Of a stretch of DNA of 64,000 nt, positions 1 through 64,000 are shown in pieces. The position numbers and the translations under genes were made by a program. The first letter of the stretch is position 1. Every line of letters begins with the position of its first letter. The stretch is from a virus. Under the pieces are notes generated by a model. That model did no database searches, was not told the DNA's origin, and saw nothing but the letters and a program-made list of their open reading frames with translations. The stretch is from positions 1 to 64,000 of the IMG/VR virus record IMGVR_UViG_3300005274_000001. One strand, written 5' to 3'.

Positions 1-189
1 ACCCTTCTTGTTTTGTTCAAATTTTACTTCAAATGGTTCTGATCCCCCACCTGGCTGTGAGCAGATACAATTAGAAAAATCTATTGTAAATCGTGTTATT
101 GTGTTGACAACTGTTGTAGGCTGTGAGCAGTTACAATTAGAAAAATCTATTATAAATTGTGTATTTGTGTTGGCAAATGTTGTAGCCAC
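1..189 (-). CDS. 5' part of a hypothetical protein running off the window, with a duplicated 22-aa N-terminal Cys-containing repeat (not in ORF track)
   Basis: Minus strand is open from GTG at 189 to base 1: VATTFANTNTQFIIDFSNCNCSQPTTVVNTITRFTIDFSNCICSQPGGGSEPFEVKFEQNKKG. TACAAT lies 6 nt before the GTG, the leaderless layout seen throughout the window. Confidence 0.7.
   Translation of the reverse strand, partial: MATTFANTNTQFIIDFSNCNCSQPTTVVNTITRFTIDFSNCICSQPGGGSEPFEVKFEQNKKG
53..185. repeat. Two tandem imperfect 66-bp repeats
   Basis: ggctgtgagcag...tgttgta units start at 53 and 119. Confidence 0.9.
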
Positions 190-224
190 GGTTTAATTGT
201 ATATAAAAGAAAAGGTTTTTTCAC

Positions 225-253
225 TTGACACGAAAGAGTTGAGGTGCTATCAT
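225..253 (+). promoter_or_regulatory. sigmaA-type promoter of DNA polymerase (leaderless)
   Basis: TTGACA(225-230)-17 nt-TATCAT(248-253) with extended TG; ATG 7 nt downstream at 261; no SD. Confidence 0.85.
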
Positions 254-260
254 GAGTGGC

Positions 261-2372
261 ATGGACAAAGACCTTTTGGGATACAAAAAGATTGTTGGGA
301 TAGATATAGAAACATGGGACGGTAAACGAGGAGGATCACTTGATCCTTATTCTGGAAAAATAGCACTAGTTCAAATTGCTTATGATAAAGATAATATTGT
401 TTTGTATAGACCATGGGAAGCTAATTTTGAAGAGGCATTAAGAGTCATTAATGACAAAGAAATCTTAAAAGTTGGACATAACCTAAAGTTTGACCTTAAG
501 TTCTTTTATATGAACAACATATATCCAGAACCAGTATTTGATACAATGATTGCTTCACAAATGGTTTATGCAGGTTTAGATGAACCTGATGAAATATCTG
601 AAGTATTGGAAGCGCTTAAAGATGATTTGACTACAGAAGAGGTTGCAATTTTTGAGATTCTTGGTAAGAAAAAAACAAAAGCAACTAGATTTTCTCATAG
701 CTTGCAGGCGGTGTTGAAAAGAGAACTAGATATTTTCCTACCTAAAGATGTTCAGAACAGCAATTGGGGAGGTGAACTTAGTGAAGCACAAAAAGAGTAC
801 GCAATCAACGATGTTAAGTACTTAAAAGATTTGGCTATAGAACTTTGGAAAAAAATAAAAGCTTTAAATATGGAAAAAGTATTTATGTTAGAAATGAAAT
901 TTTTACCTGTGTTGGTAATGCTAGAATTAACTGGTGTCAAAATTAACAAAGATGGTTGGCAACAAAAGATGGAAAAAGAAAAACAGGAATTGTTGCAATT
1001 AGAGAAAGAACTTAAAAAAGAAATTTACGAAAAGTTTGTTTCAAAGAATAATACGAGTACTATGATTGGATTGTTTGAAGATGCAGAGTATGAAAAAATA
1101 AATTTAAACTCACCGCTACAAATGTCAAAAATTTTTGGATTACCAAATGTGTCAAAACTAACACTAGAAAGGATTGATGATCCAACAATTAAAAAGTATG
1201 TTGAGTACAAAAAGAAAGCAAAATTAGTAACCACATACTCAAAAGAATATTTGGAAAAACTAACAAGTAACGACAGACTTTTTTCAGATTATTCACAGAC
1301 GAAAACTGCTACAGGAAGAATTAGTTCTAGTAATCCAAACTTACAAAATGTACCATCTTGGTTTAAAAGGTATATAACAGCAGAAGAAGGCTATGTTCCT
1401 GTATTTGCTGATTATTCTCAAGTAGAATTAAGAATTCTTGCCTACTTATCAGGTGATGAGGCGATGATAGATAGCTGTAATTCAAAAGATATGCATAGCG
1501 AAAATGCTAGAAAAATTTACAAAATTCCTCCAGGTCAACCTGTACCTTCAGAATTAAGAAAAAAGGCCAAGACAGTTTCATTTGCTATTCCTTATGGTTC
1601 ATCAGCCTATGGATTGGTTGTGCGAGGAATGTTTTCTAGTGTGCGGGAAGCAGAGGAAGCAATTGAAGGATTTTTTGATAGCTTTCCCAAAGTTAAGGAA
1701 TTCTTAGAAAAAAGCGCAAAAAGCGCACAAAATGGTATTACTAGAGATGCTTTAGGAAGAGTCAGAAATTATAAGAAAATTTACATTAGCGAAGACGAAA
1801 AAGAAGCTTTAAAGATTTTTATGTTTAAATTACCCTCTGGAACTTCTAAAGATGAGTTTATAAAGGAAATCTTGGGAAAAAATAGTTTTAAAGATGCTGC
1901 AAAAATTTTTGGAATAGATGAACAGACACTACAATTAGCGATTTCTGCTTATGAAAAAACAAAGAAATTAGCCAAAATTGCAAGAGAAGGACAAAACCAT
2001 CCGATTCAAGCTACTTCTGCATCAATCACGAAAACAGCAATGGTTGATCTTTTAGAGTATTTATCAATGACTGGATATGGATATATGACATTGACAGTTC
2101 ACGATAGTATCTTTTTTGAAATCAAAAAAGAATTCATCTTTGACGCACTTCCTAAAATAAAAGAAATAATGGAACAAGCTGGTCCAAAGGTTGTACCAGG
2201 AATTATAACTCCGGTAGATGTTGAAGTAGGAGAAAAAATATCAGTATTTTGCAATTCTTGTGGAAAAGAATACGAAATTAACAGATACATGGTGGATATA
2301 AAAGAAAAAATAATCGTAGATTTTACTAAAGATGTGTATATTTGTGAAGAATGTTTTAATAATATTCTTTAA
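261..2372 (+). CDS. polA: Family A DNA polymerase with 3'-5' exonuclease, no 5' nuclease, C-terminal CxxC...CxxC
   Basis: ExoI DIET, ExoII HNLKFD, ExoIII YAIND; TATGRISSSNPNLQN; motif A ADYSQVELR, motif B RKKAKTVSFAIPYG, motif C TVHDS. Start moved from 252 (inside the -10 box) to 261. Confidence 0.97.
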   Translation: MDKDLLGYKKIVGIDIETWDGKRGGSLDPYSGKIALVQIAYDKDNIVLYRPWEANFEEALRVINDKEILKVGHNLKFDLKFFYMNNIYPEPVFDTMIASQMVYAGLDEPDEISEVLEALKDDLTTEEVAIFEILGKKKTKATRFSHSLQAVLKRELDIFLPKDVQNSNWGGELSEAQKEYAINDVKYLKDLAIELWKKIKALNMEKVFMLEMKFLPVLVMLELTGVKINKDGWQQKMEKEKQELLQLEKELKKEIYEKFVSKNNTSTMIGLFEDAEYEKINLNSPLQMSKIFGLPNVSKLTLERIDDPTIKKYVEYKKKAKLVTTYSKEYLEKLTSNDRLFSDYSQTKTATGRISSSNPNLQNVPSWFKRYITAEEGYVPVFADYSQVELRILAYLSGDEAMIDSCNSKDMHSENARKIYKIPPGQPVPSELRKKAKTVSFAIPYGSSAYGLVVRGMFSSVREAEEAIEGFFDSFPKVKEFLEKSAKSAQNGITRDALGRVRNYKKIYISEDEKEALKIFMFKLPSGTSKDEFIKEILGKNSFKDAAKIFGIDEQTLQLAISAYEKTKKLAKIAREGQNHPIQATSASITKTAMVDLLEYLSMTGYGYMTLTVHDSIFFEIKKEFIFDALPKIKEIMEQAGPKVVPGIITPVDVEVGEKISVFCNSCGKEYEINRYMVDIKEKIIVDFTKDVYICEECFNNIL

Positions 2373-2655
2373 AATAGTTTTTTAACCAAAAATTCCAGAA
2401 CGGTAGCAATGATAAAGCAAAAGATGCGATTATAAAAACTTCTACAACATCCAATTTTCTTCCAACCAAACTCTCCATTATATTAGATAAAATCCAAACA
2501 AAACCAGCTATTCCCCATGATATATCACGAAAACTCGGTTTTTGTTTAATTATAAAGCTTCCTATCAGCACAACCAATGAAAATGTAGACCACGAAGTTA
2601 TTATCATTCCTAAAAAATTGACAAAAAGTTTTACTATTTCGTTATTCAGTTCCAT
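2356..2655 (-). CDS. Small membrane protein (about 3 TM)
   Basis: Three hydrophobic stretches; overlaps neighbours in an operon-like way. Confidence 0.7.
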   Translation of the reverse strand: MELNNEIVKLFVNFLGMIITSWSTFSLVVLIGSFIIKQKPSFRDISWGIAGFVWILSNIMESLVGRKLDVVEVFIIASFALSLLPFWNFWLKNYFKEYY

Positions 2656-2908
2656 CGTTGTCCCCTACCCCCACTTTATCTTTTTTTTCATTAACACCCT
2701 TCTCTTCATCACTACTATAGGAATTTTTCTTTAATCTATAGGAAAGCTCTCCTATACCCAATAGCGCCCCCCAAGCTGAACCTATTAAAAAGGCCCAACC
2801 TTGAGGTATATCTTCTCCTGTAAGTAGACTGCGTATTAAGAGTGCTAACGCAGTAATGGAGGTAATTATCAGTAAAGTTATTCTGATTATAGTGTTTTCT
2901 TGATCCAT
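2642..2908 (-). CDS. Small 2-TM membrane protein with charged C-tail (holin-like)
   Basis: Two hydrophobic helices then a highly charged tail. Confidence 0.65.
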   Translation of the reverse strand: MDQENTIIRITLLIITSITALALLIRSLLTGEDIPQGWAFLIGSAWGALLGIGELSYRLKKNSYSSDEEKGVNEKKDKVGVGDNDGTE

Positions 2909-2910
2909 TT

Positions 2911-3183
2911 TTACTTTTCATTTTTCCACGCATTTTTAAGGTTTAGGAAAGCAACTACTGCATCAATAAGACCAGAAACAAAATTAACAATTTCTTTTTG
3001 TTTGTCTTCGCTGAGAGAAGTTATATCTAAAGCTTCATCAAGAAGCTCCATTGCAATTTTCTTCTTCTCCTTCCCGTCTTTTTCTTTATACAGAGCTTCT
3101 ACTTTTTGAACTACTTTTATAACTGTAGGAAGATATTTAACAACTAGGTTTAGGAATGAAACTATTTTTAGTAGGGCTACCAT
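2911..3183 (-). CDS. Holin-like amphipathic protein (LL-H-type pattern)
   Basis: VVQKVEALYKEKDGKEKKKIAMELL...LIDAVVAFLN pattern; AAGGTG SD precedes ATG 3183. Confidence 0.55.
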   Translation of the reverse strand: MVALLKIVSFLNLVVKYLPTVIKVVQKVEALYKEKDGKEKKKIAMELLDEALDITSLSEDKQKEIVNFVSGLIDAVVAFLNLKNAWKNEK

Positions 3184-3241
3184 GTTTATCACCTTTATTT
3201 ATTTTATTTAAATTTAACGAAGAGTTTATCCTTTAGTCGTG

Positions 3242-3270
3242 TTGACAGCTGTTACATTCTGTGATAATAT
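3242..3270 (+). promoter_or_regulatory. sigmaA-type promoter
   Basis: TTGACA-17 nt-TAATAT, then GGGGAG SD and ATG 3287. Confidence 0.8.
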
Positions 3271-3286
3271 AAAACAGGGGAGAAAC

Positions 3287-3616
3287 ATGCTTGGAGCAGT
3301 CTACATACTAGAAAAGAAAGGGAAAGGTTTCTACAAAGTTGTAGAAAAGGTTGTTAACGAATTTGTCAACGATTCTGATTTAGAGGCTTTAACGACTAGT
3401 TTGGCGAACGATGTTTTTGCGAAAAATGGAGCAATTGGTACAGTTGAATCAATAAACGATTTCTTTATGAGCGGTTCTGTAGAAATTGATGGGAAAAAGT
3501 TTAAAACAAGAAAAGTAAAAACTTATCGAGTAAAAATAAATCACTCAAAATTGACAAAAGATGCAGAGTTCTTTGTAGAATCTGTTGTTCTAAGTGAAAA
3601 TGGACAAGTGGCATAA
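3287..3616 (+). CDS. Hypothetical protein
   Basis: ORF; start corrected to the SD-preceded ATG downstream of the promoter. Confidence 0.8.
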   Translation: MLGAVYILEKKGKGFYKVVEKVVNEFVNDSDLEALTTSLANDVFAKNGAIGTVESINDFFMSGSVEIDGKKFKTRKVKTYRVKINHSKLTKDAEFFVESVVLSENGQVA

Positions 3617-4028
3617 AAGATTTATTGAATTAGCCAAAACAATTGCTCAATATTCAAAGGATCCGAGGACAAAAGTAGGCGCTGTAATTGTTGATGATGA
3701 AAAAAGAATCGTTTCTATGGGATATAATGGTTTTCCAAGAAAAGTTTTAGATTTAGAAGAAAGACTAATTGATAGGAAAGAGAAGCTTAAATATGTTGTC
3801 CACGCAGAGCTGAATGCTATTTTGAATGCCAAAAAGGATATAGAGGGAACAACAATTTATGTTTATCCTTATTTTCCTTGTAATGAGTGTGCCAAAGCAA
3901 TAATTCAGTCTGGTATAAAAAAGGTGATAACTACGGGAATAGTAGACGATAACTGGAAAGAATCAGTTGAAGCCTCAAAGAACATGTTTAGTGAAGCTGG
4001 TATAGTTGTGGAAATTTTTCAGGAATAA
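3600..4028 (+). CDS. dCMP deaminase
   Basis: SKDPRTKVGAVI, GYNG, HAE and PCNEC zinc-deaminase motifs. Confidence 0.95.
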   Translation: MDKWHKRFIELAKTIAQYSKDPRTKVGAVIVDDEKRIVSMGYNGFPRKVLDLEERLIDRKEKLKYVVHAELNAILNAKKDIEGTTIYVYPYFPCNECAKAIIQSGIKKVITTGIVDDNWKESVEASKNMFSEAGIVVEIFQE

Positions 4029-4058
4029 GATTTATTTTCGTTTGTTTAAAATGAATAT

Positions 4059-4487
4059 ATGTATGTCGATGTTATAAAATTGATCTTGCTTATATTTTCT
4101 TTTACAAATGGAAAACCAGCAACAGAAGACATAGCTTGGCAAGTAGCCTTTAAGTTCACATTACCAGAAAATGCCCCAGTAGTTGAAGTGTCCTTTGATT
4201 ATGTGCCAATTTATTATTTTTCTCTAAATGGAAATCTTTGTGGAGTATCATATGGAGCATTTGTAATTGTTGATCCAAATCATAGGAAAAAAGGCTGTGA
4301 AAATACATTGGAACATGAGTTGGCGCATGTTTGGCAATATAGGTCTTATGGGATTATATTGCCCATAACATATTCATTTATGAAAGATTTTTGGGAAACT
4401 GATGAGCCGTGGCACAAAATACCAGAAACACATAAGGTTTTAAACTTTCCTCTTATAAGGTTTTATATACCGTTAGCTTCGCCGTGA
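4059..4487 (+). CDS. Small putative zincin metallopeptidase with hydrophobic N-terminus
   Basis: LEHELAHVWQY (HExxH); TAAAAT-6 nt-ATG leaderless start. Confidence 0.65.
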   Translation: MYVDVIKLILLIFSFTNGKPATEDIAWQVAFKFTLPENAPVVEVSFDYVPIYYFSLNGNLCGVSYGAFVIVDPNHRKKGCENTLEHELAHVWQYRSYGIILPITYSFMKDFWETDEPWHKIPETHKVLNFPLIRFYIPLASP

Positions 4488-4501
4488 TAACATAAAAACA
4501 A

Positions 4502-5026
4502 ATGAAGGATGCTTTTAACATCTACATAGATGTAGCCCTAAGAAAATCTGGCGTTTTGATAACGAAAAATAAACAACCAATAGAACATTTTTTAATTAAG
4601 TATGACAGAGAATTTAATGTAGAAAACTTTGAAGATATCGTTGCGCATAAAAAATTTATAAAAAAGACACTTCAAAAAATAAAAGAAAAGTACAAAAAGT
4701 TTGATAAAGCATTTTTAGAAGCTGATGTTCTTGGGTATAGAAAAGGAGGATTTAAGAATAAAGAGCTAATGACAATAGTAAGAATGAATTACAGCTTCTC
4801 CTTAAGCGAAACCCTAGTTAAGCCAAAAAACATTTATTTCATAACAGCATCTGTGTGGAAGAGAAAATTATTAGGAAATGCATCTTTGAAAAAAACAGAA
4901 TATAAGGAAAAATTGATAAAGTTAATTGAAAAAGAGCTTAATATGGAAACTAGCAACATAACAAGTATGGACATATTAGATGCATACGGCATTTTTCTCT
5001 ATTTTTTGAAATCAAATATTGTGTAG
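4502..5026 (+). CDS. RuvC-like Holliday junction resolvase
   Basis: IYIDVALRKSG, FLE, ASVWKR and DILDAYGI acidic catalytic pattern. Confidence 0.75.
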   Translation: MKDAFNIYIDVALRKSGVLITKNKQPIEHFLIKYDREFNVENFEDIVAHKKFIKKTLQKIKEKYKKFDKAFLEADVLGYRKGGFKNKELMTIVRMNYSFSLSETLVKPKNIYFITASVWKRKLLGNASLKKTEYKEKLIKLIEKELNMETSNITSMDILDAYGIFLYFLKSNIV

Positions 5027-5035
5027 TGTCAAGCG

Positions 5036-5064
5036 TTGACTTCTCTTTCATCTTGTGCTATCAT
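5036..5064 (+). promoter_or_regulatory. sigmaA-type promoter of RNR (leaderless)
   Basis: TTGACT-17 nt-TATCAT; ATG 7 nt later at 5072. Confidence 0.85.
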
Positions 5065-5071
5065 GAAAGCC

Positions 5072-7465
5072 ATGACTGACCTAGCAAGATACAAGGAAGA
5101 GCTTTACGGATCTGAAACTTTAAGGAGTGTTTTTGATAAAATTAAGAGCAATTTTAAGGAAGATGTTGACACTTTTGAGAAATTTTTAGAATACGGAGAA
5201 CCAGAAAATGCGCTAACCAAAGAAGAAATTAACAATGTATTTACTGAACTTGAAAAGTTGGGACTAATCGAAGAAATTAAAGATGAACTTTCTTCTTTCT
5301 ACAAAGTAAAGAAAGAAGATTTGATTGATGGATTCTTTATCCAAAATATTTCTAGCGAAATTTATAAGCAAAAATATCAGTTGAAGGATGGGAAAAACAA
5401 AAATGAGCTAGTTGATTTAACGCCATACCATACATTTGTTCGTGTAGCATTAGCTATATCTTTGGTTAACGCTAGATACTCAAAAAGGCTAGAAAAGTAT
5501 GGCCTAGATGCATTTAAGACTTTTGTAGATGATTTTCTTTCTTTCTTTTACATTTTGGCAACTGGAAAAGCAACTGGTGCGGGTAGAGTAATGTCTAACG
5601 CTGGTTCTAAGCTATATAAGACTTATACAACACTAATAAACTGTACAGTAATGAGGCAAATTCCCGATAACATGCAGGGAATAATGGAAACATTAACTGA
5701 GGCTAGCCTTACTTTAAAGGCTGGTGCAGGAACAGGATATGATTTTTCCTCTATTCGTCCCAAGGGTGCGTTTGTTCATGGTGCTGGTGCAGAAACTTCT
5801 GGTGTAGTTTCATTTGCTGAAATTTTTGACAAAATGTGTTCAACTATCATGTCTGCTGGTGGGAGAAGGGGTGCGCAAATGCTGGTCATTGATGTAAGAC
5901 ACCCCGAAAGCATTGATCTATTTACGGCAAAAAGAAATGATGGAGTTCTTAGGTATTTTAACATCTCCCTTCTTTTCCCCAACTCACTAATGGAGAAAGT
6001 TAAAAACGATGAAGAATTTGAGCAATGGTTCTGGACTTTTGAAACAACATTTACTCCTAGTGAAGTTGTGGATAAAAACGGTAATAAAGTTTTCTTCATT
6101 GGAGATAAAGAGGTAGTAATCGTTGACAATGGCAAGCTTCCCTATGAATATGAAGAGTATGATTATTTCGCCTTCGGCAAGGATCACCAAGTGATGCTTC
6201 ATGAAAATTTTGGCAAAGATGAATATAGGGTTTACAGAAAAGAAGTATTTAAGAGAGTAAAAGCTAGAGAAATCTATGATATTGTAATGCAATCTACTTA
6301 CGACTACGCAGAACCAGGGATTATCTTTATTGACAATGTAAACAACAGAAATGTTTTAAAAGGAAAGGAATACATTAGGGCAACAAATCCATGTGGAGAA
6401 CAACCTCTCCCACCATATGGCTCTTGTAATTTAGGTTCTATTTTCCTCCACAGATTTGTTAAGGATCCCTTTAATTACAATTTAAAACTAGAAGAAAATT
6501 TCGATTTTGACAACCTCTTTGAGGTTGCTAGATTGATGAACAGATTCCTTGACTTTGTAAATGACATAACAAACCTTCCATTAGTTCAGTTGAAGGAAGC
6601 TGCATTTACAAAGAGAAGGCATGGGCTTGGAATTTCTGGTATTGCAGATACTCTAATAATGGTTGGACTTAGATACGGTTCTGAAGAGGCTGCAAAGTTT
6701 TTAGAAAAAATAATGTATACGATACAACTCGCTTCTGCAGTAGAAAATGTTAGAATGGCAGATATTTATGGTCCTGCTCCTATTGGTATTACACTAAAGG
6801 AATGGGTAGATGTGTTTGGTCATTTAAAAGAAAAACTTGAGGAAATTTATGGAGAAGATTTTTATAAACTTCCACTTAGATACTCCCATGCAATTTCCAT
6901 TGCTCCAACCGGAACAATTTCGTTAACATTTGGTAATAATGTAGCTAACGGAATTGAACCTACATTTGCTTTGTCTTACATGAGGAACATTAGATTGCCC
7001 GGAAAGAAAACAAAAACACAAGAAGAAGTTTATTCATTTGCTGCAATTCTCTTTAAGAATTATTTTGGACATACAAATTACAACGAATACTTCGTTACCA
7101 CAAACGATATTACTGTAGATGAACATATAAGGATGCAGGCTAGTGCACAGAAATATGTTGATAGCGCAATTTCAAAAACCTGCAATGTTCCTACTGATTA
7201 TCCATTTGAAATGTTTAAGGATGCCTATATTAAGGCATATGAGTTGGGACTTAAAGGATTTACTACATTTAGATTTAATCCGAAGTTTTCTGTAGGCGTT
7301 CTTGTTAAGAAAGATGACTTAGAAAATCTGTTGATTGAATTTGAAACAGATACTGGGGAGAAATATGTTGTGAAAGGTTCAGATATCGTTGTTTACGATG
7401 GAGAAGAACACATAGCAGCCAATCTTTATGAGGCTCTAAAGGAAGGCATCTATGGGCGCATGTAA
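5072..7465 (+). CDS. nrdJa: Class II (adenosylcobalamin-dependent) ribonucleotide reductase, catalytic subunit
   Basis: INCTV, GGRRGAQM, EPGIIFID, ATNPCGEQPL, SCNLGS, IAPTGTIS, DSAISKT; no class I beta subunit nearby. Confidence 0.92.
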   Translation: MTDLARYKEELYGSETLRSVFDKIKSNFKEDVDTFEKFLEYGEPENALTKEEINNVFTELEKLGLIEEIKDELSSFYKVKKEDLIDGFFIQNISSEIYKQKYQLKDGKNKNELVDLTPYHTFVRVALAISLVNARYSKRLEKYGLDAFKTFVDDFLSFFYILATGKATGAGRVMSNAGSKLYKTYTTLINCTVMRQIPDNMQGIMETLTEASLTLKAGAGTGYDFSSIRPKGAFVHGAGAETSGVVSFAEIFDKMCSTIMSAGGRRGAQMLVIDVRHPESIDLFTAKRNDGVLRYFNISLLFPNSLMEKVKNDEEFEQWFWTFETTFTPSEVVDKNGNKVFFIGDKEVVIVDNGKLPYEYEEYDYFAFGKDHQVMLHENFGKDEYRVYRKEVFKRVKAREIYDIVMQSTYDYAEPGIIFIDNVNNRNVLKGKEYIRATNPCGEQPLPPYGSCNLGSIFLHRFVKDPFNYNLKLEENFDFDNLFEVARLMNRFLDFVNDITNLPLVQLKEAAFTKRRHGLGISGIADTLIMVGLRYGSEEAAKFLEKIMYTIQLASAVENVRMADIYGPAPIGITLKEWVDVFGHLKEKLEEIYGEDFYKLPLRYSHAISIAPTGTISLTFGNNVANGIEPTFALSYMRNIRLPGKKTKTQEEVYSFAAILFKNYFGHTNYNEYFVTTNDITVDEHIRMQASAQKYVDSAISKTCNVPTDYPFEMFKDAYIKAYELGLKGFTTFRFNPKFSVGVLVKKDDLENLLIEFETDTGEKYVVKGSDIVVYDGEEHIAANLYEALKEGIYGRM

Positions 7466-7477
7466 AAGGAGGCTTAC

Positions 7478-8077
7478 ATGGTAGAGATAAAGGGAAAGAT
7501 AGTCGGGTTTCGCCTTCTAGAAAACAAGGAAGAGGAAAAGCAAAAGCCTCTTATAAGGAATCAGGTGGTTCATGGCTATACAATAAAAATTTCCTACAAT
7601 GATCATTCTCTATACTTTACCTTAAATTTTGATGAAAAAGGAAATCTTTTGGAACTTTTTGTTAATAGTTCATCAACGTCATCTTCAACCAATGCCTATA
7701 TACAAGCAATCGCTAGGATGGTAAGCAATCAGCTGAAATATAGAATTCCAGTAGAGAAGATCATTAAGCATTTAGACAATCTTGATTCTGGAGAAACCTA
7801 TTTAGTCAAATTTCCTGGAATGAAAAAATCCAAGTTCATAAAAAGCATTCCAGACTTAATAGCAAAAGTTTTGACATACTACAAAGATGAAGCAACGCTA
7901 AGGAAAATTTCTCAAGGAAATAATTTAGATGAAAAACCCGAAGAAAAATCTAATGATGAAGTCAAACTTGAAGTTAAGACTTCTACTATAACTTGTCCCT
8001 CATGTGGAAGCAATAGCGTAAAAGTTGAAGAAGGATGCTTTACATGTTTGTCTTGCGGGTATTCTAAGTGCGGCTGA
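7478..8077 (+). CDS. nrdJb: Class II RNR second subunit (TSCPD-like domain with C-terminal Zn ribbon/Cys pair)
   Basis: AGGAGG SD; LYFTLN...LLELF...AIARMVS...KSIPD; ends CPSCGS...EEGCFTCLSCGYSKCG. Confidence 0.88.
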   Translation: MVEIKGKIVGFRLLENKEEEKQKPLIRNQVVHGYTIKISYNDHSLYFTLNFDEKGNLLELFVNSSSTSSSTNAYIQAIARMVSNQLKYRIPVEKIIKHLDNLDSGETYLVKFPGMKKSKFIKSIPDLIAKVLTYYKDEATLRKISQGNNLDEKPEEKSNDEVKLEVKTSTITCPSCGSNSVKVEEGCFTCLSCGYSKCG

Positions 8078-8110
8078 GGCTTTTGTGGTATATTTAGGTT
8101 GGAGGTGTAC

Positions 8111-8317
8111 ATGGACCTTTCATGGGTAGAAGAATTAAAAAGAGAAAGAGAAATGATTGAAAGCGAATATGCCTCTCTTGGACAAAAAATACAAGAACTA
8201 GAAGCTAGAAGGAAAATGTTAAGAGAACGGGCAATTTATTTGGAAGGCGTTTTGGATGCTGTAAAGAAGATTCAAGAGGACACACAAGCTAGTGAAACAA
8301 AGCAAGAAGGCAACTAA
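8111..8317 (+). CDS. Small coiled-coil protein
   Basis: GGAGGTG SD before ATG 8111; heptad-rich. Confidence 0.8.
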   Translation: MDLSWVEELKREREMIESEYASLGQKIQELEARRKMLRERAIYLEGVLDAVKKIQEDTQASETKQEGN

Positions 8318-8329
8318 AGGAGAGAAAGC

Positions 8330-8782
8330 ATGCTAGTAGACCAAGACGGAAAGCCACTAAGCAAAAAGGAGCTTAAGTATCTTCCCAATTTTTTGGGGAT
8401 TGTTTCTGTGGTTACAAAGAAAAGCGTTGTAGAAACAAATGAGCCACTTGAACCATACTTTATAATGTTTATGCTTGTTACTCCACAAAAGATGGAGCTT
8501 TATTCTCAAGCAGGCTCATTGCTTCAAGAAGTAATACTTCACAACCTCCTTGACTCTTATGTTAAAAAGGAATATGGAAAAGAACTAAAGGAAATGGATG
8601 AAAAAGAAGCACAAAAAATGCTTTCTGAATTTTTGAGGAAATATCAAGTCAATATTCAACCACAACCAATCCCCCTAGATTTTGTGGTGCTAGAAAATAT
8701 TGATGAAGAGGAGTTAAAGAATCTAATAGAACAGGAAAAGCTGAAGAATAGCTTTTTGGTGAGTGGAAATGAGCAGGGATAA
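8330..8782 (+). CDS. Hypothetical protein
   Basis: AGGAG SD; operon context. Confidence 0.8.
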   Translation: MLVDQDGKPLSKKELKYLPNFLGIVSVVTKKSVVETNEPLEPYFIMFMLVTPQKMELYSQAGSLLQEVILHNLLDSYVKKEYGKELKEMDEKEAQKMLSEFLRKYQVNIQPQPIPLDFVVLENIDEEELKNLIEQEKLKNSFLVSGNEQG

Positions 8783-9098
8783 AGTTCTTACTGTAAACTC
8801 GCTAATTGTTAAAGTTCAAAAAAGCGGTGAAAAGTATACTGATACTGGTTTAGTTATTGTAGAAGAAGAAAAAGCAGTAAATTTTGGAGAGGTTGTAGCG
8901 TTGCCTTTTCTAATTACAGAATCTCACAAAGAATACGAAGAACTTGTAAAGCACATTTCTGTCGGTGATACTGTAATTTTTAATGCAAAAATGACTTACA
9001 ATATTGTGAAACTAGAGAATCAGAAGCCAAATGAGGAATTCCTTATAATTTCACTTGATAATATACACGCAATTATAAAGAGGGGGGAAGTTCAATGA
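8769..9098 (+). CDS. groES: GroES/Cpn10-like co-chaperonin
   Basis: LIVKVQKSGEKYTDTGLVI (mobile loop), GEVVA, VGDTVIF, EEFLIISLDNIHAII follow the Cpn10 pattern. Confidence 0.8.
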   Translation: MSRDKVLTVNSLIVKVQKSGEKYTDTGLVIVEEEKAVNFGEVVALPFLITESHKEYEELVKHISVGDTVIFNAKMTYNIVKLENQKPNEEFLIISLDNIHAIIKRGEVQ

Positions 9099-9310
9099 CA
9101 AACTCCTTCTCTTTTAAAACAAAGAAAACCTGTTCTTGTAAATACTCTGATGAATATACAATTGTTTGCGAAAACGGTAACTGTAGATTGTACTCCAATG
9201 GAATTTTGGTAACAAAAGATAGAGATTATGCTAAAACGCTAATAGAAAGTGTTAAAGATTCTTTGGAGGAAGAGGATTACAGAAAAGCTTTAGACCTTCT
9301 AGGAGGATAA
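9095..9310 (+). CDS. Small Cys-rich hypothetical protein
   Basis: CSC...CENGNC; GAGGGGG SD, ATGA overlap. Confidence 0.75.
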   Translation: MTNSFSFKTKKTCSCKYSDEYTIVCENGNCRLYSNGILVTKDRDYAKTLIESVKDSLEEEDYRKALDLLGG

Positions 9311-9311
9311 A

Positions 9312-9755
9312 GTGGACCTCGTTTTGTTCTTTAAGATTTCTCTTCTGACCTTTTTAATTTCCCATGTTTATATACGATACCTAAAATACATTCCTAAATT
9401 CCGAGTATTTAAGGGAATTTTTCAAGAATACTATTATTGCTATGCGTGTGTTGGTTTTTGGGTGTCTTTAGCAACCACTTTAATCGTTCGCCCCGAAGTG
9501 AACGATGTTCTTTTGTTTGCAATATTAGGAACTATAGGATTTTTGTATAACTTTGAAACAAGCGTTCTTTTCTCTAAGATTAGAGAAGAAGGTTTTTTTG
9601 TGTTTAGTCCTGTTTCTACCGCTGCATTGCTTGCTACCTTTGTCTTTTTGATATCATTAAAGATCGTTGTTTTTTCTTTGCCACTAACATTTTCTTTGAC
9701 AAATGTGCTTTACAAAGAACTATACGAAAGGTTTTTGGGGGGTAGAGATGCCTAA
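9312..9755 (+). CDS. Membrane protein with CxxC-xxxW motif (DUF1360-like)
   Basis: Several TM segments; CYACVGFWVS; GGAGG SD before GTG. Confidence 0.65.
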   Translation: MDLVLFFKISLLTFLISHVYIRYLKYIPKFRVFKGIFQEYYYCYACVGFWVSLATTLIVRPEVNDVLLFAILGTIGFLYNFETSVLFSKIREEGFFVFSPVSTAALLATFVFLISLKIVVFSLPLTFSLTNVLYKELYERFLGGRDA

Positions 9756-10056
9756 AAAGGTAAAAACAGAAGATATTTTGTCTTCTTTAATACAAACAAA
9801 CTTCACATCTTCCAATAAAAAGGAGTTTTTTCCAACAACCAAGAAGGAGTTTTTAAGACTAAAAAAGTTTTTGGGAAAATCGTTAAACCTAGAAGGAAGA
9901 TATGATTTTGATGCTATATATTTGCCTATAAATGAAATTATATCTCTAGTTTCACAGAAGGATTATTGGACAACCAAAGAACTGAAACTACTTGATGATC
10001 AGATTAAAGAGTATTCTCTTAGATATTTAGTAAAGACTGTAGCAAATATGATATAA
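9748..10056 (+). CDS. Hypothetical protein
   Basis: ORF-track frame; likely start MPKK at 9748 after GGGGG. Confidence 0.7.
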   Translation: MPKKVKTEDILSSLIQTNFTSSNKKEFFPTTKKEFLRLKKFLGKSLNLEGRYDFDAIYLPINEIISLVSQKDYWTTKELKLLDDQIKEYSLRYLVKTVANMI

Positions 10057-10071
10057 TCTTTTTGAGGGCAT

Positions 10072-10419
10072 ATGGACAGAAACAACACAAGACAAAAATT
10101 TCAAGAGGTAAGACAGGCAAAAATGGTCGCATTTTTGTCTAATACATGTAGTTTTTGTCAACAACTGTTAAATGAATATGGTAATGTTTTAGATAATTTA
10201 GGTGTCGTAAAACTTGTGGTTGAAGAAGATAGGAATCTTTTCAACAGAGAGTATGAACATGTAAGAGAATGGCTAAAAAACAATAATCAAGAACTAGCAA
10301 AATACCCATATATAACTCCGGTCCTTCTAGTTAGAGGAGATAACATGAATACAGTTGGAGTTTATCTTGGATATATGAGTATAAAAACCTTTTTGGATCA
10401 GTTAACAAGTACGCAATAA
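10072..10419 (+). CDS. Thioredoxin/glutaredoxin-fold protein
   Basis: FLSNTCSFCQ CxxC, later ITPVLL cis-Pro loop and GY; plausible RNR reductant. Confidence 0.75.
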   Translation: MDRNNTRQKFQEVRQAKMVAFLSNTCSFCQQLLNEYGNVLDNLGVVKLVVEEDRNLFNREYEHVREWLKNNNQELAKYPYITPVLLVRGDNMNTVGVYLGYMSIKTFLDQLTSTQ

Positions 10420-10428
10420 AATGAAAGA

Positions 10429-10887
10429 ATGAGAGAAGTTATTTTACCTGAAATAAAAATTATCTATATCCCTGATAGAAAGGTCAGGTTTTATATTGAT
10501 TTTGAAAAGCTTTTTAATCTTGGTCTTCATAAGTCAAACCTTGTTGTAAGTTTCCAAAACAAAAACTTTGAGTTTTCTGAAGAAAATATCTTTGAAAGAC
10601 TACTTTTTAACTCCCCTCCTGAGGATAATATTGTTGAGGAATTTCAACCAATAGTTATAACTTTAACAATAAAAGTCGTAGAAAAACTAATTGTTAGATT
10701 TCTGGAATCAAAAAGTGAATACGATGTTAACTATGAAGAATTAGAATCTAAATTTAACGAAATAAAATCAAAATATGAAAACCTTGGGTTTATACTTGAA
10801 TTTGAAACAACATCATTAGTTCCCTTTTATCTGTTCGTGTTGGATGTTTTATTAGATGTATTTAAAATTGAGGAGGAGAAGCAATGA
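10429..10887 (+). CDS. Hypothetical protein
   Basis: ORF; TAAAAT-6 nt-ATG. Confidence 0.75.
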   Translation: MREVILPEIKIIYIPDRKVRFYIDFEKLFNLGLHKSNLVVSFQNKNFEFSEENIFERLLFNSPPEDNIVEEFQPIVITLTIKVVEKLIVRFLESKSEYDVNYEELESKFNEIKSKYENLGFILEFETTSLVPFYLFVLDVLLDVFKIEEEKQ

Positions 10888-12332
10888 AATATCTAACTAT
10901 AGCAAGTTCTGGAGCAGAAGATTTTATTTGTATTTCTAATTCTCCAGTAGATCAATCAACTAATAACTTGCCCTCTGATTCAAAATGTGTAAGACTAAAA
11001 ACAAAAACATCAACGATTGAAGGATTTTGTCCTCCAATAGGACAAAAAATACCAAAAGAAAATTATGTTGTGTACAACGAATCATCAAATTCAATTGATT
11101 ATTACGAAGCAAGCGCAAATACAAATTGTTCCGTTGGATATACAAAAAAAACAATAGCTTTATATCAAAAACCCAAATTCAGATATTTCAGAGCTTTAAT
11201 TTTATACGGATGGAGCATGAAGAATTATTCGTGTTTAGTGGACACTAGTGTAGCTCCAAATAGGTCCAAGCGTGGTTTAGTGCCGTTTAGATATGAAGTT
11301 TGGTATTTTGAGTTTGATTCCATAGAAGACGCATATGAATGGAGGAATCCAAAGCCCTATAATCTTACACCAATGCACTTATCTACTGAGTCAAGTATAT
11401 CTTCTACAACAAACTACCAAAGAGGAGTTGGCTACGCATCATCTGCAGATTATTTCTTTCTTGGTAATTACCTACATAGAACATATGGTCTTCAAAATAT
11501 AGATGATGAAGATGGAACAAAAACAATTTTTATAACTATCGGAGGATCCACAAATTCTGTACATATATTGTCTGGCAACTACACAAAAGTAAGAATGTAC
11601 GAAGGGGATTTTTACAATTACCTTTATAATCAAGCATACAATTCTTCCGGTTATCAAAACATACCACTTTGGCCTTTAAGACGGCAATTCACAACCAGCT
11701 ATAATGACTATACAGATGAAGAAAAGGAATCTATAGAAACTTTTTCAAATCTTTATATTGCAGGAATAGAATATGTTCTTCCAGATAGATATTTTAGACA
11801 AAATCCAATATACACAGGTGGAGGCAGCTATTGGGTATATACTTATACTCTTACTCCAAGCTTACAAAAATTAGATTCAACCAATACTATTGGTACAGAT
11901 AAAATGGGTTTTGCTGATTTATACATAAATTATCATTACGGAAGTGTAACTTATTTTACGGGTGCCGATGGAGTATATTTTTCTTCGGCAACCTCTACTT
12001 GTTCTTTTCCTTATCTTATTTCAAGAACTCTTTTTTATAACTCATCGGAAGCTTCACTTTATGCGACAAAGAATAGCATTTCTGGATATACAACATCTCC
12101 ACCAGATTCCAAACCACCAGTAATGTTTCCAATAATTGTAACTATGAGAGGAGATATAGGAGGATGTTTGCCATCTAATGTAAGACATGCAGCAATAAAA
12201 CTTGGCATAAGTATCGTTTATGCTGTGCAATATGGCCCAAACGAGGATATTCAAAAGTTGCCATCTTATATATTTCAAGACATTTGCCCCCCAAATACAA
12301 TTCCAAATGCACAATGGATTCTAAATCCATAA
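10884..12332 (+). CDS. Tyr/Ser/Thr/Cys-rich protein, possibly virion or receptor-binding
   Basis: 482-aa ORF with GAGGAGA SD; beta-rich composition. Confidence 0.6.
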   Translation: MKYLTIASSGAEDFICISNSPVDQSTNNLPSDSKCVRLKTKTSTIEGFCPPIGQKIPKENYVVYNESSNSIDYYEASANTNCSVGYTKKTIALYQKPKFRYFRALILYGWSMKNYSCLVDTSVAPNRSKRGLVPFRYEVWYFEFDSIEDAYEWRNPKPYNLTPMHLSTESSISSTTNYQRGVGYASSADYFFLGNYLHRTYGLQNIDDEDGTKTIFITIGGSTNSVHILSGNYTKVRMYEGDFYNYLYNQAYNSSGYQNIPLWPLRRQFTTSYNDYTDEEKESIETFSNLYIAGIEYVLPDRYFRQNPIYTGGGSYWVYTYTLTPSLQKLDSTNTIGTDKMGFADLYINYHYGSVTYFTGADGVYFSSATSTCSFPYLISRTLFYNSSEASLYATKNSISGYTTSPPDSKPPVMFPIIVTMRGDIGGCLPSNVRHAAIKLGISIVYAVQYGPNEDIQKLPSYIFQDICPPNTIPNAQWILNP

Positions 12333-12367
12333 ACTAGTTGTTTTCTTTGTTTTGTTAAGATGAAGTT

Positions 12368-13240
12368 ATGGCAATTTGCTATATAGGACAAGAAGAAGTT
12401 TATAGCACACCAAGCCATAACGATAGGCTTAATATTCTTGATGCAGAAAACGCTGTATCTTTACGGGACGACTTAAACTTCTTAAGAAGTGTAATATTCA
12501 ATATATTAGGATTAGACTATGAAGATGCGAATAATAAATGGTATAAAGTACCTTTTTACAACTTGACCTTTCTTTTTGAAAGATATTCTTCACTAGAATC
12601 AGATTTTTCTGTAGAACACTACACATCTTCCGAAAATCCAAATTTAGCTGGGAAGCATAAAAATATCACAGCAACAGGAAATTTAAATGTATCTGGATAT
12701 GGTTCAATAGGAAAAAATCTATCAGTTGGAAGTTATTTAGATGTAGGCACTACTCTAACAACTGGTTCAGATGCTACTATAGGAGGAAATCTAACAGTCA
12801 ATCTTAGTGGATCAATATTAATTGATTTGAGCGTAGGAAGAGATTTAAGCGTAGGAAGAGATACACAGGTAGGCAACAATCTTTCTGTTAATAACAACGC
12901 TACTATTGTAAATGATACAAGCGTTGGCGGGAATTTAACAGTAGGAGGATTTGGAACATTTGGTAGCTACATAAGCGTACAGGGAGATACTACAATTCAA
13001 GGTGCAACATCAGTAGGAGGAACCTTAACTGTAACTGGTGCTACCACTCTTCAAAATAATCTTAGCGTATCTGGTAATACTGACATATCTGGTACTCTAT
13101 CTGTTCTTAGCAATGCAACCTTTTCTGCCAACTCTACAGTTTCTGGAAACCTTACTGTAAATGGAAAGACTTCTACCTCTTCTTTGTATGTTGGAAAGCA
13201 GTATATAGAGTTATCTGGAACAGCAAATGTAACTAACTAG
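12368..13240 (+). CDS. Hexapeptide-repeat beta-helix protein, spike/fibre-like
   Basis: About 28 consecutive 6-aa repeats (VGGNLT, VSGNLT, VGRDLS...); two genes from a gp25-like gene. Confidence 0.65.
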   Translation: MAICYIGQEEVYSTPSHNDRLNILDAENAVSLRDDLNFLRSVIFNILGLDYEDANNKWYKVPFYNLTFLFERYSSLESDFSVEHYTSSENPNLAGKHKNITATGNLNVSGYGSIGKNLSVGSYLDVGTTLTTGSDATIGGNLTVNLSGSILIDLSVGRDLSVGRDTQVGNNLSVNNNATIVNDTSVGGNLTVGGFGTFGSYISVQGDTTIQGATSVGGTLTVTGATTLQNNLSVSGNTDISGTLSVLSNATFSANSTVSGNLTVNGKTSTSSLYVGKQYIELSGTANVTN

Positions 13241-13242
13241 TT

Positions 13243-13770
13243 ATGAAAGTAATAATAGCTAATCAAAAATTAGAAAAGTACTTAGCGAAGTCTTTTAGAA
13301 TAAGTGGAAACTTAACTTTTGAACATTACAGAGGTAGGTGGATTTATCACAACGATATAATCGTTCCGCATATATCCAATGACGACTTTGAAGGGTTTTA
13401 CTTTTCTGGAGAAAATATTATAACAACAGACAGAGAATTTGAGGAAAACAAAATATATTTTGTAAACACATTTGAAGGAATATTTACAAAAGATGATTTA
13501 CTTCTGGCAAAGTTAAGGATTGCTTATGAATTATCTCCAACAGAATATTTTGTTGTCATAAAAAATAACAAGTTTTTTGGCACTCTGTACAAAAACAATC
13601 CCCTTCTAGATGTGGCAAGCTACATAGTCCTTGAAACAGAAAAAAGACCAAGATTCAAAATCTACACAGATAGATTTGAAATGAAAAAGAAGCTTATTCA
13701 TATACTAAAAATGTCCACCTTGGAAATTGATGAAGAAATGTTCTTTAGATTAGATGAAATTATAAGTTAG
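13243..13770 (+). CDS. Hypothetical protein
   Basis: 175-aa ORF tightly packed in operon. Confidence 0.75.
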   Translation: MKVIIANQKLEKYLAKSFRISGNLTFEHYRGRWIYHNDIIVPHISNDDFEGFYFSGENIITTDREFEENKIYFVNTFEGIFTKDDLLLAKLRIAYELSPTEYFVVIKNNKFFGTLYKNNPLLDVASYIVLETEKRPRFKIYTDRFEMKKKLIHILKMSTLEIDEEMFFRLDEIIS

Positions 13771-13771
13771 T

Positions 13772-14257
13772 ATGCCACGCTGGAACACATTAGCAATAAA
13801 AAATTTTGGCTTTATTGAAGATAATGTATTATCTGTTTTTCAAAACTACAAAAACCAGTTCAATTTCAAAAACCAGGAACAGACTATACCAAACGATATC
13901 AAACTAAATTACGATGGGGATATAGACTTTTATAATAACGATATAATTTTGGCATATAATCTTGAAGCCTTTATTCAAAGGTTGTATTTTTTTCTGATAA
14001 CAAAAAAAGGAACCTTACCTGGAAATTCTGAATTTGGCGCATCTCTAGAAGATTATGTCGGAACAGGTAGACCCAACCTTAATGCTCTTGTAAAAAATTT
14101 AGAAGCAGATCTAAAATCATTTGATGAAATAGAGTACATAAATGATATCAAAGCATCTATAATTTCAAACGAACAAACAGAAATTATCGAAATAAATTTG
14201 GATTTAAAAGTAAAGGGATTTAAATATAGAACATTTTTAGACCTTGAATTGATTTAA
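13772..14257 (+). CDS. GPW/gp25-like baseplate wedge protein
   Basis: QRLYFFLITKKGTLPGNSEFGASLEDY matches the gp25 L.T.kG....p.fGs.L pattern. Confidence 0.75.
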   Translation: MPRWNTLAIKNFGFIEDNVLSVFQNYKNQFNFKNQEQTIPNDIKLNYDGDIDFYNNDIILAYNLEAFIQRLYFFLITKKGTLPGNSEFGASLEDYVGTGRPNLNALVKNLEADLKSFDEIEYINDIKASIISNEQTEIIEINLDLKVKGFKYRTFLDLELI

Positions 14258-14958
14258 TTGGTTTCGTACCACTTTCTGTAGTAGTCTATATCAAAATCTT
14301 CTTTTAAATTAAATTTATGTCCATGAACAACACCCTCACCTACTGCAATAGAAAGTTTTCTACTTAAAACATCATTTCTCCATCTGGGATTAGCTAAATC
14401 TGCAACAACATAAGCCAAAACCTTTAATTTCTCCCATTCATATTTTGGGTTAACTACTTTTATTCTTTTGTTATATTCGTTGATATGATCTCTTCTTGGA
14501 GCACCGTTTTGTACAGCTATATCAAAACACAAAGCTAAAGCCCTTTCACTTTCAAATCCCAATTCCTCACAAAGAAGTTGTGCCCTTCTGAAATAATTGT
14601 TTGCAGATACTTTAAAAGCTTCTATAGTTTCTTTTTCTTTGGCTAAATTTGCAAATTTTATTGACCACTCTCTTTTTACACCTTTACCTACAAGTACATT
14701 TTTGATGACAAAATCCTTTAATGTTCCGTTGTAAAGAGCCCCTACAAAGTCTTTCCCTAGGTGTTTTTCTAGAGTTTCTTTTTTTATAGATTTTAAGAGT
14801 TTTTGTAGAGTTCCTTGACCTATATTCCATTGAAGGGGGCCAAACGACAAAATTTGACCATCAAAGTTTCCAGCCACCCTCCCCCAATCTCCACTTACCT
14901 CAAATAAAGATACAAGCCTAAGAAGCTTTTCTTTTAGCTCTTCTTTTATCTTTCTCAT
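14254..14958 (-). CDS. Putative lysozyme-fold peptidoglycan hydrolase (endolysin candidate)
   Basis: FE...AGNFDGQILSFGPLQWNIGQGTLQ and FDIAVQNG motifs. Confidence 0.6.
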   Translation of the reverse strand: MRKIKEELKEKLLRLVSLFEVSGDWGRVAGNFDGQILSFGPLQWNIGQGTLQKLLKSIKKETLEKHLGKDFVGALYNGTLKDFVIKNVLVGKGVKREWSIKFANLAKEKETIEAFKVSANNYFRRAQLLCEELGFESERALALCFDIAVQNGAPRRDHINEYNKRIKVVNPKYEWEKLKVLAYVVADLANPRWRNDVLSRKLSIAVGEGVVHGHKFNLKEDFDIDYYRKWYETN

Positions 14959-15016
14959 ATAGTATCAGTTTAAGCACTCTAATAGGATAAAATTTTGTGA
15001 TAATATAAAATCAGCG

Positions 15017-16045
15017 ATGAAAACAAGAACTAGGACTATTGACGAAATTAGATACCTTAAAAGGCTAGAAAATATCATAAAAGCTAGAATGCAAGATATT
15101 GTTAATAACAATGATATTATTGAATCTGCACCCGAAGATAAAGTGAGAATAAGAATACCAATGATGGATGAACCATATTTTAAACCTGTGTTTCCTGGTA
15201 GTGGCGCTGGTGCAGGCTCTGGATCAGGAAACGAACCTGGGGAAGGTAGCGAAGAAGGAGAACACGAAATTGAGATTGAACTTACCGTGGAGGAACTTTC
15301 TGAGCTTTTGTTTGAATACTTAGGGTTGCCCAAAATAAAACCCAAAGGCTCTTCTGTAGAAAAAGAAGAATATATAATTGAAGGAATTTCCAAGACTGGA
15401 CCAAGATCTAGAATACATAGAAGAAAAACATACTATGAAATCATGAAGTATGGATATAGAGAAGATTCATTAAGATACAAACACCTAAGAAAAAAAGAAA
15501 TGCCAATTTTTGATGCAATAGTTTATTTTGCTAGAGATTATTCTGCATCAATTGACGATAGAAAGAAGTTCAAGATAAAATCAACTTCATTTTGGATAAA
15601 TAATTTTATTAAGTACAACTATAAAAATGTTAAGACAAAATTTGCAGTTCATGACACTAAGGCAAAGTTTGTAAATGAACATGAGTTTTTTAGACTATCT
15701 GAAGGTGGAGCAACAATATGTTCTTCTGTTTTTGAATTGATATATGAAGATTATAAGAATTATTCGGTAGATGACTACAATTTCTATCTTTTTTACTTCT
15801 CGGATGGAGAAAACTTACCAGACGATAACCCAAAACTTAGAGAACTTGTAGAAAAGCTTTCGGAAGACTTTAATTTGATAGCATACGGAGAAGTAAAAAG
15901 CGCAGATGCATATTACGGCTACGGTTCTAAAGAAACTTTGGTTCCAGTATTTAGCTCAATAGGAAAAGAAAATATTTTTGCAGAAAAAGTGTTTTCGGTA
16001 AAAGATTTTATAGTAAGACTTTTTGGTGATAACAATGAGAGATAG
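15017..16045 (+). CDS. yeaH: YeaH/YhbH (DUF444) vWA-domain protein
   Basis: Gly-rich GSGAGAGSG..GEGSEEGEH linker, LGLPKIKPK, MIDAS-like RDYSAS, GGATICSS, FSDGEN. Confidence 0.92.
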   Translation: MKTRTRTIDEIRYLKRLENIIKARMQDIVNNNDIIESAPEDKVRIRIPMMDEPYFKPVFPGSGAGAGSGSGNEPGEGSEEGEHEIEIELTVEELSELLFEYLGLPKIKPKGSSVEKEEYIIEGISKTGPRSRIHRRKTYYEIMKYGYREDSLRYKHLRKKEMPIFDAIVYFARDYSASIDDRKKFKIKSTSFWINNFIKYNYKNVKTKFAVHDTKAKFVNEHEFFRLSEGGATICSSVFELIYEDYKNYSVDDYNFYLFYFSDGENLPDDNPKLRELVEKLSEDFNLIAYGEVKSADAYYGYGSKETLVPVFSSIGKENIFAEKVFSVKDFIVRLFGDNNER

Positions 16046-17372
16046 AAACTACGAAAAAGAAACTTTAGAAATCCTTGATTGGGTAAGAGAATTAGGTCTT
16101 GAACCTAAAGATACAATTTTTGTAGATGTGGATAGAGATAAGCTAATATTTGCAATCTCTAACCACTTTGTTAATGGAATTCCTCATTGGACTAAAGGAA
16201 GAAATTTTATAAAGTACAAAGAGCAGGAATTGCAGGGTGGAAAAGTGTTTGAGGTTGTTTTTAATAGCACACCAGCAGTAGCCTATATGAGTTTGGCGTT
16301 GACAGAAGCTGATATATTGACGATTATTGCTCATGTTTACGGCCATACACACATTTTTGCAAACAATATTTTTGAATACAAAGATGACAATATACTAGAA
16401 AAACTCAACTATTCTCTACAAGTTTATGACGAAATGCTTTCTTACTATTCCTACGATGAGCTAGATGTAATTTATGACTACGCTTATACCGCTTGGAACC
16501 TATTAATTCCTGATGAAATTCGTGAAAATAAAATAGAAAACACAACTAAAGAAGAGTTTGTCGAAAACAAAACATTCAACAAGTTTTTGGGGAGAAAACC
16601 AAAGGTAGAAGATTTCAAGGAAAAGTACAAAAAAGAAAAGGAAATGGAGTTCAAAAAGAAATACGGAATAGGCTCTGTGTATATACATGAATACATACTA
16701 GAACATTCACCTATACCTGATTGGATGAAGACACTTATAAACAATGAAATTGACTTACTTAAAGTAATAATGAGGAAGTCAAAATTAAAAATTCTTCACG
16801 AAGGGTTTGCTTCTTGGGTAGATACAAAATACCTCCTTGAAAAAATGGAAGGAAAAGAGTTTTTTAGCAGTCTAATTTCATCTACGCTTGTTGGTTATCC
16901 TAGTTTGAGGAATCCTTACTACATTGGTTATAAATTGTTAGAATTTGCAGAAAAATTTATGGGAAAAGAAGTACCAGAATATGTTAAATATGTTGACGAT
17001 TTTGAGCTTATAGAAGAAGTGTTTAATGAAGACTTTTTCTATTGGCTTTTAAAACAGTTCCCTCTAGTTGAGGAGGAAAAGAAAATTTTGTCTGACAGGG
17101 AGTTGTTTGAAGAAGTTTTTGAGGATCAGAAACAAAGACTTCTATCGGAATGTTTGAACTATTACCCAATTATTTATATAGATGACTATCCAGATAATAT
17201 TGAAGAGCCGTCATACGATTATCTAAAAGTGTCTTCATATTCGCAAAACAGAAAACTAAAGCTTACTTCAAAAACACCACTAGATGCCAAATATGCCTAC
17301 GAAACGCTAAAGGTTTTAGAAAAAATTTGGATGGGACCGATTGTACTAAGATACAAAACGCTAAAAAAATAG
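16036..17372 (+). CDS. spoVR: SpoVR/YcgB family protein
   Basis: PHWTKG, FEVVFNSTPAVAY, IAHVYGHTH, HEGFASW, NPYYIG. Confidence 0.92.
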
Positions 17373-17399
17373 GCGAAAGTGCCGGGATATAATTAGATT

Positions 17400-19250
17400 A
17401 TGAACCTTGTGGATATTATAAATTTCTTTGGAACTACCGGATCACAACTTCCGTTTAACTTGAAAGAGGAAGGAGGCAAGTATTATCTAATAAATAACCC
17501 AAATAATATAGTGAACAACACCCCTCTTTTTGACGGAATTTATTTTGAATTAATTCAAGGCACGCTAGACAATCAAAACGGGTTAACTCAAAATTTGGTT
17601 GTTAAGCTAAGAAACCCAAACAACATACAAATAGCTTCTTCATATGTCGTTAGACTTTACAACGCTCAAAATGGTGCTCTGCTTTTTGAAACTTATGTAC
17701 CTTCTTCCTTTGATGGTTTAGAGGTTTCTTTTTCAACTAATGTAAATGTTCCACTTATTACGATAGAAGCAAACGGGTTAGTCCTTTATACAAGTTACGA
17801 ATATCTAAACGGCTATATTCCCTTAGATCAGAGAATTTACGCTTCTTTTAGAGATCCTAATAACATTGAAGTTTTCAGAGCTTTTTTCGTTAGAAAACTA
17901 AATAACAAAAGATACTTCACTTCAACCTTTAGATCTGTTTATAACAAGTTTTTAAATTCGTCAACAATCTATTTCAGATTTTTAGATGTTTACTTAAACA
18001 ATACAATAATAGGAAACTTCAACTATCAGATAATTACAGAGTTTAAATTTCCACAACAATATAGATTTATTTCAGAACAAGAAGCGTTTTCTATAAGCAC
18101 CTATTCAATAATGCTTTTAGCCTTCTATAAAGATTTTGTTGAAAAATTATCTGGGTTTTTAATAAATGAAATAGACTTCTCGCAGTTAGATAAAGATTTA
18201 AGAAACTTTCCTTACAAAAAATATTTTTATAACAAAAACACTCTGTCCTATGAAAAAGTATCTTCTTATGTAGACATAACAGAGCTTTTGCTTGCAATAC
18301 TGTTAGGAATAAAAGTATATGGAATGCTGGATTCTAGCAAACAAATAATTGATGATTTAGTTAATGAGTTAAATAACTTCTCACCTATTGTTTATTATCC
18401 AGATTCATCAGTCGGCTCGAAGGCTTTAATACCTGACATTATAAATTCTGATGTAGAAGAGCAGTATTCCTTATTTACAAATATTTTATTTGCGCATATA
18501 TTGAATCTTTTAGGAATAGATAATTCGCCACTAATCAGCGAAATAAACAGAGTATTTGTTAATAACAGCCAAAAAACAACAAACAGATCTTTAGGCTCTA
18601 TAAGCTCATTTACTCCTATTGAAGCAGCAGTTATTTTAAAATTTGCGCCGAAATATTTGGATGTAAACAATAGTTATGTTTCTTCACTAATTTCTTCTGC
18701 AACATCTCAGTTATATTCTGTAGAATATGTAAATTCTATATCGCTAAATTCCGATGTGAATTCAGATTCTTATAACCCAATATACGATGAAAATCTATCC
18801 TCTGCTTTGCCTTTTTACGATAAAAGAACATATTTAAACCTAATAATAAACATGCTGCTAGATAACCCGATAAACAATTTCATTTCCTTTTCTTCTGATG
18901 GAGCAATATTAGACAGCTACAAGTATTCAATTTACGAAAGTTTTTATATATTACCTTCGCTAAGAGCAAATTTGACCTACTTCTTTTTAAGCATAGAAAA
19001 TGTATTTGAAGGAAAAGTCGAAGAAAAATCAGAAGTTATACTTATAGATAGTGTTATAAGCCAAGCAGCAAACCATCTAATTGCAGAGCTAACTTTTAAT
19101 AAACCAGTAAAAATCTTGGCAATAATTTCTAACCAAGGAACACCATTAGCTTATGCATCATCAATGTCTGAAAGTGCCCACCACACATTGACATTTTCTA
19201 TATTCTCTCCTTCTTCAAACCATGTTTTAGAAATATATGTTCTTAACTAG
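17400..19250 (+). CDS. Hypothetical Asn/Ser-rich 616-aa protein
   Basis: Long ORF with its own TATAAT-6 nt-ATG leaderless start. Confidence 0.8.
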   Translation: MNLVDIINFFGTTGSQLPFNLKEEGGKYYLINNPNNIVNNTPLFDGIYFELIQGTLDNQNGLTQNLVVKLRNPNNIQIASSYVVRLYNAQNGALLFETYVPSSFDGLEVSFSTNVNVPLITIEANGLVLYTSYEYLNGYIPLDQRIYASFRDPNNIEVFRAFFVRKLNNKRYFTSTFRSVYNKFLNSSTIYFRFLDVYLNNTIIGNFNYQIITEFKFPQQYRFISEQEAFSISTYSIMLLAFYKDFVEKLSGFLINEIDFSQLDKDLRNFPYKKYFYNKNTLSYEKVSSYVDITELLLAILLGIKVYGMLDSSKQIIDDLVNELNNFSPIVYYPDSSVGSKALIPDIINSDVEEQYSLFTNILFAHILNLLGIDNSPLISEINRVFVNNSQKTTNRSLGSISSFTPIEAAVILKFAPKYLDVNNSYVSSLISSATSQLYSVEYVNSISLNSDVNSDSYNPIYDENLSSALPFYDKRTYLNLIINMLLDNPINNFISFSSDGAILDSYKYSIYESFYILPSLRANLTYFFLSIENVFEGKVEEKSEVILIDSVISQAANHLIAELTFNKPVKILAIISNQGTPLAYASSMSESAHHTLTFSIFSPSSNHVLEIYVLN

Positions 19251-19289
19251 CAAACAAATAAGCGAAATGAGTGCTATAATATACTCAAG

Positions 19290-21149
19290 ATGAAATTAGA
19301 TAGGTTTTTCAAGAGCAAGGTAGTGGAAAACAATAAAATTTCATTTAAGGAATTTCTTGAAGAGAAATTTGTAAAAAATCCACAGAAATATTCTAGAAGT
19401 GCACACAAATACCTCTTTGATGCGATTACATACTTTGGGTTTGACGAAGAAAGAAATATTCCCAAAATCTTTGCAAACGAATTGTTTGGAGTTGACGACA
19501 AAATAAGAGAATTTATGACCATTTTGGAAGCAGGTGCAAACGGTCATGATGTAAGAAGAAGGATTATCCTTTTCGTAGGACCAGTAGGAACAGCAAAGAG
19601 CACTTTTGTAAGTATCATCAAAAAGGCGCTAGAAAGGTATTCTAGAACAGAAGATGGGGAAATCTACGCTATAGAATTTTGTCCAATACACGAAAACCCA
19701 CTCAATTTAATTCCAGAAGATGCAAGAGATGACTTTTATAGGGAGTTTGGAGTAAAAATAGATCAAGAGCTATGTCCAGTTTGTAGATACAAATTGGAAG
19801 AACTAAAGTATGAAGATGTCAGCGCTGTACCAGTAGTTAGATTTACTTTTTCTGAGGCTGAAAGGAGAGGAATTGCTACATTTGTTCCTGCAGATTGGAC
19901 TTCACAAGATGTTTCTGTACTTGTTGGTTCTGAAAACTTTAGAACTGTACAAGAATTAGGTGATCCTTCTCATCCTTTAGCTTGGAACTTCAACGGTTCA
20001 TTGTTTGTTGCCAATAGAGGAATTCATGAGTTTATTGAGCTTCATAAAGCAAAACCCGATCTACTTTTCCCTCTAATTACTGTTGCGCAAGAAAGAAAAG
20101 TAAAAGTTGACAGATTTGGTCTAATAGATGTTGATGAAGTGCTAATTTCACATACAAACTACGCAGAATATAACAAATTTGTTGGCAAGAAGGAAAACGA
20201 AGCGTTAAAAGACAGAACAAGAGAAATAAATTGGATTTACAATCTAAAATGGGACGATGAGGAAAAAATTTATAAGAAAATGTTAGGAGAAACTAGCTAC
20301 CACTTGGCTCCTTGGACACTAAAATTTATTGCAGGCATTGCAATAATGTCTAGATTATCACCAGATAGAGATAAAAAGTACGATTTGTTAACTTCATTGA
20401 AACTTTACAACGGTGAGTATGGTGCAATGTACTCTGAATACCATGTAGACGAAATGAAACATCCTGACGATGGTAAGTTCGGCATTTCGCCAAGGATAGC
20501 AGTAGATGCGCTAAGCTTTGCTTCAGTAGGAAACACTTGTGTTACTCCGATCAGAGCTTATGAGAAGTTGGAAGAAATAATTAAATCTGGAAATGTCGAT
20601 ATATCTCATAAAGAGTTTTTGGCACTAAAAGACATGATTTTGACAGAATACAATAAATTTATTAAAGACGCAGTTTTTAGAGCTTTCATTGGTTCTTCTT
20701 TTGCTACCGAAGCACAAAAGTATGTTGATCGTTATATTGAAAACGCTCAGGCGTTTATTAATGGAGAAAAAGTAAAAGATCCATTTACAGGAAATTATGT
20801 AGAACCAGATGAGAAATTCTTGAGGTCAATTGAAGAATTAGTTGGAATTTCTAAGGAAGCTGCAAAAGATTTTAGAATGAAAATTCTTGTTAAAGCAACA
20901 AACCTACTTAGAATGGGTAAAAAGATTACCTATGATATCCATCCTTTATTGAAGGAAGCAATTGAAAACAAGATCTTTGGAGATAGAGCAACATTTATAC
21001 GAGGCTCAATAACTTCAGTAGTTAAAACAGAAGAACAAGAAAAGCATATACAAGAAGCAGTTGAAGAACTTAAAAAGGTTGGTTTTTGTGAGGTTTGCGC
21101 TAGAGAAGCTATAAGCTATGTAGCCTACCTGCTTGATGTAGCAAGATAA
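19290..21149 (+). CDS. prkA: PrkA/YeaG AAA+ protein (annotated family: serine protein kinase)
   Basis: LFGVD, GPVGTAKS Walker A, CPIHENPL, ANRGIHEFIELHK, HTN, EALKDR, GISPR. Confidence 0.95.
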   Translation: MKLDRFFKSKVVENNKISFKEFLEEKFVKNPQKYSRSAHKYLFDAITYFGFDEERNIPKIFANELFGVDDKIREFMTILEAGANGHDVRRRIILFVGPVGTAKSTFVSIIKKALERYSRTEDGEIYAIEFCPIHENPLNLIPEDARDDFYREFGVKIDQELCPVCRYKLEELKYEDVSAVPVVRFTFSEAERRGIATFVPADWTSQDVSVLVGSENFRTVQELGDPSHPLAWNFNGSLFVANRGIHEFIELHKAKPDLLFPLITVAQERKVKVDRFGLIDVDEVLISHTNYAEYNKFVGKKENEALKDRTREINWIYNLKWDDEEKIYKKMLGETSYHLAPWTLKFIAGIAIMSRLSPDRDKKYDLLTSLKLYNGEYGAMYSEYHVDEMKHPDDGKFGISPRIAVDALSFASVGNTCVTPIRAYEKLEEIIKSGNVDISHKEFLALKDMILTEYNKFIKDAVFRAFIGSSFATEAQKYVDRYIENAQAFINGEKVKDPFTGNYVEPDEKFLRSIEELVGISKEAAKDFRMKILVKATNLLRMGKKITYDIHPLLKEAIENKIFGDRATFIRGSITSVVKTEEQEKHIQEAVEELKKVGFCEVCAREAISYVAYLLDVAR

Positions 21150-21155
21150 AAAAAG

Positions 21156-21310
21156 CCGGACACCTACAGAAAAATATCACAAGTAAGCATTCGTAATCAC
21201 TTTTGATATCTTTTCTGTAGAGTGCCCTTCGCTGCTTCTTTTTGAGAAGCAGGAAATACTACCTGCTATCTCCCTAATAATCGGAAGACTTGCAGGATAC
21301 CTGAATAAGT
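21156..21310 (-). ncRNA. Putative omegaRNA scaffold of the IS607 TnpB
   Basis: Long stem ctacagaaaa(21164-21173)/ttttctgtag(21211-21220) extended by atatca/tgatat; second hairpin ctgcttct/agaagcag near 21232-21252; overlaps tnpB 3' end. Boundaries inferred. Confidence 0.55.
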
Positions 21311-22628
21311 TGACTTTTATTGGCCTTGAAAGTTTATCTAACCAATTGTTTAAAGCAAAAAATGTTTCTCTTGCGTTACTACCTAGCGCCTTTATTGCTA
21401 AATTTAGCGCTCCATTTAAGTCTGCATTAAAAGCCTTTTTGAGTCTAAGGTCTATGAAAAGACCTCTTTTGATTCTCTTTCCTTCTAATTTGAGATTTTT
21501 AACTTCTTCTTCAGAAATATTTTTTATTCTTTTGTTCTGCAATATTTCTATATTTCCGCTTGCTGAAGAAACTTTTGAAGTCCAGCTTTCTTCTTCTCTA
21601 ACTACCTCAATGCCATACATTTCACACTTGTATTCTATAATCTTCAAAAGTTTTTCTAAAGGAAAAAATCTAAATGTTTGATTAAATCTTGCCCCCTTTT
21701 TACTTTCTCTTTGATATTCCCCATTTAATGAATTCGGAATTATTACTTTTCCTACTCCCCTTTCAAGACATATTCTTACGATTAGGTTTGCTACTTGATG
21801 CAAGAATCCTTTTATTCTCTTTTCTCTATATCTCCATAATGTTCTTTCAAGAGTTTGCTCCCCTTTGCTTTTTAGTTTTGCGCTAAGTTTGTTTGTCCAT
21901 TGATTAAATGATTTTAGTGGGTTTCCATCAACTATAAAGCTTCTTAAATTTTCATCATTTGAAATGCAAGAAACAAGATTTTTTACTCCTACATCTATAC
22001 TTAGCCACTTGTTTTTGTTAAGTTCTGTTTTCGGTTTTTGAATTTCGTATGTTATTTTAAAAACAGCTTCTATGTCTTTATACCAAGTTATCTTTACGTT
22101 CCGAACATTTATTTCTTGGGGAATTTTTACTTTAACGGCCCCAAAATCAGTTCCAAGTCTGATTACTATTGAGTTTTCTTTTCCTCTTTTCAAATTTCTT
22201 TTATCAACCAACATATTTTGATTTGTAAAAATTGTAAATTTGTGAACTTTTTCTAGTTTTTTAGGTTTTGGAAGAGAAGATTTTTCTCCTCTTTTCCACT
22301 TTTCAAGAACGCTCTTTACTTCTTTGGAAACTTGTTGAACCAAAGCTTTTGCGCTGTCAGATCCTATTTTATTTTTCCAAAGTTCTTTTAGCTTTTCTCT
22401 GTAATCTTTAATTTTTTCATTTTCAAAAGCTAAACTTTCTTTTCCTTTAACAAACTTCTCAAGGAAATAAGCATTTAAAAAGGGTTTTATATCTTTAGTG
22501 TTCCTGTAATATTCCCATAGACAAAGATATATTAAGTTTTTAAATTGTTGAAAAGTCAAACTTGCCTTCTTTAATTTGTTTAAGACACTTCTTTTTGTTA
22601 TTGATATTTCAAGCGTTAGAGTTTGCAT
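21177..22628 (-). CDS. tnpB: TnpB RNA-guided endonuclease, IS607 type (rearranged RuvC, no Zn finger)
   Basis: RuvC-I SIDVGVKN; canonical RuvC-II Glu replaced (KVIIPNS) with alternative Glu in EEESWTSK; RuvC-III NADLNGALN; RIKRGLF. Confidence 0.9.
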   Translation of the reverse strand: MQTLTLEISITKRSVLNKLKKASLTFQQFKNLIYLCLWEYYRNTKDIKPFLNAYFLEKFVKGKESLAFENEKIKDYREKLKELWKNKIGSDSAKALVQQVSKEVKSVLEKWKRGEKSSLPKPKKLEKVHKFTIFTNQNMLVDKRNLKRGKENSIVIRLGTDFGAVKVKIPQEINVRNVKITWYKDIEAVFKITYEIQKPKTELNKNKWLSIDVGVKNLVSCISNDENLRSFIVDGNPLKSFNQWTNKLSAKLKSKGEQTLERTLWRYREKRIKGFLHQVANLIVRICLERGVGKVIIPNSLNGEYQRESKKGARFNQTFRFFPLEKLLKIIEYKCEMYGIEVVREEESWTSKVSSASGNIEILQNKRIKNISEEEVKNLKLEGKRIKRGLFIDLRLKKAFNADLNGALNLAIKALGSNARETFFALNNWLDKLSRPIKVNLFRYPASLPIIREIAGSISCFSKRSSEGHSTEKISKVITNAYL

Positions 22629-23193
22629 CTTCTATTGCTCCTTTTATACAACTTTCAATTTTTTTTGTTTTGTAACTTCTAGTTCCGTAAATTTTTGAAG
22701 TTATATAATGTACAAAGCTGACTAGTTCTTCTACTGCGTCTTTGATTTGCTCATCTGTAGAAAGTTCCTCAGATTTATCTATAACATTTATTTCAACATC
22801 AAATCTTGAAAAAATTTCTTCAAAAAGTTCAAAGGCTATTCTTGAAAGCCTATCTTTTGAATAAATGACTACTCTTTCTATTTCTGAACCAAAAACCATA
22901 TCAATTAACCTTTTAATCCCTTTTCTTTTAAAATTAAAAGAACTTGCAATATCTGTTATTACTTCGTCAATTTGCAATCCCTTTGAAGCACAATACTGCT
23001 TACAGAGCTGTATTTGGTGCTCAAGATAAGATTTTTGCTTTTGCGTAGAAACTCTAGCATAAATAACTGTTTTTCTTGGAAGTTCCTTTCCTTTAAGTGA
23101 GAAAAATTGTTTTACATGGTCTTCTGTAAATCTATATCTTCCTGCAGGCGTTTTTAGTGGAACAATAAGTCCCCTTCTCCGGCATACAACATT
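22609..23193 (-). pseudogene. tnpA: IS607 TnpA serine recombinase lacking start codon and most of its N-terminal HTH
   Basis: Frame is open 216 nt beyond the ORF-track TTG: NVVCRRRGLIVPLKTPAGRYRF...VIYARVSTQKQK..., bounded by TAA (23194-23196) with no in-frame ATG/GTG; the two nearby ATGs are out of frame. Confidence 0.8.
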
Positions 23194-23211
23194 TTAGCAC
23201 AAAATAGAGTC

Positions 23212-23240
23212 TTGCCTTAAAAGGCATTTTGTGTTAAGAT
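23212..23240 (+). promoter_or_regulatory. Promoter of dNMP kinase, back-to-back with an extended -10 facing the IS
   Basis: TTGCCT-17 nt-TAAGAT; on minus strand TGcTAAAAT at about 23190-23198. Confidence 0.7.
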
Positions 23241-23249
23241 GTGTCTAGT

Positions 23250-23828
23250 ATGTACCTACCTAGCCTAGTAGGATTAGTGGGGAGAGCAGGTTCTGGAAAG
23301 GACAGGTTTTATTATTCAGTTTTGGCGCAATACAACTATGTAAGAATTGCCTTTGGCGACCCTGTAAAGGTTCTATCAGTAATTCACTTGTTAAAAAGTT
23401 ACCCTGGAATTTTAGAAAAAGAAGAACAATTGTTAAGAGTATTTCCTTCTTTGTATCTCGAACTGTTTTCCAATCAAAAAACTTCTTTGTCTAGGACTCT
23501 TCAACAATATATAGGAACAGATTTAGCAAGAAGTTTTGATGAAAATTATTGGATAAAAATAGCAGAAGAGTTAATAAAAGAAAAGCTAGAAAAAGGAATT
23601 CGAGTAACTGTTACTGATGTTAGATTTTTAAATGAAGCAGAAAGCATCAAGAAGCTTGGGGGAGTTTTAGTCAAGATAGTTGGCAAAGGTTCATACGATT
23701 TCGATGACTTAGAAGCAAAACATCAATCAGAAAGTGAATTAGAAAAAATAGTTTGCGATTATACAGAAAGTGAATTTGTTTCTTTAATTAAAGAGCAAAG
23801 AATTTATACTCCAGAAGCGGAAGAGTAA
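23250..23828 (+). CDS. Deoxynucleoside monophosphate kinase
   Basis: GLVGRAGSGKD, AFGDPVK, R..LQ..GTD..R, TDVRFLNE, HQSE. Confidence 0.92.
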   Translation: MYLPSLVGLVGRAGSGKDRFYYSVLAQYNYVRIAFGDPVKVLSVIHLLKSYPGILEKEEQLLRVFPSLYLELFSNQKTSLSRTLQQYIGTDLARSFDENYWIKIAEELIKEKLEKGIRVTVTDVRFLNEAESIKKLGGVLVKIVGKGSYDFDDLEAKHQSESELEKIVCDYTESEFVSLIKEQRIYTPEAEE

Positions 23829-23863
23829 CTTTCTTTTCTCCATGGGATTGGTAAGCAAATGCG

Positions 23864-23902
23864 AAATAAAGGACAGGAATTTTCCTGTCCTTTATTTTTT
23901 TT
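23864..23902 (+). terminator. Intrinsic terminator
   Basis: aaataaaggacaggaa/ttcctgtcctttattt hairpin followed by a T run. Confidence 0.85.
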
Positions 23903-23915
23903 GTTTGTTTTTGAC

Positions 23916-23944
23916 TTGACCACAAACGGGAAGTGTGCTATCAT
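23916..23944 (+). promoter_or_regulatory. sigmaA-type promoter of tRNA-Thr
   Basis: TTGACC-17 nt-TATCAT with extended TG. Confidence 0.8.
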
Positions 23945-23960
23945 AGCTTATGAGATGCAT

Positions 23961-24036
23961 GGCCCCGTAGCTCAACAGGAAGAGCACCCGCCTTGTAAGC
24001 GGGGGGTTGTGGGTTCGAATCCCACCGGGGCCTCCA
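23961..24036 (+). tRNA. tRNA-Thr(UGU)
   Basis: Acceptor GGCCCCG/CGGGGCC, D stem GCTC/GAGC, anticodon stem CCCGC/GCGGG with loop CTTGTAA, T arm GTGGG-TTCGAAT-CCCAC, discriminator T, encoded CCA; 76 nt. Confidence 0.97.
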
Positions 24037-24041
24037 GAAAC

Positions 24042-24377
24042 ATGAAAAAGATAAAAATAATAACCTCTTCAGAGCCCAATAAAGATTTTGTTAATATTAA
24101 TCTTCTAAATCGCAATGGACTTTTGAGAAAGAGTGTTACTTACGGAGTTATGTTAAGAGAAACAAATTATGGATTTTTTGGAATTAAAGGAGAAGCGTAC
24201 TTCAAAAACTATGTTAAAGATGTCTTTGTAAACGGAAAAAATAAACTTCTAGAAGAACTAAAAACGAAGGACACAATAAATCTTGTAACCATTGACGGGA
24301 AGGAAAATTTTTACAGCAAGATCGTAAAAGAAGTTTTATCTGATCTCTTAATAGAAGAGGGTTTTGAAATTATTTAA
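24042..24377 (+). CDS. Hypothetical protein starting 5 nt after the tRNA CCA
   Basis: 3' part of ORF-track 23859..24377; start moved to MKKIK. Confidence 0.7.
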   Translation: MKKIKIITSSEPNKDFVNINLLNRNGLLRKSVTYGVMLRETNYGFFGIKGEAYFKNYVKDVFVNGKNKLLEELKTKDTINLVTIDGKENFYSKIVKEVLSDLLIEEGFEII

Positions 24378-26229
24378 GAGCTTCGTTGTCAACAATTTCA
24401 CCAAAAACTCTTTTGGCAAATTTTGCTTCTTCTTCTCTAATAATTTTGTCAAATTTATCAAGTATACTTCTCTTTTTATCCACTTTAAATAAGTCATTTT
24501 CTAAACCTTTTGGAGTACCAATTACTGATATTGTCTGTAAAGGAAGGTTTACCAAAAGGTAAGTAAGTATTGCTACAGTATCGCTCATATCTTTTGATGT
24601 ATCTGGTTTATGGTCAACTTTCTTTTTTTCTCTGTCTTCTATTAAGTTAGCTAATTCCCAAAATAATACTGGATGATAGTAAAGATGTATTCCGCCATTG
24701 TCTAGCCTATCTCCCTTTCCAGAAGAAGGAGGTGCCTCACCAAAAAGTCTTTCTCTTAGTAGGGCGTAATGCTCATAGTTTACATATTTGTTGTAAGTAA
24801 CTTTCATATGAGGATATCTTCTTTTTAGCCATTGCGCTGTTGAAGCTGAGTTGTATATATCAAAAAATGCGTGTGTGATGTTAAATTTTCTTTCTTCTAT
24901 TAGCTTTTCTATAAGATTGTGTACAGCGTTTATTTGAACCTCTTCTTCATCAAACATGTATCCAGTAAACCTAAACACAAAATCGATGACTGGTCTAGGA
25001 ATTAATTTTCCTTCCTTTGAATAATAGAATTCTCTATGTCCAAGAGCTATTGCGTAAGCATCTCCTTCTGTAGAAACTCTTCCCAAACCAGGATCAGCTA
25101 CAAGGACGTATTCAACACCATCCTTTCCGTAAAACCAATCCTTAAATTCTAAATTGTAAGGATTTATTTTTTCATATGAACCATCTTCTTTTAAGGCGAA
25201 AGCTTCAAGTTTAGGGTTATTGTAAAAATCTTCTGGGGGCAACGGAAACTTTAATGGATGAAGTTCCGAAGATTTCATAGCATTTTTTAGTCTTTCCAAA
25301 TCTGTAAACCAAGCGTCTATTGGTTGTTCTGGAGGATTACAAGCATAAATTGTTTCTGCTTCTACAGGATTTTTTTCAAACTCAGAAGCAAAGGTTTCTC
25401 TTGTTATCATTGGATTTGGATTAAATTCCCAAGTAGGATATTTGGCTACAAAAGAATGAGGAAGCCCTAAATGTTCTTTATATAGTTTTTGTATCATTCC
25501 ATTTGATTCGCTGTAACGCATGTATGAAATAGCGAAAATTTTTTCTTTTCCATTAAATCTTGACCTAGAAGAAGACCTTAACATTGTCCACATTTTTTCT
25601 GGATTTCTAAAAGACTTAGCATCTATTTCGTCTGCTACTGCCACAAGAATGTTTTTTCCTTCTAGAGAATCGCTTTCAGAGTGGCCGCTAACTAGATGAA
25701 TGTTTTTAGGAAAGATAATGTGTTTTTCTTTTATATCTGTATCTGGATTAAAGCCAAACTGTCTAAAGGCTTTTGGACCAGCGTTTCTTATGTAATTTTT
25801 TAGTGGATCAAAAAATACACTCGCAGCCTGATCAGCTGATGCGGCAACATTGAGAAAAGTAATAATTTCTGAACTTGGTATTCCAAAATATTTGTGTGGA
25901 GAATACATACAAAGTAGACGATAGACAAGCCTCATAAATATTATTCTTGTAATAAAATCCTTTCCTCCACCTTTTCCAACCCAAAGAATTATATAGTTAA
26001 TACCATTTTCAAAATCATCTGCTATTTCTAAGACCTTCTTTTGTGGCTCAGAAAGACCATAAAGATTTATTCCCAAATAGTCATTACTAGTTACGAAAGT
26101 AATAATATCTACTGGTTCTACTTCATAAATATCTTTCGGATTTAACTCTGCTTTAGCCTCATAGGTTTTTTTCTCTATGAGGGAATTTATATCTCTAATT
26201 ATTGAAAAGCTTTCATTCTTCTTCGGCAT
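24370..26229 (-). CDS. terL: Terminase large subunit
   Basis: Walker A GKGGGKD, LEGKN, Walker B VAVADEID, PTWEFNP, nuclease ADPG...D...KVDH...KDMSD. Confidence 0.9.
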   Translation of the reverse strand: MPKKNESFSIIRDINSLIEKKTYEAKAELNPKDIYEVEPVDIITFVTSNDYLGINLYGLSEPQKKVLEIADDFENGINYIILWVGKGGGKDFITRIIFMRLVYRLLCMYSPHKYFGIPSSEIITFLNVAASADQAASVFFDPLKNYIRNAGPKAFRQFGFNPDTDIKEKHIIFPKNIHLVSGHSESDSLEGKNILVAVADEIDAKSFRNPEKMWTMLRSSSRSRFNGKEKIFAISYMRYSESNGMIQKLYKEHLGLPHSFVAKYPTWEFNPNPMITRETFASEFEKNPVEAETIYACNPPEQPIDAWFTDLERLKNAMKSSELHPLKFPLPPEDFYNNPKLEAFALKEDGSYEKINPYNLEFKDWFYGKDGVEYVLVADPGLGRVSTEGDAYAIALGHREFYYSKEGKLIPRPVIDFVFRFTGYMFDEEEVQINAVHNLIEKLIEERKFNITHAFFDIYNSASTAQWLKRRYPHMKVTYNKYVNYEHYALLRERLFGEAPPSSGKGDRLDNGGIHLYYHPVLFWELANLIEDREKKKVDHKPDTSKDMSDTVAILTYLLVNLPLQTISVIGTPKGLENDLFKVDKKRSILDKFDKIIREEEAKFAKRVFGEIVDNEALK

Positions 26230-27001
26230 AATCTACATCTAACGCATTCTTTTCGTTTAATTCTTTAATTCTGTTTCTTACAGCAGTTGTGTTGACAATA
26301 AGTGCGATAAAGTCTTCCAAAGAGTTAGCTTCTATTAATGCCCTAGCATATTCATCTTGATAAAGTCTTTCTTGAAGCTTTACTGCAGTTTGCGGATCTA
26401 GTTCTGATAAGATTTCGTACATCGCCTTTACAAAGGCAACTTCTCTTTGTCTATCAAGAACCTTCTCTATAAGATTTAGATAGGTGTTTGTTTGGTCAAC
26501 AGAAAGCTTTAGCAAAACTTCAAAGCGCCTTATGCTGTCTTTCCAGGCATTAAGAAGTTTTCTGTTTTCAAGAACTCCATCAATTCCTTTTTCTGCTAAT
26601 AAAGCAGATATTTTTTCTCTTAGTTTTTTTGAAATTACTGTGTTGAAGGTTATTTCCTTTGATAATGCGCTAACAGAGTTAAAAAACGAATACAAAACGC
26701 TAAAATGAGAACTAGGATCTACAAAACTGAGTTCCTGCAATTTTTTATCATCAAAGTAAAATAGATAAAAATCTTGAAGAAGCTTGTGTATTAAGCTTGT
26801 AGATACGCCATAACGATTAGATATTTCATTTATGCTCAGTTTATTGATAGAATAGTCTTCTAAAACTTTGGCAATCAAATCTCTTTTTGATAGGGTTTTG
26901 TGGTTTTTGTGTGTTTCTTCTAAAGATTCAAACAAAGCGATTGCTTCTTGTAAATCCTCCTTTTCTGCTTCCTTTAGTAACTTAATGTTTATATCTTTCA
27001 T
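26213..27001 (-). CDS. HTH + helical protein, terminase small subunit candidate
   Basis: LSINEISNRYGVSTSLIHKLL HTH; directly upstream of terL. Confidence 0.5.
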   Translation of the reverse strand: MKDINIKLLKEAEKEDLQEAIALFESLEETHKNHKTLSKRDLIAKVLEDYSINKLSINEISNRYGVSTSLIHKLLQDFYLFYFDDKKLQELSFVDPSSHFSVLYSFFNSVSALSKEITFNTVISKKLREKISALLAEKGIDGVLENRKLLNAWKDSIRRFEVLLKLSVDQTNTYLNLIEKVLDRQREVAFVKAMYEILSELDPQTAVKLQERLYQDEYARALIEANSLEDFIALIVNTTAVRNRIKELNEKNALDVDYAEEE

Positions 27002-27381
27002 AGTTCCTCTTTACAGCTATCTAAAGTTTCTGGTATAAAGTGTCTTTCGGATCTTTTGTTTGTTTTTACAAACATCCAAATTATTTCACCAGCAACTTTT
27101 GTTTTTCTTACTGCTTTAAAGATTGTTTCAGAACTTTCACTCCAGGAAAAAGTATCCCCTTCTTTTAGGCATTCAAATCCTTCATAAGGAAATTCTACAT
27201 AGTCTTTCTCACTTTCTATGTCGTCTTCTTTTAATCGTTGAAGTATGTATCTCCTCAAAGTAGAGTAGGGAATATTGTATTTAACTGAAAGATCGTAATA
27301 ACCAGCTTCTTTATCTCTAAGGTACTCTTTATAGACCTCCTCTAATAGCCTTCGTTTTTCTTCAGAGATTTTTCTTGGCAT
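26998..27381 (-). CDS. HTH DNA-binding protein
   Basis: YYDLSVKYNIPYSTLRRYI. Confidence 0.65.
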   Translation of the reverse strand: MPRKISEEKRRLLEEVYKEYLRDKEAGYYDLSVKYNIPYSTLRRYILQRLKEDDIESEKDYVEFPYEGFECLKEGDTFSWSESSETIFKAVRKTKVAGEIIWMFVKTNKRSERHFIPETLDSCKEEL

Positions 27382-27904
27382 ATTCTTTGAAATCCTCTGG
27401 ATCTAACTCTTTTATTTCTTGGGGCAACGCATCAAAGTCTTTTGATAGGCCATATTTGTTTAATATAAAATAAATTTTGTTGATTAGAACATTTTTTTGC
27501 TTTATTCTCGACTGAGCATCTTCTTTTAGTCTGTTTTTTGTTTCTGATATATCAGCTGATTCTTTTTCACAAAAATCTGAGTATTTTTCTTTAAACACAT
27601 CTGGTGGAAGTTTTCTCAAAGACTCGTCAAGGCTATAAAAATCGTTTTTACATCTAATTACAAAAAAAGACCTGTTTTCTAATTCTATTAACTTTTCTTT
27701 ATCAATTATTTTATTCTTATTAGAAACTTCTTCTTGAGTTAAAGATTCTTTTTCTTCTGAAGCATTTTTATTTTTTTGTTCAACATTTTCAGGGGGTTTT
27801 TGATTGTTTAACGATTGTACCGCCTTTAGCAAATTTAAAATAAGAGATAAAACCTGAATAACTGTTGGGAAAATCAAAAATAAAGACTTTATAAAGTTAA
27901 ACAT
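27362..27904 (-). CDS. Hypothetical protein with hydrophobic N-terminus
   Basis: GAAGGTG SD; 180-aa ORF. Confidence 0.75.
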   Translation of the reverse strand: MFNFIKSLFLIFPTVIQVLSLILNLLKAVQSLNNQKPPENVEQKNKNASEEKESLTQEEVSNKNKIIDKEKLIELENRSFFVIRCKNDFYSLDESLRKLPPDVFKEKYSDFCEKESADISETKNRLKEDAQSRIKQKNVLINKIYFILNKYGLSKDFDALPQEIKELDPEDFKEYAKKNL

Positions 27905-27935
27905 AATTCACCTTCCAAAATGATAAAATGTATGT

Positions 27936-28202
27936 GTGGAAAAACTCATTCATATTTATTATATCAAATCTGCAATTTCTGAAGACAAGAAAATAAAATT
28001 TCTTAAACTAAAAGACTTGTGCGTAAGGCTAGAAGATGTTTCGATAAAATCTTGTAATGAAGAAACTTTAAACAGAATGTTTGTCAAAGAGCACATAGTA
28101 AATTCTCCGTACTCAGACGAAATGACTTTATTAAAATTTGCAGAAAAATTAACTGCTTTAAGAAAAATTTATGGAGATAACAAAATACTAGAAATAATTT
28201 AA
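27936..28202 (+). CDS. Hypothetical protein
   Basis: TGaTAAAAT-6 nt-GTG leaderless start; ends at terminator. Confidence 0.7.
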   Translation: MEKLIHIYYIKSAISEDKKIKFLKLKDLCVRLEDVSIKSCNEETLNRMFVKEHIVNSPYSDEMTLLKFAEKLTALRKIYGDNKILEII

Positions 28203-28203
28203 G

Positions 28204-28250
28204 TCCCCCTATGTAACAAAGATTTGTATTACATAGGGGGCGGATTTTTT
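28204..28250. terminator. Hairpin terminator between convergent genes
   Basis: ccccctatgtaa/ttacataggggg stem then T run. Confidence 0.8.
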
Positions 28251-28255
28251 ATTTA

Positions 28256-39900: not shown

Positions 39901-41553
39901 CTGAGAAAACGCCTCTAGAATTCTGTACAAGTTGTCGTCTTCAAGCATTTCTTTTATTCCTTCAGGATCAAATTGTATTTCTCTAGCCAAAATAGAAGTA
40001 TCAGTATATTTAGCTAGTTCTGGAGAAATTAAAGTAGCAATTTTTGCATCTGCAAAAAAGTCAGCTAAATCTGAAGCAACATCAGAATCTTTGTAAGGAT
40101 CAAGAAAGAATCTCCTTATATAAGTTGATGCAGGTATGTTCTCTGAAAGTAAGTTTATTTCCTCAGAAAACACATGTTCTAGAAAGGTTTCTTTATAAGA
40201 GCGCTCACTAGGTAAGAAGAAAGACAAAAACAAAGTCAGACTATGCACATCATCTTCTTTTAATATGGGGTCTTTAGAAGAAAAAGAAACAACCTGCTCA
40301 GTTGCAAAGTCTAGAAGTTTGTTTAAAGACTCTTTGTATCTTGCTTCATGTACTGCTATTTCAACATCGTTAGAAGAGTCGTATGCTTCTTCTAACGCAC
40401 CAAGATTTTTCATAGATTCTGCAATTAGTTCTTTTAGCTTAAAGTAAGAACCTTCTTCTGATGATTGGTCTAATGACGCAAACAAGGCAAGCGCAGATAG
40501 TATAACTTCTCCTTTAGAATTTACAAACTCTTTAAAAGTTTTTTGAATGGTAAGAGGAGCCAATATAGCTTTATCTGATCTAGGTGTTACTTCTAGAAGA
40601 ACTTCAAAAAAAGAACTTAGATAATTTTTGATGTTTTCTGGAGAAGAGAGGTCAAATCCATATAAGTTTCTTTGTAAGAAATTGTTTATATCAAGCATGA
40701 CTTTTACTAAGCTCTTTTTAGACATTATTTCTTCAACTGTAAGCTCTATAAGCGCCTTTGGCGATAAGGCGTAAATTAAATTTCTTTCTATATCGTAAAG
40801 ATCTATTCGTGCTTTTGAAAAGTATATTCCTTTTAGCCTGTCTTTGTATAGGTTATAGAAAGACAAAAACCAATTAGCGTCTACATCTATTTGAACGCCG
40901 TTGTATTTTGAAACAACTAAATAAGTAAGAACATTTAAAGCGCCATCAGAAATATCGTGCAAGTAGTTAGACAAAAACTTCTTTAGCTCTTGAAAAACAC
41001 CTTCCTGCTTAAATACAAATGTTATGTCTTCTTGTCCTATCAAATCGTACTTGTCTAAATAGCCCTTTTCTAACAAAAAACCAATTGCTAAAGAAGTCAT
41101 CAAAGTAAAAAATCCTGATACTGGCTTAAATTCACGAAGAACTTCCCAATTTTCATCAATTCCTAAAATGTTGTTTAATTCAATTATATTTCCTTCACTA
41201 GCATCTATATCAAAAACGCTTTCGTCTAGCTTTTCTACAAATTCTTCTACATAGTTACTTTCTTCTTCTTTTTCGGATTCCTGAAAATTTTCTTCTCTAT
41301 AGCTTTCATAAACCTGTTGTCCTTGCGCAACTTGATATTTTTGTGCATATTTTTCGTATTCTTCTAGTATCCAGTTAGAATCAGGTTGATTTACAATAAC
41401 GCCGTTCTTAGGTTTAATTACTTGTCCTTCAAAAAATACAAAGGTAGTTGGATAATCTTTGTGATAAAGAACAAATCCTTCAGGAACCCTTTTTACGACA
41501 TCATAATCTTTTTCTGTCGTAATAGGACCAGTTACTGAGTAAAAAGTGCCCAT
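36979..41553 (-). CDS. Giant (~1524 aa) probable virion protein with C-terminal zincin domain
   Basis: LMHEVGHALA plus downstream EVPSTALEFYF...RYPTYY; start MGTFY at 41553. Confidence 0.7.
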   Translation of the reverse strand: MGTFYSVTGPITTEKDYDVVKRVPEGFVLYHKDYPTTFVFFEGQVIKPKNGVIVNQPDSNWILEEYEKYAQKYQVAQGQQVYESYREENFQESEKEEESNYVEEFVEKLDESVFDIDASEGNIIELNNILGIDENWEVLREFKPVSGFFTLMTSLAIGFLLEKGYLDKYDLIGQEDITFVFKQEGVFQELKKFLSNYLHDISDGALNVLTYLVVSKYNGVQIDVDANWFLSFYNLYKDRLKGIYFSKARIDLYDIERNLIYALSPKALIELTVEEIMSKKSLVKVMLDINNFLQRNLYGFDLSSPENIKNYLSSFFEVLLEVTPRSDKAILAPLTIQKTFKEFVNSKGEVILSALALFASLDQSSEEGSYFKLKELIAESMKNLGALEEAYDSSNDVEIAVHEARYKESLNKLLDFATEQVVSFSSKDPILKEDDVHSLTLFLSFFLPSERSYKETFLEHVFSEEINLLSENIPASTYIRRFFLDPYKDSDVASDLADFFADAKIATLISPELAKYTDTSILAREIQFDPEGIKEMLEDDNLYRILEAFSQRKPSEDIPELRYVVDIINTLLSRHHNKSESLITEKVFPIIKAIIEKYENSPEKLFEVADFVKGFVEFLTDISTKRLPYVAEPNNLSAIGAVADFTDYMIYAYDKIVEKELSSSGEKKLMYRIAATNLLTYLANPSTLAEYFKVTSGEHFESIIKSYQNITNLLSKISSISVEQKADILKGIENVVSSINKMLNDIDKNKRITKRTIASLESMMYYLEHFIREDLMYFVGSDKSVLETFSKEISEIQKEYKKVYTSLFAMRNNLMANSLIGIFEKEKPEKFPAFLTSRYKAIIVDAMRRLVENSDLIYTEKEEKNFLSLYSVDESGIIDRKKKLDFVRIVNSSGKPALRVRIPSPEFSIKKNSEHFYELVHIEEMKEFFFEKTLEELLDKNPETYGLLEILPKELALRSLDHTFLYQINDPNFLSPSDLQAMTLAFIGRGGAYFLPKDSYSRRKALEGFVSSKVSELRKALSSKEKMSTLDKLRLSLQNFEVVDYTTNDKIRGLELSAKVRIGKNVYKVSVRDLGFHVYMHALVEYLHSIGKSEEEIIDELDSFNNFLTDAQEDLKERLTLNKFFKWFNNRIDKNAFVKFLIKSAIELSTEGKSSVALSNEDNIRTSPPPPESVNAQGLGESLVGYHSPFDTPMSSLMFSKMLEKAKPLLGEDWFNFVKELSEKYINIVINPNGWYYALGNTININPIAYLLTKQLPRPSISMMLRGIKAAATLKKRTFDTLHDYQKEITTQNKEESMYTRIVQAFTSTLMHEVGHALANAYHQIKDLVRGKEDEVDTHISEEDDVKIDINDTIENIIERESEKERFDPREIQEMSKEIPDFITLTFLKYQRPRIVEFTKRAVDELGLDKNLLDRIQITSTNLNSDLQVLYSNYYKFLEDAQKKISENGEEFERKLDEMMKEYEIMNFYSFFNIIEVPSTALEFYFLYGEEEFKNRYPTYYPMIKRLIEDYKLALEKEKEDETK

Positions 41554-41574
41554 ATTCAAAATTTATTTTATCAT

Positions 41575-42091
41575 CTACCTTGCTATCTCTACAAAAGCCT
41601 TTATAATTTCATCTAAAATGAAAGACTCAGAAGCTTCTACGCCAATTTTAGACAAAGCATCTTTTACTATTCTCTTAAAATCTTCAACGACTGAAGCTGA
41701 TAGGTTGCTCTTGTTTACTTTGTGTTGATAGGCATCAATCTTATCAGGAAAATCTAGACCTTCAACCAAAGAAGACAGGTCTTCTTCACTTAAGTCATAA
41801 ACAGCCACAATTTTAGGTATTAGCGATTTCACAAGTTTTTCTTTAAATCTATTTCCAGAGTAATTCTTTATAACATCTCTAGCAGGAACTCTAAGTTCTT
41901 TGTCTTCAGGCTTTTCTTGAAGCACAAATTCTAAAAGCGCATCAAGAATTTCGTTTGTGTCAGAATAGTAAACTAATCTCTTGTCTTCTGAGATTCTAGC
42001 TTTCTCTTTTTCGATGTTTTCTGCTATTTTTTCAGCATCTTTGAGAAGTTCTTCATCTTTTTTATAAGGAAGAGAAGGAAGGTTGAACTTT
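41575..42091 (-). CDS. Out-of-frame C-terminal continuation of the 1604-aa protein
   Basis: Frame of ORF-track 41575..41925 is open back to the A7 run (KFNLPSLPYKKDEELLKDAEKIAENIEKEK...) with no SD/start. Confidence 0.75.
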
Positions 42092-45000
42092 TTTTAGCAC
42101 ACGATTTGTCAAGCTAACGATTGCTTTATCAGGTGAAGCGTCAACTTCTTCTTGCTGTATAAGTCCTTGTTCATCTTCTGTTTGAACTGTTGTTTGTATT
42201 CCTTCGTCTGTTATTTTTGCATCTACAACCTCTTTCTTGCCTTTTGGCTTTTTCTTGGATTTTGATTTCTTTTTATCTTTCTTCTGCTTTTCTTTCTTTG
42301 TTTCACTAGATTCTTGTTGTTCTTCTTTTTGAGCTTCAGTTGTTTCTTCTTCTGTAATTGTTTCAGTTTCTACGTTGGGACGCAAAGTATCAACAATCGC
42401 AAAAGCCTCTGCAAGAAAATCTGAAGTCTTAGAGAATACCTTTGTCTTTTCGCCTTCTCTTATGTAATAGAATCCTCTTTCTCCTAAAGACTTTTTGCCA
42501 AAAGAAAAGCTTTCTAACGAAAACTCAAAATCATCTTCAGAAAGAATTTTTGAGAAGTAAGGAAGATAGACTGCAACATTAGGATTTTCTAAAGCTGCAT
42601 AAATAATGAGAAGGTTATCTGAAAGGAGAGGATTGTCAATATCGTCTAAAGTTAGATAATGTTCATTTTCTTCACTTTCTACAAACTTAAAAGTAGCTAC
42701 ATCTGGTTTTCCTTCTTCACCTGTGATAACTTCAAGCGAAATTTTGTCAGTTAAAGGCATTTCAATGTATTCATTAGACTTTGATATTTGTTCAAAAAGT
42801 TTTGTGTAAGTTTCGTTTCTAATCTTCTTCTTAAGTCTATCGCTAATGTAGCTTTCATCAGAAGTTCTTTGAAGTATTGTTTGAGCAACACTCCTAGCTA
42901 AAGGATTTTTTGATTGTTTGAAAACCTTTTCAGCAACTGAGCGCAAAGACTCTTTCTTTGTTGAAGATGTGTATTCATCGAGAACGTCATAAGAAACATC
43001 AACCAACTTTTTAAAGTCTTTGTCTTCGTTATAAGCTTTTTCAAAATCTGCTAGATAAGCATATGCGTTATCTATACTTACGAAGTAAGGCGATACTTTG
43101 TCTAAGTTTTCAGGCTTGAAGATGCCAAAGTAAATTAAACCCTTTATGTCTTTTTCTACTTCAGGATCAAAGTCAACAGCTTGTTGAATCGCCTCAGCAA
43201 CATAAGAAATTGTTGAAGGTGAAGAGAAAAGGTTTATTAAGTTCGAGTAATACTCTTCTTTCTCAGCAGAAAGGCTTGTTTCAACTTCTTCAACAGCTTC
43301 TTTCTTTTCTTCTTCTAAAACAATTTCGCTAGCTTGTTGTTCAAGGTTTTCTTTAACTTCTTCTTTATCTTCTTCTTTGATTGTTTCTTTTTGGTTTTTA
43401 GAAGATTTCTTATTTGTCTTTTCTGATTCTTTTTTGTCAGATTTAGCCTTCTTCTTAGAAGTTTTTGTTTCAGATTCTTTAGCTTCTGAAGAAACTTCAG
43501 TTGTAGGAGAAGGCTCAGAAGTTTCTTCAGTTGAAGAAGTAGATTCAGGAACTTCTTCAGTTTGAGAAGGTATTTCAGTAATTTCTTCTGTTCTTGTTTC
43601 TTCAGAAGGCTTTTCTTCTTTTTCTTTGGTTTTCTTTTTGGACTTCTTTTTGGCCTTCTTTTTAGACTTCTTCTTCTCTTTTATAGCCTTGTTAAGTTGC
43701 TCAATAGACGAATTCAGAAGTTTATCTTGCGAGGTTGCCTCAGAAATAGTTTCAAAAGCTTCATCAACTGCTGTCTTAAAGTCTTTTCCTAACTTCTTTA
43801 AGTCTTTCAGTTGTAGAGTTCCTAAAGTCTTATTTCCAGACCTGAATGCGCAAGATAGCCTATTGCCTATTTTTTTAATTTCAACTTCTTTGTCTTCATC
43901 TACATAAAGAGTCAAAGATTCATTTTCATCTAATGTTTCTTTAAGATTTTCTAAGTCTTCAAAAGTAACTTCGCTATAACTTATCTTTTCTAAAGGAACT
44001 TCAGATTCTGTAGCTGATTCTTCAGTTAAAGAAGCTTGCTCTTCTTCACCTATGATAGGTATTTCTTCATCAAAACTTATGGGCGGAGTTTGTGTGTGTA
44101 TTACATTAGGCGAAAAGTTGTCAAAGAGGTATAAAGGATTTTCTTTTGGCACTTTTGTCTTTAAGATATCGAGAATTGCATCTTCATAATTTTCAAATTC
44201 GCCATAAGAAACTGTGTCTTCAAACTTGTTGGAGAAAGAGTATTCTTTTGTGCCATTATATTCACCAAAAACTTCTTTCATGAAAGCATTTATTTTGTAA
44301 GCATAAGGCGCTGTGCCAATTACAAGTGCATCTAAGTCTTCTTTTGTTTCTATATCACTAAAGATGTTTGAAAGTTCGCCTAAGACTTCATTCAATCTTA
44401 CATCATCCTCTACGCCTTCATGTTCTTGTTCTAGATATACATCAAGAGGCATTCCTTTGGTTTGTTCTATTTCATCAATTTTCTTAGCTAGTTCTTCAAC
44501 ATTAGGATTGTATTGATCAAAAAGATGATAAGCAATAAGAGAAGAAGCTAAATTTCTAAATCTTATTACAAAGCTATCTAAGTGAGATTCTACATCCCAT
44601 TCCTTATTTAGTTCTGAGTGATTCTCATATATTATGTTTCCAAGCTCATCAGTTTTTAGATTTTGTGCATCAAAACGTTTTCCTTCTTTAGGAAGAAAAG
44701 CTAAATTTCTAACAGCCTCTTTAACTCTACTCAATAGTTCTGTATGAAGTCTGTTTTTACATACCTCTTCAGATTCTCCTTCTGCACAAGCATAGCTGTC
44801 TGTTAGTGTTTTTAAGGCTGCTGCAAAAACTTGCTTATCAAAATCTTTAACACTCTCTGCTTTGGCCTTAAGCTGAGTTGAATATCTTTCTTTAATTGCA
44901 TCCAAATAAGTTGAAGCTTGATACAAAAGGCCACTCAATGCACGATCTGTGTCGTCATTTAAAACTACCTTTAAAGTTCCATCGAGTCTGTCAAACATTC

Positions 45001-46876
45001 CTGCAAGAAGTGCTAGATTTACTAAGTTTTCTTCTGTGTTACCAATTCCTACTTTTGCTTCAGGCGAGTGATTTATAAGTTCTCTTACAGCAGAAGGAAA
45101 GTCTTCAAACAGATTTTTGAGTTTTTCTGGAAGCCTTATATTTTCTGACAATTCTTTTATTTGCTGTTCTTCAATTTGTCTTTCTATCTCAACTTGTTTT
45201 AAAAATTCTTCGTGCTCTTTTTCTTTTTCTTCTAGCATTCGCTTGATAAGCGAAGACCTCACTAGAGGATTAAACATTTGCCTAGGAATGTCTTTTTGAT
45301 CAGCAAGATTTGCTAGTTCATTTGATGTGTGTTGTAAGACTTTGTTTATATTTGGCACAAATCTAAAGTAGCCGTGAACAAGTTGAGTTTCGTATTGAGG
45401 AAGAAAAGCGTCAATGAAGAAAGCTAGACTTCCTAGCTTATTTTCGCAAATTTCTGACGCACCTTTTACTTCTTCTTTAAAAGATTGATAGCCTCTTTTT
45501 GAATACTCTAAATCTACACTATAAGAAACACAGAGATTTTGAAGCAGTTCATAGGTCTTACCTTTCTTAGAAAAATCTTTCATTAACTCTAGTGCTTGAT
45601 AGATATCTAGAGGCTCAAGGTTGTTGTCTAAAGCTAAGATACCTGCAAATGTGTTTGCTAACGCAGTAAGTGTGCGCTCAAAGCCTAAAGATTCTACATT
45701 TTTCATTAAGGTAGAAAAATTAAAATCAGAAAAAGATTGTCCCAAGAAAAATCTTGTTATTTTGTCAATATGTTCTTTGTAATCCCCTTGGCTTTTTTCT
45801 AGATACTCTATGCTTTCTTGATAAAGCTTTTCAGGTGAAGCCTCTTTTGTTTCTAAAACTTTATCAAGCGCTTCATCAATTAGCGCTTCTTTAACTTCTT
45901 CAGATAAGTCTTGTGCGCTAGCAAAAGTTTCTTTAAATTCATCAAACTTTTCTTTAGCTAAATTAATAAGCCTTCCTAAATCTTCTTCATTAAAAAGTTC
46001 GCTTAAACCTAGTAAGGCTTCTTTTGTTTTGTCTAGCGCATTTTCTAACTTTTCTAAGTTGCTTTCTTTGTCTTCATCTAAGTCGTTAGGAAAGAATTGT
46101 TCTACAAATTCATCAAACTTGTTTTCTATCAGCCTTCTATTCGCTTCAGAAATTAGGTCTTCTAAAGTAAAGAATTCTCTAAGCTCGTCTAAAACTTCTC
46201 TTGATTTTTTATCAAGACTTTCATAAAGCTCTTTCGCTTCTGAAAGCTTAAGAGGATTGCCCTCTTTTAATCTTTCTTCTGCTAGCTGTGAAATTGTTTC
46301 AAGAAGATCATTTTTTATCGCTTGTGCTTCTAATAATCTTTGGTTTTCTAAAATCTCAGCTTCTTTTGGCGAAATTTCTTTGTCTTCTAGCTCTTCTGAT
46401 ATTTCTTCTAAAGCTTCTGAGCTTTCTTCAAGCTGTTCTTCTAGAACATCTATTACTTCTTCAGCTTTTTCTTCTACTAACTCTTGTTGTAATTCTTGAA
46501 CTTCTTCTTGGCGCTCAACAGAAACTTCTTCTTGTTGCTCAGTAACCTCTTCTTCTGTTCTTGTTTCTTCAGGTAAAGCTTCTCCTTGTTGTAGATATTG
46601 AGAAACATCTATGTTGTATATCTTTGAAATAGTATTTAGCTGCTTTTCATCTAGCGAATTTCCAAAGTTGTTTAAGTATTCTTCAACATCTACTAGGTGC
46701 CAACCGTTTTCAGTTTCTATTGCAATGCCGTGTTTTGTGGTTTTTTGGCCTTGAAAATAGACACTTCTAGTTGGATTAGACTCCTTATATAAAACCTTTC
46801 CTTCAGGTACTACCTTAACCTTATCAAAAGGTGAGTTATCAGTATAAGTATTGTTGTAATCGTATACAAGGCCCAT
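42062..46876 (-). CDS. Giant acidic probable virion protein with Lys-rich tracts (truncated by frameshift as sequenced)
   Basis: 1604-aa ORF; TAGAAT-6 nt-ATG; Glu-rich; KKKSKKKAKKKSKKK tracts. Confidence 0.8.
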   Translation of the reverse strand: MGLVYDYNNTYTDNSPFDKVKVVPEGKVLYKESNPTRSVYFQGQKTTKHGIAIETENGWHLVDVEEYLNNFGNSLDEKQLNTISKIYNIDVSQYLQQGEALPEETRTEEEVTEQQEEVSVERQEEVQELQQELVEEKAEEVIDVLEEQLEESSEALEEISEELEDKEISPKEAEILENQRLLEAQAIKNDLLETISQLAEERLKEGNPLKLSEAKELYESLDKKSREVLDELREFFTLEDLISEANRRLIENKFDEFVEQFFPNDLDEDKESNLEKLENALDKTKEALLGLSELFNEEDLGRLINLAKEKFDEFKETFASAQDLSEEVKEALIDEALDKVLETKEASPEKLYQESIEYLEKSQGDYKEHIDKITRFFLGQSFSDFNFSTLMKNVESLGFERTLTALANTFAGILALDNNLEPLDIYQALELMKDFSKKGKTYELLQNLCVSYSVDLEYSKRGYQSFKEEVKGASEICENKLGSLAFFIDAFLPQYETQLVHGYFRFVPNINKVLQHTSNELANLADQKDIPRQMFNPLVRSSLIKRMLEEKEKEHEEFLKQVEIERQIEEQQIKELSENIRLPEKLKNLFEDFPSAVRELINHSPEAKVGIGNTEENLVNLALLAGMFDRLDGTLKVVLNDDTDRALSGLLYQASTYLDAIKERYSTQLKAKAESVKDFDKQVFAAALKTLTDSYACAEGESEEVCKNRLHTELLSRVKEAVRNLAFLPKEGKRFDAQNLKTDELGNIIYENHSELNKEWDVESHLDSFVIRFRNLASSLIAYHLFDQYNPNVEELAKKIDEIEQTKGMPLDVYLEQEHEGVEDDVRLNEVLGELSNIFSDIETKEDLDALVIGTAPYAYKINAFMKEVFGEYNGTKEYSFSNKFEDTVSYGEFENYEDAILDILKTKVPKENPLYLFDNFSPNVIHTQTPPISFDEEIPIIGEEEQASLTEESATESEVPLEKISYSEVTFEDLENLKETLDENESLTLYVDEDKEVEIKKIGNRLSCAFRSGNKTLGTLQLKDLKKLGKDFKTAVDEAFETISEATSQDKLLNSSIEQLNKAIKEKKKSKKKAKKKSKKKTKEKEEKPSEETRTEEITEIPSQTEEVPESTSSTEETSEPSPTTEVSSEAKESETKTSKKKAKSDKKESEKTNKKSSKNQKETIKEEDKEEVKENLEQQASEIVLEEEKKEAVEEVETSLSAEKEEYYSNLINLFSSPSTISYVAEAIQQAVDFDPEVEKDIKGLIYFGIFKPENLDKVSPYFVSIDNAYAYLADFEKAYNEDKDFKKLVDVSYDVLDEYTSSTKKESLRSVAEKVFKQSKNPLARSVAQTILQRTSDESYISDRLKKKIRNETYTKLFEQISKSNEYIEMPLTDKISLEVITGEEGKPDVATFKFVESEENEHYLTLDDIDNPLLSDNLLIIYAALENPNVAVYLPYFSKILSEDDFEFSLESFSFGKKSLGERGFYYIREGEKTKVFSKTSDFLAEAFAIVDTLRPNVETETITEEETTEAQKEEQQESSETKKEKQKKDKKKSKSKKKPKGKKEVVDAKITDEGIQTTVQTEDEQGLIQQEEVDASPDKAIVSLTNRVLKKVQPSFSSL

Positions 46877-46888
46877 ATATGTATTCTA

Positions 46889-47263
46889 CTATTCGCTTTC
46901 TTCTTCTTTTTCCTCTTCAGGTGTACAGTAAATTTCTTTTAAAGCATTAATGGGATCTTCATCTACACCGTATTTACTGAGGTATTTGATAGCTAAATCT
47001 AAATGATAACAGGACTGAAATTTATCATCATTTTGTTCAAATTCTACTAAAGCTGCAAGGCCACTAAGGTATTCAGCAAATTTTTTGCCGCTATAATCTT
47101 CTTCTAAAGAAGGAGTTTTTTCATACAAAACATTGGCCCAATCCCAAGATAAGTGCGGTAAAAAAAGCGCTAAAAATTTACTCACATAATTTCTTCTTCT
47201 TTCGGTATCCATTTCTTTACACATTTCAAGAAGCTCTTTGGGCATTTGTTCTTCTGTGGTCAT
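46889..47263 (-). CDS. Hypothetical protein
   Basis: AGGAGG SD; 124 aa. Confidence 0.8.
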   Translation of the reverse strand: MTTEEQMPKELLEMCKEMDTERRRNYVSKFLALFLPHLSWDWANVLYEKTPSLEEDYSGKKFAEYLSGLAALVEFEQNDDKFQSCYHLDLAIKYLSKYGVDEDPINALKEIYCTPEEEKEEESE

Positions 47264-47272
47264 TTTATCCTC

Positions 47273-50200
47273 CTACTTTATTTCTATCTTAACAGGGGTG
47301 ATGATATTAGCTAAAGCATCAGCTACTTTTCGATAGAATGCCTCTTCTCTTTCCTGCATGATAGCCTCGTATTCTGCTTCTTCATCTTGTTCAAGAATTG
47401 GTGTATTGTCAGCAAGAAGTTTTTGTGTGTCAAAAATTTTCTTAACTTCAAATGACTTCAATCCTAGAACAGCAGCAACACTTTGAGGAAGAACAATTGA
47501 AGCATCTACTTTACCTCTTTGTTTTCCACCAGGACGAAAAGCTCTACCTAACATTTGCAAAATTGTTTCATAAGAGAAAGTAGCGCCATGAACAACAATC
47601 CTTTGTGAAGGCATGTTTACACCTCTAGCTAGCGCTCTTGAGAGAACAGTTATAGAAGGTTTGTTGTTGGCATTGTGGCTTTCAATAATCTTCATTCTAT
47701 CAGCCATATCAGTTTCACCAGTAACTGACCCATTGTAGTATCGCTTAAGTGCCTCAACAACACCTTTATCGCCAAATATAGGTACCAAATTCCTAAACAT
47801 TCTTCCTAACGGTGTATTTCTTCTAATGTTGTCAATGACAAAATCTAAAGCCTTTACAAAAGCTGTGCTAGGAGAGGTGATAAGAATTTTTCTTCCTAAA
47901 TTGTTAGAAGCTTTATCTGCTGTTGAAAAGGGTTTTAAAGCTTCTTCTACTACTCTTTTAAACTGCTCAGTAGTTGCAATTGCGTTATAAGAGGCTCTGT
48001 CAAGTTCCTTACCAATTTGTTCACCAATTGTGTCTAGTGTAATATCGTTACCTTCACTTTGTCTAATTGTAAAGTTTTCGTTTAGAGTTCCATCCTCATT
48101 CAAGAAAGGTGCCGCTTTAGGATCATTTCTATCAACAAGTGTTCTTACGCCTGTTTGAAGGTCTTGTTTAACTAAGCGAATTTTAAACTCACCTTGTGCT
48201 GTGTTTTGAATTACTGGATAGTAAAGGTACTTATTATCAGAAAGCATAGGTGTAATGAAGAAAGTATACTTCATCATTTTGTTTCTTGTTTCGATAGAAA
48301 TCTTTCTTTCACTTCCTGTTTTTTGCTTCTTTTGTTCTAACGCACCGCTAACGCCTGTCCTTCTTTGTAAAGTTCCAGATTTTTCTTGCTCTTTGTCAAT
48401 CTTTTTGTTCCAAGCATAACCTGGAAATCTAATTTTGAATCCCTTTTTAAACTTTTGCTGCTTCTTTTCTCTAGAAGCATTTACATCTACATCAAATTCA
48501 ATCTCAGCAGAACCTAGACCGTGAGTTACTACATTTTCAAATCCCAAACTGAGCAAATCAGCAAATGTGTATTGTGTGTTGCCAAAAGAAACTACAGGAA
48601 CTTTTGTTGCCAAATCAAGAATTTCTCTTTTTAATCTAGCTTTCTTCTCACCCTCTGCACTTCTATATTCTTTGATTTTAGGAATCAAATCTTTTAAGAC
48701 ATTGTTACTACCAAACCTGTCTAAAATATTTGGACTAATTGACGCTAAAGTGTCAACAAGGCTTCTTATCGCAATCTCTCTAACTGAAGCGTTTTTAGGC
48801 TTGTTGTCTTCATCAATAATTATGAATGGACCTTCTTCATCAAAGCTAGTAAAGCCATACTCTAGTGCACGCTCCCAAGTGAAAGCACCACCCTGAACAT
48901 AGCTAAATAAGGTAGCAAAACCAGGAACATACATTTCGTAGAACAGCTTAGAATCTACTTCTTTTCTTGACTGCGTAACAGGATCGTAGATTGTTGTCAT
49001 TACATGTCTGTCTTCTTTATACAGCTTAGCTATCTGATAAATAGTTGAAGCTACAGTTAGGAACATTTCTTCAAACTTTTGTTTTGTTTTTTCTGGTTCT
49101 CTAACTAGAGGATCATCAGAAGATAGCTTTTGAGGATCAACTGGAGAAGTAGGCCAAGCTAGAGGATCATCAGTCTTTATATCAAGTTCAATTCCCTTTA
49201 GTTCAAGGTCAGTAGAACCTACAACATCAAGATAAGTTGCAGAGGCTCTAAGCATATCTTCATTAATTACTGGACCACCAGGTGTTTTAATTACAGGATC
49301 GCCAAGAATTCTTCTGAATAAATGGCCCTGATAAAACATCATTTCCATTGCTGAGGAGAAGTCCCTTGGGCTGTTAGACATTGCAGTAGCGTTAAGCAGC
49401 AATGTATAGCCACGATTCGCATCTGAAGTAATAGAGTCTGATATATCTTCAATGTGCCTTCTTCTAGCTGAGCTTTTTGAGAAAATTGTAGAAGCTTCGT
49501 CTACAAGAAGCATTCCAAACATTCCAAAAGGAACTGCTAGTTTTTGTCCTTTGTGGGAAATAATTGAAGGACCAGAAAGAAGATTTAAGAAATATTTATC
49601 AGCTTCATCTTCTGCACTAGCAGATTCCATTTTTTGGAATGTAGAAAGCTTCATGATTACCATTTTGGGAAGATTTACTTTTTCTCCTCTGTTTGCTCTA
49701 GCCCATAAATCAAGTAATTGACTCCATTTTTCTCTTCTTTGTTGCGGATTACCTTCAATTACAAATATATCTTGACCTACTTTCCAGCCAAACAATGTTT
49801 CAGCATCATCAATCCAGCCTTTTGCAATAGATTCAGGCATTACTGCTAAAGCAGGTCTTTGATCAAAAGTAATCTCCTTATTATCTCTTTTATAAGAAAC
49901 TTTATGAAGACCAAGATTTGTTGCAAATGCGTATGCTAGAAGACCAGTAAAAGTTTTTCCTAGACCAGTAGCGTGAGCAATAAACATTCCTACTTTTTGC
50001 AGATTTTCTAACTTAGAAGTGTGTCTTAGGTAGTGAGGATGCAAAAACTTAAGAAGTGCTTGAACCTGATAAGGTTGCAAAGAAATTTTCGGATCTGCAA
50101 ACTTTATTCTTTCGTTGTAAGAAATTGGCCCAATTTTAGAGTTGTATCCTATAATGCCGAATTTATGTAATAGTAAAGGCATCCACCTTAGAGGAAATTT

Positions 50201-51844
50201 TTCGCCAAAGTTTCCTTTAGGGACAGGTAAAACTTCTTTGTTGTTGCCGTCAATTCTTATTAGGTTCCCTTTAGGATCCTTTTTTATGTTTAATAAAGCC
50301 CAAAGATCATCGAGTTCTTCTTTAAATTTGCCGCCTTTAATGAAAAGGTTAAATAATTCTCTATGGTAATCTTTTTCATCAGGCGGAAAAAGTTTATCAA
50401 TAACGCTAGGATCTTCTTCAGCACTAGGAATATTTTCTCTTACTCCTCTTTCAAAAATTCTTGCAGAAATGTCTTTTTTGAGAATTTTTTCGGCTTCTTC
50501 AATTGCAGAGGAATCAATATTTTGATAAAGAGGATGTAAGTATTTTTGTCTGCCTACTGGAAGTCCAAATATCCTTGCAGTATCATCGTCTAGCTTGATA
50601 ATATTTCCTGTAGGTATATCTAAAACGCCCGCAGGTATTATTGCATTGCTACCTAGTATTTCTGCTACTAACGCATCGATATCTGTTTGCGCAGCACCTC
50701 TTCTGTTTAGTAGTTTTGGATTTTGTATTACTTCAGTAAGCAAGTTGTCAAGAATTCTTTCATATTCTTCGCTGTCAATTTTCAGCAGTCTTTTTAATTC
50801 TGTAAACAATGCTGAACTGCTAGCACCTTGAGAACGAAGTTTTAGAAGGTTATCAGTAAAGAAAACCTCTTTTCCAGAGAATTGGTCTTTTGTAGCTAAA
50901 TATGTTGAAAGGTTTGTAAGATACTTGTTTTCTGGATCGTAAACATAAACATAATCAAAATTGTTTCTTTGTCCTTGTGTTGAAAGCTTCTTTTCTTGTT
51001 GCAGATACTTCTTTGCGTCAGAGTCTACTGCTTGAAGTAAGTCTTTTAGAAGTTTCTTTTTAGCCTCTGTAATTCCTCTAAAGTAGATTCCTTCTTTTAG
51101 AATTTCATCAATTAAGCCTTCGTCTTGCTTTTTCTTTTGCAAAGAAGCTTCAATTAATCCAGCAACATCCTCTTTTGAAGCTTTTCCTGATTGAACCCTA
51201 GAAAGCGCTTGTGCAGTATTCTTGTTTGAAGGTATGAGCATCCAAGGTCTTCCTTCTTCAAGCTGTTCTACTTTTACACCTAAGAACTTTCCTCCAGTTA
51301 AAACACGACCATCCTCAACATTGTAAGCAATATAACCTGCAGGAACTTTTTCTACAATACCTTTTTCATTAGCAAACTGAGAATAGTTAATGGACTTAGT
51401 AGTAGCCAAAAGAATAATGTCTTTGCTTCTTTCATGAAAGCTAAACAGAATATCCTCAATAGACTTTATGTAGTTTTTCATATCCACCTCATCCTCTTCT
51501 GTTTCTAATTGTATATCTTCTAAAAGCGAAAGTGATTTTAATGTTCTGTCAGAGATTTTTTCTACTTTTTCTATCTTGAAGCCATGCCAAACGAGAATTC
51601 CGGGTAAAACGAAAAAAGCTTCTTCTTCTTTTATTTCTAAACCAACAAATACTTGAACACTAAATTTTCCGTTCTTTTTTGAAACAGGATAAAAAATTTC
51701 TCTCTCCAAAATTTGTTCTAGCGCAAATTTCACATTGTCGTTAGATGATTTTATGTAGTAATCTTGTATTTTATTTTTTGCTAGGATAAAGTGAACTTCT
51801 GCAGTATTATCTCCTTGAGAGAGATGATAAACAACTTTCTTCAT
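47273..51844 (-). CDS. Giant SF2 (SNF2-like) helicase/translocase
   Basis: Q motif LQPYQ, motif I AHATGLGKT, II LLVDEAS, III NATAMSN, V ARGVNM, VI QMLGRAFR. Confidence 0.85.
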   Translation of the reverse strand: MKKVVYHLSQGDNTAEVHFILAKNKIQDYYIKSSNDNVKFALEQILEREIFYPVSKKNGKFSVQVFVGLEIKEEEAFFVLPGILVWHGFKIEKVEKISDRTLKSLSLLEDIQLETEEDEVDMKNYIKSIEDILFSFHERSKDIILLATTKSINYSQFANEKGIVEKVPAGYIAYNVEDGRVLTGGKFLGVKVEQLEEGRPWMLIPSNKNTAQALSRVQSGKASKEDVAGLIEASLQKKKQDEGLIDEILKEGIYFRGITEAKKKLLKDLLQAVDSDAKKYLQQEKKLSTQGQRNNFDYVYVYDPENKYLTNLSTYLATKDQFSGKEVFFTDNLLKLRSQGASSSALFTELKRLLKIDSEEYERILDNLLTEVIQNPKLLNRRGAAQTDIDALVAEILGSNAIIPAGVLDIPTGNIIKLDDDTARIFGLPVGRQKYLHPLYQNIDSSAIEEAEKILKKDISARIFERGVRENIPSAEEDPSVIDKLFPPDEKDYHRELFNLFIKGGKFKEELDDLWALLNIKKDPKGNLIRIDGNNKEVLPVPKGNFGEKFPLRWMPLLLHKFGIIGYNSKIGPISYNERIKFADPKISLQPYQVQALLKFLHPHYLRHTSKLENLQKVGMFIAHATGLGKTFTGLLAYAFATNLGLHKVSYKRDNKEITFDQRPALAVMPESIAKGWIDDAETLFGWKVGQDIFVIEGNPQQRREKWSQLLDLWARANRGEKVNLPKMVIMKLSTFQKMESASAEDEADKYFLNLLSGPSIISHKGQKLAVPFGMFGMLLVDEASTIFSKSSARRRHIEDISDSITSDANRGYTLLLNATAMSNSPRDFSSAMEMMFYQGHLFRRILGDPVIKTPGGPVINEDMLRASATYLDVVGSTDLELKGIELDIKTDDPLAWPTSPVDPQKLSSDDPLVREPEKTKQKFEEMFLTVASTIYQIAKLYKEDRHVMTTIYDPVTQSRKEVDSKLFYEMYVPGFATLFSYVQGGAFTWERALEYGFTSFDEEGPFIIIDEDNKPKNASVREIAIRSLVDTLASISPNILDRFGSNNVLKDLIPKIKEYRSAEGEKKARLKREILDLATKVPVVSFGNTQYTFADLLSLGFENVVTHGLGSAEIEFDVDVNASREKKQQKFKKGFKIRFPGYAWNKKIDKEQEKSGTLQRRTGVSGALEQKKQKTGSERKISIETRNKMMKYTFFITPMLSDNKYLYYPVIQNTAQGEFKIRLVKQDLQTGVRTLVDRNDPKAAPFLNEDGTLNENFTIRQSEGNDITLDTIGEQIGKELDRASYNAIATTEQFKRVVEEALKPFSTADKASNNLGRKILITSPSTAFVKALDFVIDNIRRNTPLGRMFRNLVPIFGDKGVVEALKRYYNGSVTGETDMADRMKIIESHNANNKPSITVLSRALARGVNMPSQRIVVHGATFSYETILQMLGRAFRPGGKQRGKVDASIVLPQSVAAVLGLKSFEVKKIFDTQKLLADNTPILEQDEEAEYEAIMQEREEAFYRKVADALANIITPVKIEIK

Positions 51845-52704
51845 AGTTCCTCCAAGAACTTTTCTAGATTTCTCATGTATGCGAAGACTTTAGGGAATTG
51901 TTGAAGATAATTTCTGTGGAAAAAGTAGAAAACAAAAGCCTCTATAAAATCTTCTTTTGGCCCAAGTGTAGATTCTAAGCTGATAACCTCATCGTTATCA
52001 TGATACAAATTTTTATTCAGTTTTAGACCGAAAAACTCGCCAGCTCTTAAATCTTCTTCAGAAAGTTTTTCTCTTTTCCAGCCCCTCAAAGATATAAATT
52101 TTTCAATTTGCTCAGGAAAAGAAGCAGAAAGCTTTTGAAAAGTAATATTTGCAATTTCCTTAGCAGTAGCTAGAGAAGCTACTGAAATTCCTTGAGTAAA
52201 GTTAGGTACTCTTCTCACTACGGGAACAGTTAGATAGAGGTAATAAGGCTGAAAAACATGAAGATAAATTTTGTCATGCGAGAAACTAGAACCTATAATT
52301 GCCAAATCAGGATCAAAGTCTACAAGTTCTCTAATCTCACTTTTTTTGTGCCAATAGACTTTTGTGATTTTGAAGAGATTAAACACAATTTCTACTTGCT
52401 TGAAAACAGCACGAAGATTCAAAAGCGCATAAAAAGGAATTACATTATCTACTACTAGCGCTGCAAAACTTAGAAGCTCTTCTTTGTTCAACCTAGCAAC
52501 TTTGTTTTCGTCAATATTTCCTTCGTCATCGTAGATATCGATAGTAGGATCATAAAACAAACCTTGGTCTTTCGCTTCTAAAAGTCTTAAAGCAGATAAA
52601 GTTGAATCGCTAGGAGAATATTGTCCTACTTCATAAAAATTGTTTGAAAAAGGAACTGGATAATTTGGCGCAATTAAAGGATTATCTTCGCTAATTCTTG
52701 CCAC
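51841..52704 (-). CDS. Hypothetical protein, degenerate zincin-like C-terminus
   Basis: PKEDFIEAFVFYF...LQQFPKVFAYM resembles the end of the 36979 protein but HExxH is absent (AKEIAN); leaderless GTG. Confidence 0.55.
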   Translation of the reverse strand: MARISEDNPLIAPNYPVPFSNNFYEVGQYSPSDSTLSALRLLEAKDQGLFYDPTIDIYDDEGNIDENKVARLNKEELLSFAALVVDNVIPFYALLNLRAVFKQVEIVFNLFKITKVYWHKKSEIRELVDFDPDLAIIGSSFSHDKIYLHVFQPYYLYLTVPVVRRVPNFTQGISVASLATAKEIANITFQKLSASFPEQIEKFISLRGWKREKLSEEDLRAGEFFGLKLNKNLYHDNDEVISLESTLGPKEDFIEAFVFYFFHRNYLQQFPKVFAYMRNLEKFLEEL

Positions 52705-52755
52705 AAGACTATTTTAACATTTGTTTTGTGTTTGGTATTTAAAATACTTTTATTG

Positions 52756-54618
52756 TTACATGGCAACGCCACCCCCACCTGCTTGAGGTAGTTCGCTGTA
52801 AACATACACAGAATAGTGTAATCTTTTTTGATTGTCAAAGAAAATTTGTGGAATATGTACAGAAGCGCCTCTATTGCGATAAGTATCACTAGGAGAAGTT
52901 ACATAAAGCGGTGCAGCATCTAGTATTTTATATTCTTTTACAAGATTTCCTTGCTCATCAAAAGAAAATCTGAACAAAACGATAACTAAATATTCTTCTA
53001 TTGGGGAGTCGTTTGGAACAGATCCTGAATCGTTTTGTGTAGCCAAAAACCTAAAAGCAGCTACCATCGATAAACTACACCCATCGCTAAAACTTTGTAC
53101 TGCATTTAATAGCTGAATAAACTCATCACCTGTGCGTGTGAAATAAACATAGTCTATGTAATAAAGCCATAGAGAAGAACAGTCAGAGATTGCATATTTG
53201 TAAGATAAAATTTGACATATATCTGACTTCGCTGAGTTATTTACAAATACTCCATAAGGAGTTGCTGGATTTGTTGTTTTTTCTTCGAAAATTGGCAAAG
53301 CACTATTAAAAAAGAAATAGTCAAAATCCCAACTGTTGTCTTCGCTTACGCCAGTAAAATAAATTTCATTAAAAACAAATTTTAGATTTACCTCATCAAA
53401 GTCATAGACAACAAAGGTTGCTGGAATTCTCAAATCAAAATCAGTATAGTGCGACATTGCTACATTTGTTTTACCAATATCTGGTAAATCTTCTATCGTT
53501 AAGTAATCAATTGTTCCCACCAGAACAACTTTGTTGCCAATTTTGAAAAACTTACCATCAATAAAATCGCTATGGTTAACATATGTATTACTTACATTAA
53601 GTAGATTTGTAAGAAGAATGTTCAGATCACTATAAAGGGCTGGAGTGTAAAAATCGGATATTGTTAAACCATTTTGATTAGAAAACTTAATAACTTTTAA
53701 TAGTAATGGTTCAAATTCGACACTAAACCCACTAGTATCATTGTAAAAATCAAAGTAAAGATGCGTTCCTAGAACAAACAAATCATCAGAATTATACACA
53801 GGATACAAAACGTAGTCGTTTACTTGAAATGTATATGGATCCAAAGTGCTTATTCCATAATCTGAAGGGTTTGTAGAAAATGACAACTGCTGTTGTGCAA
53901 GTATACTCCTTTGACCACCTTGCGTATCTAATGAATACATCAAAAGTTTAGGCATGTAGATATCTGATGCAGAGCTTATTCCTGCATATAAAAATAAGCT
54001 ATTTCCTTTATACTTCAAAAATCCTTGTTCATTTGTTGCGCTATTTGGTAGACAACCTCCAAGGGCTGCATGTTCCAAAATTGGAATTTCTATTCTTTCT
54101 AAAGTCATTGAAGTAGGAGAAATCCTAAAAATAAGATAGATATCGAAGGAAGATAAAATGTAGATGTTAAAAGAATTAATAGTTCTAAACAGGGAATTTT
54201 TTACTTTAATAACCGCCAAATATTCATCAGAACTTACTTGTTGAAGGTCATAAAAATATATTCTATCACCATCAATATAAAGTTTATAGATTTGTTCATC
54301 ACCTACGACATTGCACAAATGTGGCATAAGAGCGTTAAGAATTTCACTATCTACATAAGTTAAGTCAATTGATGATACAACGCTGCAGACATCTTCATAA
54401 CAACTTGTTTCATCTACAAGTTTTGCCTCAACTACATAGTTTTGAATTACTTCATCATATCTTCTTGCAAAATAAAAAAGATAGTTTTTTCCGTTTATAG
54501 GAAACTTAAACGAGGAATAAATATTATTTTCATGAAAATAGGAAGGTAGCAACTCATCAATAAATTCGTTAAAGTTTGGTTCTTGTGTTTGATTTATGTT
54601 TACGCAATCTATTCCCAT
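52756..54618 (-). CDS. ~600-aa paralog family member 4
   Basis: NSALPIFEEK...DICQIL...KILDA shared with neighbours; TATAAT-7 nt-ATG. Confidence 0.8.
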   Translation of the reverse strand: MGIDCVNINQTQEPNFNEFIDELLPSYFHENNIYSSFKFPINGKNYLFYFARRYDEVIQNYVVEAKLVDETSCYEDVCSVVSSIDLTYVDSEILNALMPHLCNVVGDEQIYKLYIDGDRIYFYDLQQVSSDEYLAVIKVKNSLFRTINSFNIYILSSFDIYLIFRISPTSMTLERIEIPILEHAALGGCLPNSATNEQGFLKYKGNSLFLYAGISSASDIYMPKLLMYSLDTQGGQRSILAQQQLSFSTNPSDYGISTLDPYTFQVNDYVLYPVYNSDDLFVLGTHLYFDFYNDTSGFSVEFEPLLLKVIKFSNQNGLTISDFYTPALYSDLNILLTNLLNVSNTYVNHSDFIDGKFFKIGNKVVLVGTIDYLTIEDLPDIGKTNVAMSHYTDFDLRIPATFVVYDFDEVNLKFVFNEIYFTGVSEDNSWDFDYFFFNSALPIFEEKTTNPATPYGVFVNNSAKSDICQILSYKYAISDCSSLWLYYIDYVYFTRTGDEFIQLLNAVQSFSDGCSLSMVAAFRFLATQNDSGSVPNDSPIEEYLVIVLFRFSFDEQGNLVKEYKILDAAPLYVTSPSDTYRNRGASVHIPQIFFDNQKRLHYSVYVYSELPQAGGGGVAM

Positions 54619-54691
54619 ATTTGGTATTATAAATAACTTTTCTCGTTTTTACATATTTGTATGAGATTTTGTTATACGAAAAACTCAACTA

Positions 54692-56638
54692 TTACTGAGG
54701 AGGATATACACTATATGGGTTTTTAATGTACAAAAACATAAAATCTTTCACAAAATCCGATTCAGTAAACATTTGGCGCAAAACAATAGAATTTCTTCTG
54801 TTAAAATAGTTATCTTGGTAGTATTCGTTTGTTGGATCAATTGTGTATAACTTATCAGCGTCTAGGATTTTTACTATAACTTCGTTTGATGAATCGTCTA
54901 GATTTACATATAAAGCAATAGTAATGTAAAATTCGTCTACAAGAATACTTCCGTATCTTTCTTGGCTTTGATTACCTTGAAGACCAGGATTTTTAGCTAC
55001 AGGAATAGTAAAAACAATTCCAGCAATACAATCGTTGTAAAATTCTACAAAACCAACAGAAAAATCGTTGCTTTCGTAGTATATGGATTTGTAAAAGCGA
55101 TAAGACAAACATTCTGTATAATCAATGTCTGAATGTTTAGAAGATAAAATTGAACAAATGTCTGCATTAAAGTCTTGTTTTATAACCAAACCTGGAGGAC
55201 TTTCAGGGGAAGAAGATTGTTTTTTGTCTTCAAATAAAGGAAGTTCGCTATTGTAAAATTCTATGTTTCCTGAAGATGTCTGAAATGTAAAACAACCGCT
55301 CTTTTTAGCCGTATTTAAAGTATACTTAGTTCCATTTTTTGTAAAAATCATTACACTAGGCGGAGGAGAACAGAAATTCAAGTCATCGTTTCCTGTTAAA
55401 GCAGAGTTTGTTGATCCACCATAAGAAGATGTGTCAAAAATATCACTAAATTTTGGATATGCAAAAATAACTAACTTATTATTTTTTTCTTTTGCAAAGA
55501 ACAAGTTTTTCTTATAAAAAAGCCTATAGTGCAATATGTCATCATAAATATATACAAAATCAGTATATATACTACTTGAACCGAGAGAAGACAAATAAGA
55601 AGATTTGTAAAATTCTTTTGGATTTTCTCTCACAAATGGAAAATAATTAGAAAAAGAGAAATTGAAATTTTCATCAAGACTAACAACTCTAATGTATACC
55701 AAGTAAAGAGTTATATATTGTCCATTAGCATAAGTAGAAACATAAAAAGCAATGGGTTCTAAAAATTCCATTTTGTCTGAATATATTTTCCTAATTGGTG
55801 AGTCTGGAATAAAAGGCAGTACACTATAATCTCTATCATAAACATCTAAATCAATAGAAAAGTTTTCCAAAAGATGAGAAGTATCGGTAAGATAATTTTC
55901 TGTTATCGTTTCTACTTTAATTGTTGTTATACTTGGTTGTCCGTTTGAAAAGCCAACAGAAAAAACATGATAAGTATGATACCAAGTAAAACTTTCGCTA
56001 CTGTAATCATAGTCTAAATAAGAAACCAAAAATACATTATCTTTTAAATGAACTATTCCCATTGGCTCAATATCGGGTACTTGTGGATAAAATGAAAGGG
56101 GGTGATAAATTCCTTCTAAAACAATAGTTTCATGATTTACTTTGTAAATGAAGTACACACTAGAGGTAAACAAACGAACAGTTGACCACTCTACTTGTTT
56201 TGCAACCTCAATAAAAGCTTCTTCAACAAAGTAAAAACCATCTGTTGTTTTAAAGATTATATTTTTGTCGTGGTTATAGCTAGACCTATATCTAACCGTA
56301 ATGTCTGTTTCATTTGAAAAAAGGGGGTGAGAAAGAAATTCGTTGATAACATTCAGCATATCGTTAGTAGGATTGTAGGCGAAAATTGTTTCAAGACAAT
56401 CGCCGCTGTCTAAGGTACAGCCATCAAGAATTTTGTATAACTTCAATCTATATTCAAAACTACCCAACTGAGAATTGCGGTTTAAGTATTCACTTTGAAG
56501 TAAATACAGCTCGTTGTTGTTTTCCCAAAATGCATTTATTTGATAATATGGTTGCCATCTTCCATCTTCAGAAACTCGCCAATAAGTTAATTCTGTATTT
56601 TTTTGTTCGCTTTGTTTTTGTATGCAATTTGTAGCCAT
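54692..56638 (-). CDS. ~600-aa paralog family member 3
   Basis: NSELPLFEDKK...PPGLVIKQDFNADICSIL...KILDA. Confidence 0.8.
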   Translation of the reverse strand: MATNCIQKQSEQKNTELTYWRVSEDGRWQPYYQINAFWENNNELYLLQSEYLNRNSQLGSFEYRLKLYKILDGCTLDSGDCLETIFAYNPTNDMLNVINEFLSHPLFSNETDITVRYRSSYNHDKNIIFKTTDGFYFVEEAFIEVAKQVEWSTVRLFTSSVYFIYKVNHETIVLEGIYHPLSFYPQVPDIEPMGIVHLKDNVFLVSYLDYDYSSESFTWYHTYHVFSVGFSNGQPSITTIKVETITENYLTDTSHLLENFSIDLDVYDRDYSVLPFIPDSPIRKIYSDKMEFLEPIAFYVSTYANGQYITLYLVYIRVVSLDENFNFSFSNYFPFVRENPKEFYKSSYLSSLGSSSIYTDFVYIYDDILHYRLFYKKNLFFAKEKNNKLVIFAYPKFSDIFDTSSYGGSTNSALTGNDDLNFCSPPPSVMIFTKNGTKYTLNTAKKSGCFTFQTSSGNIEFYNSELPLFEDKKQSSSPESPPGLVIKQDFNADICSILSSKHSDIDYTECLSYRFYKSIYYESNDFSVGFVEFYNDCIAGIVFTIPVAKNPGLQGNQSQERYGSILVDEFYITIALYVNLDDSSNEVIVKILDADKLYTIDPTNEYYQDNYFNRRNSIVLRQMFTESDFVKDFMFLYIKNPYSVYPPQ

Positions 56639-56715
56639 ATCTGTTTATAGTATATAAAAAAATAAAGCTTTTTCAAAACAAAGTCTTGTTCTCTATTTTC
56701 TTCGTCTGATACATG

Positions 56716-56745
56716 TTGACAGGTTTTCTGAAGAGGGTGTATTAT
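56716..56745 (+). promoter_or_regulatory. sigmaA-type promoter reading into the mini-IS
   Basis: TTGACA-18 nt-TATTAT; ATG 6 nt later (56752). Confidence 0.75.
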
Positions 56746-56782
56746 ATAAGCATGAAGCGCAAGCGTTTTAACTTGTGTTGTG

Positions 56783-56994
56783 CAAGAAGTCCTCATCTTC
56801 TAAAGATGGAGATGAATTGCACTTAACGAAAATTATCATTTTGCTATACAATATACCTGTATCGCAACGATAATCAAGTTGCGATACAACTATCGAGTAG
56901 GGCTGGAACGGTCCGAATTTACGCCTGTGGAGATCGCTAGTAAGCGGTCGATGAAGCAGGAAGCTACCACTTCTATAAGTGAGTAGCAGTTCAC
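56783..56994 (+). mobile_element. Non-autonomous IS200/IS605 mini-element (LE + RE only, 212 bp)
   Basis: LE caagaagtcctcatcttctaaagatggagatgaattg; RE gaagctaccacttctataagtgagtagcagttcac ending TCAC; both hairpins share a cttcta-aag loop; no tnpA/tnpB. Confidence 0.85.
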
Positions 56995-57012
56995 TATCTG
57001 TTTATGAGAGAG
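56897..57012 (+). ncRNA. TnpB-type omegaRNA scaffold plus flank-derived guide
   Basis: gggctggaacggtcc-gaatttacgcctgtggag-atcgctagtaagcggtc-gatgaagcaggaagc...ttcac, followed by tatctgtttatgagagag. Confidence 0.75.
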
Positions 57013-57020
57013 TTCATTTT

Positions 57021-58862
57021 TTACATAGGTATAAGAGGTTCATGATTTAATAGCAAAAATCTTTTTGTAGAACTCGGAGTACTGTTAACATTTAATACCT
57101 CAAAAGTTTTTACAAAATCGGGGTCAGAAATTGGACCAGCGTCAACAATTTTTGTGCAAATAGGATAGCTTTCATCTTGTAGATCTATTGAAAATAGAGC
57201 TATAATATAGTACTCCTCTTGAGCATCAGAAATATTTGGAGCTACAGTAAACTTATACCACAGATAAAGTTTTCCATTGTTTACTAAAGCTGCATAATCT
57301 CTTGGTTTATACCGAGAATAAAATCTATCGTAAACGGGATCTTTGTAAAAAGTGTTATTTAAGCAAGCTTGAAAATCAATACTACTATCTTTTTCTGCTA
57401 TCTTTTGGCAAATTTGTTGGTTATAGTCTTGTTTTACAACTAAACCTGGAGGATTACCAGGAGAAGGAACATCTTTTTTAGAAACAAACAAAGGTAAATC
57501 GCTATGAACAAAGTGATAATAATCTCCACTACCGCCTATTTCATCTGTCCAAAATTCTGTCCAAAAAGATCTGTATTTTTTAGATAACACAAAATTTCCA
57601 TCTTCTGTTTTTTCATAAATTAAGATATTTGGAGGATGTGTTCTAAAATATCCATCATCGGGCGCTGTATAAAAAAGAACATTTTCTGCACCTAAGTCTA
57701 AAAGATCAAATGTTTCAGCTGCCGAATAATGTCCAACGAGTATAAGCTTGTTATCATAGTAGAAAGAAAAAAGTTCGTAGGGTTCATATATAAACATATA
57801 TGTAAAATATTCTGTATTAGCCAATGATTGTATAGAATTTACTGAAAACAAATCTGGAGAATTATTTAACAGAAATGGTTTAGATATTGAAAAATTGTAA
57901 TTATCGTCTATAGATATTTCTTTTAAGAATAAAGGTTGAGATTCGAGATAAAAGCTTCCAATTTCTGCATAGAAGTCGTACAAATAAAAACTATCAAGAA
58001 CCCTCACTTGGCCGTTTTCTATTCTAGTAGAAAAGTTTTCAAAGTTTTCACTTCTAAAGCCATTTGCGTAATAATAGGAAAAACCAGAAACATCCAAACC
58101 TAATTTGTTTAACCAATCCGAAACATCATTAATATTAAGAGTAAAGGGCTCTTCTTGGTAGGTTGTAATCAAAGAATTTGTTTCAACATCATAGACATGA
58201 TAAACATTGTAAATATACGCAGTATAGTCGTCCAAATGATCACTATAAGTATTTGTGATGAGAAATTTATTATCTTTTAAATATTCAACATAAGTTGGCG
58301 CATAAATTGGACACATATCCTGAATCCATGATAATTCAAGAGGAATTGAAAACACTTCAATTCCACTATTTGAAATTTTATAAATCAAGTGTACCCTATG
58401 ATAAAAAGGATAGATATAGTACCATCCATCAAGTATTGTCCTACCTACAATTGAGATTTGCGGCAATTGTGGTATATAAAAGATTCCATCATTTGTTTTA
58501 TATACTTTAGCAGGAACGTTACCAGAATCACGAATTTGTAGATAAAAAACTTCCAAGTTGTCTATGTTAGAAAAACACGGATGCTGCAGCAAAGAATTTT
58601 TTAATTCTATAACAACATTTGTGGGATCAGCAGTTTCAATTACTGTGTAACTTTGTGGATTCCAAGGATTTACGCTTCCTTCGATTTTTAATAAAGTCGG
58701 AACATAAATCCTAAAACCTAACTCAGAAAAATACACGTAATCTCTTCTTACTGCATATAATTCCCCATTAACTTCAAAAAAGGCCTCTAAATCAAGTAAA
58801 TCTGAAGATGTAAAAATAGAGGGCTTTTGTTCCTTAGTTAATTCTGAGCAATATAGTTCCAT
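57021..58862 (-). CDS. ~600-aa paralog family member 2
   Basis: HSDLPLFVSKK...PPGLVVKQDYNQQICQKI...KIVDA; start moved to MELYC (TGTATAAT-6 nt-ATG). Confidence 0.8.
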   Translation of the reverse strand: MELYCSELTKEQKPSIFTSSDLLDLEAFFEVNGELYAVRRDYVYFSELGFRIYVPTLLKIEGSVNPWNPQSYTVIETADPTNVVIELKNSLLQHPCFSNIDNLEVFYLQIRDSGNVPAKVYKTNDGIFYIPQLPQISIVGRTILDGWYYIYPFYHRVHLIYKISNSGIEVFSIPLELSWIQDMCPIYAPTYVEYLKDNKFLITNTYSDHLDDYTAYIYNVYHVYDVETNSLITTYQEEPFTLNINDVSDWLNKLGLDVSGFSYYYANGFRSENFENFSTRIENGQVRVLDSFYLYDFYAEIGSFYLESQPLFLKEISIDDNYNFSISKPFLLNNSPDLFSVNSIQSLANTEYFTYMFIYEPYELFSFYYDNKLILVGHYSAAETFDLLDLGAENVLFYTAPDDGYFRTHPPNILIYEKTEDGNFVLSKKYRSFWTEFWTDEIGGSGDYYHFVHSDLPLFVSKKDVPSPGNPPGLVVKQDYNQQICQKIAEKDSSIDFQACLNNTFYKDPVYDRFYSRYKPRDYAALVNNGKLYLWYKFTVAPNISDAQEEYYIIALFSIDLQDESYPICTKIVDAGPISDPDFVKTFEVLNVNSTPSSTKRFLLLNHEPLIPM

Positions 58863-58900
58863 AAAAATATTATACATTTTTGAAGACAATAACTTGAAGT

Positions 58901-60664
58901 TTACATTGGTACTCCAGAGAAGAATTGCTTAAAGAAGAAAATTTTGTCTTCGTGAGTTAGAAAGTATTTTTCCCAATCATAATCTTGATCTTCAGAAATT
59001 GCTATGACTTCCTTAAGTTCAGCATTTAGCTTATTGTCTACTATTGGATTTTCTTTATCCACCACAAAAACAAAGGCGAAAGCAATAGGAGTCCTTGGAT
59101 GATTTGAATTTATTGTGTAATCATACTTATATTCATTAGTTGTAGCATCATAAAATTCAACAGACAAGAATGCAATGTATACAATAAAGCAATCCTTTTC
59201 AATCAGTTTCCAAGAAAATGGAAGTAAATAACCAGCATCTGATTTTCCAGTAATTTCTAATTTTGTATTGGTAGTACAGTATAAAATATCGTCAATAAGC
59301 TGCTTTTCATACATTTCTTGACATACTTTAGAAATCAAATTTTGATCTGTACTAAAGTATGTTTGGTAATATTTAGCTCCGTTATTACCAATAAATTCTT
59401 CCAATTGTGCGAAGTTTACATTGAGTCTTGTAGAAGGGTCATAAATTTTTCCTGAGAAAGAACTTTGTCCAAAAAAATCAATAAATTGTATGTTTTGCAT
59501 ATTTGGTACATCGAAAACTAATAAACACCCGTCATCGCAGTTCACTACATCCAAACTATTAGAATTGAAATTTGGTACCAAAAAAGCTGATCCCGTTGAA
59601 AGAACAAATAATTTATTATCAAAAAAGGTTGCACTCCTAATTCTCGAAGACCATTCCAGGACATTGTAACCCCAATCTGTACTAAGAGAAATTGTTAGTA
59701 AATCTTGATAATTTCCGTTAATAAATGTTTTGCTGCACGATATATTAAGATTTTCGTCAAAATAACAAACTTTGTACATATTAATATAATTACAACTACT
59801 TTCACGAACAGCTAGTAAAAAATGGTTTGGTTTATTTTCAATTTTAACGACATGGGAATGATAAACCCACGGATTATTATAGTTAAGATCTGCTGTTCCT
59901 TCGTATAAACAATTAAAAAACTCTGGATGTTGAGTGTAATCCAGAAAGTTAATAAATTGTTGTTTTCTTAAAAAGAAATTGTTGTTTTGATCTATCTCAT
60001 AAATAGTAACAAGAACCCCTTTGTTTAAATTTTGATCAGCCGAGTAATCCCATTCAGTAAGGCTAATTAGATATTTGTCATCTATTAAAGAAAACATTCT
60101 TTGATCATCTATGTATCTACTCCAAAAATTTATAGCTCTATGAACACAAAGATCTTCAGAAAGTCCAAGGTACAAAGCAGGTTCATCTATATCTAAAACA
60201 ATAGTAAACCTGTCATTTTCAAATTTAAATACAACTGTACGAACCGTTTCAGAATATAGCGTAGATGTATCTTGCTTATACCTTCCCTCAAGAAAAACTT
60301 TTACTGCTAAAAATAAGGTGTTATTAACTATGAAGGGGTAAAAAATAGTATCTACCCAACTATTGAGTTGTACTCCACTTTTTCCGACCAAAAAGCTGCA
60401 AACACTTTCATTAAACAAATTTGTATAGTCTACTATTAAATTTCCAGAATTATAACTTGGAGCAAAGGGCGTGTCGTCATAGATTAGTTGTCCTGTTTCT
60501 CCATCTTGAATTTGCACTCCAAAATTTCTTATATCTGTAAAATAGTAGTTATAAAAATCTAAGTATTTTAAAGAATTGTTATCAGTAGATAGAACAAACG
60601 TTGTTTCACTAATACTAAGATTCGAAGATCTTTCAGTTTTATTTGGGGTACAGTCTGGTATCAT
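58901..60664 (-). CDS. ~600-aa paralog family member 1 (most diverged)
   Basis: Same size, composition, Cys5, KVCQEM...YC pair, and C-terminal GVPM. Confidence 0.7.
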   Translation of the reverse strand: MIPDCTPNKTERSSNLSISETTFVLSTDNNSLKYLDFYNYYFTDIRNFGVQIQDGETGQLIYDDTPFAPSYNSGNLIVDYTNLFNESVCSFLVGKSGVQLNSWVDTIFYPFIVNNTLFLAVKVFLEGRYKQDTSTLYSETVRTVVFKFENDRFTIVLDIDEPALYLGLSEDLCVHRAINFWSRYIDDQRMFSLIDDKYLISLTEWDYSADQNLNKGVLVTIYEIDQNNNFFLRKQQFINFLDYTQHPEFFNCLYEGTADLNYNNPWVYHSHVVKIENKPNHFLLAVRESSCNYINMYKVCYFDENLNISCSKTFINGNYQDLLTISLSTDWGYNVLEWSSRIRSATFFDNKLFVLSTGSAFLVPNFNSNSLDVVNCDDGCLLVFDVPNMQNIQFIDFFGQSSFSGKIYDPSTRLNVNFAQLEEFIGNNGAKYYQTYFSTDQNLISKVCQEMYEKQLIDDILYCTTNTKLEITGKSDAGYLLPFSWKLIEKDCFIVYIAFLSVEFYDATTNEYKYDYTINSNHPRTPIAFAFVFVVDKENPIVDNKLNAELKEVIAISEDQDYDWEKYFLTHEDKIFFFKQFFSGVPM

Positions 60665-61000
60665 GATAATTTATTATAAAAATTTTGTATTAACAATTAG
60701 TCATATACAGCCAAATTTGCCACAAATTTGATCTTCAACTAGAAAGCGTTTACTTCTATTTCGCTTTCACTCTATACACACGCTTATTTTGGAAGGAAAA
60801 TCATTTATTTGTATTTCGATCCTATTCCATATATAAACTTATTCCTATTTCGCACTTTATCCAAAACAAAAGCTATTCCAATATTTCCTAGCACAACACA
60901 ATGTATTTAGATGGCGTTTATCTATTTTTGCGTGAAGCTAGAAGTAAGAATGGCTCCAAACACAAAAAATAAAAATAACTCTACACACTAAAAGTACTTC

Positions 61001-61093
61001 AAAAAAGAAAAGGGGGGGGCAAGTAAGCCCCCCTTTACGCCCGCCTACTCCTAAGTCAACAAAAAAAATAAGGCCCCCTTTACGGGGGCCTTA
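61001..61093 (-). terminator. Tandem intrinsic terminators closing the early region
   Basis: ggggggc/gcccccc and aggcccc/ggggcct stems, each with a minus-strand U run. Confidence 0.85.
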
Positions 61094-61100
61094 CCTTATC

Positions 61101-61427
61101 CTACTCAAGCTTTAACTTGAGTAGGATTAACTGATGGACATACCACTTTCCACCCTCCTTTTTTCTCAGGGCAAGCGTATTACCACCCCTATCCTTGATT
61201 CTTATCACTTCGGCCTTTTCGTCAAACTCGAAGTAGACCTCGCCTACCCTCACTACTTCGTGTTCAAAGTCAAGGATAATGGGGCCGGTGAGGTTAAGGG
61301 ACTTGAGGAGAGAAAGAATCTCCGAGTCAGAGTAGGAAGTAGGCTCGTAGACAGCCCTGAGCTTGGGAGTCTGAGCTTCAGTCTTTGCGCCGAAAATCTT
61401 GGAGAACAGAGTGAAGATAAACTTCAT
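61101..61427 (-). CDS. Small early protein (108 aa)
   Basis: GGAGGTG SD then ATG 61427; own promoter and terminator. Confidence 0.85.
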   Translation of the reverse strand: MKFIFTLFSKIFGAKTEAQTPKLRAVYEPTSYSDSEILSLLKSLNLTGPIILDFEHEVVRVGEVYFEFDEKAEVIRIKDRGGNTLALRKKEGGKWYVHQLILLKLKLE

Positions 61428-61446
61428 CTTACTCACCTCCACCCTT

Positions 61447-61475
61447 ATAGTACTTTATTTTACTCCATTTGTCAA
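61447..61475 (-). promoter_or_regulatory. Early sigmaA promoter
   Basis: TTGACA-17 nt-TACTAT. Confidence 0.9.
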
Positions 61476-61496
61476 CCCCCCCTACTTTGCGCCTAG

Positions 61497-61627
61497 CATG
61501 CGTGTATGCAGCGTGTAAAAGTCGTTTGTGCTTAAGTGCGAGTGCATTAGGAAAACATACACGCTGAAACGCTAATACACAAAATGTAACTTTTCTTTAC
61601 CCCCCCTTGGCGTTTACTTGTTTTGTA
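61497..61627. repeat. ~130-bp intergenic repeat, copy 1
   Basis: catgcgtgtat...ttaggaaaa.atacacgctgaaacgctaa...tt.gcgttta shared with 62624-62754. Confidence 0.8.
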
Positions 61628-61628
61628 G

Positions 61629-61665
61629 AAAAAAAGATTAAAGGGGGGCTCACTTGGCCCCCCCT
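61629..61665 (-). terminator. Intrinsic terminator
   Basis: aggggggct/ggcccccct stem. Confidence 0.8.
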
Positions 61666-61678
61666 AACCTATGCCCCT

Positions 61679-61912
61679 CTAATCCTCAACTTCCTCACCT
61701 TTAGGATAAAGCCTAAAGGCGTACTCCATCATGTATGGGATGAAGGGGCATTCCCAAACTTCAGCATAATCCCCGTCATCAAGCTTGACGAAGAGGCTAC
61801 AAGGACGAGGAGAGATCTCCTTAGCGCCAATGTGGTCCAAGATAGCCTCGATCTCCTGGGAGTCCTGAACCAAGATGTAGTCATCCCCAAAGTCCTTGAT
61901 GAGCTTCTTCAT
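61679..61912 (-). CDS. Small early protein (77 aa), paralog of 62342..62548
   Basis: SD GGAGGTG; IGA...EVWE.PF.P...EYA.RL shared. Confidence 0.85.
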   Translation of the reverse strand: MKKLIKDFGDDYILVQDSQEIEAILDHIGAKEISPRPCSLFVKLDDGDYAEVWECPFIPYMMEYAFRLYPKGEEVED

Positions 61913-61931
61913 GCTCATCACCTCCACCCTC

Positions 61932-61960
61932 ATCATACCCTATTTGTGCCTATTTGTCAA
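61932..61960 (-). promoter_or_regulatory. Early sigmaA promoter
   Basis: TTGACA-17 nt-TATGAT. Confidence 0.9.
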
Positions 61961-62341
61961 GCCCTATTTGCCGTTAGCGTTCGCTTAGCGTTGAGGCAAG
62001 TGGGAAGTAGGCGTTGAGGAGAATGGCCTAAGTTATAAACGCATAAACGCTAAACGCAAAATCACAGACTTTTGTTTATCGAGGATATGATATGATTGTG
62101 TTTATTTAGTTTTTATTTAATAGGCCCAAACAAAAATCTAATATAAACACCATACAAAAAACGCTTAAAGCTGTAAACTTTTTTATTTGGGACAAAATAA
62201 AGTTGCTTCAACTTATGTGCTATAACACTAGCTATATGTGGATAGCGTTTAGCTCTTTTTTGTATGGGGCTTGTGGTAAGAATATTTTCAAAGAGTAATA
62301 GGGGGGCCTCACTTGGCCCCCCCCCACATTCCCTTTCTCCC

Positions 62342-62548
62342 CTACTTTAGCCTATAGGCATATTCCGTTGCGGGGAGGAAGGGTATTTCCCAAACCTCAA
62401 TGTATTTTGCACCCTCTTTCTTGACGATAAGGGCTTCTACATGGCGATCCTCAGCGCCAATAGTCTTAAGAATGCTCTCTATGACTAACGGATTAAGAAC
62501 GAGAACATAACCCACTTCACCCCAAAACTCCCCAATTGGCTTCCTCAC
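62342..62548 (-). CDS. Small early protein (68 aa), paralog of 61679..61912
   Basis: SD GGAGGTG then GTG 62548; terminator hairpin at 62300-62324. Confidence 0.8.
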   Translation of the reverse strand: MRKPIGEFWGEVGYVLVLNPLVIESILKTIGAEDRHVEALIVKKEGAKYIEVWEIPFLPATEYAYRLK

Positions 62549-62567
62549 TTCACTCACCTCCACCCCC

Positions 62568-62596
62568 ATAATACCCTATTTAATCCTTTTTGTCAA
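62568..62596 (-). promoter_or_regulatory. Early sigmaA promoter
   Basis: TTGACA-17 nt-TATTAT. Confidence 0.9.
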
Positions 62597-62623
62597 GCCA
62601 CCACATTTAGCCCCCATGCGTAA

Positions 62624-62754
62624 CATGCGTGTATTCGGCATGTGGGGGGCTTGTAGACTTGAGTGAGGGTGTGTTAGGAAAATATACACGCTGAAACGCT
62701 AACGCACAAATGTAGCTTTTTTATTTTTCCCCTTAGCGTTTAATTATTTTTGTA
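62624..62754. repeat. ~130-bp intergenic repeat, copy 2
   Basis: Diverged copy of 61497-61627. Confidence 0.8.
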
Positions 62755-62782
62755 TGCCCCCCTTCAATGGGGGGCGTGCAAG

Positions 62783-62932
62783 CTAACCTTCTATGATCTC
62801 TCCTCCAATGGTGAATACTATTTTCCCGCCCCTTTTATCCCTAGCTTCTAAGGCGAATCCCGACAACCTTATTTCTTCAGCGTACCTGATGAAGTGTAGA
62901 AGATTTTCAATGAACCTGATGACTTTGCTCAT
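62783..62932 (-). CDS. 49-aa early protein (not in ORF track)
   Basis: MSKVIRFIENLLHFIRYAEEIRLSGFALEARDKRGGKIVFTIGGEIIEG; GGGAGGTG SD; promoter upstream and hairpin at 62756-62775. Confidence 0.85.
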   Translation of the reverse strand: MSKVIRFIENLLHFIRYAEEIRLSGFALEARDKRGGKIVFTIGGEIIEG

Positions 62933-62950
62933 GGTTCACCTCCCAACACT

Positions 62951-62979
62951 AAGATACCTCTTTTAGTCTATTTTGTCAA
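62951..62979 (-). promoter_or_regulatory. Early sigmaA promoter
   Basis: TTGACA-17 nt-TATCTT. Confidence 0.85.
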
Positions 62980-63033
62980 GGGGGGGTAAAAAGAAAAACC
63001 TCCCCTTTACGGGGAGGTTAAGGTTAAGGGGGC

Positions 63034-63264
63034 TTACTTAAACTCCTTTACATAAGGAGCCTCAAGCCCCCTTTGCCTGATTAACAAGGCCTTATCAGGG
63101 AAAATGGCAAGGCTATGATGAACAAACTCTAACTTGCCTAGAGTTTCGGAGAAGTCCAAAAGAAGGACTTCACCAAAGTTTTCATCCTCCAAGATTTTTG
63201 CCGAGATTCCGAGGTTGAGGGACTCAAGGAACTCTTTCAACGCTTCTTTCTCTTGCCTAGTCAT
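63034..63264 (-). CDS. Small early protein (76 aa)
   Basis: SD GGAGGTG; terminator at about 62987-63017. Confidence 0.85.
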   Translation of the reverse strand: MTRQEKEALKEFLESLNLGISAKILEDENFGEVLLLDFSETLGKLEFVHHSLAIFPDKALLIRQRGLEAPYVKEFK

Positions 63265-63270
63265 TGTTCA

Positions 63271-63372
63271 TCACCTCCACCCCCATCTTAGCACCAGAAA
63301 ATAAGTGTGTCAAGAGGCATTAGCGTTTACTTAGCGTCTTAAAAAAGAAAAAAACCTCCCCGAAAGGGGAGG
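63271..63372 (-). repeat. ~100-bp terminator-motif-promoter-SD cassette, copy A
   Basis: Near-identical to 63665-63765; contains TTGACA(63308-63313)-17 nt-TAAGAT. Confidence 0.9.
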
Positions 63373-63383
63373 TTACACTTCCT

Positions 63384-63659
63384 CTACCATTTCCACTTAA
63401 GACCAACGTATTTCACGTTATCCCCGTAATGCCACGTACTAACTACGTAATGCCACATACTAACTACTTTACCCTTGTCGGTAACTACCACATTTACTCC
63501 ACCAGCCGGATTGTTGAGGTTAAAGTAGATGTCGTATGTTAGACCATCCTCATCTTTAGCGATGATGTGTAAGAGATCATCGCCGTCCACATAGACTTTC
63601 TTCACTTTCTTCCTGACCAAAGACCCGTTTAGCAAGTCGTTTAGTACCTTTCCTACCAT
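63384..63659 (-). CDS. Small early protein (91 aa)
   Basis: SD GGAGGTG/AAGGAG then ATG 63659; ORF-track start 63707 lies in the -35 box. Confidence 0.85.
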   Translation of the reverse strand: MVGKVLNDLLNGSLVRKKVKKVYVDGDDLLHIIAKDEDGLTYDIYFNLNNPAGGVNVVVTDKGKVVSMWHYVVSTWHYGDNVKYVGLKWKW

Positions 63660-63664
63660 CTCCT

Positions 63665-63765
63665 TCACCTCCACCTTTATCATAGCACCAGAAGATAAGT
63701 GTGTCAAGGGGCATTAGCGTTTACTTAGCGTCTTAAAAAAGAAAAAACCTCCCCTTTCGGGGAGG
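63665..63765 (-). repeat. ~100-bp terminator-motif-promoter-SD cassette, copy B
   Basis: TTGACA(63702-63707)-17 nt-TATGAT. Confidence 0.9.
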
Positions 63766-63779
63766 CATACTTGCATGGA

Positions 63780-64000
63780 TTACTCTATGAGGATCTTGCG
63801 AATCTTCCCCCCTTTTTCCTCAACCCTCACCTTGCCATACTTGGTATCCTCGTATCCGACAACCCTCCATGTAGTATTCTTGCGGCAATCTTCACAATGC
63901 TTGGGTGGCCTCGTCTTTGCCTCAGCAATAAACTCCTTGCCACACTTAGCGCAGGTGAGGATGATCTTTTTGGCGCTTGGAGCCTTCCTAGCCTCTTTTT
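63780..64000 (-). CDS. 3' part of a basic zinc-ribbon early protein (not in ORF track)
   Basis: ...KIILTCAKCGKEFIAEAKTRPPKHCEDCRK...RKILIE*, followed by terminator. Confidence 0.8.
   Translation of the reverse strand, partial: KEARKAPSAKKIILTCAKCGKEFIAEAKTRPPKHCEDCRKNTTWRVVGYEDTKYGKVRVEEKGGKIRKILIE

Follow-up and report, generated by a model that had tools for sequence, protein, structure and literature searches.

A truncated, immobile IS607-family element with an intact TnpB in a phiYS40-like Thermus phage, and its possible RNA-guided homing

An IS607-family element that has lost its left end, its left-end promoter and the first 32 codons of tnpA, with its right end intact, lies at positions 21158 to 23178 (minus strand) of a 64-kb window, the whole stretch of DNA analysed here, whose source is a 157-kb phiYS40/TMA-like Thermus phage from a compost metagenome assembly. 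The reading preferred here, to which a probability of roughly 0.6 is given, is that this is probably an IS607 element of phiYS40-like Thermus phages, truncated and immobile, and possibly engaged in selfish RNA-guided homing. A sequence-only reading had recognised a real element here, with limits (21156-23200) that are now corrected to 21158 and ~23178, and its description holds: this is an IS607-type element, now immobile, that retains an intact TnpB and 3' omegaRNA. No other TnpA, second tnpB, second omegaRNA or other left end is found in the 157-kb phage genome, and the copy is therefore no longer able to transpose. Complete mobile copies have both transposon ends, and the window copy is instead a truncated derivative. 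The region should be regarded as a truncated IS607 element, an ordinary decaying insertion sequence for which the label of phage gene cassette is unsuitable, and it is a further member of an already known kind of IS607 TnpB element.

Related copies delimit the element closely. Full-length copies, ~98% identical and located via exact-protein look-ups, occupy about five other sites in sibling phages rather than in host genomes, where it had been proposed to look for them, and their flanks map on G000 at ~72130, 92150-93443, 93027, 118334 and 124284. The truncated element shares 97.4-98.1% nucleotide identity with full-length copies L004, L007, L008, L019 and L021 over 2019 bp, the homology spanning window positions 23176 to 21158, and the right end is set by at least six different flanks, with flank divergence starting there in all copies. 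The crossover dinucleotide CC is found at both junctions (...CTCC/TTAGAAC...GGTGTCC/flank, slashes marking the junctions) without a long target duplication; G000 and the IS-free sibling L059 carry one CC only at their empty sites. The window copy and every full copy have tnpB downstream of tnpA on the same strand, with a 20-nt overlap of the tnpA stop and tnpB start. A search of the viral, genome and metagenome contig collections with an exact 30-mer from the lost 5' part of tnpA gave no match.

What is left of tnpA (22609 to 23178, minus) is a serine-recombinase catalytic domain without a start, the MerR-type helix-turn-helix being mostly lost. The open frame spans 22609-23193 (minus) and retains the Resolvase domain with YARVST; no ATG, GTG or TTG precedes the catalytic serine, and alignment to the transpos_IS607 profile covers positions 19-187 only. 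Relative to the full-length 220-aa TnpA of a sibling copy (P0121; 180 bits on NCBIfam transpos_IS607, cut-off 110; Pfam MerR and Resolvase), the first 32 residues are missing. The earlier claims that tnpA had been decapitated and that no left-end region survives were both sound, the second for the whole 157-kb genome as well as for the site itself. At the deletion junction (23173 to 23181, no strand), phage ...CCGGAG is joined to IS AAGGGGAC... through an AAGG microhomology, so that the breakpoint sits in GAG/AAGGGG and not, as formerly placed, at CCGG. The deletion of ~216 bp took with it the left end, the left-end promoter (TTGACA-17-TATCAT in full-length copies), the first 32 tnpA codons and ~50 bp of phage DNA that includes the prkA terminator. 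A TnpA-mediated deletion marked by two CCGG strings was also considered, and was rejected because the IS breakpoint is without a CC core and CCGGAG is native phage DNA.

It is extremely improbable that tnpA is truly intact and the truncation a mis-join of a repeated element, as might be supposed from the repetition of the IS in the community and the full-length copies in other public runs. An independent assembly of the source run contains a 54-kb contig that repeats the truncation, with 0 differences over the whole 3-kb stretch at a depth of 46; four more assemblies, apparently of the same phage population, share it and differ only by single-base homopolymer indels in a contig-level comparison; and the junction is explained base by base by the L059 empty site (...CCGGAGAAAAGGATCG...) and the full IS (...ATCAAAAGGGGAC...). 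On these contig comparisons the truncation is real and not an assembly deletion.

The tnpB gene (21177 to 22628, minus) encodes 483 aa with D212, an alternative E347 and D403, and is preceded by a Shine-Dalgarno sequence (AAGGAG) 11 nt 5' of its ATG. The product matches Pfam OrfB_IS605 and Cas12f1-like_TNB and scores 102.5 on NCBIfam guided_TnpB (cut-off 100). The full D/alternative-E/D triad that had been read from the letters is borne out as a candidate catalytic triad by the invariance of all three residues in an alignment of 30 homologues, and a Cas12f alignment was also used to place the catalytic residues. At the canonical RuvC-II glutamate position stand P298/N299, non-acidic and not conserved; the alternative glutamate has the context E347-SWTSKV-S354-S-A-S357, with S/T where Cys would stand; and the RuvC-I motif is D212-V-G, its second position being L, I or V in the family and never P. 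Five cysteines (36, 221, 287, 335 and 460), none in a CxxC pair, agree with the earlier view of a TnpB without a zinc finger. The AlphaFold2 model (mean pLDDT 84.3) finds its best solved fold matches in Cas12f, ISDra2 TnpB and ISFba1 TnpB (Foldseek, E 1e-13 to 1e-8). Thermus phages were absent among the matches of a tblastn search with the window TnpB, and a TnpB peptide-pattern scan of IMG/VR viral contigs returned no relative.

The 3' RNA hairpins noticed from the letters are likewise real, as judged from low folding energy and covariation. The omegaRNA scaffold, with three helices, covers at least 21158 to 21302 (minus), overlaps the last 42 tnpB codons and ends in ...GGTGTCC; its minimum free energy is -61.4 kcal/mol versus -31.2 for shuffles (z -9.1), and a covariance model places it at the 3' end of tnpB in each of the 22 sources searched. 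In the covariance-model alignment, which leans towards the structure given to it, 92.8% of cells are paired versus 41-48% with slid partners, and double changes are seen in 35 of 51 pairs; this alignment took the place of a MAFFT/RNAalifold consensus, which, with the other parts misaligned by indels, gave helix 1 and the closing helix only. In the terminal helix, two changes specific to this lineage, from A-U to G-U at 21225 and from a mismatch to U-A at 21165, preserve or improve pairing. Rfam has no family for this RNA, either at the gathering threshold or at E <= 10, and with no Rfam match RAGATH-18 was ruled out as its identity. Directly 3' of the conserved right end follows the predicted guide GGCTTTTTTTATCTTGCTAC (21138 to 21157, minus; a length of ~20 nt is assumed from other TnpBs), which comes from the adjoining phage DNA and is antisense to the prkA stop and last three codons, much as had been proposed. 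Its A/T run counts 7 in the window versus 8 in L059, a difference that, if real, would bulge the seed, but run length spans 6 to 8 between assemblies and the difference is thus uninterpretable and probably a sequencing error.

The search for an empty-site relative was rewarded by L059, an IS-free sibling 99.2-99.6% identical to the source phage, in which the empty site is preserved and reads CCCGCCTCC/GGCTTTTTTTTATCTTGCTAC on the minus strand, with the insertion point after 5'-CCTCC and the guide sequence following at the uninterrupted site. Of 13 listed phage and Aquificota loci, 12 have CCTCC, or its variants GCTCC and CCTTC, abutting the left end on its 5' side, and the exception is one phage site with ACTCC; the 13 listed loci include several copies per single Persephonella assembly, each with a different flank. 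From these left-end flanks and the L059 empty site we infer that the TAM is 5'-CCTCC. The self locus differs from the target in the TAM alone (TGTCC versus CCTCC). The cultured phages phiYS40 and TMA were considered as guide targets and set aside: guide positions 1, 3 and 4 differ, and CCTCC is missing at the site, so they would not be targeted. A homing signature (identical IS copies with diverged flanks) was also looked for among the sibling copies, in which the L019/L020, L021/L022 and L007/L017 pairs proved to be the same phages and are thus homing evidence neither way. Many Aquificota family members lack tnpA (tnpB-only), as does another phage copy, L024, in which tnpB is frameshifted.

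The comparisons show an IS607-family element, one that circulates among phiYS40-like Thermus phages, inserted in minus-strand orientation directly behind prkA, following the target motif 5'-CCTCC and with CC as the crossover dinucleotide. The deletion at the AAGG microhomology came later; it stripped the left end, the promoter and the tnpA start and spared tnpB together with its ribosome-binding site and omegaRNA scaffold. If transcribed, the TnpB-omegaRNA complex would recognise 5'-CCTCC followed by the guide sequence, that is, the empty site of IS-free siblings, and could cut it during mixed infection; repair by recombination, with the IS-bearing genome as template, would carry the truncated element into the cut site, and the net effect would be selfish RNA-guided homing, comparable to that of a free-standing homing endonuclease gene. 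Such homing is made plausible by the match of the flank guide and CCTCC to the sibling empty site. That the truncated element still acts as a homing drive between co-infecting Thermus phages, cutting and converting the CCTCC and prkA-stop site of IS-free siblings at high temperature and giving the IS-bearing phage, or at the least this locus, a measurable advantage in mixed infection, is a narrower proposition and is considered unlikely.

Whether tnpB is transcribed bears on these proposals. The element is flanked by a prkA-like serine kinase gene on the left (19290 to 21149, plus) and a dNMP kinase gene on the right (23241 to 23828, plus), both assigned by Pfam and by TMA and phiYS40 annotation. 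An extended -10-like string, TGCTAAAAT-N5-ATG at 23183 to 23199 (minus; the spacer is GTTGT), is indeed present, its ATG out of the tnpA frame. Its interpretation as an acquired phage-style promoter is not upheld, since it is native intergenic DNA, identical in IS-free L059 and partly conserved in TMA, and its frequency is at or below chance (TGNTANAAT occurs 48 times in the phage genome versus ~73 expected from base composition). A sigma-70 promoter scan, which misses this string, gave 8 sites versus 7.8 expected, with none upstream of tnpB. The prkA terminator, which L059 retains as GCGGGATTCGAACCCGC plus a T-run, is absent from the window; antisense read-through is therefore likely, and transcripts of prkA may continue across the omegaRNA and tnpB in antisense. 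Transcripts of phiYS40 are mostly leaderless (bioRxiv 10.64898/2026.04.20.719267). Small or partial word sharing with mosquito, hypersaline-lake and food metagenome runs, and with two runs labelled as compost metatranscriptomes, is no evidence of habitat or expression.

Sequence evolution at the locus has been slight. Divergence on the window-copy branch is ~1.2%, and its 18 tnpB substitutions (11 nonsynonymous and 7 synonymous) show the same ratio as full-length mobile lineages and are statistically compatible with neutrality, so an intact tnpB is expected without selection and does not support domestication; selective retention cannot be demonstrated because too few substitutions separate the copies. 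The contigs that show the truncated locus are all 99.98-100% identical among themselves and apparently come from one phage population, and selective retention outside a transposon across diverged genomes, by which domestication would be recognised, is not seen. The element could accordingly be an inert relic, silent or antisense-silenced, owing its intact look to a recent deletion and bound to decay, an explanation that is possible if somewhat doubtful. The substitution pattern and the apparently single population favour it, as do the loss of the left-end promoter, the want of a promoter-like site upstream of tnpB in the sigma-70 scan, the probable antisense read-through and the frameshifted tnpB of L024; against it stand the strong Shine-Dalgarno sequence that tnpB retains, the presence of every invariant catalytic residue, the maintained or improved pairing at 21225 and 21165, and transcription that may enter from either the leftward terminase operon or the -10-like string. 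Several of these observations also count against the homing explanation, namely the deleted native promoter, the absence of a sigma-70-like promoter upstream of tnpB, the possible antisense prkA transcription and the example of L024, since such tnpA-less copies can simply decay; the A/T run of 7 versus 8 in the guide is another.

A domesticated weapon, in which the phage would have been selected to keep a TnpB-omegaRNA driven by a phage promoter against IS-free competitors, is quite improbable. A matching TAM and protospacer do occur in the near-identical IS-free sibling, a phage homing endonuclease is reported to help in competition among co-infecting phages (PMC11620839), and a TnpB-derived system has been recruited as Cas12r in other Thermus phages (bioRxiv 10.64898/2026.04.20.719267). 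Nevertheless, evolutionary depth is absent (apparently one population, with a ~1.2% branch), dN/dS is not below that of mobile copies, the putative promoter predates the IS, being present in IS-free DNA, and its motif is at chance frequency, the guide is a mere insertion flank, as for any TnpB element, and phiYS40 and TMA would escape targeting. The sequence-only suggestion that the nuclease could cut IS-free competitors has thus become concrete through the L059 site as far as a possible target is concerned, and has lost its domesticated role: cutting the empty site is TnpB's ordinary selfish homing role, and there is no sign that the phage has recruited it for its own good.

Transposase-less TnpB elements are found everywhere, and homing is the favoured reason for their persistence. 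To our knowledge, near-identical natural genome pairs with and without a TnpB element are rarely in hand. Here, an IS-bearing phage can be set beside an IS-free sibling that is 99.2-99.6% identical and carries precisely the inferred TAM and target; related phages hold full-length copies at about five further sites, and cultured relatives (phiYS40 and TMA) grow on genetically tractable Thermus thermophilus strains, so that RNA-guided homing and its effect on phage competition become directly testable. A homing drive, if true, would be without precedent in nature as a case of one phage targeting another with a TnpB that has no CRISPR array; the clade behind it would be one restricted to thermophiles, with an alternative glutamate, no zinc finger and a pyrimidine TAM. 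As a prospect only, the protein, which belongs to that clade and has an inferred TAM and a delimited omegaRNA scaffold, could be tried as a heat-stable compact editor.

Among known systems, the closest is the IS607 family itself (e.g., ISXfa1 and ISFba1), in which TnpBs are RNA-guided nucleases whose TAM adjoins the left end (PMC11061315), crossover takes place at a fixed dinucleotide and the omegaRNA extends past the right end (PMC10711439). The element shares the tnpA-then-tnpB order with overlapping stop and start, a full-length TnpA with MerR-type helix-turn-helix and resolvase domain that passes the transpos_IS607 equivalog, the fixed crossover dinucleotide, the right-end omegaRNA reading into the flank and the TAM beside the left end. 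It differs in its inferred pyrimidine-rich TAM (assayed IS607 TnpBs use AGGAG, GAGGG or GGG), in an omegaRNA that lies almost wholly within the tnpB coding region and is not RAGATH-18, in a longer TnpB (483 aa) with an alternative glutamate and no zinc finger and, for the window copy, in having neither a left end nor a functional tnpA.

Kinship with the pro-Fanzor/Fanzor2 lineage of IS607 TnpBs, which have a relocated RuvC-II glutamate (PMC10711439; PMC11832414), had also been proposed; the position of the glutamate agrees, but membership of the clade is not supported, given the RuvC-I motif and the missing zinc finger. The alternative glutamate, which in pro-Fanzors precedes the first CxxC by six residues (PMC10711439), is here E347, exactly six residues before the position of that CxxC; the canonical glutamate site is neither acidic nor conserved, IS607 TnpA is associated, and the weakest homologues detected for the window TnpB are cyanobacterial. 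The likeness does not extend to the DPG motif, which is D-V/L/I-G here, to the C4 zinc finger, replaced by a cysteine-free SxxS/T, or to the hosts, which are Aquificota and Thermus phages instead of cyanobacteria or eukaryotes; Fanzor2 ranks 26th among solved folds matching the TnpB model (TM 0.47) and is absent from a profile search of PDB sequences with TnpB at E <= 1.

In tnpB-only IS1341-type elements, tnpB and omegaRNA likewise persist without tnpA and the guide is the right-end flank; there, both ends and the left-end promoter survive, which leaves such elements mobilisable by TnpA in trans, whereas the window copy has lost its left end entirely. Cas12r of the Lalka Thermus phages (bioRxiv 10.64898/2026.04.20.719267) is, similarly, a Thermus-phage nuclease of TnpB lineage from a thermophile-restricted clade, but it operates with a CRISPR array and is abundantly transcribed by its phage, whereas the window locus has no array and no sign of recruitment. 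Finally, a homing role for TnpB has been reported (bioRxiv 10.1101/2023.11.20.567912), and free-standing phage homing endonuclease genes (T4 seg/mob, PhiPA3 gp210) resemble the element in that a cut of the gene-less allele in a co-infecting relative, followed by repair that copies the gene, is what would be predicted here, with the difference that the target would be chosen by an RNA guide taken from the flank and not by the protein itself.

A tnpB gene (21177-22628, minus strand; 483 aa), which contains the Pfam OrfB_IS605 and Cas12f1-like_TNB domains and scores above the NCBIfam guided_TnpB cut-off, lies downstream of a tnpA remnant frame (22609-23193, minus strand) that retains a resolvase domain with the catalytic motif YARVST. 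ATG, GTG and TTG codons were sought ahead of the catalytic serine of this remnant and none was found, and a stop codon immediately precedes the frame. The closest TnpB protein (96% identity) is encoded by the 2,202-bp contig L004, wherein a 220-aa TnpA (MerR helix-turn-helix and Resolvase domains) is followed by tnpB. Because the gapless alignment of window 23176-21158 to L004 157-2175 (97.9% identity) starts at position 157, L004 1-156 is missing from the window; this segment comprises the left end, a promoter (TTGACA-17-TATCAT) and the 32 initial codons of tnpA, which make up most of the helix-turn-helix. The full TnpA reaches 180 bits against the transpos_IS607 equivalog profile, of which the window remnant spans positions 19-187 only. 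The 157,225-bp virus record, of which the window is bases 1-64000 and which has direct terminal repeats, holds one tnpB, one omegaRNA and, when searched in its entirety, no IS left end. The sequence-only reading of an intact tnpB beside a tnpA without start, most of its helix-turn-helix or left end was right in substance.

At the present junction, CCGGAG followed by AAGGGGAC, an AAGG microhomology links native phage sequence to position 157 of the IS, ~166 nt of IS and ~50 nt of phage DNA having been deleted; the CCGG at which truncation had been placed is native on both sides and is no recombination scar. An intact tnpA lost in assembly had been considered, and such an artefact is ruled out by an independently built 54-kb contig from the source run, which covers 20700-23700 with 0 differences at depth 46, and by four other assemblies that match the truncated locus except for single-base homopolymer indels; these assemblies appear to derive from one phage population and so are not independent evolutionary observations. 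The supposed phage-style promoter facing tnpA was an over-reading, as the TGCTAAAAT-N5-ATG string is native phage DNA, identical in the IS-free sibling contig L059, and TGNTANAAT is rarer in the genome than base composition predicts (48 observed vs ~73 expected). The ATG of the string is out of frame with tnpA; eight occurrences of TGNTANAAT have a nearby ATG, three of which precede an ORF of at least 60 aa. Considering that phiYS40 transcripts are reported as mostly leaderless (cited in bioRxiv 10.64898/2026.04.20.719267), the string may have a role; nothing singles it out.

In the Thermus phages TMA and phiYS40 (86.6-86.8% identity to window region 19000-25000), a prkA-like serine-kinase gene is followed directly by a dNMP kinase gene across a gap of 97-137 nt without insertion. 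The complete stretch is contained in runs from compost metagenomes of 2011-2012. The empty-site comparison proposed earlier is afforded by L059, an IMG/VR contig with 99.2% identity to the window left of the site and 99.6% right of it, wherein 52 nt (L059:2883-2934) stand where the window carries the element. On the IS strand, this empty site contains GTATGCCGGAGAAAAGGATCGTCC and, further on, GCGGGTTCGAATCCCGCCTCC abutting GGCTTTTTTTTATCTTGCTAC, from which it follows that the IS entered after CCTCC; the site corresponds to the predicted TAM plus guide. These 52 nt, which the window has lost, include GCGGGTTCGAATCCCGCCTCC (minus strand), which resembles a tRNA T-arm and 3' acceptor strand, lies between an A-run and a T-run, and is probably a bidirectional terminator; TMA and phiYS40 are without this segment. 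Among the deleted phage DNA is a GC hairpin with an A-run and a T-run at its sides, resembling a terminator for prkA. Two plus-strand terminator-like hairpins (21373-21389 and 21448-21465) lie inside the tnpB 3' region, where three such sites were counted vs 1.3 +/- 1.1 expected, and could halt transcripts running on from prkA, whose putative terminator has been deleted.

All IS copies and family members end at the right in (G/A)(G/A)TGTCC, beyond which flanks diverge, and of 13 listed loci, 12 have CCTCC (variants GCTCC and CCTTC) directly before the left end, the exception being the phage site L008 (ACTCC); these loci are from phages and Aquificota, among them several Persephonella copies that share an assembly but differ from one another in their flanks. 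CC at both junctions fits IS607 crossover at a fixed dinucleotide (PMC10711439), and the flank position is consistent with a predicted TAM, given that TAMs of IS607 TnpBs adjoin the left end (PMC11061315). Within this family, the motif corresponds to a Shine-Dalgarno-like sequence read on its pyrimidine strand. Empty sites in the window's own phage genome (G000 ~93017-93027, 118325-118340 and 72120-72140) differ from the flanks of IS-bearing siblings mainly in the TAM or first 4 target nt (e.g., ACCCC for CCTCC, CAAC for TAGT), with the next 30-40 nt identical, a pattern that might mean evasion of TnpB cleavage or might be noise close to the junctions.

The 3' RNA hairpins noticed earlier belong to a 145-nt omegaRNA scaffold (21158-21302, minus strand) with three helices, folding at -61.4 kcal/mol vs -31.2 +/- 3.3 for shuffles. 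When a covariance model was derived from three sequences, it recovered this fold at the 3' end of tnpB in 22/22 sources searched. In the alignment, 92.8% of cells pair vs 41-48% with partners slid, a fraction inflated by fitting to the structure; changes on both sides of a pair (35 of 51), lying within the coding region, are not so inflated, and the score observed on the alignment was reached by 0/500 shuffles. In the closing helix, GGGCAC pairs with GTGTCC, with which the element terminates; the predicted guide comes next, and two window-specific changes in this helix keep or improve pairing. Guide and family TAM match the empty site of L059; within the window, the guide matches its own locus only, where TGTCC occupies the TAM position.

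The IS copies form three lineages, and the window branch carries 23 substitutions: 18 in tnpB (11 nonsynonymous : 7 synonymous), 4 in the tnpA remnant (1:3) and 1 in the terminal helix. The tnpB ratios in the two intact-tnpA lineages are 8:5 and 5:4. On the window branch, counts this low do not distinguish constraint from neutrality. So few changes would be expected to leave both tnpB and the tnpA remnant open, so that the intactness earlier taken as a sign of domestication carries no weight.

Full-length copies had been expected in host genomes; those found, with further copies recovered through exact-protein look-ups, sit in sibling phages, their flanks mapping elsewhere in G000 at 71-96% identity. 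The sites are G000 ~72130 (L021, L022), 92150-93443 (L007, L017, L018), 93027 (L019, L020; both flanks present, at the exact 5' end of a tRNA-Arg gene), 118334 (L023) and 124284 (L004, L008, L009); a further copy, not full-length, lies at ~145776 (L024). Judged from these positions, the IS is a resident of phiYS40-like phages at at least seven sites, including the window's own. The L024 copy (L024:2830-4470) keeps its left end, in which a subterminal repeat is duplicated (TCATTTATRATGRTAGTRTATC twice); an internal deletion fuses tnpA codon 12 to the last tnpA codons, and a frameshift near residue 420 of tnpB yields a 425-aa product. This is a second, independent loss of tnpA, bringing such losses among phage copies to at least two.

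At L019:1151-1227, the full-length IS abuts tRNA-Arg(tct), whose acceptor start GGAGG supplies CCTCC on the opposite strand. In L007/L017/L018:2260-2772, an IS200-type Y1 transposase gene adjoins the IS607 copy, beside an 88-bp piece with 82% identity to window 56767-56854. Full-length IS contigs ~98% identical to the window copy come from widely differing samples, namely the public runs X4 (biogas fermenter), X8 (hot spring) and X12 (food metagenome); X4 and X8 also contain pieces of related phages, the X4 phage diverging from the window directly upstream of 23217. Beyond phage copies, the nearest named homologues are from Aquificota (Aquifex aeolicus, 75% identity, then Desulfurobacterium, Sulfurihydrogenibium and Persephonella). 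The closest cellular homologue, at 75% aa identity, is on an Aquifex aeolicus-like contig (L005:3001-4465), in an element that has tnpB alone; its left end, omegaRNA and a CCTCC flank are present, and the genes on either side encode a TauE-family protein and a glycine-cleavage T-protein.

Taken together, the comparisons show an IS607-family copy, immobilised by a microhomology deletion, in which the nuclease gene, its ribosome-binding site and the scaffold of the guide RNA are all intact. They also provide a natural IS-plus/IS-minus phage pair and a first description of the CCTCC motif that flanks this family and of its omegaRNA. The AlphaFold2 model of TnpB (mean pLDDT 84.3; last 27 residues disordered) finds its best solved structural matches in Cas12f, ISDra2 TnpB and ISFba1 TnpB, with Fanzor2 at rank 26. 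The residues of the putative D/alternative-E/D triad proposed earlier (D212 in D-V-G, E347 and D403) are invariant across 30 homologues, and the protein has no zinc finger, since none of its five cysteines is paired. The canonical RuvC-II glutamate position aligns with P298/N299, where the family has S/P then D/K/N. Pro-Fanzors carry a DPG motif that this protein lacks. E347, followed after six residues by S354-x-x-S357 in place of the CxxC of other TnpBs, occupies the alternative-glutamate position (E, six residues, CxxC) defined for the Fanzor lineage (PMC10711439, PMC11832414). If transcribed, the TnpB-omegaRNA complex would cut IS-free siblings during co-infection, and recombination would then copy the element into the cut genome; the uncertain points in this scheme are which promoter would serve, whether prkA is transcribed antisense into the element, and how long the A-run in the guide is. 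Such cutting and copying would be the homing role described as established for TnpB in bacteria (bioRxiv 10.1101/2023.11.20.567912).
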